Below are positions 1 through 64,000 of a stretch of 64,000 nt of DNA, piece by piece (within the stretch, counting starts at the first letter, position 1; each line of letters opens with the position of its first letter). Source of the DNA: Spirochaetota bacterium. Lineage in GTDB: Bacteria; Spirochaetota; UBA6919; CBDBPB01. Location: NCBI GenBank assembly GCA_965208615.1, contig CBDBPB010000001.1, forward strand, positions 160,001 through 224,000. The letters are read 5' to 3'. Below the pieces are notes generated by a model, which was not told where the DNA came from, searched no databases, and saw only the letters and a program-made list of their open reading frames with translations. Both the position numbers and the translations under genes were made by a program.

Positions 1-846
1 AAGCTATCTAATGAAACTAAAGCTATAATTATAAAGCTAATAAATCAAAAAAAATGCGAACTTAAAAAACTATCCCAACAACATAAAGAACAACAAAACT
101 TTATAGATATTACTTTACCAGGTAGAAAAGTCAATATAGGGCATTTTCACCCTATTACACAAATAACCAACGACATAAGCCATATATTTAAAAGACTTGG
201 CTTCTCAGTAGCAGATGGACCCGAATTAGAGCATCAATACTATAATTTTGAAGCCCTTAATATACCCCAACATCACCCAGCAAGAGATGAACAGGATTCT
301 TTTTATATAACATCAAACAGACTTCTAAGAACTCAAACATCCCCCGTACAAATAAGAGTCATGGAAAAACAATCACCTCCTATTTCTGTTATATCCACAG
401 GACGGTGTTTTAGACGGGATGCAGTGGATGCAACACATTCTCACACCTTCCACCAAATAGAAGGACTCTCTGTAGATAAGAATATATCATTCGCAGACCT
501 AAAAGGTGTATTACACTTATTCGCAAAAGAAATGTTTGGTGCCAATACTAAAACTCGATTTAGACCAGACTTTTTCCCTTTTACCGAGCCTAGTGCCGAG
601 TTTGCTATAAGTTGCTTTATTTGTAAAGGCAAAGGATGCAAAGTATGCAAGGGTAGTACCTGGATAGAGATAGGTGGATGTGGGTTAGTGGATCCTACAG
701 TATTTTCTTTTGTTAAAATCGATCCCAATGAATACTCAGGATATGCCTTTGGTATGGGGATAGAACGATTGGCTATGATAAAATATGGAGTACCTGATAT
801 TAGAATGTTCTACGAAAATGATCTTAAATTCCTAAAACAGTTTTAG
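1..846 (+). CDS. pheS: Phenylalanyl-tRNA synthetase alpha subunit (5'-partial)
   Basis: Frame is open from base 1. Motifs DITLPG, NFEALNIPQHHPAR, FHQIEG, FPFTEPSAE, GYAFGMGIERLAM, plus a CxxC-CxxC Zn insert. Confidence 0.97.
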   Translation, partial: KLSNETKAIIIKLINQKKCELKKLSQQHKEQQNFIDITLPGRKVNIGHFHPITQITNDISHIFKRLGFSVADGPELEHQYYNFEALNIPQHHPARDEQDSFYITSNRLLRTQTSPVQIRVMEKQSPPISVISTGRCFRRDAVDATHSHTFHQIEGLSVDKNISFADLKGVLHLFAKEMFGANTKTRFRPDFFPFTEPSAEFAISCFICKGKGCKVCKGSTWIEIGGCGLVDPTVFSFVKIDPNEYSGYAFGMGIERLAMIKYGVPDIRMFYENDLKFLKQF

Positions 847-894
847 CCTAAATACTTTTATCAATGTATAAAAATTATTAATATTTAGGCTTTG

Positions 895-2514
895 TTATTT
901 TATCCCTCTACTTTTAGAAAACTCAATGGCATTTTTTATGAAACTCTTAAACAACGGATGACCTAATACAGGCTTGGACTTAAACTCTGGATGAAATTGG
1001 ACTCCGATATACCATGGATGATCTTTTATCTCAATTAGCTCTACTAAGTTATTCTCCTGATACACAGCACCAATAACTAATCCATGATCACATAAAATAT
1101 CCTTATAGACATTATTGAACTCATACCTATGCCTATGCCTTTCCTGTATAAGCCTGGAGCCATAAGCACTATAAGCAACAGTATCCTCTATTAACATAGC
1201 CTCATAGCTTCCAAGACGCATAGTACCACCAAAATCTTCAACTTTTTTCTGCTCAGATAGCAAACTAACAACTGGATAAGGAGTAGTATCATCAAACTCA
1301 GTTGAATTAGCTCCAGCTAATCCGCAAACATTATTAGCAAACTCAATAACCATACACTGCATCCCAAGACAAATACCAAAAGTAGGTATCTTATTCTCTC
1401 TTCCATAAGAACAGGTAACAAGCTTACCCTCAATACCTCTTTCACCAAAGCCTCCAGGTATTATTATACCATCCAAATTAGAAAGCTGGTTTTCAATATT
1501 CTCAGTGGTCAGTTCTGGATGTATTTTTATAATATTAGCGAAACTATTGTTTGCAACGGCACCATGTTGTATTGCCTCATAAAGACTTTTATACGCATCA
1601 TTAAGCTCAGTATACTTTCCTATAACACCTATATTCACCTTATATTCTGGATTATTTAAAATATTCACGATATTATTCCACATGGATAGGTTTAGGTTAT
1701 TAGTCTTTAATCCTAACTTCTTGACAACAATATCATCCAGGCCAGCTTTACTATATTGAATAGGAATTTCATAAATACTACTTTTAAAATCTAGTGCCTC
1801 AATAACAGCCTCTTTTTCCACATCGCAGAATAGAGCCAATTTATCCCTCATATCCTTAGACATACTTTTAGAAGTTCTACACAAAAGAATATCAGGACGT
1901 ATTCCAATAGACCTAAGTTCCTTTACACTATGCTGAGTAGGCTTAGTTTTCTGTTCTCCAGCTACGGCTATAAGCGGTATCAGTGTAAGATGTATGTATA
2001 TAGCATTATTTTTACCAACATCCTGTGAAAACTGTCTAATAGCCTCCAAAAAAGGGATACTCTCTATATCACCTACTGTACCCCCTATTTCAACGATAAC
2101 TACATCAGGAGTATTATCTCTTGCAACCTGCTTTATACGGGCTTTTATTTCATCGGTTATGTGTGGTATTACTTGTACAGTTCTTCCAAGGTACTCTCCA
2201 CGTCTTTCTCTTTCTATTACCGTTTGATATATTTGTCCTGTAGTTATGCTACACCTTTTTGTAACCTTTGATGAAGTAAAACGTTCATAATTACCAAGAT
2301 CAAGATCAGTTTCTGCTCCATCATGGGTTACATAAACCTCTCCATGCTGATATGGAGACATAGTACCAGGATCAATATTAATATACGGATCAATTTTTTG
2401 CATAGCTACACTTAAGCCGCGATTTTCTAATATACACCCAAGAGATGCGGCTGCTATTCCCTTTCCTAATGAAGAACATACTCCACCGGTTACAAAAATA
2501 TATTTACTTAGCAC
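895..2514 (-). CDS. pyrG: CTP synthase
   Basis: KYIFVTGGVCSSLGKG, DPYINIDPGTMSPYQHGEV, GICLGMQ, QFHPEF. Confidence 0.98.
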   Translation of the reverse strand: MLSKYIFVTGGVCSSLGKGIAAASLGCILENRGLSVAMQKIDPYINIDPGTMSPYQHGEVYVTHDGAETDLDLGNYERFTSSKVTKRCSITTGQIYQTVIERERRGEYLGRTVQVIPHITDEIKARIKQVARDNTPDVVIVEIGGTVGDIESIPFLEAIRQFSQDVGKNNAIYIHLTLIPLIAVAGEQKTKPTQHSVKELRSIGIRPDILLCRTSKSMSKDMRDKLALFCDVEKEAVIEALDFKSSIYEIPIQYSKAGLDDIVVKKLGLKTNNLNLSMWNNIVNILNNPEYKVNIGVIGKYTELNDAYKSLYEAIQHGAVANNSFANIIKIHPELTTENIENQLSNLDGIIIPGGFGERGIEGKLVTCSYGRENKIPTFGICLGMQCMVIEFANNVCGLAGANSTEFDDTTPYPVVSLLSEQKKVEDFGGTMRLGSYEAMLIEDTVAYSAYGSRLIQERHRHRYEFNNVYKDILCDHGLVIGAVYQENNLVELIEIKDHPWYIGVQFHPEFKSKPVLGHPLFKSFIKNAIEFSKSRGIK

Positions 2515-2602
2515 TTTTTTATCCTTAATATATAATTAGGCTTACTCCGTTAATATTTTAAAGTAACTTAGTTATAAATCAACAATTATGAGATAATCGG
2601 CA

Positions 2603-3346
2603 TTATGATATTATTCTTAATTTTCTTTTTGATAAAACCTTTTCTAAAGTGTTTATATCATCTTTCGTGTCAACACCTATGGTATTAAATGAGGTCTCTA
2701 TCAGCTTAATAGCTATATTGTATTCCAAAAACCGTAGCTGTTCAAGGTTTTCTGTTTGTTCCAGCTCAGAGCATGGCAAGGTTGATATATAGTCTAATAT
2801 CTTTTTTGGATAAGCATATAACCCAATATGTTTAAAGTATTTATATTCATTTTTATTTTTGTTATAGGGAATTGGATATCTAGAAAAATACATAGCCTCA
2901 TTATTTATATTATCTACTACCTTGACTACATTAGGATTATTAAGTTCTTTTTCATCAGTTATTCTTTTTTTAAGAGAAGTAATTCCATAAAAATTACCAT
3001 CCAAAAAAGGGCTAACCAACTGATTTATCATATCTTTGTTTATAAGGGGTTCATCTCCCTGTATATTAACGAATATATCACCTTTTATTTTATTACTAAC
3101 CTCAATAATACGTTCAGTTCCGGATCTATGGTTGGTTGAGGTCATAATGTTTGGGATAGAGTGCTTTTGGCATACCTTAGCCACTTTATTGTTATCGACT
3201 GCAACAACTAAATGACTAAGCAACTCAGACTTTTTAGCATTATCATAAACATAATATATAATAGGCCGCCCCAAAATAGGATAGATAACCTTTTCTGGTA
3301 AACGTTTTGAGTTAAGCCTTGCTGGGATTACTCCAACTATAGTCAT
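2603..3346 (-). CDS. kdsB: 3-deoxy-manno-octulosonate cytidylyltransferase (CMP-Kdo synthetase)
   Basis: IPARLNSKRLPEK, SGTERI, VNIQGDEP, YFSRYPIP, HIGLYAY, LEQLRFLE; usual kdsB-pyrG adjacency. Confidence 0.95.
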   Translation of the reverse strand: MTIVGVIPARLNSKRLPEKVIYPILGRPIIYYVYDNAKKSELLSHLVVAVDNNKVAKVCQKHSIPNIMTSTNHRSGTERIIEVSNKIKGDIFVNIQGDEPLINKDMINQLVSPFLDGNFYGITSLKKRITDEKELNNPNVVKVVDNINNEAMYFSRYPIPYNKNKNEYKYFKHIGLYAYPKKILDYISTLPCSELEQTENLEQLRFLEYNIAIKLIETSFNTIGVDTKDDINTLEKVLSKRKLRIIS

Positions 3347-3476
3347 AATACTAAAATTAATATACCATAAAATCCTATAATATATAGTAGTCCTGTTTTT
3401 AAAAATAGGTAAATGTTGACACCATAATCAGTTTTCTTATATTATTCAATTAATAAAACATTAAAGGTAGTAATCC

Positions 3477-4727
3477 ATGTTATTAAAAATAATAAGCCTT
3501 ATTTCGCTTTTATTAATCCTTATAGCTCCCATTTACTCTAAAAATAAAAAACTAACTAAATCATATATCGGTGAATTTCATGAGTGGAATGCCATAAGTC
3601 TATACTCAAGCCCAGATCAAATAAGAATTGATCCCTTTAATGAGAATATTATATGGTTTACTCAACCAAGTATACACGGACTATCAAAGTTTAACTTCAA
3701 AAATAAAAAACTTATCGAATACAAAATAGTACTAAAAAAACAACTTGCCAAGCAATATAATAAAATAATAAAATATAGACCCGATGGACTCGTCATAGAT
3801 AAAAATGGTATCCTTTGGTTTGGAGAACAGTCATCCGGTACACTGGGTAAGTTTGATCCCAAAGAAAAACAAATTAAACATTTTAAGGCTCCATATAAAA
3901 AAGCAAACCTCACTATCCCAACAGTAGACCATAACGGATATATCTGGATAACTGATCACCAAAATAATAAAATATTAAGATTTGATCCCAAAAAAAAGTC
4001 GTTCTATATTATTAATGTACCTAGTCCAAATAGCTGGGTAGTCGATCTAAAAACCGATTCCAAAAATAGAATATGGTATTCATCATGCTTGTCAAACGTA
4101 ATCGGAATGATAGATTATAATAAAAAAATAATTATAGAGTATAGTTTACCAAAAATAGCCCCATTATCAAGTTTGAGTAAAATGTCGGGTAACCATAAAA
4201 AATCATCATGGAAAGGTAATGGTCCAGCTTTTATCGCAATAGACTCCAAGGATAGAATATGGTTTACACTATGGGCTACAAATAAAATTGCTGTCTTTGA
4301 TCCAAAAACGAATATCCTTAAATATTATACTCTGCTAACTAATCCAAGTATGGCCTCTATCACTATTACTAAAAATAATGTTATCTTTTTCTCTGCCGAT
4401 AAGTTAAATGCCATTGTAATGCTTGATACAAAAAATGATAACTACTTTCACGTCTTTCCTATACCAACACCAAAATCCGGTCAGAAAGATGGAATCACCG
4501 TTGATAGTAAAGGTGTTGTATGGTTTACAGAGTTCGCTAAGAACAAATTTGGACGCCTTAAAATATCTGATAAAAAATACTATAAACCTAATAAGATAAG
4601 CCATATACAAAAACCCAATAACGAAAGAATAACCGTTGTGAATGGCTTTGTTGAAAAGACAAAGAAAATAATACTAAAGCCAGTTAAAATAAGAACTACT
4701 ATGATTAAAGATCCAAAAAATCAATGA
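3477..4727 (+). CDS. Secreted Vgb (virginiamycin B lyase)-like beta-propeller protein
   Basis: N-terminal signal peptide; repeated D-x-x-G-x-(I/V)-W-F-T / KFDPK blades about 43 aa apart. Confidence 0.7.
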   Translation: MLLKIISLISLLLILIAPIYSKNKKLTKSYIGEFHEWNAISLYSSPDQIRIDPFNENIIWFTQPSIHGLSKFNFKNKKLIEYKIVLKKQLAKQYNKIIKYRPDGLVIDKNGILWFGEQSSGTLGKFDPKEKQIKHFKAPYKKANLTIPTVDHNGYIWITDHQNNKILRFDPKKKSFYIINVPSPNSWVVDLKTDSKNRIWYSSCLSNVIGMIDYNKKIIIEYSLPKIAPLSSLSKMSGNHKKSSWKGNGPAFIAIDSKDRIWFTLWATNKIAVFDPKTNILKYYTLLTNPSMASITITKNNVIFFSADKLNAIVMLDTKNDNYFHVFPIPTPKSGQKDGITVDSKGVVWFTEFAKNKFGRLKISDKKYYKPNKISHIQKPNNERITVVNGFVEKTKKIILKPVKIRTTMIKDPKNQ

Positions 4728-4763
4728 TATATACCTTAAAACAAAACTCCTAAGGGAATAATA

Positions 4764-7700
4764 ATGCCTAGTAGATTTTTAGAAGAATTAAATAACCGTA
4801 TACTAATTTTTGATGGTGCTATGGGTACCTCCATACAAGGATATAACCTAAAGTATGATGACTATAAAGGAAAAGATGGCTGTAATGAATATTTGGTTAT
4901 AACCAGAGCAAATATAATAAAAGAAATCCATAAAAGCTATTTAGAAGCTGGTTGCGACGTAATCGAGACTAATACATTTGGAGCCAATCGCTTTAAACTA
5001 AAAGAATATGCCCTGGATGATAAGATTTATGAAATTAATTATAAAGCATCCTGTATTGCCAGAGAAGTGGCTGATTCTTTTAGCACTAAAGAAAAACCGA
5101 GATTTGTTGTGGGATCTATCGGTCCAAGCGGATTCTTACCTTCTTCCAGTGATCCTGATTTATCTAAAGTCCAGTTTGATGAACTGGCTTATGTATTTGC
5201 AGAACAAGCAAAAGCCCTCGTTGATGGCGGAGTAGATGCACTATTAATAGAAACCAGTCAGGATATGCTAGAAGTAAAGTCTGCCATATACGGTATAAAA
5301 AAGTTTTTTAAAGAAAATGGTAATAAGCTTCCTTTAATAGTCCAGATTACCCTTGATACCTCTGGTAAAATGCTATTGGGTACTGATATTACTTCTGCTC
5401 TTACTACTATAGAGTCTATGGAAGCTGATGTCATTGGAATGAACTGTAGTACAGGTCCCAAAGACATGAGAGATCCAGCTCGTTATTTATGTGAAAATAC
5501 AAATCTAAAGATTTCTATAATACCAAATGCAGGTATCCCAGTAAATCAGGACGGAAAAGCTGTATACCTTTTAAGTCCAGATAAAATGGCTGAACAGCTA
5601 TCCGACTTTATTAAAGAGTTTGGCGTTAATATTATTGGTGGATGTTGTGGTACTAGTCCTGATCATATTAGAGAGCTTAGTAAAGCTTTTGCTACTATTC
5701 CTCCAAAACAAAGACGGGTTGATAAAAATGTTTATGTATCCAGCTCTATGAAATCTGTATGCCTTAAACAAGAGCCTAGACCTCTTATTGTTGGTGAGAG
5801 AATTAATGCACAAGGAAGCCGTAAAGTAAAACGGCTACTATTAGAAGAAGATTATCAATCTATAATAAAAATTGCCAGAGAACAGCTAAACTATGGAGCC
5901 CATATATTAGATGTATGCGTTGCAATAACCGAAAGAGATGATGAACCTGAAACAATGCAAAAACTTCTTAAGCTTTTATCTATGTCCATTGAAACCCCTG
6001 TTATGGTCGACTCTACCGATTATAACGTAGTTGAAATAGCACTCAAAAACTATGCTGGAACTATTATTGTAAACTCTATCAACTTAGAAAATGGACGAGA
6101 AAAGGCTGACAAGATTTTATCCCTTATAAATGACTATGGCGGAGCCGTGGTAGCATTAACTATAGACGAAAAAGGTATGGCAAAAACTTTAGATAGAAAA
6201 ATTGAGATATCCCAAAAGCTTTATGACATTTATGTTAATGAATACAACTTTAAGCCTGGCTCTTTGATAATAGATTTATTAACCTTCACGCTAGCTACTG
6301 GTGAAGATGAATGGAAAAACTCTGCAATAGAAACCATAAATGCAATTAAAGAAATTAAATCAAGATTCCCAAAAGTATTAACAAGCCTGGGAGTTAGTAA
6401 CTGCTCATTTGGACTAAACCCTTATGCACGTAAAATCCTTAATAGCATATATCTTTATCATAGTGTTCAGGCTGGTTTAGACATTGCTATGGTCAATCCA
6501 AAAGATATTATACCTTATCCGTCTATACCTAATAAGGAAAGGGTATTAGTAGAAAACTTAATTTTTAATCGTTCTGATAATGCACTATCCGATCTAATAG
6601 CCCATTTTGAAAAGAATGATAAACCAAAAAATAATAAGAAAACAAGCTCTAACTTACTCTCAGTTGAGGAGACCATACATAATAAAGTCCTACATAGAGA
6701 CTCAGACCAAATAGAAGAACTTTTGGATGAGGCTATGGAAAAATATAGTCCCGTTGAAGTGCTAAACAACATACTACTAAATGCTATGAAGGACGTGGGG
6801 GATAAATTCGGTACTGGTGAACTCATTTTACCATTTGTACTACAATCTGCAGAGGTCATGAAAAAGGCTGTTAACTACTTAGAAGGCTTTTTGGAAGATA
6901 AAGCTATCTCTACTAAAGCGGCAGTCTTATTGGCAACTGTATACGGCGACGTACACGATATTGGTAAAAACCTATTTAAGACTATATTAACCAATAATGG
7001 CTATGTTGTACACGATATAGGAAAGCAAGTCCCGGTTCAAACAATAATCGAAAAGGCTGTAAAACTAAAAGTGGATGCTATTGGTTTAAGTGCCTTATTG
7101 GTATCTACTTCAAAGCAGATGGCTATTTGTATAGAGGAATTATATAAAAACGGTTATAATTATCCGGTTTTGATTGGCGGTGCCGCTATAAATCAGGACT
7201 ATGGGTATAGAATTGCTTTTGTTGATGATAAAACTATTTATTCTGGTGGTGTATTTTATGGAAAAGACGTCTTTCAAGGACTAGAGATTATGGATTCCCT
7301 TTCTGATAAGGATAAAAAGCATCTTATCATAAAAGAGAACAAGGATAAAGCAATAAAATATATAGGGAAAAAAAAGAATAAGTCGAAAGTCCCTGAAGAA
7401 AAAACTATTAAAAAGTCTAATATAAATAGAGTTAATGACATACCCAATCCGCCGTTTTGGGGGACTAAAGTTATTTTAGAAAAAGACATAAATATGAATG
7501 AGCTATTTGATAACCTTAACCTTACTGAGCTTTTTAGGTTATCATGGGGTGGACGCGGTAAAAAGCTTAGTGAGTATAAGCTCCTTGTTGAAAACGAGTT
7601 TAAGCCTTTATTAAATAATCTTAAGCAATACATAAAAGAAAATAGTATTTTTAGTCCTAAAATTGTTTATGGATATTTTCCATGTTTATCCCATGAAGAC

Positions 7701-8198
7701 CGCCTAATTATATTTGATCCTGTTAATCAGTCTAAGGAGTTAACACATATAGATTTTCCACGTCAGAATAAGGAGCCTTATTTATGTTTATCCGATTATT
7801 TTTTTCCGATATCCTCTAATAAAATGGATCTTATTGCCATTCAGGTTGTTACTGTTGGAGATAAGGTTAGCAAGTTATGTCATGAGCTAAATGAAAAAAA
7901 TAGCTATACAAAAAGTTATTACATACACGGTTTAGCTGTACAAACTGCTGAGGCAATGGCTCAGTATAACCATAACAAAATTAGAGCCGAGTTAAATCTT
8001 GCTAATAATAGAGGAAATAGATATAGCTTTGGCTATTCTAGTTGTCCTAACCTTGAAGAGTCTGGTAAGATAATGTCTATTATGCAGGTAGAAAAGTCTA
8101 TTGGAGTATCCTTAACTGACGGATTTCAGTTAGTACCTGAGCAGTCCACCTCTGCACTCATAATCCATCATCCTGATGCTGTTTATTATAGAGTATAA
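4764..8198 (+). CDS. metH: Cobalamin-dependent methionine synthase
   Basis: DGAMGT, GMNC, GGCCGT, VGERIN, GDVHDIGKN B12-binding motif, C-terminal reactivation domain. Confidence 0.97.
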   Translation: MPSRFLEELNNRILIFDGAMGTSIQGYNLKYDDYKGKDGCNEYLVITRANIIKEIHKSYLEAGCDVIETNTFGANRFKLKEYALDDKIYEINYKASCIAREVADSFSTKEKPRFVVGSIGPSGFLPSSSDPDLSKVQFDELAYVFAEQAKALVDGGVDALLIETSQDMLEVKSAIYGIKKFFKENGNKLPLIVQITLDTSGKMLLGTDITSALTTIESMEADVIGMNCSTGPKDMRDPARYLCENTNLKISIIPNAGIPVNQDGKAVYLLSPDKMAEQLSDFIKEFGVNIIGGCCGTSPDHIRELSKAFATIPPKQRRVDKNVYVSSSMKSVCLKQEPRPLIVGERINAQGSRKVKRLLLEEDYQSIIKIAREQLNYGAHILDVCVAITERDDEPETMQKLLKLLSMSIETPVMVDSTDYNVVEIALKNYAGTIIVNSINLENGREKADKILSLINDYGGAVVALTIDEKGMAKTLDRKIEISQKLYDIYVNEYNFKPGSLIIDLLTFTLATGEDEWKNSAIETINAIKEIKSRFPKVLTSLGVSNCSFGLNPYARKILNSIYLYHSVQAGLDIAMVNPKDIIPYPSIPNKERVLVENLIFNRSDNALSDLIAHFEKNDKPKNNKKTSSNLLSVEETIHNKVLHRDSDQIEELLDEAMEKYSPVEVLNNILLNAMKDVGDKFGTGELILPFVLQSAEVMKKAVNYLEGFLEDKAISTKAAVLLATVYGDVHDIGKNLFKTILTNNGYVVHDIGKQVPVQTIIEKAVKLKVDAIGLSALLVSTSKQMAICIEELYKNGYNYPVLIGGAAINQDYGYRIAFVDDKTIYSGGVFYGKDVFQGLEIMDSLSDKDKKHLIIKENKDKAIKYIGKKKNKSKVPEEKTIKKSNINRVNDIPNPPFWGTKVILEKDINMNELFDNLNLTELFRLSWGGRGKKLSEYKLLVENEFKPLLNNLKQYIKENSIFSPKIVYGYFPCLSHEDRLIIFDPVNQSKELTHIDFPRQNKEPYLCLSDYFFPISSNKMDLIAIQVVTVGDKVSKLCHELNEKNSYTKSYYIHGLAVQTAEAMAQYNHNKIRAELNLANNRGNRYSFGYSSCPNLEESGKIMSIMQVEKSIGVSLTDGFQLVPEQSTSALIIHHPDAVYYRV

Positions 8199-8524
8199 TG
8201 ATATTTAATCGGCAGTATAGTCTTTTAGCTTTAATTATATTTTTACGATTTTTAATATCTTAAACCTTTTAAAAACTAAGCCTTTTAAATATTAGCATTA
8301 CTATGTTGTAGTATAGAGCTAACTTTAATATTACTAATAAGATAAAAAGTATACTTTTATAGTTTTAATTCAAAATTATATTGCTATTATTCAAATTGAA
8401 CTTTGAATTAAAATATATTAAAAATTAATGTTCATTGGTCTATAAAATATAAAATAGTTTGCCGAATTATTATTTATAATAAGTTATTTAGAGCGTTAAA
8501 GCTAACTCTTTATAAGGAACGTTT

Positions 8525-8680
8525 ATGATAACTAAAAATTACTTAAAACTCAGATCCAGAATTGCAGGAGCATTAAGTAATGCCATTATTAAAGATCCAG
8601 CAGTTGATAAGGGTATGTTAGATAAAGCTTTTAAAGAAGCTTGTCAAACCTTAATTAAAAAGGGTAAGTTAAGTATGTAA
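8525..8680 (+). CDS. Small hypothetical protein, 51 aa (MITKNYLKLRSRIAGALSNAIIKDPAVDKGMLDKAFKEACQTLIKKGKLSM)
   Basis: ATG preceded by AAGGAA RBS; coding-like composition in an otherwise very AT-rich spacer; below the ORF-track cutoff. Confidence 0.65.
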   Translation: MITKNYLKLRSRIAGALSNAIIKDPAVDKGMLDKAFKEACQTLIKKGKLSM

Positions 8681-8766
8681 AGTTGCACAATGTTAAATTA
8701 TTATCTTAAGTATATAATTTTTAATAATTAGACTAAATTTAAAAAGTTTTTTATAAGTTCAATTAG

Positions 8767-8792
8767 TTATAAAGACATATATGTCTTTATAA
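8767..8792. terminator. Perfect 26-bp palindrome, probable bidirectional terminator between the small ORF and rplQ
   Basis: TTATAAAGACATA|TATGTCTTTATAA lies between convergent genes. Confidence 0.5.
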
Positions 8793-8807
8793 ATTGATTT
8801 TGAGGAT

Positions 8808-9329
8808 CTAGTTTTTATCTTTTTCTATATCCTTTTCAATATCATTAGTTTTACTTTCTTTAACTTGGCTTTTTTTATCTTTAGAATCAGTTTTAATACT
8901 AGATTTATCTTTAGAGTCTTTTTGTCTTTTATCCTTTTTAGACGACTTCTTTTTATCCGAAGGATATAACTGTTCCTCTACAAGCTCAATGAAAGCCATT
9001 TTACTATTATCACCTTTTCTTAACATAGAAAGACGTATTATCCTGGTGTATCCTCCATTACGATTAGTATACCTAGGAGCGATATTTTCAAAAAGCTTAT
9101 TAATAAGCTTACGATTCTTAACTTTCCTAAGCAAAAGTCGTTTATTATGTAAGCTTTCAACTTTTGCTCTAGTAATTATCGGCTCAATAACACGTCTTAA
9201 CTCCTTAGCCTTAGCCAGAGTTGTTTTAACACGTTCATGCTTAAGCAAAGATGATGCCATATTTAACAACATAGCCTTCTTATGCGACGAAGTTTTTCCA
9301 AGTTTTCTACCAGCAACTCGATGTTTCAT
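8808..9329 (-). CDS. rplQ: 50S ribosomal protein L17 with a Lys/Asp-rich C-terminal extension
   Basis: MKHRVAGRKLG, TTLAKAKELR, RNGGYTRII. Confidence 0.97.
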   Translation of the reverse strand: MKHRVAGRKLGKTSSHKKAMLLNMASSLLKHERVKTTLAKAKELRRVIEPIITRAKVESLHNKRLLLRKVKNRKLINKLFENIAPRYTNRNGGYTRIIRLSMLRKGDNSKMAFIELVEEQLYPSDKKKSSKKDKRQKDSKDKSSIKTDSKDKKSQVKESKTNDIEKDIEKDKN

Positions 9330-9341
9330 ATGTTACCTACA

Positions 9342-10364
9342 TTATATGTTTATTTTATTTTTATGGGTTATATTTTTCATTCCAAAGTTTAAGCTTAATG
9401 AATTAAGTTTATTTTGAATTTCGGTAATCGATTTTTTTCCAAGATTCTTAATCTTAGCAATTTCCTCTTCAGTTTTAATTACTAAATCACCAACAGTTTT
9501 TACCCCAGCTACCCTAAGACAATTAGAAGAGCGTACAGAAAGTTCAAGCTCCTCAATAGCTGTACTAAGAAGAGCCCTAAGACGTTCTTCTTCAGGATCT
9601 TCTTTTGTTTCCTCTGGCTCTTCTTCTTCTTCAAAGTTAATGAAACATGTAAAATGCTCTTTTAATATTTTAGCCGCATCAGCAACAGCATCATTAGGAG
9701 CAATTGTACCATCAGTCCAAACTTCTATAGTAAATTTATCATAATCGGTTCTCTGCCCAACCCTGGTATTCTCTACATTAAAATTAACCTTAATAACAGG
9801 ACTAAAAATAGCATCTATAGGAACAGTTCCAATAGTTTGAATATATTCTATATTTCGTTCTGCAGGCACATATCCCCTACCAAGATCAATCTGTAACTCA
9901 AAGAATAAAGAAGCATCATCGTTTAAAGTAGCAATATGCTGATCCGGATTATATATTTCTATATTAGCATCAATTTTTAGATCACCAGCAGTTATTGCAC
10001 CGTTCCCTTTTTTTTCAATAAAAATAGTTCTGCTATCAAGATCATCTAGTAGCCTTATTTTTGCCTTTTTAAGGTTTTGGACTATAATACTAGTATCTTC
10101 ATATATCCCATAAATACTTTCAAATTCATTAGAAAGAAGGGTATTTTTACCCTCACCATCAATATACTCTAATCTTAAAGCAGTAACAGCATATCCCTGT
10201 ATAGATGAGAGAAGAGTTCTACGTAAAGAATTAGCAATAGTAATACCATATCCTCTTTCAAAAGGAGCTGCTATAAAGCGTCCATAAAATGGATTTAGTT
10301 CTTCGTGCTCAAAAATAATATTTTTTGGTCTTTTAAAATCTCGTAATAAATTTTTATGAACCAT
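9342..10364 (-). CDS. rpoA: RNA polymerase alpha subunit
   Basis: PFERGYGITIANSLRRTLLSS, VENTRVGQRTDYDK, LELSVRSSNCL. Confidence 0.98.
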   Translation of the reverse strand: MVHKNLLRDFKRPKNIIFEHEELNPFYGRFIAAPFERGYGITIANSLRRTLLSSIQGYAVTALRLEYIDGEGKNTLLSNEFESIYGIYEDTSIIVQNLKKAKIRLLDDLDSRTIFIEKKGNGAITAGDLKIDANIEIYNPDQHIATLNDDASLFFELQIDLGRGYVPAERNIEYIQTIGTVPIDAIFSPVIKVNFNVENTRVGQRTDYDKFTIEVWTDGTIAPNDAVADAAKILKEHFTCFINFEEEEEPEETKEDPEEERLRALLSTAIEELELSVRSSNCLRVAGVKTVGDLVIKTEEEIAKIKNLGKKSITEIQNKLNSLSLNFGMKNITHKNKINI

Positions 10365-10379
10365 TCTTTCAACCTAAAA

Positions 10380-11000
10380 TTATTTAGAATAGAATTCAAC
10401 AATAAGCTGTTCATTAGCAGCTATCCGAATATCTTCTCTGACAGGCAGATGAATGATTTTAACTTTAACCTCATTTTCATCTACTTCTATCCAAGAAGGT
10501 CTTTCTTCCTTTTTTAACCCCTCACGGATCACACCTAAATTTTTACTTTCCTGTTTGGCTTCAATTATATCTCCAGACCTAATTTGAAATGAAGGTATAT
10601 TAACTTTACGCCCATTAACTTTAAAATGTCCGTGATTTACAAGTTGCCTAGCCTGACTTCGTGAAGAAGCAAAATTACTTTTATAAACAATATTATCTAA
10701 CCTTCTTTCTAAGAAAATTAGCAAATTATCCCCAGTTTTACCAAGTTTACTATCTGCTCTTACAAAAGTATTATAAAACTGCTTTTCTAAAAGGCCATAC
10801 ATTCTCTTAACCTTTTGCTTTTCTCTAAGCTCTAAACCGTAGTCAGTTATTTTTCTCATTCGTTTTTTACCCCGCACACCGGGAGTAGATTTTCTTTTAA
10901 CCACAGCACATTTAGGCGAAAAACATCGAGTTCCCTTTAAAAAAAGCTGTGTTTTTTCAGCCCTACATAACCGACAAACTGCTCCAATATGTCTACCCAT
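10380..11000 (-). CDS. rpsD: 30S ribosomal protein S4 (Zn-ribbon form)
   Basis: CRLCRAE..C..C, LERRLDN, QLIVEFYSK. Confidence 0.98.
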   Translation of the reverse strand: MGRHIGAVCRLCRAEKTQLFLKGTRCFSPKCAVVKRKSTPGVRGKKRMRKITDYGLELREKQKVKRMYGLLEKQFYNTFVRADSKLGKTGDNLLIFLERRLDNIVYKSNFASSRSQARQLVNHGHFKVNGRKVNIPSFQIRSGDIIEAKQESKNLGVIREGLKKEERPSWIEVDENEVKVKIIHLPVREDIRIAANEQLIVEFYSK

Positions 11001-11053
11001 ACTTACCTCTATGCTAATAACAATTTAAATTAACCTAAAAACAATGTTAAAAT

Positions 11054-11443
11054 TCATACTCTTCTTCTTTTTGAAGGCCTACAACCATTATGGGGTATAG
11101 GAGTAACATCCTTAATCATAGTTATTTTTAATCCAGCATTCTTCAAAGCTCTAATTGCAGCCTCTCTACCCACACCCGGACCTTTAACTTGAACAACAAT
11201 TGATTGCAAACCATGTTCCATAGCTTTTTTAGCAGCATTCTCAGAAGTCATTTGAGCGGCAAAAGGAGTACTCTTCTTAGCACCCTTAAAACCCAGACTC
11301 CCAGCGCTAGAAGATGAAATAGAGTTACCCCTAACATCACTAACAGTTACAATAGTATTATTAAAACTAGCTTTAATATGAACTATACCTTTTACAATAT
11401 TTTTCTTTTCTTTCTTTTTGGTTTTTTTCTTTGTAGTAGCCAA
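11054..11443 (-). CDS. rpsK: 30S ribosomal protein S11
   Basis: [30 protein letters not shown]. Confidence 0.98.
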
Positions 11444-11458
11444 ATTAAAATCCCCTAA

Positions 11459-11818
11459 TTATTTTTTCTTACTACCAGATCTTTTTTTCCATGTGTTAGC
11501 ATTAGTACGGGTTCGCTGACCTCTAACAGGTAAACTCCTTCTATGCCTTAAGCCTCTATAACATCCTATTTCCATAAGACGCTTTATATTCATAGACACT
11601 TCAGTTCGCATATCACCTTCTACTTTATAATTAGAGCTAATATATTCCCTAATTTTAATTAACTGATCTTCAGATAAGTTTCTCATTTTAGTATTTATAT
11701 CAATACTTAACTCTTTAACAATCTTTTTAGCTCTAGACCTACCAATACCATAAATATATGTTAATGATATTTCTACTCGTTTATTGGATGGTAAATCAAC
11801 ACCTGCTATTCTCGCCAT
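11459..11818 (-). CDS. rpsM: 30S ribosomal protein S13
   Basis: [27 protein letters not shown]. Confidence 0.98.
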
Positions 11819-11839
11819 TATAATATTCCTTTTTACTTA

Positions 11840-11953
11840 TTATTTTTGTCTCTGTTTATGCTTAGGATTTTTACAAATAACCCTAAGTACACCTTTACGC
11901 CTTATAACCTTACACTTCTCACAAATTGCCTTTACACTAACCCTTACTTTCAT
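11840..11953 (-). CDS. rpmJ: 50S ribosomal protein L36 (not in the ORF track)
   Basis: Manual translation [37 protein letters not shown]; canonical position. Confidence 0.97.
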
Positions 11954-11968
11954 TTTTACCTCTTTACC

Positions 11969-12187
11969 TCATTTAAATCTATAAGTAATTCGTCCTCTAG
12001 ATAGGTCATAAGGTGATAGTTCAATAGTAACCCGATCACCAGGAAGAATTCGTATAAAATTCATTCTCATTTTACCTGAAATATGAGCCAAAACTTTATG
12101 TCCATTATCCAGCTCCACTCTAAACATAGCGTTCGGCAACGGCTCTAACACTTTACCTTCCACTTCTATAGCATCTTCTTTTGGCAA
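11969..12187 (-). CDS. infA: Translation initiation factor IF-1
   Basis: [31 protein letters not shown]. Confidence 0.98.
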
Positions 12188-12340
12188 TTAAAACTCCTAA
12201 AAGTTAATTTTACATAAGACTAAAAACTCTACTAGTAAACCCATAGCAAAGAGGCCAAATAAGATATTTAACTAAATATACCTCTACCTCTTATCTTACA
12301 ATAAAAAAACTTATAACTCAAAATACAAAGTTATTTTAAC

Positions 12341-13675
12341 CTATCTTCTACCTCTTAACTTACCTTTTTTCATAAAACCACTTAAATTACGAGTTAATAA
12401 ATGAGACTCTATCTGCTTAGCAGTATCTAATCCCACCCCAACCATAATCAACAACGAAGTTCCCCCCATTAAATAACGGAAATTAGGCGGTATATTCGTT
12501 GTAAACTCGTAGACTAAATCTGGAAAAATAGCAACAAATCCTAAAAAAATAGAACCAGGTAACGTTATTCTATTCAATACCTTAGATAAATAAGAAGAAG
12601 TATGAGTTCCAGGCCTTATACCTGGTATAAATCCCCCTTCTTTTTTAAGCCTGTCAGCAATCTCAACAGGATTAAAATAAATAGCAGTATAAAAATAAGC
12701 AAAAAATATAACCATAAATAAATATAAGATAATATACGGTGCATGACCAGGTGATAAATTATTAGCAATACTACTTAATGTTTCATTACCTGAACCAAAT
12801 GCCCCAATTAGATATGCAGGGAACATAATGACTGACGTAGCAAAAATTATAGGAATAACTCCACTAGGATTAATCTTAAATGGAATATGAGTAGACTGAG
12901 CTCCATACATACGATTGCCTATAACTCTTTTAGCATATTGAACAGGAATCTTTCTAGTAGCAGTTTGCTCAGCAACTACCAAACCTATTAATACAGCAAA
13001 AATAAAAAATACTATTACTAAAGTAATAGCGTTTAAATTACCATCTTTAACTGTTGTAAAAAGTTCAACTAACGACATTGGAAGACGAGCAACAATACCA
13101 GCAAAAATAAGTAAAGATACACCATTACCAATTCCTTTCTCAGTTATACGCTCTCCCAACCAAAGAAGAAACATACTACCAGTGGTCATAGTTAAAACAA
13201 AAGTCAAATAAAAACCCCAATCCATCCCACCTGGAACAACATCAGTACTTTTTGAGTAAACAGTGTTTTTTAAAAGTATTATAAGCCCAATAGATTGGAT
13301 TATACAAAGAAGAACAGTACCATATTTAGTATATAGTTCGATTTTCTTTTGTCCATAACTACCCTCTTTAGAGAGTTTATCCAACGCAGGAATTACAACT
13401 TTAAGCAACTGCATTATTATAGATGAACTAATATATGGCATAATGCCCAAAGCAAAAAGAGAAAATTGCCCCAAAGCTCCACCAGAAAAAAGATTTAATA
13501 AACCAAGAATACCTGTCTGTGAAGCTTCTCCAAAAGCCTCAAACAAAGCCGAAGGATCAATACCAGGACATGGGATTTGAGCACCAATCCTAAAAACAGT
13601 TAAGATAAATATGGTAAATAATACCCTATCCCTAAGGTCTTTAACCATAAATATATTCTTAATTACTTTAATCAT
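12341..13675 (-). CDS. secY: Preprotein translocase SecY
   Basis: FALGIMPYISSSII, GIGNGVSLLIFAGI, FIPGIRPG, GGTSLLI. Confidence 0.98.
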   Translation of the reverse strand: MIKVIKNIFMVKDLRDRVLFTIFILTVFRIGAQIPCPGIDPSALFEAFGEASQTGILGLLNLFSGGALGQFSLFALGIMPYISSSIIMQLLKVVIPALDKLSKEGSYGQKKIELYTKYGTVLLCIIQSIGLIILLKNTVYSKSTDVVPGGMDWGFYLTFVLTMTTGSMFLLWLGERITEKGIGNGVSLLIFAGIVARLPMSLVELFTTVKDGNLNAITLVIVFFIFAVLIGLVVAEQTATRKIPVQYAKRVIGNRMYGAQSTHIPFKINPSGVIPIIFATSVIMFPAYLIGAFGSGNETLSSIANNLSPGHAPYIILYLFMVIFFAYFYTAIYFNPVEIADRLKKEGGFIPGIRPGTHTSSYLSKVLNRITLPGSIFLGFVAIFPDLVYEFTTNIPPNFRYLMGGTSLLIMVGVGLDTAKQIESHLLTRNLSGFMKKGKLRGRR

Positions 13676-13712
13676 AATATTCCTTTATTTACTATGTAAG
13701 CCTAGAGTATCC

Positions 13713-14156
13713 CTAATCTTGCTTTATAAAATTAGCACCAATTTTATCAATCTTTTCTTTAGCCGATTTAGATATAGCATTTAGCTTAATAGTAAGCTTT
13801 TTATTCAGTTCCCCATTACCAAGCAGCTTAACTCGTTCACTATTTTTTCTAATCAATCCCTTTTTTTTCAGAGAAACAATATTAACTTCTTCAGATCCAT
13901 CAAATACATTCAATAAACCAATATTTATAACATTAACTTCTTTTCTAAAAATATTATTAAAACCCTTTTTAGGTAGCCTTCTATATATGGGCATTTGTCC
14001 GCCTTCAAACCCTACATAAGGATTAGCACTACCAGAACGAGACTTAGCGCCACCATGACCTCTAGTAGAGGTTTTACCATGCCCACTTCCTGTACCTCGT
14101 CCAACTCGTTTAGGCTTTTTAATGGAACCTTTATTTGGTTTTAGTTTAAAATCCAT
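13713..14156 (-). CDS. rplO: 50S ribosomal protein L15
   Basis: RVGRGTGSGHGKT, GFEGGQMP. Confidence 0.98.
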   Translation of the reverse strand: MDFKLKPNKGSIKKPKRVGRGTGSGHGKTSTRGHGGAKSRSGSANPYVGFEGGQMPIYRRLPKKGFNNIFRKEVNVINIGLLNVFDGSEEVNIVSLKKKGLIRKNSERVKLLGNGELNKKLTIKLNAISKSAKEKIDKIGANFIKQD

Positions 14157-14169
14157 AAGTCCTCCAACA

Positions 14170-14358
14170 CTATTCTACAATAGTAACAAGGTGTTTAACT
14201 TTTTCTACCATACCCAATATAGCATTATTCTTTTTTTGAATAACAATCTGATTAATTCTTCTTAGTCCAAGAGCTTTTAAAGTCAGTTTTTGATTTTTTG
14301 TTTTACCAATAGGACTTCTTAGCAATTTTATCTTAAGTTCTTTATCCACAATTAACAC
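14170..14358 (-). CDS. rpmD: 50S ribosomal protein L30
   Basis: RSPIG...TLKALGLRR; position in spc operon. Confidence 0.95.
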   Translation of the reverse strand: MLIVDKELKIKLLRSPIGKTKNQKLTLKALGLRRINQIVIQKKNNAILGMVEKVKHLVTIVE

Positions 14359-14359
14359 C

Positions 14360-14863
14360 TTATTTAAATATTTCCATTATTTTTTTACCCCGCTTTTTAG
14401 CTTCAACCTCAACATCTTTAAGAGACTTAAGTCCATGATAAGTTGCTTTAACAACATTTAACGCATTTTTAGTTCCCTGAACCTTTGAAAGTATATCATG
14501 TATACCTGCATACTCAAGCACAGTCTTGACTGCTCCCCCAGCTATTAGTCCAGTTCCTGGAGTAGCAGGCTTCATCCAGACTCTACCGCTACCAAACTTT
14601 CCAATTATTTCATGAGATATTGTATTTTTTTTAATACATACTTTTATAAGATTCTTTTTTGCATCTTCTACACCCTTACCTATAGCATCTGGAACTTCAT
14701 TAGCTTTACCAAAGCCTATTCCAACATGACCAGCTTTATCACCAACAACCATTAACGCACTAAAACTAAAACGTCTACCACCTTTTACTACCTTAGCACA
14801 ACGATTTAGTTTAACTAACTTTTCACTTAAGTTTAACTTATTTGGGTTAATTTTCTCTCTCAT
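14360..14863 (-). CDS. rpsE: 30S ribosomal protein S5
   Basis: [18 protein letters not shown]. Confidence 0.98.
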
Positions 14864-14886
14864 TATAAATCACCATTAGTTTTAGT

Positions 14887-15252
14887 TTAAAAAATCAGTC
14901 CACCTTCACGACAGGCATCAGCCAAAGCTTTAACTCTCCCATGAAATGGATAACCGTTTCTATCAAATATAACTTTAGTTATTTTTTTACTCTTAGCTCT
15001 TTCTGCCAATAACTTTCCTACAGAAGTCGCCGTTTCCTTATTACATCTAGAAGTACTGCTTATAAGAGCCAAAGATTTATCCAGCGTTGATGCCATACAT
15101 AAAGTATTATGATTATCATCATCAATTAGTTGGGCATAAATATTTTTACAACTTTTAAAGACAGTCAGCCTAGGACGCTCTAAAGTTCCTCTAATTTTAT
15201 TCCTAATAGACTTTTTTCTTCTAGCTCTTTTTACTCGTTTATCAATTATCAT
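14887..15252 (-). CDS. rplR: 50S ribosomal protein L18
   Basis: RPRLTVFKS, FDRNGYPFHGRVKALAD. Confidence 0.98.
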   Translation of the reverse strand: MIIDKRVKRARRKKSIRNKIRGTLERPRLTVFKSCKNIYAQLIDDDNHNTLCMASTLDKSLALISSTSRCNKETATSVGKLLAERAKSKKITKVIFDRNGYPFHGRVKALADACREGGLIF

Positions 15253-15271
15253 AGTTTACCTGTTAATAAGT

Positions 15272-15817
15272 TTATTTTGCAGATTTACCAGCTTTCTGTT
15301 TCACAATTTCTTCTGCATATTTAATACCTTTTCGCTTATAAGGTTCAGGAGGTCTTATTTGCCTTATTAAAGCCGCAACTTGTCCCAAAAGCTGTTTATC
15401 ATAACCTGAAAGAGTAATAACAATGTTATCATCTATTTTGCAGTTGATCCCCTTAGGTAGCTTAAAATGGACAGGGTGAGAATATCCTACTTGAAAAGTA
15501 ATTTCATCTTTCCCTTTTAGCTGTGCCCTATAACCAACGCCTTTTAACTCAAGCTTCCGAGTAAATCCTTCACTAACTCCAATAACCATATTATTTAGTA
15601 AGCTTCTATAAAGACCATGAAGAGCCTTTTTTTCTTTTGAGTCACTTTCACGTTTTACAAGAACTCTATTTTCATTTATATCAAAAGAAATTCCATCCCT
15701 AATATTTTGACTAAGCTCACCCTTTACACCTGATACCTTTAATACCTTATCATTTTCTAGAAAAACTACTTTAACCTTATCTGGAATTCTAACTTCTTTT
15801 AAACCTATTCGTGACAT
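15272..15817 (-). CDS. rplF: 50S ribosomal protein L6 (start reset to MSRIG)
   Basis: MSRIG, GVGYRA, RPPEPYK. Confidence 0.97.
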   Translation of the reverse strand: MSRIGLKEVRIPDKVKVVFLENDKVLKVSGVKGELSQNIRDGISFDINENRVLVKRESDSKEKKALHGLYRSLLNNMVIGVSEGFTRKLELKGVGYRAQLKGKDEITFQVGYSHPVHFKLPKGINCKIDDNIVITLSGYDKQLLGQVAALIRQIRPPEPYKRKGIKYAEEIVKQKAGKSAK

Positions 15818-15827
15818 AATATCCTCT

Positions 15828-16227
15828 TTACCAAATGTAACAGAGTATTTCTCCACCAACATTCATTTCTTCTCGAGCTTTTTTACCAGTAAGAATCCCT
15901 TTGGAAGTTGAAACAATAACTACTCCCAAGCCATTCAAAATTCTAGGAATATCTTTAGCCTTTTTATAAACACGCCTTCCCTGCTTACTAACCCTTTTTA
16001 TATTGGTGATTACTTTTTGATTATCATCAGTATACTTCAAAAATACTCTAATACAATTAATATTTTTTAAGCTCTACTAGCTTAAAGTTTTTAATAAAGC
16101 CTTCATTCTTAAAGATTTTGATCATCTCAAGTTTAACCTTAGACAAGGATATTTCCACTTTTTCATGTCTTGCCTGAGAAGCATTTTTTATCATAGAAAT
16201 CATATTAGCAATTGTATCAACACTCAC
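15828..16227 (-). CDS. rpsH: 30S ribosomal protein S8, frameshifted at an A6 run near 16063-16068 (probable sequencing error)
   Basis: GTG start with GGAGG RBS gives [16 protein letters not shown]...EGFIK; the other frame continues ...[10 protein letters not shown]...STSKGIL...GGEILCYIW. Confidence 0.93.
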
Positions 16228-16240
16228 AATATCCTCCTTT

Positions 16241-16426
16241 TTACCAACTTGATTTTGTTACACCTGGGATAAGGCCTTCATTAGCTAACTTTCTAAAACA
16301 TATACGACACATTTTAAATTTTCTCAAATAACTTCTTGATCTACCACATATTTTACATCTATTATATTCACGAGTTTTATATTTTTGTTTTCTTTTTTGT
16401 TTAGCAATCATCGATTTTTTAGCCAT
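16241..16426 (-). CDS. rpsZ: 30S ribosomal protein S14 (type Z, Zn-binding)
   Basis: RCKICGR...CRICFR...PGVTKSSW. Confidence 0.97.
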
Positions 16427-16556
16427 TACTATTCCTTTTCATAAATAAGTATACTTAAAGCTTTTCATAGCTTTTAATATTATCTAAATAATAAATATTT
16501 TACTTACTAAATTATACATTTTTTATAGTATAAAAACAAATATAATATATTGATCT

Positions 16557-17111
16557 TTAATTTCTAAAAGGCATTCCAAAATATTTTAACAATGCTTTCG
16601 CCTCATCATCAGTATTAGCAGTGGTAACAATACTAATATCCATACCGTGTATTTTTTCAACCTTATCATAATTTATTTCTGGAAAAATAATTTGTTCCTT
16701 AATCCCTAAAGAATAGTTACCTCTCCCATCAAACGACTTTCCTGAAACACCTTTAAAATCTCTAACCCGTGGAAGTGCAATACTTACAAGCCTATCAAGG
16801 AATTCATACATAGTCTTTCCTCGCAAAGTTACCTTACAACCAATTTTATAGCCTTCCCTAAGCTTAAAGTTAGATATAGATTTTCTAGCCACAGTTTTAA
16901 TAGGCCTCTGACCAGTAATAGTAGATAGTTCGCTAACAGCTATGTCTAAAAGCTTTTTATTTTCTATAGCTTTTCCAAGACCAACATTTAGAACAATCTT
17001 AACTAACTTAGGTATAGCCATTACATTCTTATAGCCTTTTTCTTTTCCTAAAGCAGGAACAATTTCTTTTTTATACTTAGTATATAACCTTGGCTCCATT
17101 ATTGACCTCAA
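16557..17111 (-). CDS. rplE: 50S ribosomal protein L5
   Basis: [22 protein letters not shown]. Confidence 0.98.
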
Positions 17112-17116
17112 TTTAA

Positions 17117-17476
17117 CTACTTCTTATCAAAGGAATATCCACACTTACGACAAAAACGCCTTTTTTTAGCCTTATCTCTCTCCAGCCTGATTCTAACACC
17201 CTTATTACACTTAGGACAAAATATCATAACATTTGAAATACTCAACATAGATGGAATTTCAACAATTTCACCTGTTCTCTGTTCTTGATTAGCCTTTCTA
17301 TGCTTTTTAACCATATTAATATTAGGGATTTGTATTTTTCCTCTTTTTCTATCAATTATCTGTATTTGCCCTTTTTTCCCTTTATCCCTACCAGCTATAA
17401 CCATAACTTCATCAGATATTTTTAGCTTGGTTTTAATTTTTTTAGGTTTTGAAGCATACTTTATTTTAATACTCAT
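17117..17476 (-). CDS. rplX: 50S ribosomal protein L24 (C-terminal CxxC..CxxC)
   Basis: [23 protein letters not shown]. Confidence 0.96.
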
Positions 17477-17492
17477 AATAGTCTTCCTTTAA

Positions 17493-17861
17493 CTATATTA
17501 CCTCAGGAGCTAAAGATACAATTTTCATATAATCTTTTTCTCTTAGTTCTCTAGCCACAGGACCAAATATTCTAGTCCCTTTAGGGTTATTGGCATCATC
17601 AACTATAACAGCCGCATTATTATCAAATCGAACAGCAGTACCATCTTTTCGCTTAATTTCTTTTTTAGTTCTAACAATAATAGCCTTAACAATGTTTTTC
17701 TTTTTAACATTCATATTAGGTATAGCAACTTTAACACTAGCAACAATTTTATCACCAACTCGTGCGTATCGCTTTTTAGACCCACCCAATACCTTTATAC
17801 ATTGAATTTTTTTGGCTCCACTATTATCAGCCACATTCAAATAGCTCTCTACTAGAATCAT
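17493..17861 (-). CDS. rplN: 50S ribosomal protein L14
   Basis: [20 protein letters not shown]. Confidence 0.98.
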
Positions 17862-17863
17862 AA

Positions 17864-18127
17864 CTAATTTCCTCTTGTTTTCTCCAAAACTTCAACCAAT
17901 CTAAAGTGCTTATGTCGACTAATAGGCCTACACTCAATTATTTTAACCTTATCTCCGATTTTACAAATGCTTTTTTCATCATGAGCTTTAAATTTCTTAC
18001 TTTTGCGTAAGTACTTTTTATATATAGGATGAAGCTTTAGCCACTCAACCAAAACAGTAATAGTTTTATCCATTTTATTGCTAACAACTTTTCCAATCAA
18101 TACTTTTTTGTTAACTTTTTTTATCAT
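17864..18127 (-). CDS. rpsQ: 30S ribosomal protein S17
   Basis: [21 protein letters not shown]. Confidence 0.98.
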
Positions 18128-18138
18128 AACTTATTCCA

Positions 18139-18345
18139 TTACTTAGCTTTTCGTATATTTAACTGAACTTCTCTTAATATAGTATTAATTCTGGCAATAT
18201 CACGCTTAATAATCCTCATTCTTGCAGGATTACTAACACTTCCAACCACCATATTAAACCTGATATTACGTTTTTCTTCTCTTAAGTCAGTTTCTAGTTT
18301 TTTTAATTCAGAAATTGATTTATCATTAAGTTCACTTTTTTTCAT
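18139..18345 (-). CDS. rpmC: 50S ribosomal protein L29
   Basis: Position in S10 operon; KRDIARINT. Confidence 0.95.
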
Positions 18346-18755
18346 AAGCCACGCCTTAAATAAATTTTAGTTTTTACTGGAAGTTTAAAAGAAGCCAATC
18401 TCAAAGCTTCTCTAGCTAGGGTCTCTTCTACTCCAGATATTTCAAACATAATTTTTCCAGGTTTAATTTTGCATACCCATTGCTCAATGCTTCCTTTACC
18501 TTTACCCATTCTAGTTTCAGCAGGCTTTTTAGTATATGGAAAATCAGGAAAAATTCTAATATGAAGCTTCCCACCTCTTTTAACATGCCGTGAAATAGCA
18601 ACCCTTGCTGCCTCAATCTGACGATTAGTAATAATTGCAGGTTCCATAGCGCTTAATCCAATATCTCCAAAATGAACAGTATTCCCTCTATTTGCTTTCC
18701 CTTTCATTCTACCACGTTGTCTTTTCCCATATTTAGTCCTTTTTGGCATTAACAT
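18342..18755 (-). CDS. rplP: 50S ribosomal protein L16
   Basis: RQIEAAR, IRIFPD, RMGKGKG. Confidence 0.98.
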
Positions 18756-18788
18756 AGTTTAAAATCCTCCACTTTCAATAAAACCTTT

Positions 18789-19419
18789 TTACCTGTCTAA
18801 AACGTCACCCTTAAAAACCCAAACTTTAACTCCAATTGTTCCAAAAGTAGTTAAGCTTTCTGCAAAACCATAGTCAACTCTCAGCTCTCAAAGTATGAAG
18901 CGGAATACGCCCTTCTTTATATTGTTCAACTCTTGCCATTTCAGCACCACCCAGTCGTCCAGCAACAATAATCTTAACCCCTTTTGCCCCAGATTTCATT
19001 GCATTTTGAATAGCTTGCTTCATTGCTCGTTTATGAGCCATTCTTCCTTCTAGCTGCCTGGCAATATGCAACGCAACAAGATGAGCATTAGTAGCAGAAT
19101 TTCTTAACTCTACTACATTAAGATGTAGTTTTTGTTTGGTAAGCTTTTGAATTTTTCTTTTTAGAAGATCTACATCAGCACCCTTTTTCCCTATTACAAT
19201 ACCGGGTCTAGCTGTATGAATACTAACAGTTATTCTTTCAGGATAACGAACTATTTCAACTTTACCCACTTCAGCAGTTTTAAGTCGTTTTTCAATGTAC
19301 TTTCTTATTAGCAAGTCTTCATGAAGATACTCGGCATACTTATCCTTTACAAACCATTTTGAATCCCAATTTCTTATTATTTTCAAACGTAAACCAATGG
19401 GATTAACTTTTTGACCCAT
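18789..19419 (-). CDS. rpsC: 30S ribosomal protein S3, +1 frameshift near 18880 (probable sequencing error)
   Basis: [11 protein letters not shown]...PLHTLRA; the shifted frame continues [29 protein letters not shown]. Confidence 0.95.
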
Positions 19420-19428
19420 AAAAAACCC

Positions 19429-19776
19429 CTATTTATCAGATAATATTATACTCAAATGCGATGTAGGCTTATTAATTCTATCAGCTCGCCCTCTAGCTCG
19501 TGGTTTAATCCTCTTAAAAGTAGGACCTTTTGTAACCTGTACTTCTTTAATAAGCCATTTTTCTTCAGTAGTCGTAGGTTCTTTATTTTGCAAATTAGAA
19601 CCAGCACTTTTAAGGGTTTTTTCTATTATTCTTGCACCTTTTTGTGGAAGAACCGATAAAGTATTTAAAGCCTGCTGATAACCTAGCTTACTAATAGCAA
19701 GAGCCACACGCCGTAACTTTTTTGTTGATATACGATTATATTTTGATAATGCAGATGCTTCCATTTTCACTTCCAT
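19429..19776 (-). CDS. rplV: 50S ribosomal protein L22
   Basis: GPTFKRIKPRARGRA, TSHLSI. Confidence 0.97.
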   Translation of the reverse strand: MEVKMEASALSKYNRISTKKLRRVALAISKLGYQQALNTLSVLPQKGARIIEKTLKSAGSNLQNKEPTTTEEKWLIKEVQVTKGPTFKRIKPRARGRADRINKPTSHLSIILSDK

Positions 19777-19792
19777 GCTTTTCTATTTTAAT

Positions 19793-20071
19793 TTATCGCC
19801 CTTTAGCTTTTTTACTGCCAGCATGACTTCTAAATGTCCTTGTTGGTGAAAGTTCACCTAACTTATGGCCAACCAATGACTCCGATATAAAAACAGGTAT
19901 AAAAGTCTTGCCATTATGAACACTAATAGTATGTCCAATCATATCTGGTATAATTGTTGAACTTCTAGACCAAGTTTTTATTGGCTTTTTAATTTTCTCA
20001 TTATTCATTTTCAGAACTTTCTGATAAAGTTTTTTATCTATATATGGGCCTTTTTTAACTGACCTAGACAT
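19793..20071 (-). CDS. rpsS: 30S ribosomal protein S19
   Basis: [19 protein letters not shown]. Confidence 0.98.
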
Positions 20072-20092
20072 ATAATACCTCTATTATCATAG

Positions 20093-20923
20093 TTACTTTT
20101 TCTTTCTTTTGCTTACAATAAACTTGTTTGATAGCTTTTTTTTGTTTCTAGTTTTATAACCCTTAGTTGGTGTACCCCATGGACTAACTGGATGCCTACC
20201 TCCAGATGTTTTACCTTCACCACCACCATGAGGATGATCAACTGGATTCATAGCAACACCACGAACCTTTGATCTGCGGCCAAGCCATCTTCGTCTACCT
20301 GCTTTTCCTAAAGATATCTTATTATGCTCTAGGTTCCCAACTTGTCCCACAGTTGCCGTACACATACTTAATATCTTTCTAACCTCTCCAGATGGTAATC
20401 TCAAGTTACAATACTTATTCTCTTTTGCAGTTAACTGGGCAAATGTACCAGCAGAACGTGCTATTTGCCCCCCCTTACCAGGATATATTTCTATATTATG
20501 CACCCAGGTTCCAAGAGGTATGTTTTTTAGTATTAAGCTATTCCCTACTATCGACTTAACATTGCTACCATTAATAAGAGTATCTCCAACTTTTATTTTC
20601 TCAGGAGCAATAATATACCTCTTATCACCGTCTTCATAGGCAACAAGGGCTATTCTAGCAGATCTATTTGGATCATACTCAATGCTAAGGACTTTTGCCT
20701 CAACATCATGTTTTTGCCGCTTAAAATCAATTATTCTGTATTTACGCTTATGACCGCCACCACGCCGACGTACAGATATTTTACCACCGGCACCACGACC
20801 ACTTTTCTTACTCAAACCTTTAGTCAGTTTTTTATAAGGTTTATTAGCCGTAATTTCCACAAAATCTGAACCAGTCTTAAATCTTTGTCCTGGAGTAGTT
20901 GGTTTAAATTTCTTTATACCCAC
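20093..20923 (-). CDS. rplB: 50S ribosomal protein L2
   Basis: [26 protein letters not shown]. Confidence 0.99.
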
Positions 20924-20935
20924 GTATACCCTCTC

Positions 20936-21244
20936 TTAAATTCCCTCATAAAATTCAAAATTACCTTTAAACTTTTCACCAGACTTAGGTTGCTTTAAAG
21001 TTACAATAGCTTTTTTCCAAGCAGATGTATAGCCAGTTCTACCTCGCCTACCAACTTTCTTACTTTTTATATTTATAATATTGCATTTAGTAACTCTAAC
21101 CTTAAAAAGCTTTTCCAAAGCATTTTTAATCATTATTTTATTAGCCCTCACACCAACTTTAAACCAATATTTATTTAACAAAGCTCTATTGCTATTGGTT
21201 TTTTCAGTTAATATAGGACTTCTAATCACTGAATTATCATTCAT
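20936..21244 (-). CDS. rplW: 50S ribosomal protein L23
   Basis: PILTEK, WKKAIVTL. Confidence 0.95.
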   Translation of the reverse strand: MNDNSVIRSPILTEKTNSNRALLNKYWFKVGVRANKIMIKNALEKLFKVRVTKCNIINIKSKKVGRRGRTGYTSAWKKAIVTLKQPKSGEKFKGNFEFYEGI

Positions 21245-21342
21245 TATAACTAACCCAAATAAACAAAAAACTAAAAATCATTAATAGATAATCAACTTAA
21301 ATATAATAATAACTAAACTATTTATAATACAATATTTCTATA

Positions 21343-22068
21343 TTAATATTTTCTATTATCCTCAGCATTATCCAAAGGCAGTTTGGATAAATAAAATCCT
21401 TCTAATTTACCAATAACACTTTTTTCTATCATTATTTCCTTAGAGTAAAATAAGTCATAAGAGTTAAGTTTATCATAGCTTAAACATTTTACCCAAAAAA
21501 GATTACGACAAGCACGTTTTAAAAGTTTATGGTCATCAGCAGTAATTATAGTCAACCTATGTTTCTTTAAAAACTTAGACCTTTTAGCAGGTTTTAACTC
21601 ATCAAAGCTTTCTTTAATCAAGCTCATTTTCAAAAGCTTATCTAAAGCTTCTTTAGTTTTCCCATTTTCTATATTAAAATCTTCAACTACTCTAACTATA
21701 TTTTCATTAACCCTCTTGCTAAGTATAGACCTTACAGATAAGCGTTTTACTTTTTTTGGCAGCTTATATGAATAGTCTCTTGGCTTTGGACCAAAAGCAA
21801 CTCCACCTCCTCTCCAAATAGGAGATGACTTCATACCAGCCCTTGCACGACCAGTACCTTTCTGCCTCCAGGGTTTTTGAGTACTAGCCCTAACATCAGA
21901 ACGACTTTTACTAGAACTTGTACCTAATCTTTTGTTAGCCAACTCATTTTTTACAGCTTCGTAAATAACTCCTTCATTGGGAGTCATATTAAACACTCTA
22001 TCATCCAAAACTATATTTTCAGTTTCTAACCCATCATTTCCAATAACTTTATAATCCATAACATACAC
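21343..22068 (-). CDS. rplD: 50S ribosomal protein L4
   Basis: KPWRQKGTGRARAG, GGGVAFGPKPR. Confidence 0.97.
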   Translation of the reverse strand: MYVMDYKVIGNDGLETENIVLDDRVFNMTPNEGVIYEAVKNELANKRLGTSSSKSRSDVRASTQKPWRQKGTGRARAGMKSSPIWRGGGVAFGPKPRDYSYKLPKKVKRLSVRSILSKRVNENIVRVVEDFNIENGKTKEALDKLLKMSLIKESFDELKPAKRSKFLKKHRLTIITADDHKLLKRACRNLFWVKCLSYDKLNSYDLFYSKEIMIEKSVIGKLEGFYLSKLPLDNAEDNRKY

Positions 22069-22134
22069 CAGTTTATCTAAACTTTAAATAACTACACTCT
22101 ACTATAATAAATGACTATAATAGCCTTATTCTAT

Positions 22135-22785
22135 CTAAACCTTCTTAACTTTTTTCTTAACAGCCTTACTAACAAGCACTATATGGTTATTTGGACCAGG
22201 AATAGCACCTTTAATAAGAACAATATTATCTTCCAAAATAATATCCACAATTTTAAGGTTTTGTATAGTCCTATTAGCTCCCCCCATTCGGCCTGGGAGT
22301 TTTTTACCCTTAAAAACACGTGCAGGATCAGCACATCCACCCATAGCACCAGGTCTCCTGTGAAAACGTGAGCCATGACTCATAGGACCTCTATGAAAAT
22401 TATGACGCTTTATAACACCTTGAAATCCTCTACCTTTAGTTTTTCCAATGACATCAACAAAATCACCAGTATCAAAAAGGTCAGCCTTTATTTGATCGCC
22501 AACTTTATAATTATTATCTTCTTTATCGTCTAAAGTAAACTCTCTTAACACTTTCTTAGGAAATACCTTAACCTTATCAAAATAGCCCTTCATAGGACTG
22601 TTAACATTTTTAAAAGCGTCTATAAACCCTAACTGCAAAGAGTTATATCCATGTTTATCCTGAGTCTTTCTATCCAATACATAACATGGGCCAAGCTCTA
22701 CTGCAGTAACAGGAATAACAATACCGTCTTCGTTAAATATTTGGGTCATACCAAGCTTTCTACCAATTAGTCCAATACTCATCAC
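22135..22785 (-). CDS. rplC: 50S ribosomal protein L3
   Basis: GRKLGMTQ, KGRGFQGVIKRHNF. Confidence 0.98.
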   Translation of the reverse strand: MMSIGLIGRKLGMTQIFNEDGIVIPVTAVELGPCYVLDRKTQDKHGYNSLQLGFIDAFKNVNSPMKGYFDKVKVFPKKVLREFTLDDKEDNNYKVGDQIKADLFDTGDFVDVIGKTKGRGFQGVIKRHNFHRGPMSHGSRFHRRPGAMGGCADPARVFKGKKLPGRMGGANRTIQNLKIVDIILEDNIVLIKGAIPGPNNHIVLVSKAVKKKVKKV

Positions 22786-22792
22786 AACTCCG

Positions 22793-23104
22793 TTATTGCT
22801 TTATTTCCACATCTACACCTGCTGGAAGCTCCAGCTTCATAAGCTCTTCAATTGTATCACTATTAGGATTATGAATATCAATTAATCTTTTATGTGTACG
22901 CATTTCAAATTGTTCCCTAGACTTTTTATTTACATGAGGTGACCTTAAAACAGTAAATTTATTAATCTTAGTAGGCAGAGGAACAGGGCCAGAAATAACC
23001 GCACCTACTCTTTTTACAGTCTGAACAATAGACTTAGCTGAGCGATCAACTAAATCTCCATCAAAGCTTCTAAGTCTAACTCTAATCTTTTTTTTTGCCA
23101 TCAT
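22793..23104 (-). CDS. rpsJ: 30S ribosomal protein S10
   Basis: [21 protein letters not shown]. Confidence 0.98.
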
Positions 23105-23114
23105 ATTTTATACT

Positions 23115-24317
23115 CTATGCTATAATCTCGGTTACAGTTCCAGCACCTACAGTTCGACCACCTTCTCTAATTGCAAACTTTAAGCCCTTATCCATAGCAA
23201 TAGTATTTATAAGCTCGACCTCAATAGCAACATTATCACCAGGCATAACCATTTCTGTACCTTTTTCTAAATTAACGTTACCAGTTATATCAGTGGTTCT
23301 AAAATATAACTGAGGTCTATAACCAGAGAAAAATGGAGTATGTCTACCACCCTCGTCTTTAGTCAAAACATAAACCTGAGCCTTAAACTTATTATGAGGA
23401 GTAATACTTCCAGGCTTAGCAATTACTTGGCCTCTCTCAATAGCATTTTTATCAACGCCTCTTAATAAAAGCCCTACATTATCCCCGGCTTCACCTTGAT
23501 CCAAAAGCTTCCTAAACATCTCAACACCAGTTACAACAGACTTTTGAGTAGCTTTAATACCTACAATTTCGACTTCTTCACTATTTTTAACAATCCCCTG
23601 TTCAATTCTACCAGTAGCAACAGTACCCCGTCCAGTAATACTAAAAACATCCTCTACAGGCATAAGAAAAGGCTTATCCACAGCTCTCTCAGGCTGAGGT
23701 ATATACTCGTCAACTTTAGCTAAAAGCTCTTTAATAGAGTCAAAAGAAGGATCATCAGCACTGCCTTCCATAAGCTTATCTAAAGCATTTTTAGCTGATC
23801 CTTTTACAACAGGTATATCATCACCAGGAAAATTATACTGGCTCAGTAACTCCCTAATTTCCATTTCTACCAACTCGATTAAATCGGGATCATCAACCAT
23901 ATCTATTTTATTCATATATACTACAATATATGGAACCCCAACCTGTCTAGCAAGTAAAATATGCTCTCTAGTTTGAGGCTTAGGTCCGTCCTCTGCACTA
24001 ACAACAAGAATAGCACCATCCATTTGAGCAGCACCAGTAATCATGTTTTTAACATAGTCAGCATGTCCCGGACAATCGACATGAGCATAATGACGTTTAG
24101 CAGTCTCATACTCGACATGCTGTGTGGCAATAGTAATACCTCTTTCACGTTCTTCTGGGGCATTGTCAATTTCGTCAAACTTCTTAGCTTCTGCCATGCC
24201 AAGAATAGCGCTAACCTGAGTAATAGCAGCAGTCAATGTGGTTTTACCATGATCAACATGCCCTATAGTCCCAATATTAACATGAGGTTTGGTTCTCTCA
24301 AACCTTTCTTTAGCCAT
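23115..24317 (-). CDS. tuf: Elongation factor Tu
   Basis: [28 protein letters not shown]. Confidence 0.99.
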
Positions 24318-24380
24318 TTAATTTCCTCCTAAAGCTTTTATCGACTTATATATATAATTATTTCCTATTTTTCATATAAC

Positions 24381-26453
24381 CTATTCATTAGCCTTAACAA
24401 TATCACTAGAGATGTTTTTAGGAACCTGTTCATAATAAGAATATTGCATAGTATAATTTGCCCTTCCCTGTGTTTTAGACCTTAAGTCAGTAGCATAACC
24501 AAACATCTCAGATAAAGGAACAGAAGAATTTATAAGCTTACTACCATTTCTTTCATCAATCCCAAGGATTTTACCTCTTCTAGAGCTTAAGTCACCAATA
24601 ACATCACCCATATAGTCCTCAGGAGTAACAACCTGAACAGACATCATAGGCTCCATAAGTACGGGTAAACATTTTAATGCCCCATTTTTAAACGCCATAG
24701 AGCTTGCAATTTTGAAAGCCATCTCAGAGGAATCTACATCGTGATATGAACCATCAAAAATAGTAACTTTTACATCTACTACAGGATAACCTGCCAACAC
24801 TCCCCTTTCCATACTTTCGACAACACCTTTTTCTACAGCAGGAATATATTCTTTTGGCACTCGCCCGCCAACAATTTTATTTTCAAACACAAAACCTTTA
24901 CCCACTTCAAGAGGCTCAAGATTTAGCCATACATGACCATACTGACCTCTTCCACCACTTTGTTTAATATATTTACCTTCTATTTTAGTTTTAGCAGTAA
25001 TAGTCTCTCTATAAGCAACCTGAGGCTTGCCTACATTAGCCTCAACCTTAAATTCTCTAGCCATTCTATCCACGATAATTTCTAAATGAAGTTCACCCAT
25101 CCCGGATATTATAGTCTGACCTGTCTCTTCATCAGTCTTAACCATAAATGTGGGATCTTCCTCAGCCAAACGGACAAGAGCAACAGAAAGTTTTTCTTGA
25201 TCCTCTTGAGTTTTAGGCTCTATCGCCACTGATAATACAGGATCTGGGAATATCATAGACTCCAGCACAATAAGAGCAGACTCATCACAAAGAGTATCCC
25301 CAGTAGCGGTACTCTTAAAGCCAATGGCAGCCGCAATATCTCCGGCATAAACCTCTCCAACTTCTTCACGCCTATTAGCATGCATCTGTAAAATTCTACC
25401 AATTCTTTCTTTCTTATCCTTAGTGGAATTATAAATATAACTCCCAGACTTTATTATACCAGAATATACCCTAAAAAAGGTTAAGCGACCAACATAAGGA
25501 TCACTCATAATTTTAAATGCAAGAGCAGAGAAGCTTTCTTTATCATCAGACTTTCGTTCACCTTTTCTGCCGTCAGACAATATACCACTTATAGGCGGAA
25601 CATCTACTGGAGAAGGTAAGTATGCAATAACCACATCCAGAAGAGGCTGAACTCCCTTATTTTTAAAGGCAGTTCCACATATAACAGGGAAAAAGTGAGC
25701 TTCTATAGTACCTTTTCTAATAAGCCTAGTAATATCCTTTTCTTCGATATCTATTCCATCAAGATATTTCTCCATAATAGCATCATCAAGCTCACTAACG
25801 GTTTCAATAAGCTCCTGTCTATATGTATTGGCTTCTTCCTTCAGTTCATCAGGAATAGGAATATATTTAAACGAAGCACCAAGATCCTCAGAATCCCAAA
25901 CTATACCCCGCATTTTAACAAGATCAATAACGCCTAAGAACTTATCCTCACTACCAATTGGAAGCTGAATAATAAGAGATTTAGCATGTAAGCGTTCTCT
26001 AATAGAGTCAATGGATTTAAGAAAGTTAGCTCCGACACGATCCATTTTATTAATAAACACAATTCGAGGTATATTATAATTATTAGCCTGTCTCCAAACA
26101 GTTTCACTTTGAGGTTCAACTCCGCTAACAGCATCAAAGACTGCTACTGCACTATCCAAAACTCTTAAAGACCTCTCTACCTCTACCGTAAAATCAACAT
26201 GCCCAGGAGTATCTATAATATTTATTCTATGGTTATCCCAAAAACAAGTGGTAGCCGCACTGGTAATTGTAATACCTCGTTCTTTTTCCTGTTCCATCCA
26301 ATCCATTTCAGCTGCACCATCATGGACTTCACCTATTTTATGAGTCTTGCCAGTATAATATAATATACGCTCAGTTGTAGTTGTTTTTCCAGCATCAATA
26401 TGAGCCATAATTCCAATATTTCTGGTTTTTGTAAGATGGTACTGCCTAGCCAC
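24381..26453 (-). CDS. fusA: Elongation factor G
   Basis: [30 protein letters not shown]. Confidence 0.99.
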
Positions 26454-26475
26454 TATTTTCTATCCTCCCTAACAC

Positions 26476-26961
<486 letters not shown>

Positions 26962-26988
26962 CTAAAATTATAGTTAAAATTTCAGCAA

Positions 26989-27363
26989 TTAGGCCTTAGG
27001 TTTTTTAGCACCATACTTAGACCTACCTCGTTTACGATCAACTACCTGAAAAGTATCAAACTTACCGCGAACAATATGATACCTAACTCCTGGTAAATCC
27101 TTAACTCTTCCACCTCTTAAAAGGACAACTGAGTGTTCCTGTAGGTTATGTCCAATACCAGGGATATAAGCGGTAACCTCTATACCATTTGTGATACGAA
27201 CTCTTGCAACTTTTCTAAGAGCCGAGTTTGGTTTTTTAGGCGTAAAAGTCATTACCCTTGTACAAACACCCCTCTTTTGAGGAGACCCTTGTAAAGCGGG
27301 AGATGATGTCTTCTTTGTTATTTTCTTTCGTCCATATCTTACAAGTTGACTGATCGTTGGCAT
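26989..27363 (-). CDS. rpsL: 30S ribosomal protein S12
   Basis: [22 protein letters not shown]. Confidence 0.99.
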
Positions 27364-27407
27364 AAGACCTCTTTTTTTAATTTTCGTATATTTAAAAAAG
27401 TTTTGGA

Positions 27408-27436
27408 AAGATAATACTCCATAATTTATTTGTCAA
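27408..27436 (-). promoter_or_regulatory. Sigma70-type promoter for the rpsL/str supercluster
   Basis: Minus strand TTGACA-N17-TATCTT, about 45 bp upstream of the rpsL ATG. Confidence 0.7.
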
Positions 27437-27800
27437 ATTTCTTCATATCTTTAAAGATATTTCCCGATAATACTATAAAACTTAACACCTAGTCTTTTAG
27501 CATTTCATGGCGAGTACTATAATGATACTTCAGCTACTTGAAGATATTCGATAGAACATTAATATAATCATTGAATAACTAAAAGTCTACCTCAATTTTA
27601 ACTTGAAAGTAAAAAAAGTTATATGGTAATCCATAACTCCATGATAATAAATCAATTATAAATACTAATTTTATTTTAATTAAAAAAAAAATCTGTAACG
27701 CTTATTATATATACTTTTTTATGTTCAAAAATAAAATAAATATAAAAGCTCTTTAGCCACCAAAACTAACATAAACTATAGCCATATACCATTACTATAG

Positions 27801-27834
27801 AAAAAGCCTACGACTAATACTATTAGCCGTAAGC
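27801..27834 (-). terminator. Rho-independent terminator downstream of amtB
   Basis: GCTTACGGCTAAT-AGT-ATTAGTCGTAGGC stem (with G-U pairs) followed by TTTTT. Confidence 0.75.
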
Positions 27835-27888
27835 AAAATTAACAGAACTAACTAATAAAAATGTTAACTAACAAAACTCCCAACAAAA

Positions 27889-29166
27889 TTAATTGTAAAC
27901 TGACTCTCCGTGTTCGTAAATGTCTAAACCCTCCTCCTCAACTTTCTTATGCACTCGTAAACAATTAGCTTTTTTAAGTGCCATAAAAAGAATATACCCT
28001 AACCCAAAAGCCCAAACAAAAATACTAAACACACCAAGAACCTGAATCCCTAATAAACTAGCACCTCCACCAAAAAATAATCCACCCTTAGGCGCAAATA
28101 GTCCAACAGCTAATGTACCCCATGCACCACATATACCATGAACAGATATTGCACCTACTGGATCATCCACCTTTAAAACCTTGTCAAAAAGCTCCACCGA
28201 AAATGGAAGGATTAAACCTGCAATAGCACCTATAATAACAGCACTAGTAGGACTAACAACATTACATCCAGCAGTTATACCTACTAACCCAGCTAAAACA
28301 CCGTTTAATGTCATTGATAGGGTAGGACGCTTATAACGTATCCACCCAACTAGCATAGCCATTATAGCAGCAGCCGTAGCAGATAAATTAGTAGTTACCG
28401 CTATATGACCTATGGCAACAGCATTCTCTGTTCCATGTGCCGCTACCTGAGAGCCAGGATTAAACCCAAACCAACCAAACCACAAAATAAATACCCCTAA
28501 GCCTCCAATAGCTAAGTTATGTCCGGGGATAGCATTAGCCTTTCCATCCTTTTTGTATTTACCCAAACGAGGCCCAACTATAATAGCCCCAGCTAAACCT
28601 ACCCACCCTCCTACAGAGTGAACTACACTAGAACCAGCAAAGTCCATAAAGCCTAAATCACTTAACCAGCCTCCTCCCCATACCCAGTGACCAGAAATAG
28701 GGTAAATTAAAAGAGATATGACTATAGTAAAGCCTAAATATGCTTTGAACTCAGTCCTCTCGGCTACCGCACCTGATACTATAGTAGCCGCAGTAGCACA
28801 AAATACAGTTTGGAATAAAAGATACGCCATATTAGAGTAAGTGCCATCAATACCAGCACTAGTGTAAAATAAATTAGGCATACCTATTAAGCCACTTAAT
28901 GACTCCCCGTACATAATACCAAACCCTACTGCCCAAAATAAAATTGATCCAATAGAAAAATCCATAAGATTCTTCATAATGATATTACCCGAGTTCTTCT
29001 TTCTGGTAAAACCTGCCTCTACCATAGCAAATCCTGGCTGCATAAACATTACTAGGAATGCAGCAACTAAGAGCCACATATTATCTATCCCTATTTGATT
29101 TGCCTTTACAGCCTCCTCCAAACCTTTTATACTATCTATTATATTTTTATCCATAAATTTCCTCAC
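27889..29166 (-). CDS. amtB: Ammonium transporter
   Basis: FMQPGFAMVEAG, DFAGSSVVH, WFGWFGFNPGS, DDPVGAISVHG. Confidence 0.96.
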   Translation of the reverse strand: MRKFMDKNIIDSIKGLEEAVKANQIGIDNMWLLVAAFLVMFMQPGFAMVEAGFTRKKNSGNIIMKNLMDFSIGSILFWAVGFGIMYGESLSGLIGMPNLFYTSAGIDGTYSNMAYLLFQTVFCATAATIVSGAVAERTEFKAYLGFTIVISLLIYPISGHWVWGGGWLSDLGFMDFAGSSVVHSVGGWVGLAGAIIVGPRLGKYKKDGKANAIPGHNLAIGGLGVFILWFGWFGFNPGSQVAAHGTENAVAIGHIAVTTNLSATAAAIMAMLVGWIRYKRPTLSMTLNGVLAGLVGITAGCNVVSPTSAVIIGAIAGLILPFSVELFDKVLKVDDPVGAISVHGICGAWGTLAVGLFAPKGGLFFGGGASLLGIQVLGVFSIFVWAFGLGYILFMALKKANCLRVHKKVEEEGLDIYEHGESVYN

Positions 29167-29363
29167 TAATATTAACTGAATTAGTCAAACTAATTGACTT
29201 TTTTTAAACATTTACTATGTTTTATTGACTTATTAAACTTATGAACTCTTATTTAAGAGCTTATCTGACTATAGAGTTAACTCTTATTTAAGAGTTTTTT
29301 TTATTTATATTAAATTTATTTTTTGAGTTTTGCTTAGTTAGCTAATTATATATCGGTGGAAAG

Positions 29364-29699
29364 TTATAACGATTTCTCTCCAACCTCTTCAGTACGAATG
29401 CGGTAAGAGTTCTGTACATCAAATACAAAGACTTTACCATCGCCCACCTCTCCTGTCTGACCTGTCTCAATAATAGTTTTGACAATCTTATCTACACTAT
29501 CATCATTCACCACCATAGTAAGAGTTACCCTCTCAATAGAACTAGTGTCATACACAACCCCACGATAAACCCTCTCCTGCCTTGCACGGCCAACACCTCT
29601 TACATCCCAGTAAGAGAAAAAACCAGCCCCCACACTAGTAAGAGCATCCTTTACCTCGTCAAACTTGGTCTTTCTGATAACAGCCTCAATTTTCTTCAT
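29364..29699 (-). CDS. glnB: P-II nitrogen regulatory protein (GlnB/GlnK family)
   Basis: MKKIEAVIR, T-loop YRGVVY, TGEVGDGKVF, RIRT; adjacent to amt. Confidence 0.92.
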   Translation of the reverse strand: MKKIEAVIRKTKFDEVKDALTSVGAGFFSYWDVRGVGRARQERVYRGVVYDTSSIERVTLTMVVNDDSVDKIVKTIIETGQTGEVGDGKVFVFDVQNSYRIRTEEVGEKSL

Positions 29700-29984
29700 A
29701 ACACCTTCCTCAAAACCATAAAATATATCAATATAAATAAAATAAATAGACCGCCTAAAATAATAAATAGACAGCCTCTTAACTTAAATAATATTAAATA
29801 TATATTAGGATTTTATAGTAATTTATAAAGCAAGACTCTTTATCACAAATCTACGATCTTTAATAAAGAGCACCAAAAAGTTAAGTATAATACTTTATAG
29901 AAAAAAGTCAATAGAAAAGTTATAACTTTTTTATATGTAAAATATAACTGCCTATAAGTAAATAAGTAGAAGAGAGTAGAAAAA

Positions 29985-31982
29985 CTAAAAAATACCACGA
30001 ACAGTTATAAAAACTTGATCTCGATCAACATACCTACTCGTAAAAAAAGTATGAAAACCAACTATTAACTCAAAATTCTTATTAAATGAATATTGCCCCT
30101 CCAAAGTTAAATATGAATTAGAACCAAAAAAATCTAGGAAAAAATCCTCTATACCCTTAAAGTCCCTCCTGCTATACCTCAGCTTAACCATAAATAATGG
30201 CGAAAAATGCTTGCTCGTGTTAAGCTCAATATAAAAACTATGATTAGCCTTATCGTATCCAGATACCTCACCAGATTCATAGTAATATTCAACGTATAAA
30301 TCTAAAATATTAGGAATAACAGTCCCAAACCTAATCAAAAAACCATGAAAGTCATCCTTATCCTTAGCCAAAAGCTGATTAGCCCTTTCACCGCGATTAA
30401 GCTCATAAAAAGTATCATAATATTTCGATATATATCCCCCAGGAAAATAACGATACTCCAATCGATACCTACCATAATCTAAAAATGTCCCCTTAAAACC
30501 AAATAATAATCCAAAACTGTCATCAATAAAATGAAACTTATTAGCTACGGTACCAAATTTACCCGCAGTACCAGAATCAGTAAACAAATAAGACTGTGCA
30601 GCAACCTCAAAAAATACCGATAAACTAATATCAGAAGGCCTCTTACTAAGTAGTGGAACATTAATATCAAGAGAAAATAAAAATACCCTCGGATTCCCGC
30701 CATTGTTTTTCGGCGAACTATCCATACTAAAAACTACTCCAAATATAGTATTATCATACACCTTTTTACTAGGACCATAAAATGGAAGACTCTCAATCCT
30801 AATACCCATAACCTCAAACCGTGTCAAATCACTAAGAAATCCGACTAGTCTAATGGTTTTAAAATCAAGATCATAAAAAAAACCAACCCTTCTCCTTTTA
30901 GGAAATTCTATCTCATTGGTATAACGATGAACAGTAAGCCCTTGTCCTAAAGTAACAAAGCTAATATCTGATATAAGTAAATAAAAACTCCCCTTCCGCC
31001 CATAGGATAAATAATCTATTTTAGTTAATAAATCTTCAAATATATCAGCGGTACTGCTAAAATTCCACTCGTTATAATTATACCAATTCTCGAATGAGCC
31101 AGGATTAACAAAAGGCATATAAAAAGAAAGCCTAAACTGTAATTTTAACTTCTCTACTGTCAAAAGCGGGTTTAAAGAAAAATAAAAATAAAAATCCTCA
31201 GCAATATATTGAAAACCTCCTTCAAATTTAAAGTAAAAAATCCCCTTCTCCCTAAACTTTTTAATGGCCAATATCTTGTCTACATAAGAAGTCTCAACTT
31301 TAAAAAAAGGATAATTGTTAACCTTTGTATACTCCAAATCAAATCTATCCAACCCTTCATAACCATTAAAAAGATCCTCGTTGATTGAAAGGTCTTCTTT
31401 ATCTATCTTTCTAATATTCCTTTTTTTAGCATTAACGCCGTCAACAATAACTATATAATGATTTTCAGCAAGAACAATACCACCAATAAACCCCTTAGAC
31501 CTTACATTAAATGTACTCTTTAATACAGAAATCTTATCCCTATAGTTATTACTCTCCAATAGAACGTGAGAAACTCCTTTAGTAGAGTGGGTAATACTAT
31601 ACGGCGTATCCAATTTAATAATATATCCCTTACCATTGACCTCTTTTACAGCAGAATAAACCAACACCTTTCCATATACCAAATTAATATTAAGCTCATA
31701 ATCGCTTATCTCTTTGAACTCCAAATAGCTTTTAGGATAAAGAATTAATGTAGTTTTATTATTAAATAAAGTAATTTTTACTCTTCCATTTTCATCGGTT
31801 TTTAGTATGTCGCCAACTCTTATAAATTGTCCCTTTTCAAGGGGTCTAAATCTATTTTTTATTCTTGCTCTCTTTTTTAATACTCCCTCTATAACTATAC
31901 TAACTTGAGCTTTTTTACTATCCTCAAAAGCAAATGATAGCTCTCCCACAAGTAATAAACAAAATATATAAATAATTAACAT
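29985..31982 (-). CDS. Exported protein with an N-terminal FecR-like domain and a predicted C-terminal outer-membrane beta-barrel
   Basis: Signal peptide; FecR-type GQFIRVGDILKT..GRVKITL..LYPKS pattern; aromatic amphipathic strands; terminal Phe. Confidence 0.6.
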   Translation of the reverse strand: MLIIYIFCLLLVGELSFAFEDSKKAQVSIVIEGVLKKRARIKNRFRPLEKGQFIRVGDILKTDENGRVKITLFNNKTTLILYPKSYLEFKEISDYELNINLVYGKVLVYSAVKEVNGKGYIIKLDTPYSITHSTKGVSHVLLESNNYRDKISVLKSTFNVRSKGFIGGIVLAENHYIVIVDGVNAKKRNIRKIDKEDLSINEDLFNGYEGLDRFDLEYTKVNNYPFFKVETSYVDKILAIKKFREKGIFYFKFEGGFQYIAEDFYFYFSLNPLLTVEKLKLQFRLSFYMPFVNPGSFENWYNYNEWNFSSTADIFEDLLTKIDYLSYGRKGSFYLLISDISFVTLGQGLTVHRYTNEIEFPKRRRVGFFYDLDFKTIRLVGFLSDLTRFEVMGIRIESLPFYGPSKKVYDNTIFGVVFSMDSSPKNNGGNPRVFLFSLDINVPLLSKRPSDISLSVFFEVAAQSYLFTDSGTAGKFGTVANKFHFIDDSFGLLFGFKGTFLDYGRYRLEYRYFPGGYISKYYDTFYELNRGERANQLLAKDKDDFHGFLIRFGTVIPNILDLYVEYYYESGEVSGYDKANHSFYIELNTSKHFSPLFMVKLRYSRRDFKGIEDFFLDFFGSNSYLTLEGQYSFNKNFELIVGFHTFFTSRYVDRDQVFITVRGIF

Positions 31983-32041
31983 AACTTTATAGTATATCCA
32001 AAATCTAATAAATATCTAAAGGACTTTTAATAAGTATGTCG

Positions 32042-33370
32042 TTAAAAAACGACCTTTGTATATATAGTAAGGCTAGATAAGTTAGAAATAGGACTATTAG
32101 ATGCACCCTCAATAGTAAGACCCTTTTTATAAGAAATACCAACTTCAACATTATTCGTTATACTATAAAAAGCTTCAATGGAAAATATAGTATCTATACG
32201 CTTTATATTAGCAAAATCTTTAATGTCAGAAATGTTATAAATATCATACTTAAAAGTAATATTAAGACGCTCTACTAGCTCATGCAGATAAAATCCAAAA
32301 AATAAATGCGGACTATAAGATCCATTAAAAACATGCTCATAAGCAACTATTACAGCCATTTTATTACGAAAAAAGAACCTCGATAACTCTATATAAAAAC
32401 CCATATCAGCAGACTCATTCATAATAGAATCCACCTTAAAATAACGATCCCCGTCATAAATAGAGTTGAAATATGACGGCATGAAAGAATCAAAAAAATG
32501 ACGAAACTGAAACTTATAATTTATCTTGGCCGAACTAGGTGCTATAACACCAATAATACCATAACCAATAGCATATCCACTAATAGACTTACCCTTAACA
32601 ATAGCCGCAAACTCACTATACAATCCAAACTTCATATACGGATGATCAACAAAAGTTATTCCTAAATCTGTACCAAAAACAGTAACAGGATCAATCTGAC
32701 CACTGGCTCTAACTATTTTATGATCATGATTCGACTCAACCTTTATTATATCCCTTGTCTTAGGACTAATATCACTAACAGCAGTTATACCAATATCAAT
32801 GGAAGCTAAAATACCAGATTCCATATCAAAAAGCTTTCCTATATTTATTGAAAACCTACCACCCAAAACACTATAAGTGGATATATCCCCAAGTATTCCC
32901 TGTAGTTCAAAACCCTTATACGAAAAAGAAAACCTTAATCCTAACTTTCTTATCTCTGGAAAAAATAAATTGTTGGAATAACGTAAAAGAATTAAACCAT
33001 ATCCTAGTGTATAGTCCTCTATTGGACTAATCTTAAAAACAAATATATCCTTACCCGGTATGCCATATTGAATATAGTATATCTTACCCGCTATAGATTG
33101 CAGGCTATTATATGATATAGTTCTAAGCTTTTTAGCAAAATTAAGAGCCACAGGAAAATAAAATCCAAAACCAAAATTAATCTCACCAAAAGTAAACTCT
33201 GGTATAGCCACAAGTTGAATAAAAGGTTCATGGTTTATAATACTATAATTTAACTCAACAGTACCGTTAAACTGAAAAAACTTATTACTCTCCCTAAGAC
33301 CATAGGGCTTAGAAAAAAGATTATCAGCCGTAAATAATAAAAAAATTATAATAATTATCCTGTAAATCAA
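32042..33370 (-). CDS. Predicted outer-membrane beta-barrel protein, paralogous to the C-terminus of 29985..31982
   Basis: Signal peptide; shared TLG(Y/Q)GL...RY.N...FP..R..G and (S/K)Y(F/Y)...Y...R motifs; terminal Phe. Confidence 0.55.
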   Translation of the reverse strand: MIYRIIIIIFLLFTADNLFSKPYGLRESNKFFQFNGTVELNYSIINHEPFIQLVAIPEFTFGEINFGFGFYFPVALNFAKKLRTISYNSLQSIAGKIYYIQYGIPGKDIFVFKISPIEDYTLGYGLILLRYSNNLFFPEIRKLGLRFSFSYKGFELQGILGDISTYSVLGGRFSINIGKLFDMESGILASIDIGITAVSDISPKTRDIIKVESNHDHKIVRASGQIDPVTVFGTDLGITFVDHPYMKFGLYSEFAAIVKGKSISGYAIGYGIIGVIAPSSAKINYKFQFRHFFDSFMPSYFNSIYDGDRYFKVDSIMNESADMGFYIELSRFFFRNKMAVIVAYEHVFNGSYSPHLFFGFYLHELVERLNITFKYDIYNISDIKDFANIKRIDTIFSIEAFYSITNNVEVGISYKKGLTIEGASNSPISNLSSLTIYTKVVF

Positions 33371-33737
33371 ACCTTACTCCAAAACAACAAAAGTAATTAA
33401 TTGTTAATAAAGTCTTTTTTAATAAGTCAAGCTAAAAGTATACTTCCAATAGTAATATAATATACCTAGTATTTTGGAAATAACAATTTTCAAATTTTTA
33501 TTTTTAATTGATATTTATTATTAAAAATCATAACTACTACCAAAATACCTTTCCATTATATTTAGGCATGAACATTCATAATAGCTAAAACCTATAATTA
33601 CATTTAATATATAAAATAACTAAATTAATATATCCAAGTGTTTATATATACAACAGCATACTATTAAGTTCAGCTTATAATTACTATAGGAAGTTTATTC
33701 ACTTCATAATATTTATAATTACACTGGGAGGTGTAGA

Positions 33738-34508
33738 ATGAGTAAATATATTAAATATTTAGTGCCAACATTAATTATAGTTTTTGCTGGCTACTTCTTC
33801 GCAGACCATATTCAAAGTGATGAATTTGCTGTCACCGAAGGGGATCACGGTGTGGGACATGTCGCAAAACGTGACTTTAAACTCACTGTAAGCCTCGACT
33901 ATGCAAAAAAAAAGGTAGGAAAAGGATATCTGCAAAGTGAGATAAACTTTATAACCGATGATAAACTCGAAGGCGTTGTACCAGTAAGCAATACTCAAGA
34001 AGTCTCAGGAAAACAACCATTCTCAATCAATATAGATAACCACTCCATGAATAAAAAACTATATTTTTATGTCTTCCACGCTAACAATAAAAATCGTATA
34101 AAAACCCTCTTTCCTAATAAAAAACGTGGACTATGGAATCCAGTATATCAAGGATCAAACTATAGTATACCATACAACAAAAAATGGCTTAAGTTCTCAA
34201 AAAATAGGGGAGTAGAAAAGTTCTACTTCTTTGTATCAAAAAAGAAAATAAAAACTTTTAGAAAAAAACCAACTAAAAGAATCCTCGACTCAAAAACTAA
34301 AAGATTTAATAAAGCCTATCTAGCCGTCATAAATAAAAGAAAACAAATTAAAAATAATAAAATTAATCCAGTTATGGTTTGGTTCAAGCGTGCCTATGCA
34401 ACAAAAATCGTAATAATTAATAAAGGTAAAAGAATTAAAACTCCTAATTATCTAAAAAGAAAAGCTAAATTTGAAATGCTAAAAAGCAAAATTAAAGTTA
34501 TAAAATAA
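33738..34508 (+). CDS. Exported DUF4384-like protein
   Basis: GGAGG RBS; N-terminal hydrophobic helix; YFYVF...LFPN...N....G..YSIP...G.EKFYFFVSK pattern. Confidence 0.6.
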   Translation: MSKYIKYLVPTLIIVFAGYFFADHIQSDEFAVTEGDHGVGHVAKRDFKLTVSLDYAKKKVGKGYLQSEINFITDDKLEGVVPVSNTQEVSGKQPFSINIDNHSMNKKLYFYVFHANNKNRIKTLFPNKKRGLWNPVYQGSNYSIPYNKKWLKFSKNRGVEKFYFFVSKKKIKTFRKKPTKRILDSKTKRFNKAYLAVINKRKQIKNNKINPVMVWFKRAYATKIVIINKGKRIKTPNYLKRKAKFEMLKSKIKVIK

Positions 34509-34530
34509 TCAAAAAGAGAAGCCCATATTT

Positions 34531-37124
34531 ATGAAAAAAAAACTGTTTGGAAGTATAGCTATAGAACCTTTAACAGTAATAATATTGGGCTTTTTTTTGT
34601 CCTTTATATATGCTATGGGAGGGTTCAGGCATTATGAAAACATCTTCTCGGATATTATATCCACATGGATGGTAAACGAAGAAGATGCAGGTAATAATAT
34701 TGTATATGCAATGACAAGTCAACGCTGTCTGAATGAAGGAGAAAAATATTATAACATGGGATGGCCTTGGAAAAGAGAAAGTTATGCAAAAATAACTAAT
34801 TATCTTTATAAGAGCGGTGCAAAACTTGTTGTGTATGACTCAATCTATACAGAAAGATCCCGTTATACTTATACATGGGAAAAAAATAAAGAGTTTACTA
34901 AACTATTAAAAAAAATCACTAATAACATCCAAAATCCTAAAACTGTAAAAAACCTTAAAACATTAACTAAAACATACATAAACAACTATATGGGCAAAAA
35001 TGATGATAACACTTTTGCCAAAACTATGACTAATACCAATAATGTAATCCTTGGAGTCATGTTTAATACTAGCAAAAATGACATAATGACAGATGTACAA
35101 AGAAAAATTAACGAATTTGATAAAAAGTACTCCACAAAAAAACTCAGAGCCATGTTATCCAAACGAAATAAGAACGTTGATCTATCAACAAAAGATCGTG
35201 CTTACCTCATTCAAATGGTAAAGCAGATATTCTTAACCAACTTTGAAAACCTTTATAAAAGAAAAACTCTCCCTTTAATCCAAAAGTTTGCCCTGTCCAT
35301 CAAAAAGCTATCCGATAAAAACCTTATCCCAAACTATTATAACGCATCCCCCTCCTATAGGCTTATATACAAAGTCTGCTAAAGATATTGGCAGTATTGA
35401 AGCTCCTATAGATATAGACGGTAAAATACGGAGGATACCTTTAATCCTTAAATTTTATGATAAATATTATTCTTCCTTAGCCTTTTCCGCCATTCATTAA
35501 TTATTACAACAACAAAAATATAACTATTGCACAAGACCATATAAAAATAGGAGATCAGAAGATTAATCTAACCAATAAGGGATATTTTAGACTAAAGTAT
35601 TACGGAACAAGGCATATTTATAAAAACTACTACCACATAGATATTATGAGGATATATGATCACATAAACCAAATCTATGATATTTATTCTAAGCTAAATA
35701 TAAAAAACCCCATAAAAAAAGAACTATTATTTAAAGACTCAAAGTATATAATGCAGGTTAGAAAAGAAGTTCAAAAGGTTATAACCAGATATAGTAAAAG
35801 AACTACCTAATAAAATTATTAGTCTTTCTCCACCTGAGGCATTTAATGGTAAGATAGTTTTAATAGGTGCTACTGCGGCGGGTATGCTGGATATACGCTC
35901 CACTCCCTTTAGCTCTATAGAAGCAGGAGCCCATATTCACGGTACGGCTATTGATAATATTCTTCAAAATGACATATTAGTCGAAGTTAGAGAAAACCTA
36001 TTACTTATAGCCATAGTATTTATACTTCCCCTATTAACTTACTTATTGATAAAGAGATTAGCCGTAATATTAGGGGCTATTATAACTCTTGTATTTGTTG
36101 GTGGAGTTTTTATATTTTCCATTATAATGTTTAAGTATGCTAATACAATAGTTGATAGTCTTACTCTAATATTTTCTATTTTAATAACATATCCAATTAT
36201 CACCGGAATAAACTATTTTAAAGAAAATAAACAAAAAAAGTATATACAAGGTGCATTTGGACATTATCTATCCCCTAAGATAATAGAAATTATTATTAAT
36301 GATCCCGCTAAATTGAAGTTAGGCGGCGAAGAAAGAGATATTACTGCATTTTTTTCCGACGTTGAAAGATTTTCTACTATATCAGAATCCCTTAATCCTA
36401 CTGAACTGGTTACACTCCCTAAACGAATACCTAACCGAAATGTGCGATACAATTGCTAAGTATGACGGGGTGATAGACAAATTTGAAGGTGATGCTCTTA
36501 TTGCATTTTGGGGTGCTCCTTTAGCTCAGCCAGAACATGGCAAAATTAGGATGTCTTGCCGCTATAGAGATGCAGGAAAAAATGATTGAACTTAGAAAAA
36601 TATGGGCTAGCCAAAAACAACATGAACTTAAAATAAGAATAGGTATGAACTCTGGTCCTGCGATTATAGGGAATATGGGATCAAAACAAAGAGTGGACTA
36701 TACCATGCTCGGGGATACTGTTAATCTTGCGGCTATAGATTAGAAGGAGCTAATAAATTTTATAACTCATACACAATGATATCCGAGTCAACATATTTAA
36801 AAGCTAAAGATTTTATAGACGTTCGTAAATTAGATAAAGTTAGAGTAGTAGGTAAAAAACGAATCTGTGGTAATTTATGAATTATTAGCTAAAAAGAACG
36901 AAACCAAAAGCTATTTAGCTAATGCAGTTGAACTATACTCAAAAGGATTACACTTATACCAAAAAAGACAGTTCAAAGAAGCACTAAGATTTTTTAAAGC
37001 CATTTTAAAGTTAATCCCTCATGACGGACCCTCCAATACCTACATTCAAAGATGTAACTACTATATAGATAATCCTCCTCCTAAAGACTGGGACGGCGTA
37101 TATACACTAACATCAAAGGGCTAA
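34531..37124 (+). CDS. CHASE2-domain class III adenylate/guanylate cyclase with C-terminal TPR-like tail; 7 frameshifts (probable sequencing errors)
   Basis: Fragments join up as GWPWKR, DIDGKIRRIPL, GKIVLIGATAAG.LDIRSTP, 3 TM helices, FSDVERFST, DKFEGDA, RIGMNSG, YTMLGDTVNLA.RLEG, DWDGVY. Confidence 0.85.
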
Positions 37125-37414
37125 ATATTTAACTAAATAGTATTAAGTATAGAAAGTTTAACTTTTTTTTAATTTTTTAGCTAAGCCTTTCTTTCTATTA
37201 TACTATCCCTAAAAATATTAGCAAACTATCTGGTTATATAATAAAGAAATAGTACATAATATTGACTATAATTACTAACCCTAATTCAATTTTTATAGCT
37301 AATCTATATGCTCCAACTTAAAGAATGAACTCTAGTAAATCGAGAAACTATTATGAGTATAATTAATTTATACAAGTATCTCATATAATGGCATAAAGTT
37401 AAGAGGAATTAGGA

Positions 37415-38089
37415 GTGCTGAAAAATAATAATACCGTATTCTTAACCGAACCTAAAACATACTATAAACTTGGAATATGGTATCTAAATAAAAAACAGTA
37501 TAGTAAGGCTTTACAATACTTAAAAAAAACAACTGAGTTGGAACCTAATCATATTGAGGCTAATGATAATTTAGCAAAAATATATTTAGCATTTAACGAT
37601 CCAAACTTAGCATTAGAGTATTATGAAAAAATAGCTTTAATTAAAAAAAATGACTGGGATACCAAAAAAACCCTACTAGAGCTATACCTAAAAGAAAAGC
37701 AGTATGATAAGGCTTCTAATCTGCTTAAATTGAGGCTCCATTGGGTTAAAGGCGATCTTAACTGGAAAAGACGTTTTTTTGGTACTATAAAAAAAGATAA
37801 AAAAACTAAAGATGATTATATCCGTACACTTTTTCAGCTTACATATACCCTAAGAGAAAAAGAAAAATATTATATGGCGTTAAAATACGGAAAACTCCTT
37901 GCTAAAAAAAAGAATGATAGTATATCACATTATCTTTTGGCAACAATATATGAAGCTATTAACGATTATGACATGGCTCAAAAAGAGTTTTCTTATATTG
38001 TTCAATATCATAATCCCACATCCTATAAGTTTTATGAGCATATTTATATAGGGTTTAAGGAAAATCTAATAATAGATAAGGCTAAATAA
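37415..38089 (+). CDS. Tetratricopeptide repeat protein
   Basis: YYKLG..Y.....YSKAL..LKK..ELEPN...A..NLA repeats. Confidence 0.75.
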   Translation: MLKNNNTVFLTEPKTYYKLGIWYLNKKQYSKALQYLKKTTELEPNHIEANDNLAKIYLAFNDPNLALEYYEKIALIKKNDWDTKKTLLELYLKEKQYDKASNLLKLRLHWVKGDLNWKRRFFGTIKKDKKTKDDYIRTLFQLTYTLREKEKYYMALKYGKLLAKKKNDSISHYLLATIYEAINDYDMAQKEFSYIVQYHNPTSYKFYEHIYIGFKENLIIDKAK

Positions 38090-38737
38090 TTATCTCTTTT
38101 TTATATTAAGCACCTTCCAAGATAGATGTCCAGGTTTATATTTATCCATTTTTGATATCCAGGAAATAACCTTTCTATCAAAGGGGGGAATATTAAAAAA
38201 AGTCAAATAAATATATTCTCCTTTATTAATGGTAACATTTTTTGCTTTGTTAAAGTATATGGCATATTCTGTTAGGAGTATGTCATCATTACACTTATTA
38301 CCCGCATATAAATACCATTCCATTTTTTCTTTTTCGCCATTTTTCTCCATCCATATTTCTATACACTTATTAATCCTCTTTAGCTTAAATCTCTTTCTAT
38401 ATACGGAATAAGGAGAGTATGCCTCATTGGATGACTTTTCTGCCATTATATCATAGTGTTTTTGTTTAGTTATTCTTTTTTTATTAGGTTTTTTATTATT
38501 TTTAGTTTTTGTTTTTGTTTTTGTTTTTGTTTTTGTTTTTTTATTATCTGTGGATAGTTTTTTTATTTTTTTATCATCTATCGTAGGCGGCTTTTTTGTT
38601 ACTTTATCATCTTTAGTTTTAATAGTTTCAGTTTTTTTTATATTTCTATCTTCTTTTTTGCTGTCCACTCCAGAACTCTGACAGGTAACTATACTAAGGA
38701 CTATTAATATAAGAGTCCAGTTTTTATAATGGATCAT
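38090..38737 (-). CDS. Hypothetical lipoprotein with Lys/Thr-rich linker
   Basis: Hydrophobic leader followed by lipobox-like SIVT-C; GGAGG RBS; (KT)n repeat. Confidence 0.6.
   Translation of the reverse strand: MIHYKNWTLILIVLSIVTCQSSGVDSKKEDRNIKKTETIKTKDDKVTKKPPTIDDKKIKKLSTDNKKTKTKTKTKTKTKNNKKPNKKRITKQKHYDIMAEKSSNEAYSPYSVYRKRFKLKRINKCIEIWMEKNGEKEKMEWYLYAGNKCNDDILLTEYAIYFNKAKNVTINKGEYIYLTFFNIPPFDRKVISWISKMDKYKPGHLSWKVLNIKKR
38505..38540. repeat. (GTTTTT)x6 in-frame hexanucleotide repeat encoding (KT)n
   Basis: Directly visible in the sequence. Confidence 0.9.
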
Positions 38738-38805
38738 AAGTCCTCCAGGTTGTTCGGCTTAGTTTAGATACACACTCTATACGCTAAAGTAGTACTACTT
38801 AATAT

Positions 38806-39849
38806 TTAACAACAAGCACCACCCACATTATCCAATAGCTGTCCATTAGGAGAAGAACAGTCAAAAGGCCCATAATGAATAGACCTATCCCCAACTATAT
38901 TAAAATATTTTGTAAACCTAGTTTCATGAAGCATAGAAGCTGTATTACCACATACCAACATAGGCTTACCAGTGATAAATCTATGGTGATCATCTAAGTC
39001 AAAAAAATGTGGACAGTTATCTATTAAACCATTATAGGTAGCAACTTGTCCATAGTCCTCACAAATATCCTCAAGATTAACAAGATTAAATACCCTTATA
39101 GTCATGGAATAAAAATCAATCATACCTATTTTATCTTCAATCTCCTTATTGTTAAGAGAAAGCCTTGTACTAGATATTACACGATGATCAGGACAGCCTA
39201 AATCCATAAGTAAACGTCTAAAATCCTCTGTATACATAGCTCCAGAAAGACATTCCCCATATAAAACAGGATCATCACAATACTCTTTTGGAATCCGCCT
39301 ACCACTAAAAATATCAGAAAAGTATAACTCTCCTCCAGGCTTTAAAACACGAAATATCTCTTTAAAAGCCTCTTTTTTATCATAAGAAAGATTTAATACA
39401 CAATTGGATATAACCACATCAACTGAATTATCCTCAATACCAATAGACCTTAAATCTTCAATATATCCTTTTTTAAAAGTAACATTAGGCTTTTTAAATC
39501 CAAAACGCTTTGTCTGAAGGTCTAAATACTTATTAGCCACAGCCAATTGTTCATCTGTCATATCCACCCCAATAACATGACCACTCTCACCAACTAACTT
39601 AGAAATAATATAAACATCTCTACCAGTTCCACAACCAAGATCAAGAACAACTCTTCCATCTAATACATCGGGTATAGGTGAACCACAACCATAAAACTTA
39701 TCCAATACCTCTCTCTCTATATTCGATAGAATATTACGAATATGTAAAGGAAAACCATCGCTAGAACAACATGCACTGGTCTTAAGCTCTTCTTTGTTTT
39801 TAAGTATTTTTCCATAATATTCTTTTATATCTTCCCTAATTTTACTCAT
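38806..39849 (-). CDS. arsM: Arsenite S-adenosylmethionine methyltransferase (AS3MT/CmArsM-like)
   Basis: KTSACC, FYGCGSP, VLDLGCGTG, VISNCVLNL, YGECLSGA (all four conserved Cys positions), CEDYGQ, C-terminal CC. Confidence 0.88.
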   Translation of the reverse strand: MSKIREDIKEYYGKILKNKEELKTSACCSSDGFPLHIRNILSNIEREVLDKFYGCGSPIPDVLDGRVVLDLGCGTGRDVYIISKLVGESGHVIGVDMTDEQLAVANKYLDLQTKRFGFKKPNVTFKKGYIEDLRSIGIEDNSVDVVISNCVLNLSYDKKEAFKEIFRVLKPGGELYFSDIFSGRRIPKEYCDDPVLYGECLSGAMYTEDFRRLLMDLGCPDHRVISSTRLSLNNKEIEDKIGMIDFYSMTIRVFNLVNLEDICEDYGQVATYNGLIDNCPHFFDLDDHHRFITGKPMLVCGNTASMLHETRFTKYFNIVGDRSIHYGPFDCSSPNGQLLDNVGGACC

Positions 39850-39899
39850 ATTGTACTCCTAACTTATTTTAAAATAATTCTCTTTGCAAAATATATAGC

Positions 39900-40700
39900 C
39901 TAATTAGCCTTTTTACCCAACATTAGAGGATGAATAGCCTTAGTAAATAAAATAGAAGCTAATACTCCACCAACTAATGGACCCAATACATATACACTCA
40001 AAAAACCATAATGATTATCAGGAAATGATGCACTGCCCCATCCAGCTAAATATGAAAATAGTCTAGGGGACAAATCTCTAGCGGGATTAATACCAGCTTG
40101 AGTTAAAGGGGCTATAACACAAATAATAATAGATACAGTAAGGCCTATAAACAAAGGTGCAATTGAATTATCAGGCCTACCAACATTACAGCATTCTGTT
40201 AAATTAAAAATTAATGCCACCAAAACAAAAGTACCAATAGCCTCAGCCAAAAAGGCATTCAAAGTTGATACAACAGCTGAACTACCAGGATTAGGATAAA
40301 ACTCCCCAAACATCATAGCAGTCTTAACAGAATCTGGAGTCCCTCTAATAATTCCATTTTGAAGCTCATACTGAGCAATTGAATCAGCAAAAAGAACATA
40401 AAGTATTGCCGATGCAATAAAAGCACCTATAAACTGTCCCAAAAAATATATAGGGAGTAATTTAATAGGCATTCTCCCACTAGTTACCATAGCCAAAGTT
40501 ACCGCAGGATTAAGATGTGCACATGATAAATGTCTGGTAGAATAAATAGCAAGGGCAACACCTACACCCCAAATAGCAGCAACCTGAAAAAGACCTACAT
40601 GAGCAGAAAATAAAACAGATACCACTACTGAACCACATCCAAAAAATACTAAAATAAACGTTCCTATTAGCTCTCCCATAAGGTCATTTAGGTGCTTCAT
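39900..40700 (-). CDS. MIP-family aquaglyceroporin, probably co-transcribed with arsM
   Basis: HLNPAVT and INPARD (glyceroporin-type D after the second NPA); GGAG RBS before ATG 40700; 50 bp gap to arsM. Confidence 0.9.
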   Translation of the reverse strand: MKHLNDLMGELIGTFILVFFGCGSVVVSVLFSAHVGLFQVAAIWGVGVALAIYSTRHLSCAHLNPAVTLAMVTSGRMPIKLLPIYFLGQFIGAFIASAILYVLFADSIAQYELQNGIIRGTPDSVKTAMMFGEFYPNPGSSAVVSTLNAFLAEAIGTFVLVALIFNLTECCNVGRPDNSIAPLFIGLTVSIIICVIAPLTQAGINPARDLSPRLFSYLAGWGSASFPDNHYGFLSVYVLGPLVGGVLASILFTKAIHPLMLGKKAN

Positions 40701-41035
40701 ACTAATATTTCTCCACAATTAAAAACTAACTTATATATACTTTATAAAAAAGTAAATAACGTTATCTTTAATTAGGATAAAATGTAAATAATTTATCTAA
40801 AAAATCAAGAATAAATTATAAACATAAAGAAATTATTAATCAATAAGCTATATCATAAGCGGTGCTATTTATAAATATATCTACTAATAATAAGCATAAT
40901 AACCAATACTAAAACTTTTATTATAAATTATACTATCCCATAACTAATAAAAATATATACATAATAAACCTATTTAATATACTTGTCATTATATGTTTTT
41001 TATATTAAATAGGCTATAATATATATAAGCAAAAA

Positions 41036-42949
41036 CTAATCCTTTAGCATAAGATCATATAATCGCTGATTAAACTTATTAGGATCAGGTATCTTACTAC
41101 CTTCATTGATTAAAGCTTGATCATAAAGAAGTTCAGCGTAATCCTTTAACTTAGGATCATTATTATCCTTGTCAAAAAGAGTGTGCATTTTCTCAATAAC
41201 ATTATGAGAGGGATTAATCTCTAATATACGCTTTGTTTTTGGAAGTTCTTTATTGTATGATCGCATAATCTTTTCGAGATGAACACTCATATCCTGCTCA
41301 TCGGATATTAAACAACAAGCACTAGACCGTAATCTATCAGATAAGCGTACTTCTTTTATATGTTCTTCTAGTGTTTTTTGAACGAACTCGATTACAGACT
41401 TAAACTCTTTCTTTTTATTTTCAAGCTCTTCTTTTTTTCCTAAGTCTATATCGCCTTTTAAAATGTTCTTAAGCTTTTTTTCTTTGTAGTCAAAAACATG
41501 CTGGGATAATATTTCATCAATAGGCTCTACAAAATATAATACCTCATAACCTTTTTCCTTAAAAACCTCAAGATGAGATGCTCTAGATACATCACTTTTC
41601 GTTTCCCCTGTAATATAGTATATTTCCTTTTGATCATCAGCCATATTTCTTATATAGTCATCCAGGGATATAAACTCGTTGTCTGTAGTCTTAGTTGACT
41701 GATACAATAAAAGACCTAATATTTTCTCTTTATTTTCAAGGTCGGAATAAACGCCCTCTTTTAAGATAGTACCCAGTTCTTTGTAAAACTCTTTATATTT
41801 ATCAAATTCTTTATTTTTTAAGTCTACTAAGGTATTTAAGACCTTGCTAATAAGGTTTTTTTTGATAGTCTTTAGTATACGGTTATTTTGTAATGTTTCT
41901 CTTGATATATTTAATGGTAGATCGCTTGAGTCTACTACACCGCTTACAAATCTCAAGTATTGTGGTAGGAGTGCTTCATTATTTTTTGTAATGAATACTC
42001 TTTTTACGTATAAGTGAATATTATTTTTTGGTATATCCCCAACAAGCATATTAAACGGACGACGGGCTGGAATATATATTAATGCCATAAACTCAGTTGC
42101 ACCCTCAACTTTATAATGCATATTCATTAGAGGCTCGGTAAAGTCGTTGGATAAATGCTTATAAAAATCGTTATACTCCTCGTCTTTTAACTCATCCTTA
42201 CTTTTAAGCCAAATTGCCTTTTGACTGTTTAGAGTCTCCTCTTCTATTTTTTTAATTGGCTCGGCATCCTTCTTTATCTCTCCCTTATCATCTTTGGGAT
42301 AATCAGTACGCTCAACATCCATAGCAATAGGGAACTCTATATAATCAGAATACCTTTTTACGATTTCCCTAATCTTATATTCTTCTAGGAAGTCTTTTTC
42401 ATCCTCTTTTAAATGAAGGATAACATCAGTACCCCTAGTATCTTTATTTATATTATCAAGGGTATACTCATCCTCGCCAACAGCCTCCCATATTATTCCA
42501 GAAGACTTATCCCCAGCTTTTCTGCTTATAACAGTAACCTTATCAGCTACCATAAATGCTGAATAAAATCCCACACCAAATTGACCAATCATCTCAGGAT
42601 GATCTTTTAAATCTTTACTATGTTTTACTATCTCCATAAAAGCCTGTGTACCAGACTTAGCTATAGTACCAATATTATCTATTACCTCTTCTTCATTCAT
42701 ACCTATACCATTATCAGAAATGGTTAAGGTATTTTTATCTTTGTCAGATATAATTTTAATCTTCCAGTCTCCATTATCTTCTAAAATGCTTGAATCGGTT
42801 AAGGAGTCAAACCTTGCCTTATCGATAGCATCAGACGCATTAGATATTAATTCTCTTAAAAAGATATCCCTATTAGAGTATAAAGAATGGGTAACTAAAT
42901 GTAGAACTTTTTGAGTCTCTGCCTTGAACTTTAAGTTTCTTACAGCCAT
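41036..42949 (-). CDS. htpG: Hsp90 chaperone HtpG
   Basis: FLRELISNASDA, DNGIGM, GQFGVGFYSAF, LPLNISRE. Confidence 0.97.
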   Translation of the reverse strand: MAVRNLKFKAETQKVLHLVTHSLYSNRDIFLRELISNASDAIDKARFDSLTDSSILEDNGDWKIKIISDKDKNTLTISDNGIGMNEEEVIDNIGTIAKSGTQAFMEIVKHSKDLKDHPEMIGQFGVGFYSAFMVADKVTVISRKAGDKSSGIIWEAVGEDEYTLDNINKDTRGTDVILHLKEDEKDFLEEYKIREIVKRYSDYIEFPIAMDVERTDYPKDDKGEIKKDAEPIKKIEEETLNSQKAIWLKSKDELKDEEYNDFYKHLSNDFTEPLMNMHYKVEGATEFMALIYIPARRPFNMLVGDIPKNNIHLYVKRVFITKNNEALLPQYLRFVSGVVDSSDLPLNISRETLQNNRILKTIKKNLISKVLNTLVDLKNKEFDKYKEFYKELGTILKEGVYSDLENKEKILGLLLYQSTKTTDNEFISLDDYIRNMADDQKEIYYITGETKSDVSRASHLEVFKEKGYEVLYFVEPIDEILSQHVFDYKEKKLKNILKGDIDLGKKEELENKKKEFKSVIEFVQKTLEEHIKEVRLSDRLRSSACCLISDEQDMSVHLEKIMRSYNKELPKTKRILEINPSHNVIEKMHTLFDKDNNDPKLKDYAELLYDQALINEGSKIPDPNKFNQRLYDLMLKD

Positions 42950-43143
42950 TATAAACCTTCCTAATTTATTATATTATAAGCTAATAAGTTTATTAGCAAC
43001 AAGTTATTATTATACAAATCAGCTTTAACATTATTCCTATCTTAACGTTAAAACATTATGAATATATATAAATAAAAAGAAAAGTAAAAACTGTCAATAG
43101 GAAAAAGCTAATAAACTAGCTCTTCCTAACTAAACATTATATA

Positions 43144-43164
43144 AAGGGTGGATTAGCCACCCTT
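43144..43164 (-). terminator. Hairpin downstream of the hsp20 pair
   Basis: AAGGGTGG-CTAAT-CCACCCTT; a second, weaker hairpin lies at about 43098-43127. Confidence 0.6.
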
Positions 43165-43169
43165 ATATA

Positions 43170-43607
43170 CTATTCACTGTCTATATCAATCTTACGAGGT
43201 TTTAACTTTTCTGTTTTGGCTAAGATAATCGATAGAACCCCATTTTTAATATTAGCGGATATCTTATCTCTATTAATACCGTTCCCCAGCTTAAAAGTTC
43301 TAAAATAATCAACCGCATTACCACTCTCACCTTCAGTTGAGCTTAGTCTTCCTTTTATTTTTAGAAGTTCACCCTCTATGGATAAGCTTAAGCCTTTTTT
43401 ATCAACGCCAGGCAAATCGATTTTTAGAACATAGCTGTCATCCAGTTCATAAGTATCTGCTTTTGGGACTATATAATCTTTATCCTTTTCTACATCATCA
43501 GCTAATGGATTATAAACTCTACTATCATTTTTGCATTCCCAAAAGAAATCATCCATATAGTTTTGCATTTTATCCAAGTCTTTTAAAAAATCACAAGTTA
43601 ATAACAT
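43170..43607 (-). CDS. Small heat-shock protein (Hsp20/alpha-crystallin)
   Basis: IDLPGVDK, RTFKL, NGVLSIIL.K, IDI tail. Confidence 0.9.
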   Translation of the reverse strand: MLLTCDFLKDLDKMQNYMDDFFWECKNDSRVYNPLADDVEKDKDYIVPKADTYELDDSYVLKIDLPGVDKKGLSLSIEGELLKIKGRLSSTEGESGNAVDYFRTFKLGNGINRDKISANIKNGVLSIILAKTEKLKPRKIDIDSE

Positions 43608-43622
43608 ATTGTCCTCCTAATT

Positions 43623-44078
43623 TTATTGTTCCAAATTAATTTTGATAGTTTTTGCTTCCCTAACCTGGTCTTTTGGAAGTGTGATCCTAAGAATACCTTT
43701 TTTATACTTGGCATTAACCTTATCCTCCAAAACCTCATCGGGCAAAGTAAAAGATCGCTCAAAGCTACCATATTGTCTCTCAATACGGTATCCACGTTTA
43801 ATGTTATCTTTATTCTCCTCTTTTCTTTCACCTCTAATAGTTAGAATGTTATTTTTCAACTGAACCTCCAAGTCTTTTTCGTTGATACCGGGTAGTTCAG
43901 CCTCAACATAAATAGCTTTTTCATCCTCTGTAATATCCACACATGGAGAGAATGAGCCATCACCAAATAAAGATATAGGCGCTTGTCCAAAAGTACCATT
44001 AAAGATAGAGCCTATCTCATTTTTTATTTGGGTTAGGGGTGATAGACTATCATCCTGTTTAGTTAGATTGAGTCTCAT
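43623..44078 (-). CDS. Small heat-shock protein (Hsp20/alpha-crystallin)
   Basis: AELPGI, ERQYGSFERSFTLP, GILRITLPK, IKI tail. Confidence 0.95.
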   Translation of the reverse strand: MRLNLTKQDDSLSPLTQIKNEIGSIFNGTFGQAPISLFGDGSFSPCVDITEDEKAIYVEAELPGINEKDLEVQLKNNILTIRGERKEENKDNIKRGYRIERQYGSFERSFTLPDEVLEDKVNAKYKKGILRITLPKDQVREAKTIKINLEQ

Positions 44079-44118
44079 AATTTGTCTCCTTAATTTTTTA
44101 TTTTACACTAACTATAGT

Positions 44119-44135
44119 ATCAAATATCGTGCCAA
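44119..44135 (-). promoter_or_regulatory. Sigma54 (-24/-12) promoter of the hsp20 operon
   Basis: Minus strand TTGGCACGATATTTGAT versus consensus TGGCACG-N4-TTGCW (one mismatch), 40 bp upstream of the ATG. Confidence 0.7.
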
Positions 44136-44230
44136 CCTTAATTATTAGGTTATATCCTACTGCAATACAAATAGTTAAAATATTTAATAAAAGGATTTGT
44201 TAATAGACAGGAGTTAGAAACAACATAAAT

Positions 44231-44270
44231 ATGGGTCATATTAACATAGTGCCTTGCCAATATAACCCAT
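44231..44270. promoter_or_regulatory. Inverted repeat, candidate enhancer (UAS) for a sigma54 activator
   Basis: ATGGGTCATATT-N16-AATATAACCCAT, about 100-135 bp upstream of the -24 box. Confidence 0.45.
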
Positions 44271-44404
44271 GTGGATAATTTGTATCTATATCGAAGTTGG
44301 TTTAGCCGTAAACATAAAACAGATTTCTTTTAGTCGTTTATAGCATTAAAAGTTGGTGATGCATAAATATAAATAATAGCAAGCTATTTAATATAACTTT
44401 AATA

Positions 44405-45187
44405 TTAGTTATTAGTTATGGCATTTAACGAGCGACTAATCTCCAGCATAACTTCTTCATTAAATCCCCTTTTTCGTGTTATTATAAGAATATAAAAGGA
44501 CTGCTTACTTTTTAGATGTCCCAAAGACTTTACTAAGCCCCAACATAAAAACTGTTCATTTTTAGTAACTCTTCTAAGTCGCTCATTAACGATTGCAACT
44601 ATGGTATCTTTTCTTAATACATTATATCTTGCATATAGGTCCTTTTTTTTATCTTCTGCTTTTTCTTCCTGAACTTTTTCATATAGTTTTCCTATTGCTA
44701 TTGCGGCCATGGCTCTACAACGTTCTTCAGGATCACTTTTCATAGTACGAATCAGTCTATGGACAAACCTATATTTGGTATCATTATCTAGTCCATCTTG
44801 GTTCTCTGATAAAAGATAAGCAGAAGCTACTCTCACCCTCCATAGTTTACTAAGAGTATTATTCTCCCCATACACAGGATTAGCAATACCATCTTCAAGA
44901 GCAATATCAAACATCTTTACTATATCTGGATCTCCAAAGCCCTTTTTAGCACCTATTTGAAGAATGTATATTTTAATTTCAGGATCATCAAAACTCATAT
45001 AATTTTTTAAAATAAATTTGCCATCAACTTTGTCAAGCTTATTAATATTATTTTTAATAAATTCGTCATCACTTAAATATAAATCTTTTTCAACAACCCC
45101 GCTTTCTCTATTCTCAGTGGTTCCCTGGGAGAATAACGGATAAACCAATAATAAATTGAATAAAGCAACCACTAGTATTTTTTTCAT
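44405..45187 (-). CDS. Exported HEAT-repeat-like hypothetical protein
   Basis: Signal peptide; WRVRVASAYLL, DPEERCRAMAAIAIG helical repeats. Confidence 0.55.
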   Translation of the reverse strand: MKKILVVALFNLLLVYPLFSQGTTENRESGVVEKDLYLSDDEFIKNNINKLDKVDGKFILKNYMSFDDPEIKIYILQIGAKKGFGDPDIVKMFDIALEDGIANPVYGENNTLSKLWRVRVASAYLLSENQDGLDNDTKYRFVHRLIRTMKSDPEERCRAMAAIAIGKLYEKVQEEKAEDKKKDLYARYNVLRKDTIVAIVNERLRRVTKNEQFLCWGLVKSLGHLKSKQSFYILIITRKRGFNEEVMLEISRSLNAITNN

Positions 45188-45322
45188 AACTAACTCCTGA
45201 TTATAAAAATGAATTTGACAATATACTCTTATATACGACCAGCTATAATAGTCTTATTATTCAATATAATCAAGATTTTAGATGTGGGAAAATAATTAAG
45301 TAACCTTTTTACCTAAACACAA

Positions 45323-46390
45323 TTACCTAAGTATAAAGAGTAAGTATAGGCCAAGTATATATAATATTCCAATAGAAAGGGTATCAACACCAAGGGGACC
45401 GTATTTTTTCTTATTCCTCAGCATAAGGCTGGATAGCACAATACCAATGAATATAATACTAATAAGCCCGGTGATTATGTGATTGGGATGGCTTAATGCA
45501 AAAACATCGTTAATAATTAGTTCAGAGTTAGTTATCCTGCCTAACCTATAGAATCCATCAGAAAAAGATAAAATTGCCAGATTAAAAAGATTGCTACCAA
45601 ACAAGTTGCCCAAAGCCATATCACTTCTACCAAGCCTTATAGCAGAAATTGATACAACAACTTCTGGCAAACTAGTAGTAAATGCCATAAATAGCGTTCC
45701 TACAAACGTACCCCCGAGTTCTAGTCCACTAATTTTAAGTTTACTAATGCCATCACAACTATAGGACAAAAGTATGGCAGAACAAAATACTAATATGGAC
45801 GAAAAAACAAATCCAATAATAGCCTGATTTTTAGTAATAGATTTACTATTATGATCATCATCGATTTTTTCAACATTACCTTTTTCATATTTATATACGA
45901 TGATCATCCCGCCAACATAGAAAATCATAAGTATAAAGGAAAAGTACCAAAAATCATAACCACTCAACGTAGACAAATTTGATATATATATCATAAGCAA
46001 GACAATAGAGGTAATAAAGATAACAATCCCCCCAGTCATAATATTCTTTTGACTAGCACCATATAGTATTGGTCTTTGTCTAACAAAGAAGTCCATTATA
46101 ACGAGGATAAATATATTAGTCATGTTACTACCAAGAACGTTGCCAAAGGACAAATCAACATTCCCTATAAACGATGCGGATGACGAAGAAAATAGCTCTG
46201 GCAGTGATGTAGCCGCTGATAATAAAATTAATCCCACGAGACTATATCCCAATTTTGTTGTTTTTGCAATAGCCTCACCATAAGCAGCAAGTCTCATAGC
46301 GGATATCACCGTTATAACCGAAGCGACTATAAATAACATTATAACAGCTATGTCAGACTGAGCAATAAATAACGATATTTTATCCAGCAT
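45323..46390 (-). CDS. Sodium:calcium (CaCA/YrbG family) antiporter
   Basis: Two alpha repeats, ATSLPEL...GNVLGSN and TTSLPEV...GNLFGSN. Confidence 0.9.
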   Translation of the reverse strand: MLDKISLFIAQSDIAVIMLFIVASVITVISAMRLAAYGEAIAKTTKLGYSLVGLILLSAATSLPELFSSSSASFIGNVDLSFGNVLGSNMTNIFILVIMDFFVRQRPILYGASQKNIMTGGIVIFITSIVLLMIYISNLSTLSGYDFWYFSFILMIFYVGGMIIVYKYEKGNVEKIDDDHNSKSITKNQAIIGFVFSSILVFCSAILLSYSCDGISKLKISGLELGGTFVGTLFMAFTTSLPEVVVSISAIRLGRSDMALGNLFGSNLFNLAILSFSDGFYRLGRITNSELIINDVFALSHPNHIITGLISIIFIGIVLSSLMLRNKKKYGPLGVDTLSIGILYILGLYLLFILR

Positions 46391-46678
46391 TACGAACTCC
46401 AAGACAACTAATTAACATATACGATTTCTGATTTATATTAGCTAACAATTTGCTAAAAAGCGTTTTATTAAACATAATAACTTGTTATCCTGCTTAAGCA
46501 GTTGATAACTCTTCTTAATCCAGCTTATTAAAATAACAAATATTGTCATTTTAAATAGTACAACAACTTTTTTTATTTTTACCTTGACTACGCCTGAATA
46601 TCAGTTTACCTTTAATCTAAGGCAGTTTATCCCTAGCTATATAAATAATATAATTAACCTGAAAATTAGGAAAAGAAT

Positions 46679-47683
46679 ATGTCTAACTTAATAAAAAATT
46701 CATACCAATACCTCATCAACTCTAATAAACTTAAAAAAATATATAAACAAGTTAATAAACAGGAATCGTCATACAATAAAAATATGATAGAACTAGGTAA
46801 AAAATTCAAAGACCTAGGCCTCTCCAATGACCATGTTAATGAAGCAGTTATACAACTTACTAATATAGAAGAGGATATATATAAGGTTGATGAAAATATA
46901 GACCAGTTACAAAAAGAAATAACTCAAACAAAATCTACAATAAAAAGTATAACAGAAAAATACGATGACAATATCAAAAATGTTAATACTAAATTGGATG
47001 AACTAAACAAAACTAAAAAGCATACACAAAAAAAAGAAAAAGAAATTAATCACGATATATCTAGTAATAAAAAAGAAATTAAAAAATATGAAACGGAATA
47101 CAAAAATATAACAAACAATATCAACTCCATTAAACAAAATACTAAAAACTCAAACGGAATCGCTGAGGATACCTCAACCCTAGAAAATGAACTAACTAAT
47201 ATTGAAACACAAATAAAAACTCTAAAAGATAAACTCAATGATGATGATAATCAACTTAAAAATATAAACGAAGAACTTAACCCCGTAAATAACAATATAA
47301 AAGATGTTAATAAAGAACTATCCACTATAAAACATCAATCTAAACAAGAAAGTAATAAACATGAACAACAAACATCCGACCTGCAACTAAGAATAAGTCA
47401 ACAACAAATACATAAAAAAAATCTTGAGTCTAAAAAAATAATGCCATATAGAGAAATAGGTAAACTATTATACGAATCGCCTATTGAAAACGATAATCTA
47501 AATAAAAACTATGAAAAAATAAACCTCATAAAACAAAAAATAGATAAGCTTAAAGAACAAATTATTAAACTCGAAGACCTATTAAACTTACCATCCTCGA
47601 TTAAAGCTAAAAACTTTGTTAGAATGTCCTATATAGGCATAATTATTATAGTAATTATAATTGTAATAGCGATTAAATATTAA
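46679..47683 (+). CDS. Long coiled-coil protein with C-terminal membrane anchor
   Basis: Heptad-rich N/K/E/Q sequence; terminal IGIIIIVIIIVIAI helix. Confidence 0.6.
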   Translation: MSNLIKNSYQYLINSNKLKKIYKQVNKQESSYNKNMIELGKKFKDLGLSNDHVNEAVIQLTNIEEDIYKVDENIDQLQKEITQTKSTIKSITEKYDDNIKNVNTKLDELNKTKKHTQKKEKEINHDISSNKKEIKKYETEYKNITNNINSIKQNTKNSNGIAEDTSTLENELTNIETQIKTLKDKLNDDDNQLKNINEELNPVNNNIKDVNKELSTIKHQSKQESNKHEQQTSDLQLRISQQQIHKKNLESKKIMPYREIGKLLYESPIENDNLNKNYEKINLIKQKIDKLKEQIIKLEDLLNLPSSIKAKNFVRMSYIGIIIIVIIIVIAIKY

Positions 47684-48377
47684 TATCGTAATGGTGAATT
47701 AAAAAATAACTCTTGGCAGACTTACCCAAATACTCTGCATAGTCCTTATATAAATGGTTAATAAACTTACCATGAAAATCCTTATCATAGGTAGCCTCTA
47801 ATATAGCTAAATCAACACCCTCTACCTCCTTTTCTAATATAGGATTTTTTATGGTATCCCCTGAATAAACTACTAACTCATCACCAATAGAAATACGATA
47901 TCCAAATGCAGACATATATTTAGAGTCTGTATTAATAGATTCATAGTGCAAAGCAGGAAAAGGCTTTATAATAAAATTAGATATGCTTTCAAATACGCCA
48001 TCCTTTATCTCATTGTAATATAACGTATATCTAAGCTTTTCTCCGTAAAACTTCAAAAATAACTGAATCATATCATAAACTTGATTGCAATTAATAGGTG
48101 CTATTATATTTAACTCTCCCTTATAGTCAACAAGGTGTAAAACAAATAAAAGTGAGTATAACCCTCCATAATGATCAGTATGTCCGTGAGTTATTAATAT
48201 CCCTTTAAGATTATTTAATTTAATGTTTTTCTTTATTAAATCCCTTGTTACTCCATCTCCACAGTCCAGGAGGATAAAGTCATCCGAACTCTTATCAGTT
48301 AACACAATCTGAGTAGCTATTCCAGCTTTAGAATACAAAACCTCAACAGAAATATTTTTACCCTGCCATATTTGCAT
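47673..48377 (-). CDS. MBL-fold metallo-hydrolase (RNase Z-like)
   Basis: LLDCG, THGHTDH, YSGDT, EATY, terminal His. Confidence 0.8.
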   Translation of the reverse strand: MQIWQGKNISVEVLYSKAGIATQIVLTDKSSDDFILLDCGDGVTRDLIKKNIKLNNLKGILITHGHTDHYGGLYSLLFVLHLVDYKGELNIIAPINCNQVYDMIQLFLKFYGEKLRYTLYYNEIKDGVFESISNFIIKPFPALHYESINTDSKYMSAFGYRISIGDELVVYSGDTIKNPILEKEVEGVDLAILEATYDKDFHGKFINHLYKDYAEYLGKSAKSYFLIHHYDINI

Positions 48378-48514
48378 TAAAACTCCACATAAGTTATTAC
48401 TAAACTAAATAAACCATACAACTTATACCTTATTCAAACAATACTTAAAATTTATGCAATATTTAATAAAAAATTACTTTTTTGTTACGACAATATTAGC
48501 TATACTTCTACATT

Positions 48515-49450
<936 letters not shown>

Positions 49451-49463
49451 CGCCTATACTAAT

Positions 49464-49865
49464 ATGAAAAAAAAGACTAACTTAATAATTAAAATCATCC
49501 TAAATGTAGTAGGTACTGTTAGCTTAGCATTAGGAGTAATAGGAATATTTTTACCGCTACTACCAACAACTCCATTTTTATTGCTCGCCTCTCTATGCTA
49601 TGTTAAAGGATCCAAAAAGTTATACAATAAGCTTATGACTAATAAGTATTTAGGACCTTATATAAAAGGCTTTAAAAATAAACAAGGTATGCCCCTAAAA
49701 GCTAAGTATTATAGTATAATTTTGTTATGGGTTTCTCTTGGTATATCTATGTATTTATATATGTACAACAATGTTATATTGTTTATTTTATCCGTTATTG
49801 GCGTTAGTGTAAGCATACTAATCTTTAAAATGAAAACCCTTAACAAAGAAGCAAATACAGATTAA
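49464..49865 (+). CDS. YbaN/DUF454 family membrane protein
   Basis: LGVIGIFLPLLPTTPFLLLA, G.P.KAK. Confidence 0.9.
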   Translation: MKKKTNLIIKIILNVVGTVSLALGVIGIFLPLLPTTPFLLLASLCYVKGSKKLYNKLMTNKYLGPYIKGFKNKQGMPLKAKYYSIILLWVSLGISMYLYMYNNVILFILSVIGVSVSILIFKMKTLNKEANTD

Positions 49866-49879
49866 ATGATTATTATATC

Positions 49880-50668
49880 TTATACCCCTTGAAAACCTTT
49901 ATAAAGACGGTAAGCCTCTAATAGTATATCATAAAATGACTTCGAAGCCGCAGAATTATAAAATAATCTAAGAGAAGTAAAATTGCTATTAGGCTGTCTA
50001 TAAAGATATAAAATTAGAACGTTTATAGCAATTTGTTTAAGAGGTCCAGCTTTTATATATTTGTGGGAAGATACACTAACATATTTATGAATAATACATA
50101 CCCTCTTTTTCGAGTAGGCTTTTACTAAAAAATCAGAATAACAAATATCCTCCATAAAATGCTTAGAAAAAGGATTTTTTATACATATATCCCGTCTCAT
50201 AAACATAGCATTAGTACCCGCCATCCGTTTTAAAAAAATCGCTCTAATATTGGCCATCTTTGCAGTTATACCAAAGAAAAAAGATGGATTATAACGTTTT
50301 AAAAAACCTCCAGCAATATAATTTTCATTTTCCATAGCCTTAGAAATATATCTTAATGCGTTATCTGGTAAAGTATTATCCACATGCAGTATTAGCAGTA
50401 TATCCCCTTTTGCCTGCTTAATACCTAGGTTTATAGACTGTCCTCTGGTTAAGGGATCATAATCAGTAACGCTTAAAACTACTTTTAGCTCTACCTTGCT
50501 ATCATTGAAAAGATCCGTAATATTATTTAATATCTTAGGAAAATAACTCTTTTCTGCATCCGAAAAGATTAGTTCACACGGGTAGTCCTGAGAAATAAGG
50601 CTTTTTATTAAGGGTATAAGCTTTTCTATTTTCGGTCTGTAGGTTGGAACAATTATAGAAATCAACAT
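49880..50668 (-). CDS. GT2 glycosyltransferase resembling the TIGR04283 family
   Basis: ISIIVPT, RGQSINLG..AKGDILLILHVD..LP, AGGF, AMFMRR, FMED, VSS.KY. Confidence 0.65.
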   Translation of the reverse strand: MLISIIVPTYRPKIEKLIPLIKSLISQDYPCELIFSDAEKSYFPKILNNITDLFNDSKVELKVVLSVTDYDPLTRGQSINLGIKQAKGDILLILHVDNTLPDNALRYISKAMENENYIAGGFLKRYNPSFFFGITAKMANIRAIFLKRMAGTNAMFMRRDICIKNPFSKHFMEDICYSDFLVKAYSKKRVCIIHKYVSVSSHKYIKAGPLKQIAINVLILYLYRQPNSNFTSLRLFYNSAASKSFYDILLEAYRLYKGFQGV

Positions 50669-50847
50669 ATTTTATTTTGGATCCTAACAATTTCTGAAAA
50701 GATCCTATATTTAATTTATTTTGTCAAGTTAAAATATATTTTTATACCATACAGTTTAGTATATAAAACTTTCTACATTGACCTTTATCCCTAACACCCT
50801 AAGTAATACCATATTATATCATAGTATAAGGCTATTAAAAAAACAAA

Positions 50848-51474
50848 TTAGACTTCTATAAAACTCTTTGTAAACTTTGCAAACTCGCGATAAAAAGCTA
50901 ATTCTGCGTTAGAAATAACCTTATCACAAAAGCCATTTATCCACTTAGATAAATGCTCATTTATAAACTTTAGCTCTAACTCCTTACATTCTTTGGCTTT
51001 GCTTTCATTTTTATTCGACCAAGCCTTAGATTCCTCTTTTGTTATTTCTTTTAAGAACTCCAGTTCAACACTAATATGGTCATCTAAACCTGTATAATTA
51101 TGTTTATAGCTAAAACCACAAACTTCAATAAACCTCTTAACTTTAACAGCCGATTCTCCAAGTAATGATTTATCAACATGAACAGATTCGCTTGGGTTAA
51201 TATGTTTATCAGGCCCAATAAATAGCTTGGTATATTCTAGTGACAGCTCCTCAAGAAGTATGGATTCAGGTTTATTAAGGAAATCTTCATCCAGGTTAAC
51301 ATCCAAGCTGGATAAGGTCATCAAAAAATGATGATCCCTTATTTTTCGGATAAGAACACTATCCGGCTCATTAAAAAATATAATAGCTAAAAGTCCGTAT
51401 ATATTGCTACGAGCACTAGCCTCTGAAGCAAGTGTTTCCCAATTAACTTCTTGTTTAATATTCATAGTTAGCAA
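50848..51474 (-). CDS. TorD/DmsD-family molybdoenzyme maturation chaperone
   Basis: EYTKLFIGP..P.ESV, DHISVELEF, F..EHL..W. Confidence 0.92.
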   Translation of the reverse strand: MLTMNIKQEVNWETLASEASARSNIYGLLAIIFFNEPDSVLIRKIRDHHFLMTLSSLDVNLDEDFLNKPESILLEELSLEYTKLFIGPDKHINPSESVHVDKSLLGESAVKVKRFIEVCGFSYKHNYTGLDDHISVELEFLKEITKEESKAWSNKNESKAKECKELELKFINEHLSKWINGFCDKVISNAELAFYREFAKFTKSFIEV

Positions 51475-51491
51475 ATCCTTTTATTTGATTA

Positions 51492-51514
51492 TCTAGCGGT
51501 AATATACCGCTAGA
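51492..51514. terminator. Perfect hairpin between the catalytic subunit gene and the TorD-like gene
   Basis: TCTAGCGGTA-ATA-TACCGCTAGA; no clear U-tract. Confidence 0.45.
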
Positions 51515-51527
51515 CTTAAATACTTAC

Positions 51528-54209
51528 TTATACTTTTTCAACCTTAACAACACTATCCATCCACCTCTGCTGTCCATTAAGAGGGTCTGGAGAGTTAGCT
51601 ATCAACCAATTAGGATGCGCACCAAATCCATCAACCCACTTTCCATCATTAGTCTTTTGTCTACCTTTTGCCCACCATCTTCTATCATTAACGTCAGCGT
51701 CAGAGATAACCTTAGAATCTATTTCGCTATGATTCTTTCCTGATGCAGTCCGTCCATACTGCCAATGTCCAAGATGATATGATATGGCTATAACACCAGG
51801 GGTAATAGACTCTGTAACATGAGCCTTTGTAATAACTCCATCCGACTTAACATTAGGATTTGTTAACTTAATCATATCGCCATGTTTAATACCCTTTTCT
51901 GCCGCAGTCTTAGAGTTTATCCATGCTGGATTCTCATGATATATCTCAGTTAACCACTTACAGTTTGCAGTCCTTGAGTGAGTATGAACATTCACCTTAT
52001 AAGTTGTTAACATAAGCTCATCAGCCTTTTTATTTTTATGCTCAGGAATCTCCATATAAGTAGGCATTGGGTTTTCGCCTTTAAGCTCAAGAAGATCAGA
52101 GTAAATCTCAAGATATCCAGACTTGTTAACAGCATCAGGGTTAAAGCCTTTATAAAGCTTATCCCCTATCTTCTGGGCAACATAACCCTTATATGCCTTT
52201 TTAGTCTTTGTATAACCTTTTGATCTTGCCTCTTCAGCGCTATTAGCCTTAGACTTATGCCAGTTCCAATATACGCCTGTTTTCTGATCAAAGATTACAC
52301 CATCTTTTCTGGTCTCTTCAGCACTAATTTCTATTTTGTATCTATAATAACCAGGGGCTGGTTTATCTAATTTAGCAGAAGGATCGTCATGCCAAACACC
52401 ACCACGCTTTTTCATATACTCAAAAGGATCTTCACCTACCTTTTTAGCCGCCTCCACAACCTCTTTGGTTTTATGACATGACTTCTTAACAAAGTCTTCT
52501 TTACTAGTAACTCCCCCTATATCTAGATTCATCATTTTTGCAAGATCACATACAACATCACCAAAGTCCCTTGACTCACCTAAAGGCTTAATAAGAGGTT
52601 GACGAATATAATGCTCCCCTATTTGAGTTGGGGATACCATATCTTCCCAGTCCCACCTTTCAAGATAGGTAGCATCAGGTAAGATTAAGTCCGCTAATGA
52701 AGTGGACTCACTATAAAAAGGGTCTATGGCAACAGTAAATGGTAAAAGCTTCTCATCTTTCAATACATCAATATTCTCCTGGCACTCACCATTAACATAA
52801 ACAGGGTTATAACAGTACCACATATACAAATCAGGTCTACCAAACTCCTTGCCATAATCCTTAATCATCTTAAAAACCCAATGGCTCATGTGATGAGTAG
52901 GAAAAGCAGCATAACCCTTATGCCCTTTTTCAGGGTGACCATCTACAATCTTAAGACCCTTACCCTTAGGTGGATTCTTAGGCTTAGGATAACTCCAACC
53001 AGAACCAACTCCCTTACACCTACCACCAGGATTATCAATATTACCTGTTATACCAGCAAGAGTCTGAGCAGCTCGTTCAGCCTCATTCCCATTATAATGA
53101 GCAATTGCACCCCTATAAGTTATTAAACAAGCAGGCTTTGTTGTAGCAAACTCCTTAGTTAATGACACTATCTTTGAAGCAGGTACACCGCTAATCTTTG
53201 ATGCCCACTCTGGTGTATACTTAGCAAAGTGACTCTTTAACGCTGCTATCTTTTCGTCCACTGTGTTTTGAGCCTGGTTTGTAACCTTCATAAACTTTAT
53301 AAAATCTCTATCATAAAGGTTATTCTCCATAACAACATTACACATGGACAGAAGAATAGCACAATCAGACCCAGGCTTTACAGGAACCCACTCAGATGAC
53401 CTTGCAGCTGTGTTAGAAAGCCTAACATCAAAAGTTACCATCCTAACTCCCCTATTACTCATGGCATCAGCTATCCTCTGAGCAACAGGTATATGATTAG
53501 TGTGAGTCTCAAAAATATTACTACCAAAGTTTAACATAAACTGTGTATGATCCGCATCCCAGTTGTCATAATGACCACCCCATGTTAACTCCTGAGAAGA
53601 CCACTTTCCGCCCTCACAAATGGATGTGTGATTACCAATAGTCTTAGTGCCATAAGCAGTCAAAAAACTACCCTTTATTATCTTACTAGAGCTAGCCTTC
53701 ATCCGTCCATAATGAAACATAAACTTAGCAGGATTATCAGCCCTTATTTCCTTAAGGCCTTTAACATGCTTACCATCTCGCTCATAACCATCCACAAGGA
53801 CCTTAAGAGCCTCTTTCCATGATAGCTTTTTCCACTTACCTTCACCACGCTTACCAGTCCTAAGCATAGGATATAATATCCTATCTGGATCATAAACCTG
53901 ATTTATACCAGCCTGACCCTTAGCACATATCTTACCCCTTCCCCTTTGAGAGTGAACTTGTCCCTCAAGCTTAACTAACCGACCGTCCTCTATGTAACCA
54001 ACCATAGAATCCCTTGTAACGCAAGACCAACAAGAAGTAGGTATCATCTTACGCTCGCCTTTAACCGAAAAATCTTTGTTACCCTTTTTAAAACTAGTCT
54101 TTATCTCTTTAGCCTCTAATACACCTTGCCCGGTAGCAACCAATGCTGCAGAAGCGGCACCCAGTTTTAAAAAATTACGTCTATCAATAGCTTTATTATC
54201 TGTTTTCAT
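51528..54209 (-). CDS. Tat-exported DMSO-reductase-family Mo/W-bisPGD catalytic subunit (TtrA/SrdA-like)
   Basis: RRNFLK Tat motif; CWSCVTRD...KICAKG FS0 region; NHTSICE; ADLILPDATYLERWD; HSRT; C-terminal PGD-binding domain. Confidence 0.88.
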   Translation of the reverse strand: MKTDNKAIDRRNFLKLGAASAALVATGQGVLEAKEIKTSFKKGNKDFSVKGERKMIPTSCWSCVTRDSMVGYIEDGRLVKLEGQVHSQRGRGKICAKGQAGINQVYDPDRILYPMLRTGKRGEGKWKKLSWKEALKVLVDGYERDGKHVKGLKEIRADNPAKFMFHYGRMKASSSKIIKGSFLTAYGTKTIGNHTSICEGGKWSSQELTWGGHYDNWDADHTQFMLNFGSNIFETHTNHIPVAQRIADAMSNRGVRMVTFDVRLSNTAARSSEWVPVKPGSDCAILLSMCNVVMENNLYDRDFIKFMKVTNQAQNTVDEKIAALKSHFAKYTPEWASKISGVPASKIVSLTKEFATTKPACLITYRGAIAHYNGNEAERAAQTLAGITGNIDNPGGRCKGVGSGWSYPKPKNPPKGKGLKIVDGHPEKGHKGYAAFPTHHMSHWVFKMIKDYGKEFGRPDLYMWYCYNPVYVNGECQENIDVLKDEKLLPFTVAIDPFYSESTSLADLILPDATYLERWDWEDMVSPTQIGEHYIRQPLIKPLGESRDFGDVVCDLAKMMNLDIGGVTSKEDFVKKSCHKTKEVVEAAKKVGEDPFEYMKKRGGVWHDDPSAKLDKPAPGYYRYKIEISAEETRKDGVIFDQKTGVYWNWHKSKANSAEEARSKGYTKTKKAYKGYVAQKIGDKLYKGFNPDAVNKSGYLEIYSDLLELKGENPMPTYMEIPEHKNKKADELMLTTYKVNVHTHSRTANCKWLTEIYHENPAWINSKTAAEKGIKHGDMIKLTNPNVKSDGVITKAHVTESITPGVIAISYHLGHWQYGRTASGKNHSEIDSKVISDADVNDRRWWAKGRQKTNDGKWVDGFGAHPNWLIANSPDPLNGQQRWMDSVVKVEKV

Positions 54210-54224
54210 TCAATCCCCCTATCC

Positions 54225-55118
54225 TTAAGAAAAAAGTTGACCGCCAATTACGAAGGTATAACGAAATAAAAAACCTCCGATCAATAACAATATTGAACTT
54301 ACAATAAGTATTGAAGAACTCTGCTCTTCACCATTCTTCTCTTTGTAGTGTGTAAATATCCCAAGAAGTAAAGGTATAATAAGGCCTAGAACCATAACTC
54401 CTCCCCAAAAAACTAAACCAAAACTACTGTTAAAAGCACCAACAGCATGAATTGAATTACCATGATTAAGAGTTAACATCCAAAGCAAGAAAAGAAGAAT
54501 CTCAGAAATAATAGCAAGATTCAAAATTGTACTGGATGACTTTTTAATAGAAGCGTATAAGCCTCTTGTATTCTCTTTTAGGTTAAGAACTAATGTAACC
54601 GCAGCTAAACCAGTTATAATAACACTAATTACTGTAATCATAGTTGTTGGGCCTTGAGTCCAAAGAACCTTGCCCTCAACATTAGAAAATAAATATCCAT
54701 CAAAGCTGCCTATTATAAGAGCAAATGGAACACCAATATAACCTATCATCTTTCTAAGTTTGTCATTATCCTTATAATAAAAGAATGCGTGCATTAACGC
54801 TAAAGGAAAATAGAAAAACTGAGCCCATGCCTTCCATGAAAGAGGAGACATAAGATTAAGTCCACCCGTAAAAAATCTAAACATACGGAAAGGTTTTCCA
54901 AGTTCCATAAATAAGAACAAAAAGCCTATTATAATAGATATAGGGGCAATATAAGCAGCTATCTTAGCTGTATTTTTATACTTGTCCTTATAATAGGTGC
55001 TTATAAAAATAGAAAAAAGAAAAGCCCCAACAGAAATACCGCCAAAATATATATCAGCGGCAATACGCCAATCCCAATATACACGATGAAAAACATCGTA
55101 AAAAACTGTATTATCCAT
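54225..55118 (-). CDS. NrfD/PsrC/TtrC-like membrane anchor
   Basis: WDWRIAADIYFGG, ELGKPFR, SPLSW, GGFLFRY; about 8 TM helices. Confidence 0.9.
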   Translation of the reverse strand: MDNTVFYDVFHRVYWDWRIAADIYFGGISVGAFLFSIFISTYYKDKYKNTAKIAAYIAPISIIIGFLFLFMELGKPFRMFRFFTGGLNLMSPLSWKAWAQFFYFPLALMHAFFYYKDNDKLRKMIGYIGVPFALIIGSFDGYLFSNVEGKVLWTQGPTTMITVISVIITGLAAVTLVLNLKENTRGLYASIKKSSSTILNLAIISEILLFLLWMLTLNHGNSIHAVGAFNSSFGLVFWGGVMVLGLIIPLLLGIFTHYKEKNGEEQSSSILIVSSILLLIGGFLFRYTFVIGGQLFS

Positions 55119-55133
55119 AATTTTTCTCCTTAT

Positions 55134-55838
55134 TTAAAGAACTACTTCTTTTTGCTTGTAAAAAGTTTCACTACGCTCCATGTCAATATAAAAAACCCTG
55201 GGCATAGTTCCAGCAAACTCTTTATCCACAGTAACAGCATTTTTGGAGACAATCTTAGATATCTCACTATTTGGATCGTTTAAATCACCAAAAACCCTTG
55301 CTCTTGGCGGACAAGTATTAACACAAGACGGCTCTACGCCATTTACAACCCTATCCACACAAAAATCACACTTGCTAGCTACCTGCTTATCTGGGTGAAT
55401 AAATCGCTTATCATAAGGGCAATTTATAACACAATATTTACACCCAACACAAACATCATCACTAACCACTACTATACCATCATCTCTTTGATAAGTAGCA
55501 CCTGTTGGACAAACAGATACGCAAGACGGCTTTTTACAATGATTACATAAAACAGGAAGGAAGTTCCTCTTAGTATCTGGAAATTTACCCTTCTCAGATA
55601 CCTTTACCCAACTCCTCCATACTCCTAATGGAACATCATATTGTGCCTTACAAGCCACACTACAACTATGACACCCATAACACTTTTTTAAATCAATAAC
55701 CATACCATAACGTGGCCCAGTGGTAGTGTGTTCTTGACTTGCAGTACAACTTACTACACTATAACTAGCTACGGCAACGGCTGACTTTTTGATAAAACCT
55801 CTTCTGTTAATAGGTTTATCAACTGAGTTCTCTGGCAT
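55134..55838 (-). CDS. 4x[4Fe-4S] electron-transfer subunit with Tat signal (TtrB/SrdB/NrfC-like)
   Basis: RRGFIK; CYGCHSCSVAC, CNHC..PSCVSVCP, CVGCKYCVINCP, KCDFC...CVNTCP. Confidence 0.93.
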   Translation of the reverse strand: MPENSVDKPINRRGFIKKSAVAVASYSVVSCTASQEHTTTGPRYGMVIDLKKCYGCHSCSVACKAQYDVPLGVWRSWVKVSEKGKFPDTKRNFLPVLCNHCKKPSCVSVCPTGATYQRDDGIVVVSDDVCVGCKYCVINCPYDKRFIHPDKQVASKCDFCVDRVVNGVEPSCVNTCPPRARVFGDLNDPNSEISKIVSKNAVTVDKEFAGTMPRVFYIDMERSETFYKQKEVVL

Positions 55839-55908
55839 ACTCTTCTCCTTGTTATATAAATTTATTAATAAGCTTATAATAAGCTACTTAATACATAATT
55901 AGCTACAT

Positions 55909-55942
55909 ATAAATTGTTAGTTTATATAAACTGACAATTTAT
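55909..55942. promoter_or_regulatory. 34-bp near-perfect palindrome upstream of the Mo-enzyme operon
   Basis: ATAAATTGTTAGTTTATATAAACTGACAATTTAT (one mismatched pair). Confidence 0.4.
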
Positions 55943-56274
55943 TATGACAAGTCTTTTAACTTATTCTTTACTATAAAACAAGATATGTACTATTGGTTAT
56001 ATTTATAGCATTAGAAAAGTGGTTAGTTAAAATGTTTTATTTTACATGTTCTTTGTTAAAGAGTAAAAGAAAAGATAATATATATATAAAACAAGTCAAG
56101 TCTTTTTTTTAAAATATTTTTAAAGAATAATGATGAATAATATGTTCCAAGCTTTATCAGCCCGTTAATTTTTACTTTAAGCTAAACCAACTAAATAAAA
56201 AATCATACTTTTATTAAATATTCTTGCCTAATCATTTTTCATTTAATAACTTATGAATTAACTTATATAACGAG

Positions 56275-59067
56275 GTGAGTATGACCAAATATAAAGTTGA
56301 ACATGAATATCTTAAGTCATTATTAAATGATATATTAGAAGAACAAATTGGTAGTTGTCTCTATAAAAAAATTAGTAGCCTAATAAATAGATGTACTACC
56401 ACTAAAAATAGCCTGATTAATAAAGAAAATGACTTACTAAACCAAAATACACTTAGTAGTAAAGAGCTTTTACACTGCCTTGAGGATCTGGATAATGATA
56501 CTATATTTGCTTTAGTCCACAGCTACAATATATATTTCCAACTTATCAATATTGCAGAGGATATATTCTACCATCATCAAGATCAAGAGAAACTTAAGTC
56601 TGAGGCTATGGTAGGGGATTCCATTATTAATTGTATTAGCTCCATTAAAGATAAAGGAATAGCAAAAGATAAACTAAAAAAACTAATTAAAAATATTGAA
56701 ATAACTCCCGTTATAACCGCTCATCCTACCGAAGCTAAAAGACAAACTAATCTGCAAAAACATTTAAAGATTTATAAATACCTTATGAATATGACTTCTT
56801 ATCCACACAGTAAACACGAACTGGACAACTTAAGAAAACTAATTCTAGTCGAAATACAAAAACTATGGCAAACCGGTGATATTAGACTAGAAAAACCCAC
56901 TGTTATACAAGAAGTACATAATATGCTGTTCTACTTTGATAAAGTGTTTTATAACGTAATCGACCTAATATATAAAGAACTGGAAGACAGCCTTAATGAC
57001 TACTATAAAGATACTAAATTCGATATTACATCATTCCTAAAATTCGGATCATGGGTAGGAGGAGATAGAGACGGTAATCCTAATGTTACTACTGCTATCA
57101 CAAGAGAAACTCTTAAACTACATAAAGAACTAATATTAAAAAAATATATATCCTCTATCAACCAGCTGATAGAAGATTTTAGTCAGTCTAAATATCTAAC
57201 ACCACATTCTAATATTCTACATGAATCCCTAAATGAGGATATTAAACTATTCTCAAAAGAAAGTGAAAGTATAATTAATCGTAATCCCCATGAACCATTT
57301 AGAATGAAATTAGCTTTTATCTCTAAAAAACTTAATAATACCCTATTAAATAACGCTAATAAAGATAAATTCATTTCCCAGTCCTACCATAGTCCAGATG
57401 ACTTTCTAGACGATCTATTAAAACTAAGAAAAGGATTATTAGAGTCTAACGGACTACGATTAGCACAAGTTGAACTTGATCCGTTTATTAGAAAAGTAAA
57501 AGTATTTGGTTTTCATCTTGCAAAGCTGGATATTCGCCAACATAGTGAACGACATCATCTAGCCCTTAGTGAGATATTTAACGAACTAAATATTTATTAT
57601 AACTATATTAACCTTCATCACAATGAAAAAATAAAAATACTAACCCACGAGCTTAACTCTAAAAGACCTCTAATACCCTGCTACTTAAGCTTTTCAAAAG
57701 ATACCACAGAGAGCTTTTCTATTTTTAAAGAAATGCTTTATCTCAAAAAAGAAATCAGTAAGGACTGCTTAGCTAGCTATATAATTAGTATGACCCATGA
57801 TATAAGTGATTTACTTGCTGTTCAGCTATTGGCTAAAGAAGCTGGGTTATGCGGAGAAAGCGATAATGAACAAAAGTATTTTAGCTATATAGATATTGTT
57901 CCCCTTTTTGAAACCATAGAAGACTTAAGACTAGCACACATAATAATGGAACAGGCTTTTAATAATCCATCATACAGAAAAAACCTAAATGCAAGAAATA
58001 ACATACAAGAGATTATGATCGGATATTCAGATAGCAACAAAGAAGGAGGTATTATTGCCTCTAATTGGGAACTACATCAAACTCAAAAAAGACTAACCGA
58101 GATGTCCGATAAATATAATATTCATTTGAAGCTTTTTCATGGTAGAGGTGGAACAATTAGTAGAGGAGGTAGTGACTACTCAGGCAAGGCTATTGCATCA
58201 CAACCAGAGGGTACAATAAAGGGTAAAGTTAAAATGACTGAACAGGGTGAAGTTCTGTCTTATAAATACTCATATAACCATACTGCAATTATAAGGCTGG
58301 GACTACTCGTATCTAATGTTATATCCTCTACTCTAAATATATCCCGAAAGAGTCCGTCTAGGATAAAGGACTATGAAACTGCACTTGATAAAATATCCAA
58401 GTACGGCTATTCATATTATCGTAAGCTTATTGATAATCCTAATTTTTTTAAATATTTTAAAGAGGCTACCCCATTTAATGAAGTTACCCTTTTAAAACTT
58501 GGTTCTCGTCCAGCTAAAAGAAAGAATAGTGATGAACTAAGTGATATTAGAGCTATTCCATGGGTATTTAGCTGGACACAAAGTCGTCATTTACTTTCTG
58601 GATGGTATTCTATTGGTTATGCAATAAACAAGTTTATTAAAGAGGATCCAGAAAAACATAAGGCACTATTAACAGAGATGTTTGATAAGTGGTTGTTTTT
58701 CCAAATACTAATAGAAAACGTTGTTATGAACCTTGTTAAAACTGATATGGATATTGCTAAAAATTATGCATCCATAGTCAGTGACAACAAAGTAAAAGAA
58801 GTTTATGATATTATAAAAAAGGAGCATGATCTTACTGTTGACGTCATTCTATTGATTAAAAACCAAGATAAGCTATTATTGGATAGTTCTTCGTTAAAGA
58901 AGTCCATTGACCTAAGAAAACCATATATTGATTTTATTAACCATATACAGATTATCTTATTGCAAAGATTAAGAAAGAATAGCAATCTAGCTAAGGATCA
59001 AAACTTTATTAATCTAATATTGCGGACAATTAACTGTATTGCTGCTGGTATGAGAAATACTGGTTAA
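56275..59067 (+). CDS. ppc: Phosphoenolpyruvate carboxylase (bacterial type)
   Basis: VITAHPTE, GGDRDGNP, QEIMIGYSDSNKEGG, FHGRGG, RAIPWVFSWTQSR, GMRNTG. Confidence 0.97.
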   Translation: MSMTKYKVEHEYLKSLLNDILEEQIGSCLYKKISSLINRCTTTKNSLINKENDLLNQNTLSSKELLHCLEDLDNDTIFALVHSYNIYFQLINIAEDIFYHHQDQEKLKSEAMVGDSIINCISSIKDKGIAKDKLKKLIKNIEITPVITAHPTEAKRQTNLQKHLKIYKYLMNMTSYPHSKHELDNLRKLILVEIQKLWQTGDIRLEKPTVIQEVHNMLFYFDKVFYNVIDLIYKELEDSLNDYYKDTKFDITSFLKFGSWVGGDRDGNPNVTTAITRETLKLHKELILKKYISSINQLIEDFSQSKYLTPHSNILHESLNEDIKLFSKESESIINRNPHEPFRMKLAFISKKLNNTLLNNANKDKFISQSYHSPDDFLDDLLKLRKGLLESNGLRLAQVELDPFIRKVKVFGFHLAKLDIRQHSERHHLALSEIFNELNIYYNYINLHHNEKIKILTHELNSKRPLIPCYLSFSKDTTESFSIFKEMLYLKKEISKDCLASYIISMTHDISDLLAVQLLAKEAGLCGESDNEQKYFSYIDIVPLFETIEDLRLAHIIMEQAFNNPSYRKNLNARNNIQEIMIGYSDSNKEGGIIASNWELHQTQKRLTEMSDKYNIHLKLFHGRGGTISRGGSDYSGKAIASQPEGTIKGKVKMTEQGEVLSYKYSYNHTAIIRLGLLVSNVISSTLNISRKSPSRIKDYETALDKISKYGYSYYRKLIDNPNFFKYFKEATPFNEVTLLKLGSRPAKRKNSDELSDIRAIPWVFSWTQSRHLLSGWYSIGYAINKFIKEDPEKHKALLTEMFDKWLFFQILIENVVMNLVKTDMDIAKNYASIVSDNKVKEVYDIIKKEHDLTVDVILLIKNQDKLLLDSSSLKKSIDLRKPYIDFINHIQIILLQRLRKNSNLAKDQNFINLILRTINCIAAGMRNTG

Positions 59068-60881
59068 TTTAATTTTGATTTAATATTAAAATATTCTTCG
59101 GTTATATTTATATAGGTTCTTTTTTTTGAAAAACATTTTTCTAATTCAGGGTATTGGAACAACTGACAAATATTTACACAAAATATCATTACATTGCCAA
59201 AAGCATTAATTACTACTTTATCGTTTAAATACTGATGGTTAGAGATAATGTATGTTGAAAAGGGTAATAATCTAGGTTTATCGTCTATATAGTTAATAGT
59301 TTCGCTATATGAGTCAAAGATAGACTTATCCTTCACTGCTAACTGCTGAGCTAAATAATTATTATATAATATTTGACCTAGCTTTTGTGATATTAGATAA
59401 AGGGTATCAAGAGTCATTTTATAAATATCACACATTATTTTTTCTTTTTCAACCTCTGTTTTATTTGTATTAATATATTCTTTATATACATCAAAAGGTA
59501 TTGTGATACTCCATCTTTGTTTTAGTCTTTCCAACTCATTAGATATATCTAAAAGTCTATTAAGCTCCTCTATAAATAGCTGTTTTAAAAACAAAGTATG
59601 GGCTTCCTCTAGCTCTATATGGACTTTTTTAAGATATAAGGTTCCTTTTAATAGATCCTCATAAAATAAGATAAACCCTTTTATTAGCCTTATAAAAATT
59701 AGAGTCATGTTATCAGCAGACTCACGAATAAAGTTTATACCATATACATTATTAGCAAGCTTAAGGGATTCAAAGCTTTTAAAGTCCTTTATAATACTAT
59801 GATGATAAACAAGTGCAATTAAATTAGTTAAATAGTCTTCATCTTTATAGTTAAGATTAAAATTATTTTCTACAAACTGCATATAAAAAAGTTCTTTTTC
59901 AGCTTTTTTAAAGTTAGACTTAAGGGATTCCAAGTGATCTTTTATTTTTTGTACAACTTTTTTAGAAAAGTTGTACTCACTATTATCAATTTCTTTTACT
60001 TTGTTATGTAAAACAAGATCAGCCAACTCAACATGACGTCTAAAGCTAAGCATATAAACTCCAGTAATTACGTTATAAAGTGTTATCTTATTAGAAGTTA
60101 TATCGATTAATTGGCTAAGAAAGTTCATTACTTCATCCAGATTATTTAGCTGTTTAGTATATGGAAATAGATCTCTAAAAGTATTTATGAGAATAGTTTT
60201 ATAATTTTCATTTGATACAATTTGTAAATATGGTGATATAAATGAATTCATTATACTACAAATGGTATTGACATCATTTATTTTTAAGATATTCCCGCTA
60301 TCTAAAAAGCCTTTAATAAATTTTGAAAACGTATTTATTACGTTATACTCCAATCGTCCAAGGGAGTCCCATTTATTTTCCAGAATATAGACTGTTGGTC
60401 CCAACAGCAAATAAATAACTTTTTCAATTATCCACTTATAAGTTTTCTTACTATCATTTGTTATATAAAAGCTCATTGAGAAAAGTTTAGCATTAATAAC
60501 ATTAGTTTGGTTTGCAAAGGATTTCAATTTTTTTTTATTGCTAAATAAAAATCTTATAAAAGATTCTCTTATAATGGGAGTCCATTTTTTTCTTTTAATT
60601 TTAGTCTTAGTTTTAGTTTTAGTTTTTATATCCTCGGAGGAGTCGCTAACACTATTCTTTAAAAAAGATTCTTCTCTATCAAGTTCTTCAATATATGTTA
60701 TTCTTTTTAAGACGTTAGATTCTTTTTTAATAAAAGAGTCGATTAGGTATTTATTTTTTTCAGGTCGTTCAAGCCTTAGCAGTTCTATAAACCTAAAGAA
60801 ATCTTTTAATTCATTATTTATTTTGTATGAAACATTATTTCTTTCGCTTTCTTCAATAATTGATGGATCAAAACCTTTCAT
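59064..60881 (-). CDS. Hypothetical helical protein with (KT)n repeat
   Basis: 605-aa ORF with GAGG RBS; stop overlaps the ppc stop; no family recognised. Confidence 0.7.
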   Translation of the reverse strand: MKGFDPSIIEESERNNVSYKINNELKDFFRFIELLRLERPEKNKYLIDSFIKKESNVLKRITYIEELDREESFLKNSVSDSSEDIKTKTKTKTKIKRKKWTPIIRESFIRFLFSNKKKLKSFANQTNVINAKLFSMSFYITNDSKKTYKWIIEKVIYLLLGPTVYILENKWDSLGRLEYNVINTFSKFIKGFLDSGNILKINDVNTICSIMNSFISPYLQIVSNENYKTILINTFRDLFPYTKQLNNLDEVMNFLSQLIDITSNKITLYNVITGVYMLSFRRHVELADLVLHNKVKEIDNSEYNFSKKVVQKIKDHLESLKSNFKKAEKELFYMQFVENNFNLNYKDEDYLTNLIALVYHHSIIKDFKSFESLKLANNVYGINFIRESADNMTLIFIRLIKGFILFYEDLLKGTLYLKKVHIELEEAHTLFLKQLFIEELNRLLDISNELERLKQRWSITIPFDVYKEYINTNKTEVEKEKIMCDIYKMTLDTLYLISQKLGQILYNNYLAQQLAVKDKSIFDSYSETINYIDDKPRLLPFSTYIISNHQYLNDKVVINAFGNVMIFCVNICQLFQYPELEKCFSKKRTYINITEEYFNIKSKLN

Positions 60882-61371
60882 GTTATCACCTCACTATCAA
60901 GGTATATTTTTTAATTAGGCTATAATTTTAGCCCTCTCTTATTAAAGCTATTAAAAAATAGATTGCATTTTTTTAAGTTTGTTTAGCTATCATACAAATG
61001 ATAAGCCCATCTTTTATTAAATAAAATAAATATTAAAGCAATATAAAACAATGCTAATTGTTTTTTTTAGTTTTACAGTTATAATTACTTTATAAATTTT
61101 TTATAAACCTTTACAAAAATAATAGTATATTTATCCCTATTCACTTTTGCTAAATTGAAACTCTATAGATAACTTAATACTGCAATTTAAAAAAAAATAT
61201 ATACACAATTACTTTTTTACAGCCAAAGTAATATAAACACTTTGGGGTATGAATACAAATATGTTAAAAAACAGTAATATTTTATGGTATATAATGATTA
61301 TTATAGTATAACAAAAGGTATTTTTATATTAAGATTGTTATAATATAATGGATTAGTAAATCTTAAAAAGA

Positions 61372-63197
61372 TTGGAGTATATAAAAACTAACATGGAATC
61401 AGAAAAAACTAAACTAGATAATCTATTAGCAACATTCAAAGATATAGAAAAAAAACTTGAAATCGGTAAAAATACTACCAATCTCATAAAACAATTATTA
61501 CTTATTCCAATTTTTAATAACGCACTAAATAAAAAGTTTAGCAAAAAAGAAATGGATGACCTAAAAACAGGAAAAGCTAATAGAGCATTAATTATTACCG
61601 CTAAAACAACTCTTTTAGCTATCTCTCAAAAAGCAATAGCAGATATAGAACTAAGCCTATATCAAAAAACTAATGACCATGAAGTCTTTGAAGGCGATAG
61701 ATTAAACTCATTAATTGGAGATGTAGATAATATATCACCTGATAAAAGTAGTCCTCGTTCTAGTGAGGCGGATGCAATTAAAGCAAGTGACTTCTATAGT
61801 AGTTTTTTTTCATATTCTGCTATGGAACAGTTACTAGAGTTTATTAAAACTGGACGTATGCCTCCAACTTATAAAAAATATCTTAGTGTATCTTTTATCG
61901 ATATTGTTGGTTTTTCTACTATGGCAGAATATTTTCCTTCTGAAAAAGTAGTTAGTTTCTTAAACTTCTTTTTCAACCAAGTACAAGGAACAATAGAAAA
62001 GTATGGCGGCGATATAGACAAGTTTATAGGAGATGCACTACTTGTAATATTTAATAGTGCAGAAAGTGCTGTAAGATGTTCCTTAGAGATATTACTAAAA
62101 GACATTGATATAGTTAATTTTAAGCTCCAGTCAATGGAAATGACAGAAATAAAAATACACTGTGGAATAAATACAGGATGGGTAGTACAAGGATATATAG
62201 GATCAAACAAAAGAAGAGAGACTACAGTAATAGGTGATGGGGTTAATACTGCATCAAGAATTCAAAGTATGTCACCACCAAATAAAATATATATAACCTC
62301 AACTACTTTTGTATCCCTTGGTAAGATCAAAGAGCTGTTTGAGCCAATAGGAAGAAAAAAACTAAGGGGGAAAAGTACAAGAAATTATGGTATACGAATA
62401 TGTAAAAAAAGTTCCATCTAATCACTTGGTAGTGCTTTATGAACATGACTCAAGTATAGCCAACTCTATTGAGGATGAAATGAGTGGAATCGGTATAAAA
62501 AACCTAACTAAATGTAATACATATAATAAGTTTGAGACTATGGTATCACCCGGTAAAAATAAGATTTTAGTTACTGGGCCATCTATAGACTTAGTTGAAC
62601 TAGAAAAAACTTATAAAATGGTTAATGAAAAATGTGAACAAAAACTACCTATAATACCCAATTATCAGAAAAAAACTCGATACTAATGCATACTCTATAC
62701 TAGAGAAAATGGGATTCCATACAATTATCCCGCTATATATAGAAGGAAGTATGGAAAAAGTAAATGATGTACTTGTCACTGAAAACGTAAAGGATATACC
62801 AAGACGAGAAATAGAACCTAAACCAACTGTAGCTCCTAATGAAAGTCAAGATTCTAAAACAACAGAAAGTGAACATAATAAAATTACCATATCTGCAACC
62901 TCAGATAAGGTTAACCTAAATATTAACTCAATACTAAAAGAGTCAGAAAAAGAAATCCTAAAAAAAGATATAGAAAAATTATGGGAATATTCCCATCATA
63001 AAAATAAACTGGTTTTCGTATTAACAATATCTGTAACAGATAAAGACAAACTAAACGACTTTTTCTTTCATGATACTCTTTCACTATTTAGTTTTATATC
63101 CAATCCAGAAGATGTAAAACTTAAAATAGACTTTATAGATCTGCCTCCTGATAACTGGGAAGATATTAAATCTAACTTTAAATATCAGTTTATATAA
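61372..63197 (+). CDS. Soluble class III adenylate/guanylate cyclase with receiver-like and C-terminal domains; 2 frameshifts (probable sequencing errors)
   Basis: FIDIVGFST, DKFIGDA, HCGINTG, TVIGDGVNTASRIQ. +1 shifts near 62380 and 62658 join the three ORFs via ...RGKS..IMVYEY and IPIIRKKLDTNAYSILEKMGF. Confidence 0.8.
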
Positions 63198-63211
63198 GCC
63201 GTAATAAAAAC

Positions 63212-64000
63212 CTATGATATAAGCTTTTTATTAGTTAATATATTCTTAATAATAGATTTAACTATCCTAATAGGAGAAAAACTAATACTAACTAAAGAAG
63301 GATAATCTAAACTTATAGGTGGAATATCACTATTACCTATTATATTTATTTTATCAAGTCTCCACTGACCAATATCTAACTGCTTTGCCGCCCTTAGGAT
63401 ACGATAATCCTCAAGGTCTATACCCAAAAGATTTGTTACAACCCTATCAATGGATACGCAATCAATTCCAGAGAATAATAATCCGAGTTCCTTAGGCTCA
63501 CCGCCCCTTGGACCCTTCTTATTCATAACAGTTATGGCATCAACAATAGTAAAGCTAGGCCTAATATGCTTATAATTTCTTATTAGCATTTCTGCAAAGT
63601 TATTTAACTTATCCCCGTGAACAAGATGGAGCCATGCTTTTCGCTTACCACTTACAAAGCCATAAAGATTCTTTACTGCACAAGTTAACAATAACTGAAC
63701 GTGAACCTTTAACTTAGGTAAATTAATAATCTTATCATACTCTGATAAAGCATTATCCAATTTATTAAGCTTTTTATTAGGATTATTAAACTCAACAATA
63801 TTAACTCCCATATTAGATAGCCTATCCAATATGGATAATTTATTTAAAATACCTTTCACACTACCAAAAGCAGGACTATCACCAACAAAAACCTTTGCAC
63901 CATAATCAGTAAGCAACTCAGATATACCAAGTATAATTCTGGGATCGGTAACAACAGGATCATATATATCCTTAGGACTAATTAACAAATTAGGCTTAAG
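63212..64000 (-). CDS. DUF362-domain protein (5'-partial, runs off the window end)
   Basis: LKPNLL at the window edge, TDP, GDSP, INLPKLKVH...TCAVKNLYG, IVDAI...GP. Confidence 0.85.
   Translation of the reverse strand, partial: LKPNLLISPKDIYDPVVTDPRIILGISELLTDYGAKVFVGDSPAFGSVKGILNKLSILDRLSNMGVNIVEFNNPNKKLNKLDNALSEYDKIINLPKLKVHVQLLLTCAVKNLYGFVSGKRKAWLHLVHGDKLNNFAEMLIRNYKHIRPSFTIVDAITVMNKKGPRGGEPKELGLLFSGIDCVSIDRVVTNLLGIDLEDYRILRAAKQLDIGQWRLDKINIIGNSDIPPISLDYPSLVSISFSPIRIVKSIIKNILTNKKLIS

Follow-up and report, generated by a model that had tools for sequence, protein, structure and literature searches.

A predicted quinol-linked Mo/W respiratory operon with an aspartate at the FS0 site in a probable spirochaete

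Results

Organization of the four-gene operon

The window, the whole 64,000-nucleotide stretch of DNA that was analysed, contains four intact ORFs on the minus strand in the order B, C, A and a TorD-like chaperone (Table 1). The intergenic gaps are 15 bp (B/C), 15 bp (C/A) and 53 bp (between A and the chaperone downstream of it). B, with Cys groups to bind four [4Fe-4S] clusters and a lipobox-like VVSC at the end of its signal peptide, matches Pfam Fer4_11 (7e-26). Among the curated models, B scores 200 bits with TtrB (cut-off 416), 198 with DsrO and 195 with NrfC, all below the cut-offs. The C subunit matches Pfam NrfD over residues 11-296 (5e-30), but both of its curated-model scores, 66 bits for NrfD and 22 bits for TtrC (cut-off 314), fall far short. 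B and C are no closer to TtrB and TtrC than to DsrO, NrfC and NrfD.

The A subunit matches Pfam Molybdopterin, Molydop_binding and Molybdop_Fe4S4, and its TAT_signal score (20.7 bits) is slightly short of the 22.7 cut-off. The chaperone matches Nitrate_red_del (1e-23) and scores 61 bits with the curated TorD model, below its cut-off; 57 of the 80 related loci compared have a homologue of it after A. The ORFs, Pfam matches and translations bear out the B-C-A-TorD order given in the initial annotation, as well as its Tat motifs on both A and B. Its extent, 51528..55838, spans B, C and A but leaves the chaperone outside. The four genes are an intact operon for a membrane-anchored, periplasm-facing Mo/W respiratory enzyme; within the DMSO-reductase superfamily, it is best explained as a complex iron-sulfur molybdoenzyme.

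Table 1. Features of the operon, in positions of the window
Feature	Position	Strand	Description
B subunit	55134..55838	-	234 aa; Tat-exported, ferredoxin-like, four Cys groups (16 Cys)
Twin-arginine motif of B	55788..55808	-	NRRGFIK, residues 11-17; read from translation
C subunit	54225..55118	-	297 aa; NrfD/PsrC-type anchor, haem-free, integral membrane, quinol-interacting
A subunit	51528..54209	-	893 aa; Tat-exported Mo/W-bis-pyranopterin guanine dinucleotide (bisPGD) catalytic subunit
Twin-arginine motif of A	54165..54185	-	DRRNFLK, residues 9-15; read from translation
FS0 cluster-binding segment of A	53925..54032	-	C60-x2-C63-x3-D67-x27-C95; translation and DNA
FHYGRMK motif of A	53697..53717	-	Residues 165-171; aligned with ArrA (R/K)GRY and ArxA xGRGWG, Gly-Arg kept
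NHTSICEGGKW motif of A	53601..53633	-	Residues 193-203; predicted Mo/W ligand C198
Maturation chaperone	50848..51474	-	208 aa; TorD/NarJ family

Aspartate at the third FS0 position

In the FS0 segment, CWSCVTRD supplies C60, C63 and D67, and C95 is the fourth-position Cys; residues 50-110 contain no Cys besides these three. The codons of this motif are tgt tgg tct tgc gtt aca agg gat, which confirms the Asp reported initially, and the Asp67 codon GAT (54011..54009) is two base changes away from the Cys codons TGT and TGC. Among the 120 best database hits, the same position is Asp in 86 and Cys in 34. In the 71 related loci with a readable motif, Asp occurs in 31 and Cys in 40, so that the 72 family rows, including that of the window, comprise 32 Asp and 40 Cys. 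The non-Cys residue is always Asp (86/86 and 32/32), and no Ser, Ala or Gly was found at this position in the family members read. The closest relative also carries Asp, which recurs in neighbouring lineages, including the homologue of Azoarcus sp. KH32C. Since Asp is kept in relatives, it is neither a chance nor a sequencing feature. It is also not special to this organism but belongs to a large multi-phylum family. The initial annotation had named close homologues uniformly with the third Cys as the sign of an error; 86 of the 120 hits have Asp instead.

A sequencing or assembly error, or a decaying gene, was considered separately and is vanishingly improbable, given the two substitutions to Cys, the four intact ORFs and the Asp in relatives.

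Asp67 could alternatively be a non-ligand beside a three-Cys [3Fe-4S] FS0, which would be compatible with any substrate. The FS0 domain of A has only three Cys residues, arsenite oxidase AioA has a three-Cys [3Fe-4S] cluster, and clusters with an Asp ligand, as in Pyrococcus furiosus ferredoxin, interconvert easily between the 4Fe and 3Fe forms. The related ActB holds a high-potential [3Fe-4S] cluster, according to an excerpt of PMC10100899. However, a merely vacated position would predict Ser, Ala or Gly, whereas the substitute is specifically Asp throughout and turns up in further lineages too. We consider the three-Cys cluster possible but the less probable form, and favour FS0 with Asp67 as a putative ligand.

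Active-site motifs of the A subunit

The translation of A confirms both NHTSICEGGKW and FHYGRMK, the latter being neither ArrA-type nor ArxA-type, as first noted. G168, R169, M170 and K171 are invariant in a 40-sequence alignment, which also has invariant columns in the NHTSICEGGKW segment. The Gly-Arg pair is common to Arx-, Arr- and Ttr-like sequences and missing in PhsA and Thermus PsrA, and Thermus PsrA also lacks a His four residues before the Cys. In the HMMER alignment to ArrA (PDB 6cz7), R169, H194, C198, K202 and Y214 correspond to ArrA R165, H189, C193, K198 and Y210 (numbering from an excerpt of PMC13685797), although the pairing of K202 with ArrA K198 requires a one-residue gap and was not reproduced by the MAFFT alignment. 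On the other hand, ArrA Tyr166 is replaced by Met and ArrA Arg163 by Tyr, which counts against an arsenate-type reading. Since the His-x3-Cys arrangement and Gly-Arg also occur in Ttr-like enzymes, these residues do not single out arsenate.

Placement among the molybdoenzyme families

The best NCBIfam match of A is PhsA, at 325 bits against a cut-off of 694, followed by ArrA (168/1600) and TtrA (136/1750). None of the curated TtrA, PhsA, ArrA and DmsA models reaches its cut-off on A, and none of the curated models does so on the 61 cluster representatives scanned; the initial claim that A belongs to no characterised family thus stands. We found no biochemical characterisation of any family member. 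The best PDB sequence matches are Thermus PsrA 2vpw (2e-48, 22% identity) and ArrA 6cz7 (2e-46). These two are also the joint best structural matches by Foldseek, with a TM-score of 0.78 normalised to the target for 2vpw and an E-value of 1.5e-38 at ~21% identity for 6cz7.

Two approximate trees were built, one with FastTree (142 sequences) and one with IQ-TREE in quick mode (71 sequences, LG+G4, short search); SrdA, AnrA, Wolinella PsrA, SrrA and the Pyrobaculum enzyme were in neither. The FHYGRMK clade has a support of 1.00 in the FastTree tree. In the IQ-TREE tree, a 52-row clade (SH-aLRT 99) with the PhsA group outside it splits three ways without resolution, into Ttr-like sequences (93), Arr/Arx-like sequences (100) and a 33-row lineage with the window (89). 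Neither tree nests A within TtrA, the outcome that the initial annotation had named as speaking against its reading. On sequence grounds, A appears to form a separate uncharacterised lineage of the same rank as the Ttr/Srd-like and the Arr/Arx ones, in trees without SrdA itself. We hold this placement and the operon architecture, taken together, with high confidence.

The likeness to ttrBCA/srdBCA proposed initially therefore stands for gene order but not for sequence or lineage. The operon shares with TtrBCA the B-C-A order, Tat motifs on A and B, an NrfD-type anchor and a Cys metal ligand, and a Ttr-lineage B-C-A cluster on a Citrobacter arsenatis plasmid adjoins arsRDABC. It differs in that A, B and C all fall short of the Ttr models, A is ~130 residues shorter than TtrA (1021 aa) and lies outside the Ttr-like clade, and the operon has no TtrS/TtrR neighbour. 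With Arr and Arx it shares a Tat-exported subunit that has a Cys-ligated Mo-bisPGD and carries FS0 at its N-terminus, a TorD-type chaperone and, for Arr, the aligned His, Cys, Lys, Tyr and Gly-Arg. In contrast, its motif is YGRM, its order is B-C-A rather than A-B(-C) or B2-A-B-C-D, the third FS0 position is Cys in the ArrA chain and in both ArxA sequences, and its clade is separate. Psr and Phs are likewise built of three subunits, the anchor of Psr being of the haem-free NrfD/PsrC type, but their FS0 has four Cys residues and the order in phs is A-B-C.

Gene neighbourhood of related loci and rival substrates

Among the related loci, 35 are of the NrfD type. A set of 888 flanking ORFs was clustered, with annotation of the cluster representatives only. 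In 18 of the 80 loci there is a gene for a periplasmic binding protein resembling ArxX. These proteins share 35-41% identity with the ArxX of two arx clusters, are co-located with sigma-54 activators as in Arr/Arx systems, and have no significant match to TtrS. PhnD-family binding proteins at 35-41% identity do not necessarily have a common ligand. Seven of the 35 NrfD-type loci have rquA no more than 8 kb away (280-312 bits, cut-off 175), with one more at 174.6 bits; this linkage is confined to the Cys-type proteobacterial branch, and none was found in the Asp-type branch, which includes the window. Classical ars genes are near only 5 of the 80 loci, as ACR3 (L006, L037) or low-molecular-weight-phosphatase-type (LMWP) ArsC (L029, L044, L066).

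The nearest cultured relative found is on plasmid pAZKH of Azoarcus sp. KH32C, with 37.8% identity in A over 99%; it is annotated merely as a 'molybdopterin-dependent oxidoreductase'. It shares the gene order, C-x2-C-x3-D at FS0, the NHTS-x-C-E-x2-K region and the broad lineage, but its motif is KYGRNR. Its B-C-A-TorD cluster adjoins arsA and an ACR3 arsenite efflux gene, with a divergent X-S-R system (PhnD-like/histidine kinase/sigma-54); none of these flank the operon in the window, and neither an ArxX-like gene nor a regulator was found adjoining it. The context of the relatives, namely the ArxX-like proteins, rquA and the ars-flanked KH32C cluster, points to an oxyanion reductase that may draw on a low-potential quinol.

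An unlikely alternative is that the enzyme, like Ttr, Phs and Psr, reduces an inorganic sulfur compound, namely tetrathionate, thiosulfate or polysulfide. PhsA is the top-scoring curated model, Thermus PsrA is the best PDB sequence match and a joint best structural one, and the order equals an annotated ttrBCA. Per record titles, the family is also abundant in Desulfobacterota, Nitrospirota and sulfur-cycle habitats; some members are labelled thiosulfate/polysulfide reductase in their source records, and a low-potential quinol would suit sulfur acceptors too. However, every curated cut-off is missed widely, the clade lies outside both the PhsA and Ttr-like groups, PsrA and PhsA lack Gly-Arg at the motif position, and the neighbouring binding proteins are ArxX-like, not TtrS-like. 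No conserved sulfur-carrier family was found among the annotated representatives of the flanking ORFs.

Selenite, selenate, antimonate or tellurate seems a rather improbable substrate. The ArxX-like proteins score 87-91 bits on a putative selenate-binding model, below its cut-off of 250, and FHYGRMK at the active site adds a third type to those of Arr and Arx. Selenate is a high-potential acceptor, however, and would presumably not need the rhodoquinol suggested by the rquA linkage; no Se- or Sb-specific gene is conserved in the related loci. The three related lineages jointly cover S, As and Se substrates, according to excerpts of PMC7331816 and PMC10100899.

Oxidation of arsenite or a reduced sulfur compound into the quinone pool, as in Arx, is doubtful. 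Arsenite oxidase systems have X-S-R regulators and ArxX-like proteins of the type that accompany relatives of the operon, Arr and Arx are bidirectional in vitro, and the KYGRNR of the Azoarcus homologue recalls SGRN(R/Q)G of Methanoperedens ArxA (both from an excerpt of PMC13685797). Against this direction, the rquA linkage favours a low-potential quinol donor, A lacks xGRGWG, and many carriers belong by name to strict-anaerobe lineages (Desulfobacterales, Syntrophobacterales), presumably without an obvious high-potential acceptor.

Proposed mechanism and host

We slightly favour, as a whole, a quinol-fed periplasmic reductase of a distinct lineage with an Asp-ligated FS0 and a chalcophile oxyanion as its most likely acceptor. 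The TorD-like chaperone would keep apo-A in the cytoplasm until Mo/W-bisPGD is inserted, after which A and B, already folded, would cross the membrane via Tat and bind to C on its periplasmic side. The anchor would oxidise a low-potential quinol, putatively menaquinol in the host; an excerpt of PMC13685797 describes a correlation of Arr with menaquinone and of Arx with ubiquinone. Electrons would pass along the four [4Fe-4S] clusters in B and reach FS0, ligated by Cys60, Cys63, Cys95 and, in place of the fourth Cys, Asp67, and on to the Cys198-ligated metal, where the acceptor would be reduced in the periplasm. The enzyme probably works in the reductive direction, most likely on an oxyanion of modest redox potential, and arsenate is the tentative leading single candidate.

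Nearly all members of this large family come from MAGs of Desulfobacterota, Alpha- and Gammaproteobacteria and Nitrospirota. The closest operon, in the MAG 'Spirochaetia bacterium UBA6919' (63% identity), is sister to that of the window (SH-aLRT 99), and the best named match of PyrG is a Spirochaetota MAG (73%); EF-G did not resolve the phylum. The Spirochaetota origin given initially is thus moderately supported by sequence comparison. Since we infer the substrate, anaerobic respiration in this host is likewise something the operon suggests. If the acceptor were a sulfur compound, the enzyme would serve the respiration or disproportionation of sulfur intermediates, in settings such as sediments and waters poor in oxygen.

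The B-C-A-chaperone operon

Four co-oriented ORFs in the window, whose G+C content is ~30%, encode a ferredoxin-like subunit (B), an NrfD-type anchor (C), a Mo/W-bisPGD catalytic subunit (A) and a TorD-like chaperone, separated by intergenic gaps of 15 bp (B/C), 15 bp (C/A) and 53 bp (A/chaperone). AAGGAG, which resembles a Shine-Dalgarno sequence, precedes B, and the translated N-termini of both A and B carry twin-arginine motifs. The hallmarks of complex iron-sulfur molybdoenzymes in the MopB superfamily, namely the domains of A, the four-cluster ferredoxin B and the membrane anchor, are all present, and the predicted products describe an intact, conserved operon of this type. The initial annotation had left the chaperone gene out of the coordinates; the rest of its observation was exact, including the GAT codon for Asp at the first iron-sulfur cluster (FS0) of A.

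The operon is flanked by a divergent phosphoenolpyruvate carboxylase gene (ppc) and a family-2 glycosyltransferase gene, and the window annotation holds no regulator or binding-protein gene beside it. Promoter and terminator scans gave nothing interpretable, the former yielding 20 sites against a mean of 27.6 in shuffles. Some 75 bases before the start codon of B, the AT-rich 436-bp stretch between B and ppc contains an imperfect 24-base palindrome with one mismatch; it has no regulator gene next to it and may be an operator. The Tat signal of B closes with a lipobox-like V-V-S-C, and the homologue of B in Spirochaetia bacterium UBA6919 (locus L001) likewise has a Cys just past its hydrophobic stretch; in both organisms, B may be a lipoprotein exported through Tat. 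At 893 aa, window A exceeds most members of the family (~843 aa) by ~50 residues. Part of this excess is a low-confidence segment near the C terminus (residues ~817‒862, with pLDDT <50 at 822‒862), and the Spirochaetia homologue in the protein database is also long, with 913 aa.

An ArsM-like SAM methyltransferase gene adjoins a MIP-family channel gene ~11 kb from the operon. The ArsM-like protein scores 185 bits against a cut-off of 263 in the arsenite methyltransferase subfamily model, and the methyltransferases near two related loci, L001 and L003, are similar to it (E < 1e-6). The glycosyltransferase gene, on the same strand 179 bp downstream of the chaperone gene, weakly resembles the TIGR04283 arsenosugar-cluster model (93 bits vs a cut-off of 182) and has no homologue near the operon in 80 related loci (of 218). 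We regard the ArsM-like, MIP-channel and glycosyltransferase neighbours as leads only.

Table. Features of the window and of the compared loci. Seven of the eight rquA entries pass the curated cut-off and one falls just short of it.
Feature	Source	Coordinates	Strand	Description
B	window	55838..55134	-	234 aa; Pfam four-cluster ferredoxin domain, Fer4_11
C	window	55118..54225	-	297 aa; Pfam NrfD
A	window	54209..51528	-	893 aa; PF00384 1.9e-30, PF01568 3.1e-15, PF04879 5.7e-06
TorD-like chaperone	window	51474..50848	-	208 aa; Pfam Nitrate_red_del
ppc	window	56275-59067	+	
Glycosyltransferase	window	49880-50668	-	family 2
Palindrome	window	55914-55937	-	
Tat signal of B	window	55749-55838	-	residues 1-30
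ArsM-like methyltransferase	window	38806-39849	-	
MIP-family channel	window	39900-40718	-	
Homologue of B	L001	6315-7004		
rquA	L004	10527-11294		model match
rquA	L040	11383-12204		model match
rquA	L048	6891-7634		model match
rquA	L077	12058-12936		model match
rquA	L070	12283-13017		model match
rquA	L062	5111-5926		model match
rquA	L064	952-1959		model match
rquA	L024	3804-4877		model match
Ttr-lineage B-C-A cluster	L084	4184-9579		Citrobacter arsenatis LY-1 plasmid
MsrP-type molybdoenzyme and phosphate-selective porin	L015	4837-5895 and 11356-12834		
LMWP-type ArsC-like phosphatase and PhoU-domain protein	L029	300-710 and 810-1814		archaeal MAG

Aspartate at the first iron-sulfur cluster

The FS0 domain of A contains only three Cys residues (C60, C63 and C95) and departs from the superfamily rule C-x2-C-x3-C-x(n)-C, with Asp67 at the third position and the other three Cys kept. 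Among the best 120 database matches, which are 58‒65% identical once the window's own protein is set aside, 86 have Asp at the aligned position and 34 have Cys. The motif was readable in 71 of 80 related loci, which are the best 80 of 218 places in species-representative genomes and do not include the window's own genome; 31 have Asp and 40 Cys (32 vs 40 with the window). This count leaves out L061, in which the pattern matched elsewhere, five genes truncated at the N terminus and three loci that lack a full A gene. Every non-Cys residue at the third position, in the 120 best matches and in 72 family rows, is Asp. Close homologues all having Cys at this position, a refuting condition named in the initial annotation, are not seen, as most carry Asp. 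Since GAT is two bases away from TGT/TGC and Asp is common among relatives, a sequencing error is ruled out. The aligned sequences mark Asp as a conserved character and FS0 as a conserved three-Cys-plus-Asp site.

In the family tree of the 72 rows (IQ-TREE, short search), the half without an NrfD gene, mostly Desulfobacterota and Nitrospirota MAGs, holds 28 Asp rows, 5 Cys rows and one further Asp row with a truncated upstream region. In the NrfD half, the window, a Spirochaetia MAG and a Hydrothermarchaeaceae MAG form a small Asp group (SH-aLRT 88), whose sister group consists of 35 Cys rows from Alpha- and Gammaproteobacteria (SH-aLRT 100). At least 4 changes of the Asp/Cys state are required on this tree. 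A test for association of Asp with NrfD loss has no power, with only 4 independent pairs, and L052, scored among seven rows with Cys and without NrfD, does carry an NrfD gene (an ORF-calling artefact). Asp also occupies this position in representatives of neighbouring lineages (P0123, P0131, P0140, P0147, P0148, P0137, P0158, P0207 and P0191), and the Azoarcus KH32C homologue of A has C-x2-C-x3-D too. A full-text literature search with five spellings of the motif found no paper on it.

Because Asp prevails in lineages named after strict anaerobes and Cys prevails in Proteobacteria, the Cys form may, speculatively, be a more robust derivative. By analogy, Asp might tune the potential of FS0 or give a convertible 3Fe/4Fe cluster, which is likewise speculative; precedents for such effects come from other protein families. 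A conserved Cys-to-Asp change at the cluster feeding the metal centre amounts to a natural experiment in electron-transfer tuning.

Placement of the operon among known families

No NCBIfam model reached its cut-off with A (PhsA 325/694, DmsA subfamily 263/778, ArrA 168/1600 and TtrA 136/1750 bits), and curated assignments as TtrA, PhsA, ArrA, DmsA, YnfE/F and others were rejected on this ground. The 694, 1600 and 1750 values are equivalog cut-offs, as are those missed by the window in the TtrB and TtrC models (200/416 and 22/314 bits). B is near-equal against the TtrB, DsrO and NrfC models, and none of the 61 cluster representatives scanned, out of 150 listed, reaches any curated cut-off. The curated models matched include none for AnrA, SrrA or the Pyrobaculum arsenate reductase. 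The nearest solved relatives by sequence are Thermus PsrA (2e-48) and Shewanella ArrA (2e-46). The same two are nearest by fold (both E 1.5e-38, 21‒22% identity) when the AlphaFold2 model of A (mean pLDDT 78, pTM 0.82) is compared with structures. The ESM Atlas returned only generic molybdopterin oxidoreductase clusters.

The placement set comprised 50%-identity representatives, family members and annotated plasmid references, namely ttrA (Klebsiella plasmid), phsA and dmsA (E. coli plasmids), the B-C-A clusters of Azoarcus KH32C and Citrobacter arsenatis, and the arx clusters of Sulfuricella pSCD (called arx in the excerpts of PMC6549141) and Cereibacter pORIO3. Two ArrA-type rows recognised by their LRGRY motif (P0210 and P0225) stood in for a named ArrA reference. 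The trees (FastTree, 142 rows; IQ-TREE quick, 71 rows) cover these sequences without SrdA, AnrA, SrrA, Wolinella PsrA and the Pyrobaculum enzyme. The clade with the FHYGRMK motif is monophyletic in both (1.00 in FastTree, 100 in IQ-TREE) and lies, together with the Azoarcus group, inside a larger unnamed lineage (SH-aLRT 89‒99). Inside a clade of SH-aLRT 99, this lineage branches with the Ttr-like and Arr/Arx-like clades in a trichotomy that the trees do not resolve; the PhsA group falls outside. Nesting within TtrA, which the initial annotation had set against its proposal of an uncharacterised reductase, is not seen; the Ttr-like clade (7 rows, SH-aLRT 100; 9 rows, 93) excludes the window lineage in both trees. 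The placement of the unnamed lineage fits a remark in the excerpts of Wells et al., a fit that does not itself equate the two lineages.

The B-C-A order is common to the window and the annotated ttrBCA of the Klebsiella plasmid, and matches SrdBCA by operon name alone, as given in a reference-list title of PMC7331816. In contrast, phs genes run A-B-C, and the arx loci L082 and L086 run arxB2-A-B-C-D; ArxA has xGRGWG where the window has YGRMKA. Two other systems were rejected as equivalents: the Thioalkalivibrio candidate for 'alternative arsenite oxidation', cytoplasmic and SoeABC-like in its source excerpts, and the antimonite oxidase NaoABC, which is NapA-like with a Rieske subunit, again in excerpts. 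Sequence relationships place the window operon in a separate lineage with its own active-site motif.

Active site

In the excerpts of PMC13685797 and PMC6549141, (R/K)GRY defines ArrA, and the former places RGRY at residues 163‒166 with 189, 193, 198 and 210 as the remaining active-site residues. RGRY occupies positions 123‒126 in the 6cz7 chain, giving an offset of 40. In the HMMER alignment to 6cz7, Y167-G168-R169-M170 of window A pairs with ArrA R163-G164-R165-Y166, so that the ArrA motif itself is absent, while H194, C198, K202 and Y214 pair with ArrA H189, C193, K198 (with a one-residue gap) and Y210. A 40-sequence family alignment shows little or no variation at the paired window positions. 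In pairwise alignments, Gly-Arg is kept in ArxA, the ArrA-type representatives, several Ttr-like sequences and the Azoarcus protein, and is absent from PhsA; Thermus PsrA lacks the Arg, His and Lys of window A. Since Gly-Arg is combined with the aligned His/Cys/Lys/Tyr pattern, the site resembles those of oxyanion-handling lineages while having its own motif.

This pattern does not identify the substrate. Arsenate is the leading candidate, and sulfur compounds and other metalloid oxyanions are live rivals.

Gene context in relatives

The lineage has thousands of metagenomic relatives, with 3016 of 8000 scored proteins matching at E ≤ 0.001. We surveyed the best 80 of the 218 loci with up to 8 kb on each side, clustering 888 flanking ORFs and annotating the cluster representatives. 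The loci show two architectures: B-C-A-TorD, as in the window, and B-A-TorD, in which B is longer (~284 aa) and NrfD is not adjacent. The B-A-TorD type has a multihaem cytochrome upstream in 33 of the 80 loci and another downstream in 21. Its other neighbours are an NrfC/NrfD pair of its own, receiver proteins in 19 loci, HAMP/sigma-54 activators in 14, and PhnD-family binding proteins of the periplasm, which clustering counts in 17 loci and phmmer in 18/80. The binding proteins share 35‒41% identity with ArxX of two arx clusters and have no significant match to TtrS. Several NrfD-less loci (L005, L022, L033, L054 and others) have genes for large multihaem cytochromes, for the separate NrfC/NrfD pair and, in some cases, for a cytochrome b561-like protein; these neighbours suggest that electrons are delivered by cytochromes and not directly from an anchor. 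Classical ars genes occur in 5 of the 80 loci (ACR3 in 2, LMWP-type ArsC in 3 and ArsR in 1). One locus, L015, has an MsrP-type molybdoenzyme (414 bits, passing the cut-off) and a phosphate-selective porin, and the archaeal locus L029 has an ArsC-like phosphatase and a PhoU-domain protein.

Of the relatives found, the nearest in culture is Azoarcus sp. KH32C, whose plasmid pAZKH encodes an A homologue with 37.8% identity over 99% of the length of A. Its B-C-A-TorD cluster has a divergent PhnD-like/histidine kinase/sigma-54 system, whose X protein is 52% identical to Sulfuricella ArxX, and adjoins arsA and an ACR3 gene. The mention of KH32C in PMC10128142 concerns a methyltransferase and is irrelevant to this cluster. 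Some Azoarcus-related representatives (P0137, P0158, P0207, P0172, P0171, P0188 and P0251) lack the metal-ligand Cys, and some also FS0 Cys; they may be non-catalytic derivatives, by analogy with ActB and QrcB, which are known ones. The Ttr-lineage cluster L084 directly adjoins arsRDABC and is annotated only as DsrO, a hypothetical protein and a molybdopterin-dependent oxidoreductase, and plasmids of Citrobacter, Salmonella, Enterobacter and E. coli carry nearly identical copies.

Linkage to rquA

Within 8 kb of the operon, rquA is present in 7 of 35 NrfD-type proteobacterial loci (280‒312 bits vs a cut-off of 175), and one further NrfD-type locus has an rquA-like gene at 174.6 bits vs 175. 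In four loci rquA follows A on the same strand at a distance of 4 bp to 1.5 kb. The carriers are Cys-type, NrfD-type proteobacterial members. Bacteria that contain ubiquinone make rhodoquinone, a quinone of low potential, to serve anaerobic reductases. The linkage to rquA is our best evidence for a reductive direction and an acceptor of modest potential, and suggests that the rquA-linked members are rhodoquinol-dependent molybdoenzymes. Among the papers found that name both rquA and molybdopterin, none concerns such a linkage, judged by title. Linking rquA to a molybdoenzyme operon would widen the range of roles known for rhodoquinone.

Organism

Of the 80 loci compared, that of Spirochaetia bacterium UBA6919 has the A, B and C most similar to those of the window (for A, 63% identity). 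Its NrfD scores 259 bits vs ≤86 for all other loci, and it is sister to the window in the 72-row tree (SH-aLRT 99). The best PyrG match is a 'Spirochaetota bacterium' protein at 73%, the sole named match above 63%; the other named matches (Spirochaetota, Bacillota and Omnitrophica) lie at 58‒63%. EF-G has matches at 78‒80%, with named ones near 70% from several phyla, and does not resolve the phylum. A Spirochaetota origin is probable.

Proposed function and implications

In the mechanism that we propose, quinol would be oxidised at C, electrons would pass via B and then FS0 to the Cys-ligated Mo/W centre, and an oxyanion-like acceptor of modest potential would be reduced in the periplasm. A far broader reading, which we consider unlikely, is that Arr/Arx, Ttr/Srd and Psr/Phs have a fourth, worldwide counterpart of equal rank among the molybdoenzymes that respire chalcophile oxyanions, and that the operon represents it. 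Its three traits would be an Asp-ligated FS0, perhaps ancestral and later returned to Cys in oxygen-exposed Proteobacteria, its own F-H-Y-G-R-M-K motif, and dependence on a low-potential quinol, either menaquinol or rhodoquinol from linked rquA. It would also catalyse a respiratory reduction that has so far been assigned to no enzyme family, such as a second widespread route of arsenate or antimonate respiration. If this were true, the lineage would be carried by marine Desulfobacterota, oxygen-deficient-zone Proteobacteria, Nitrospirota, an archaeal lineage and Spirochaetota.

Enzymes of this superfamily determine which S, As and Se compounds microbes respire. Because no substrate has been assigned to it, this lineage leaves a gap when anaerobic metabolism is predicted from the genomes of sediments and oxygen-deficient waters. 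For the organism, the operon would mean quinone-linked anaerobic respiration in a probable member of the Spirochaetota.
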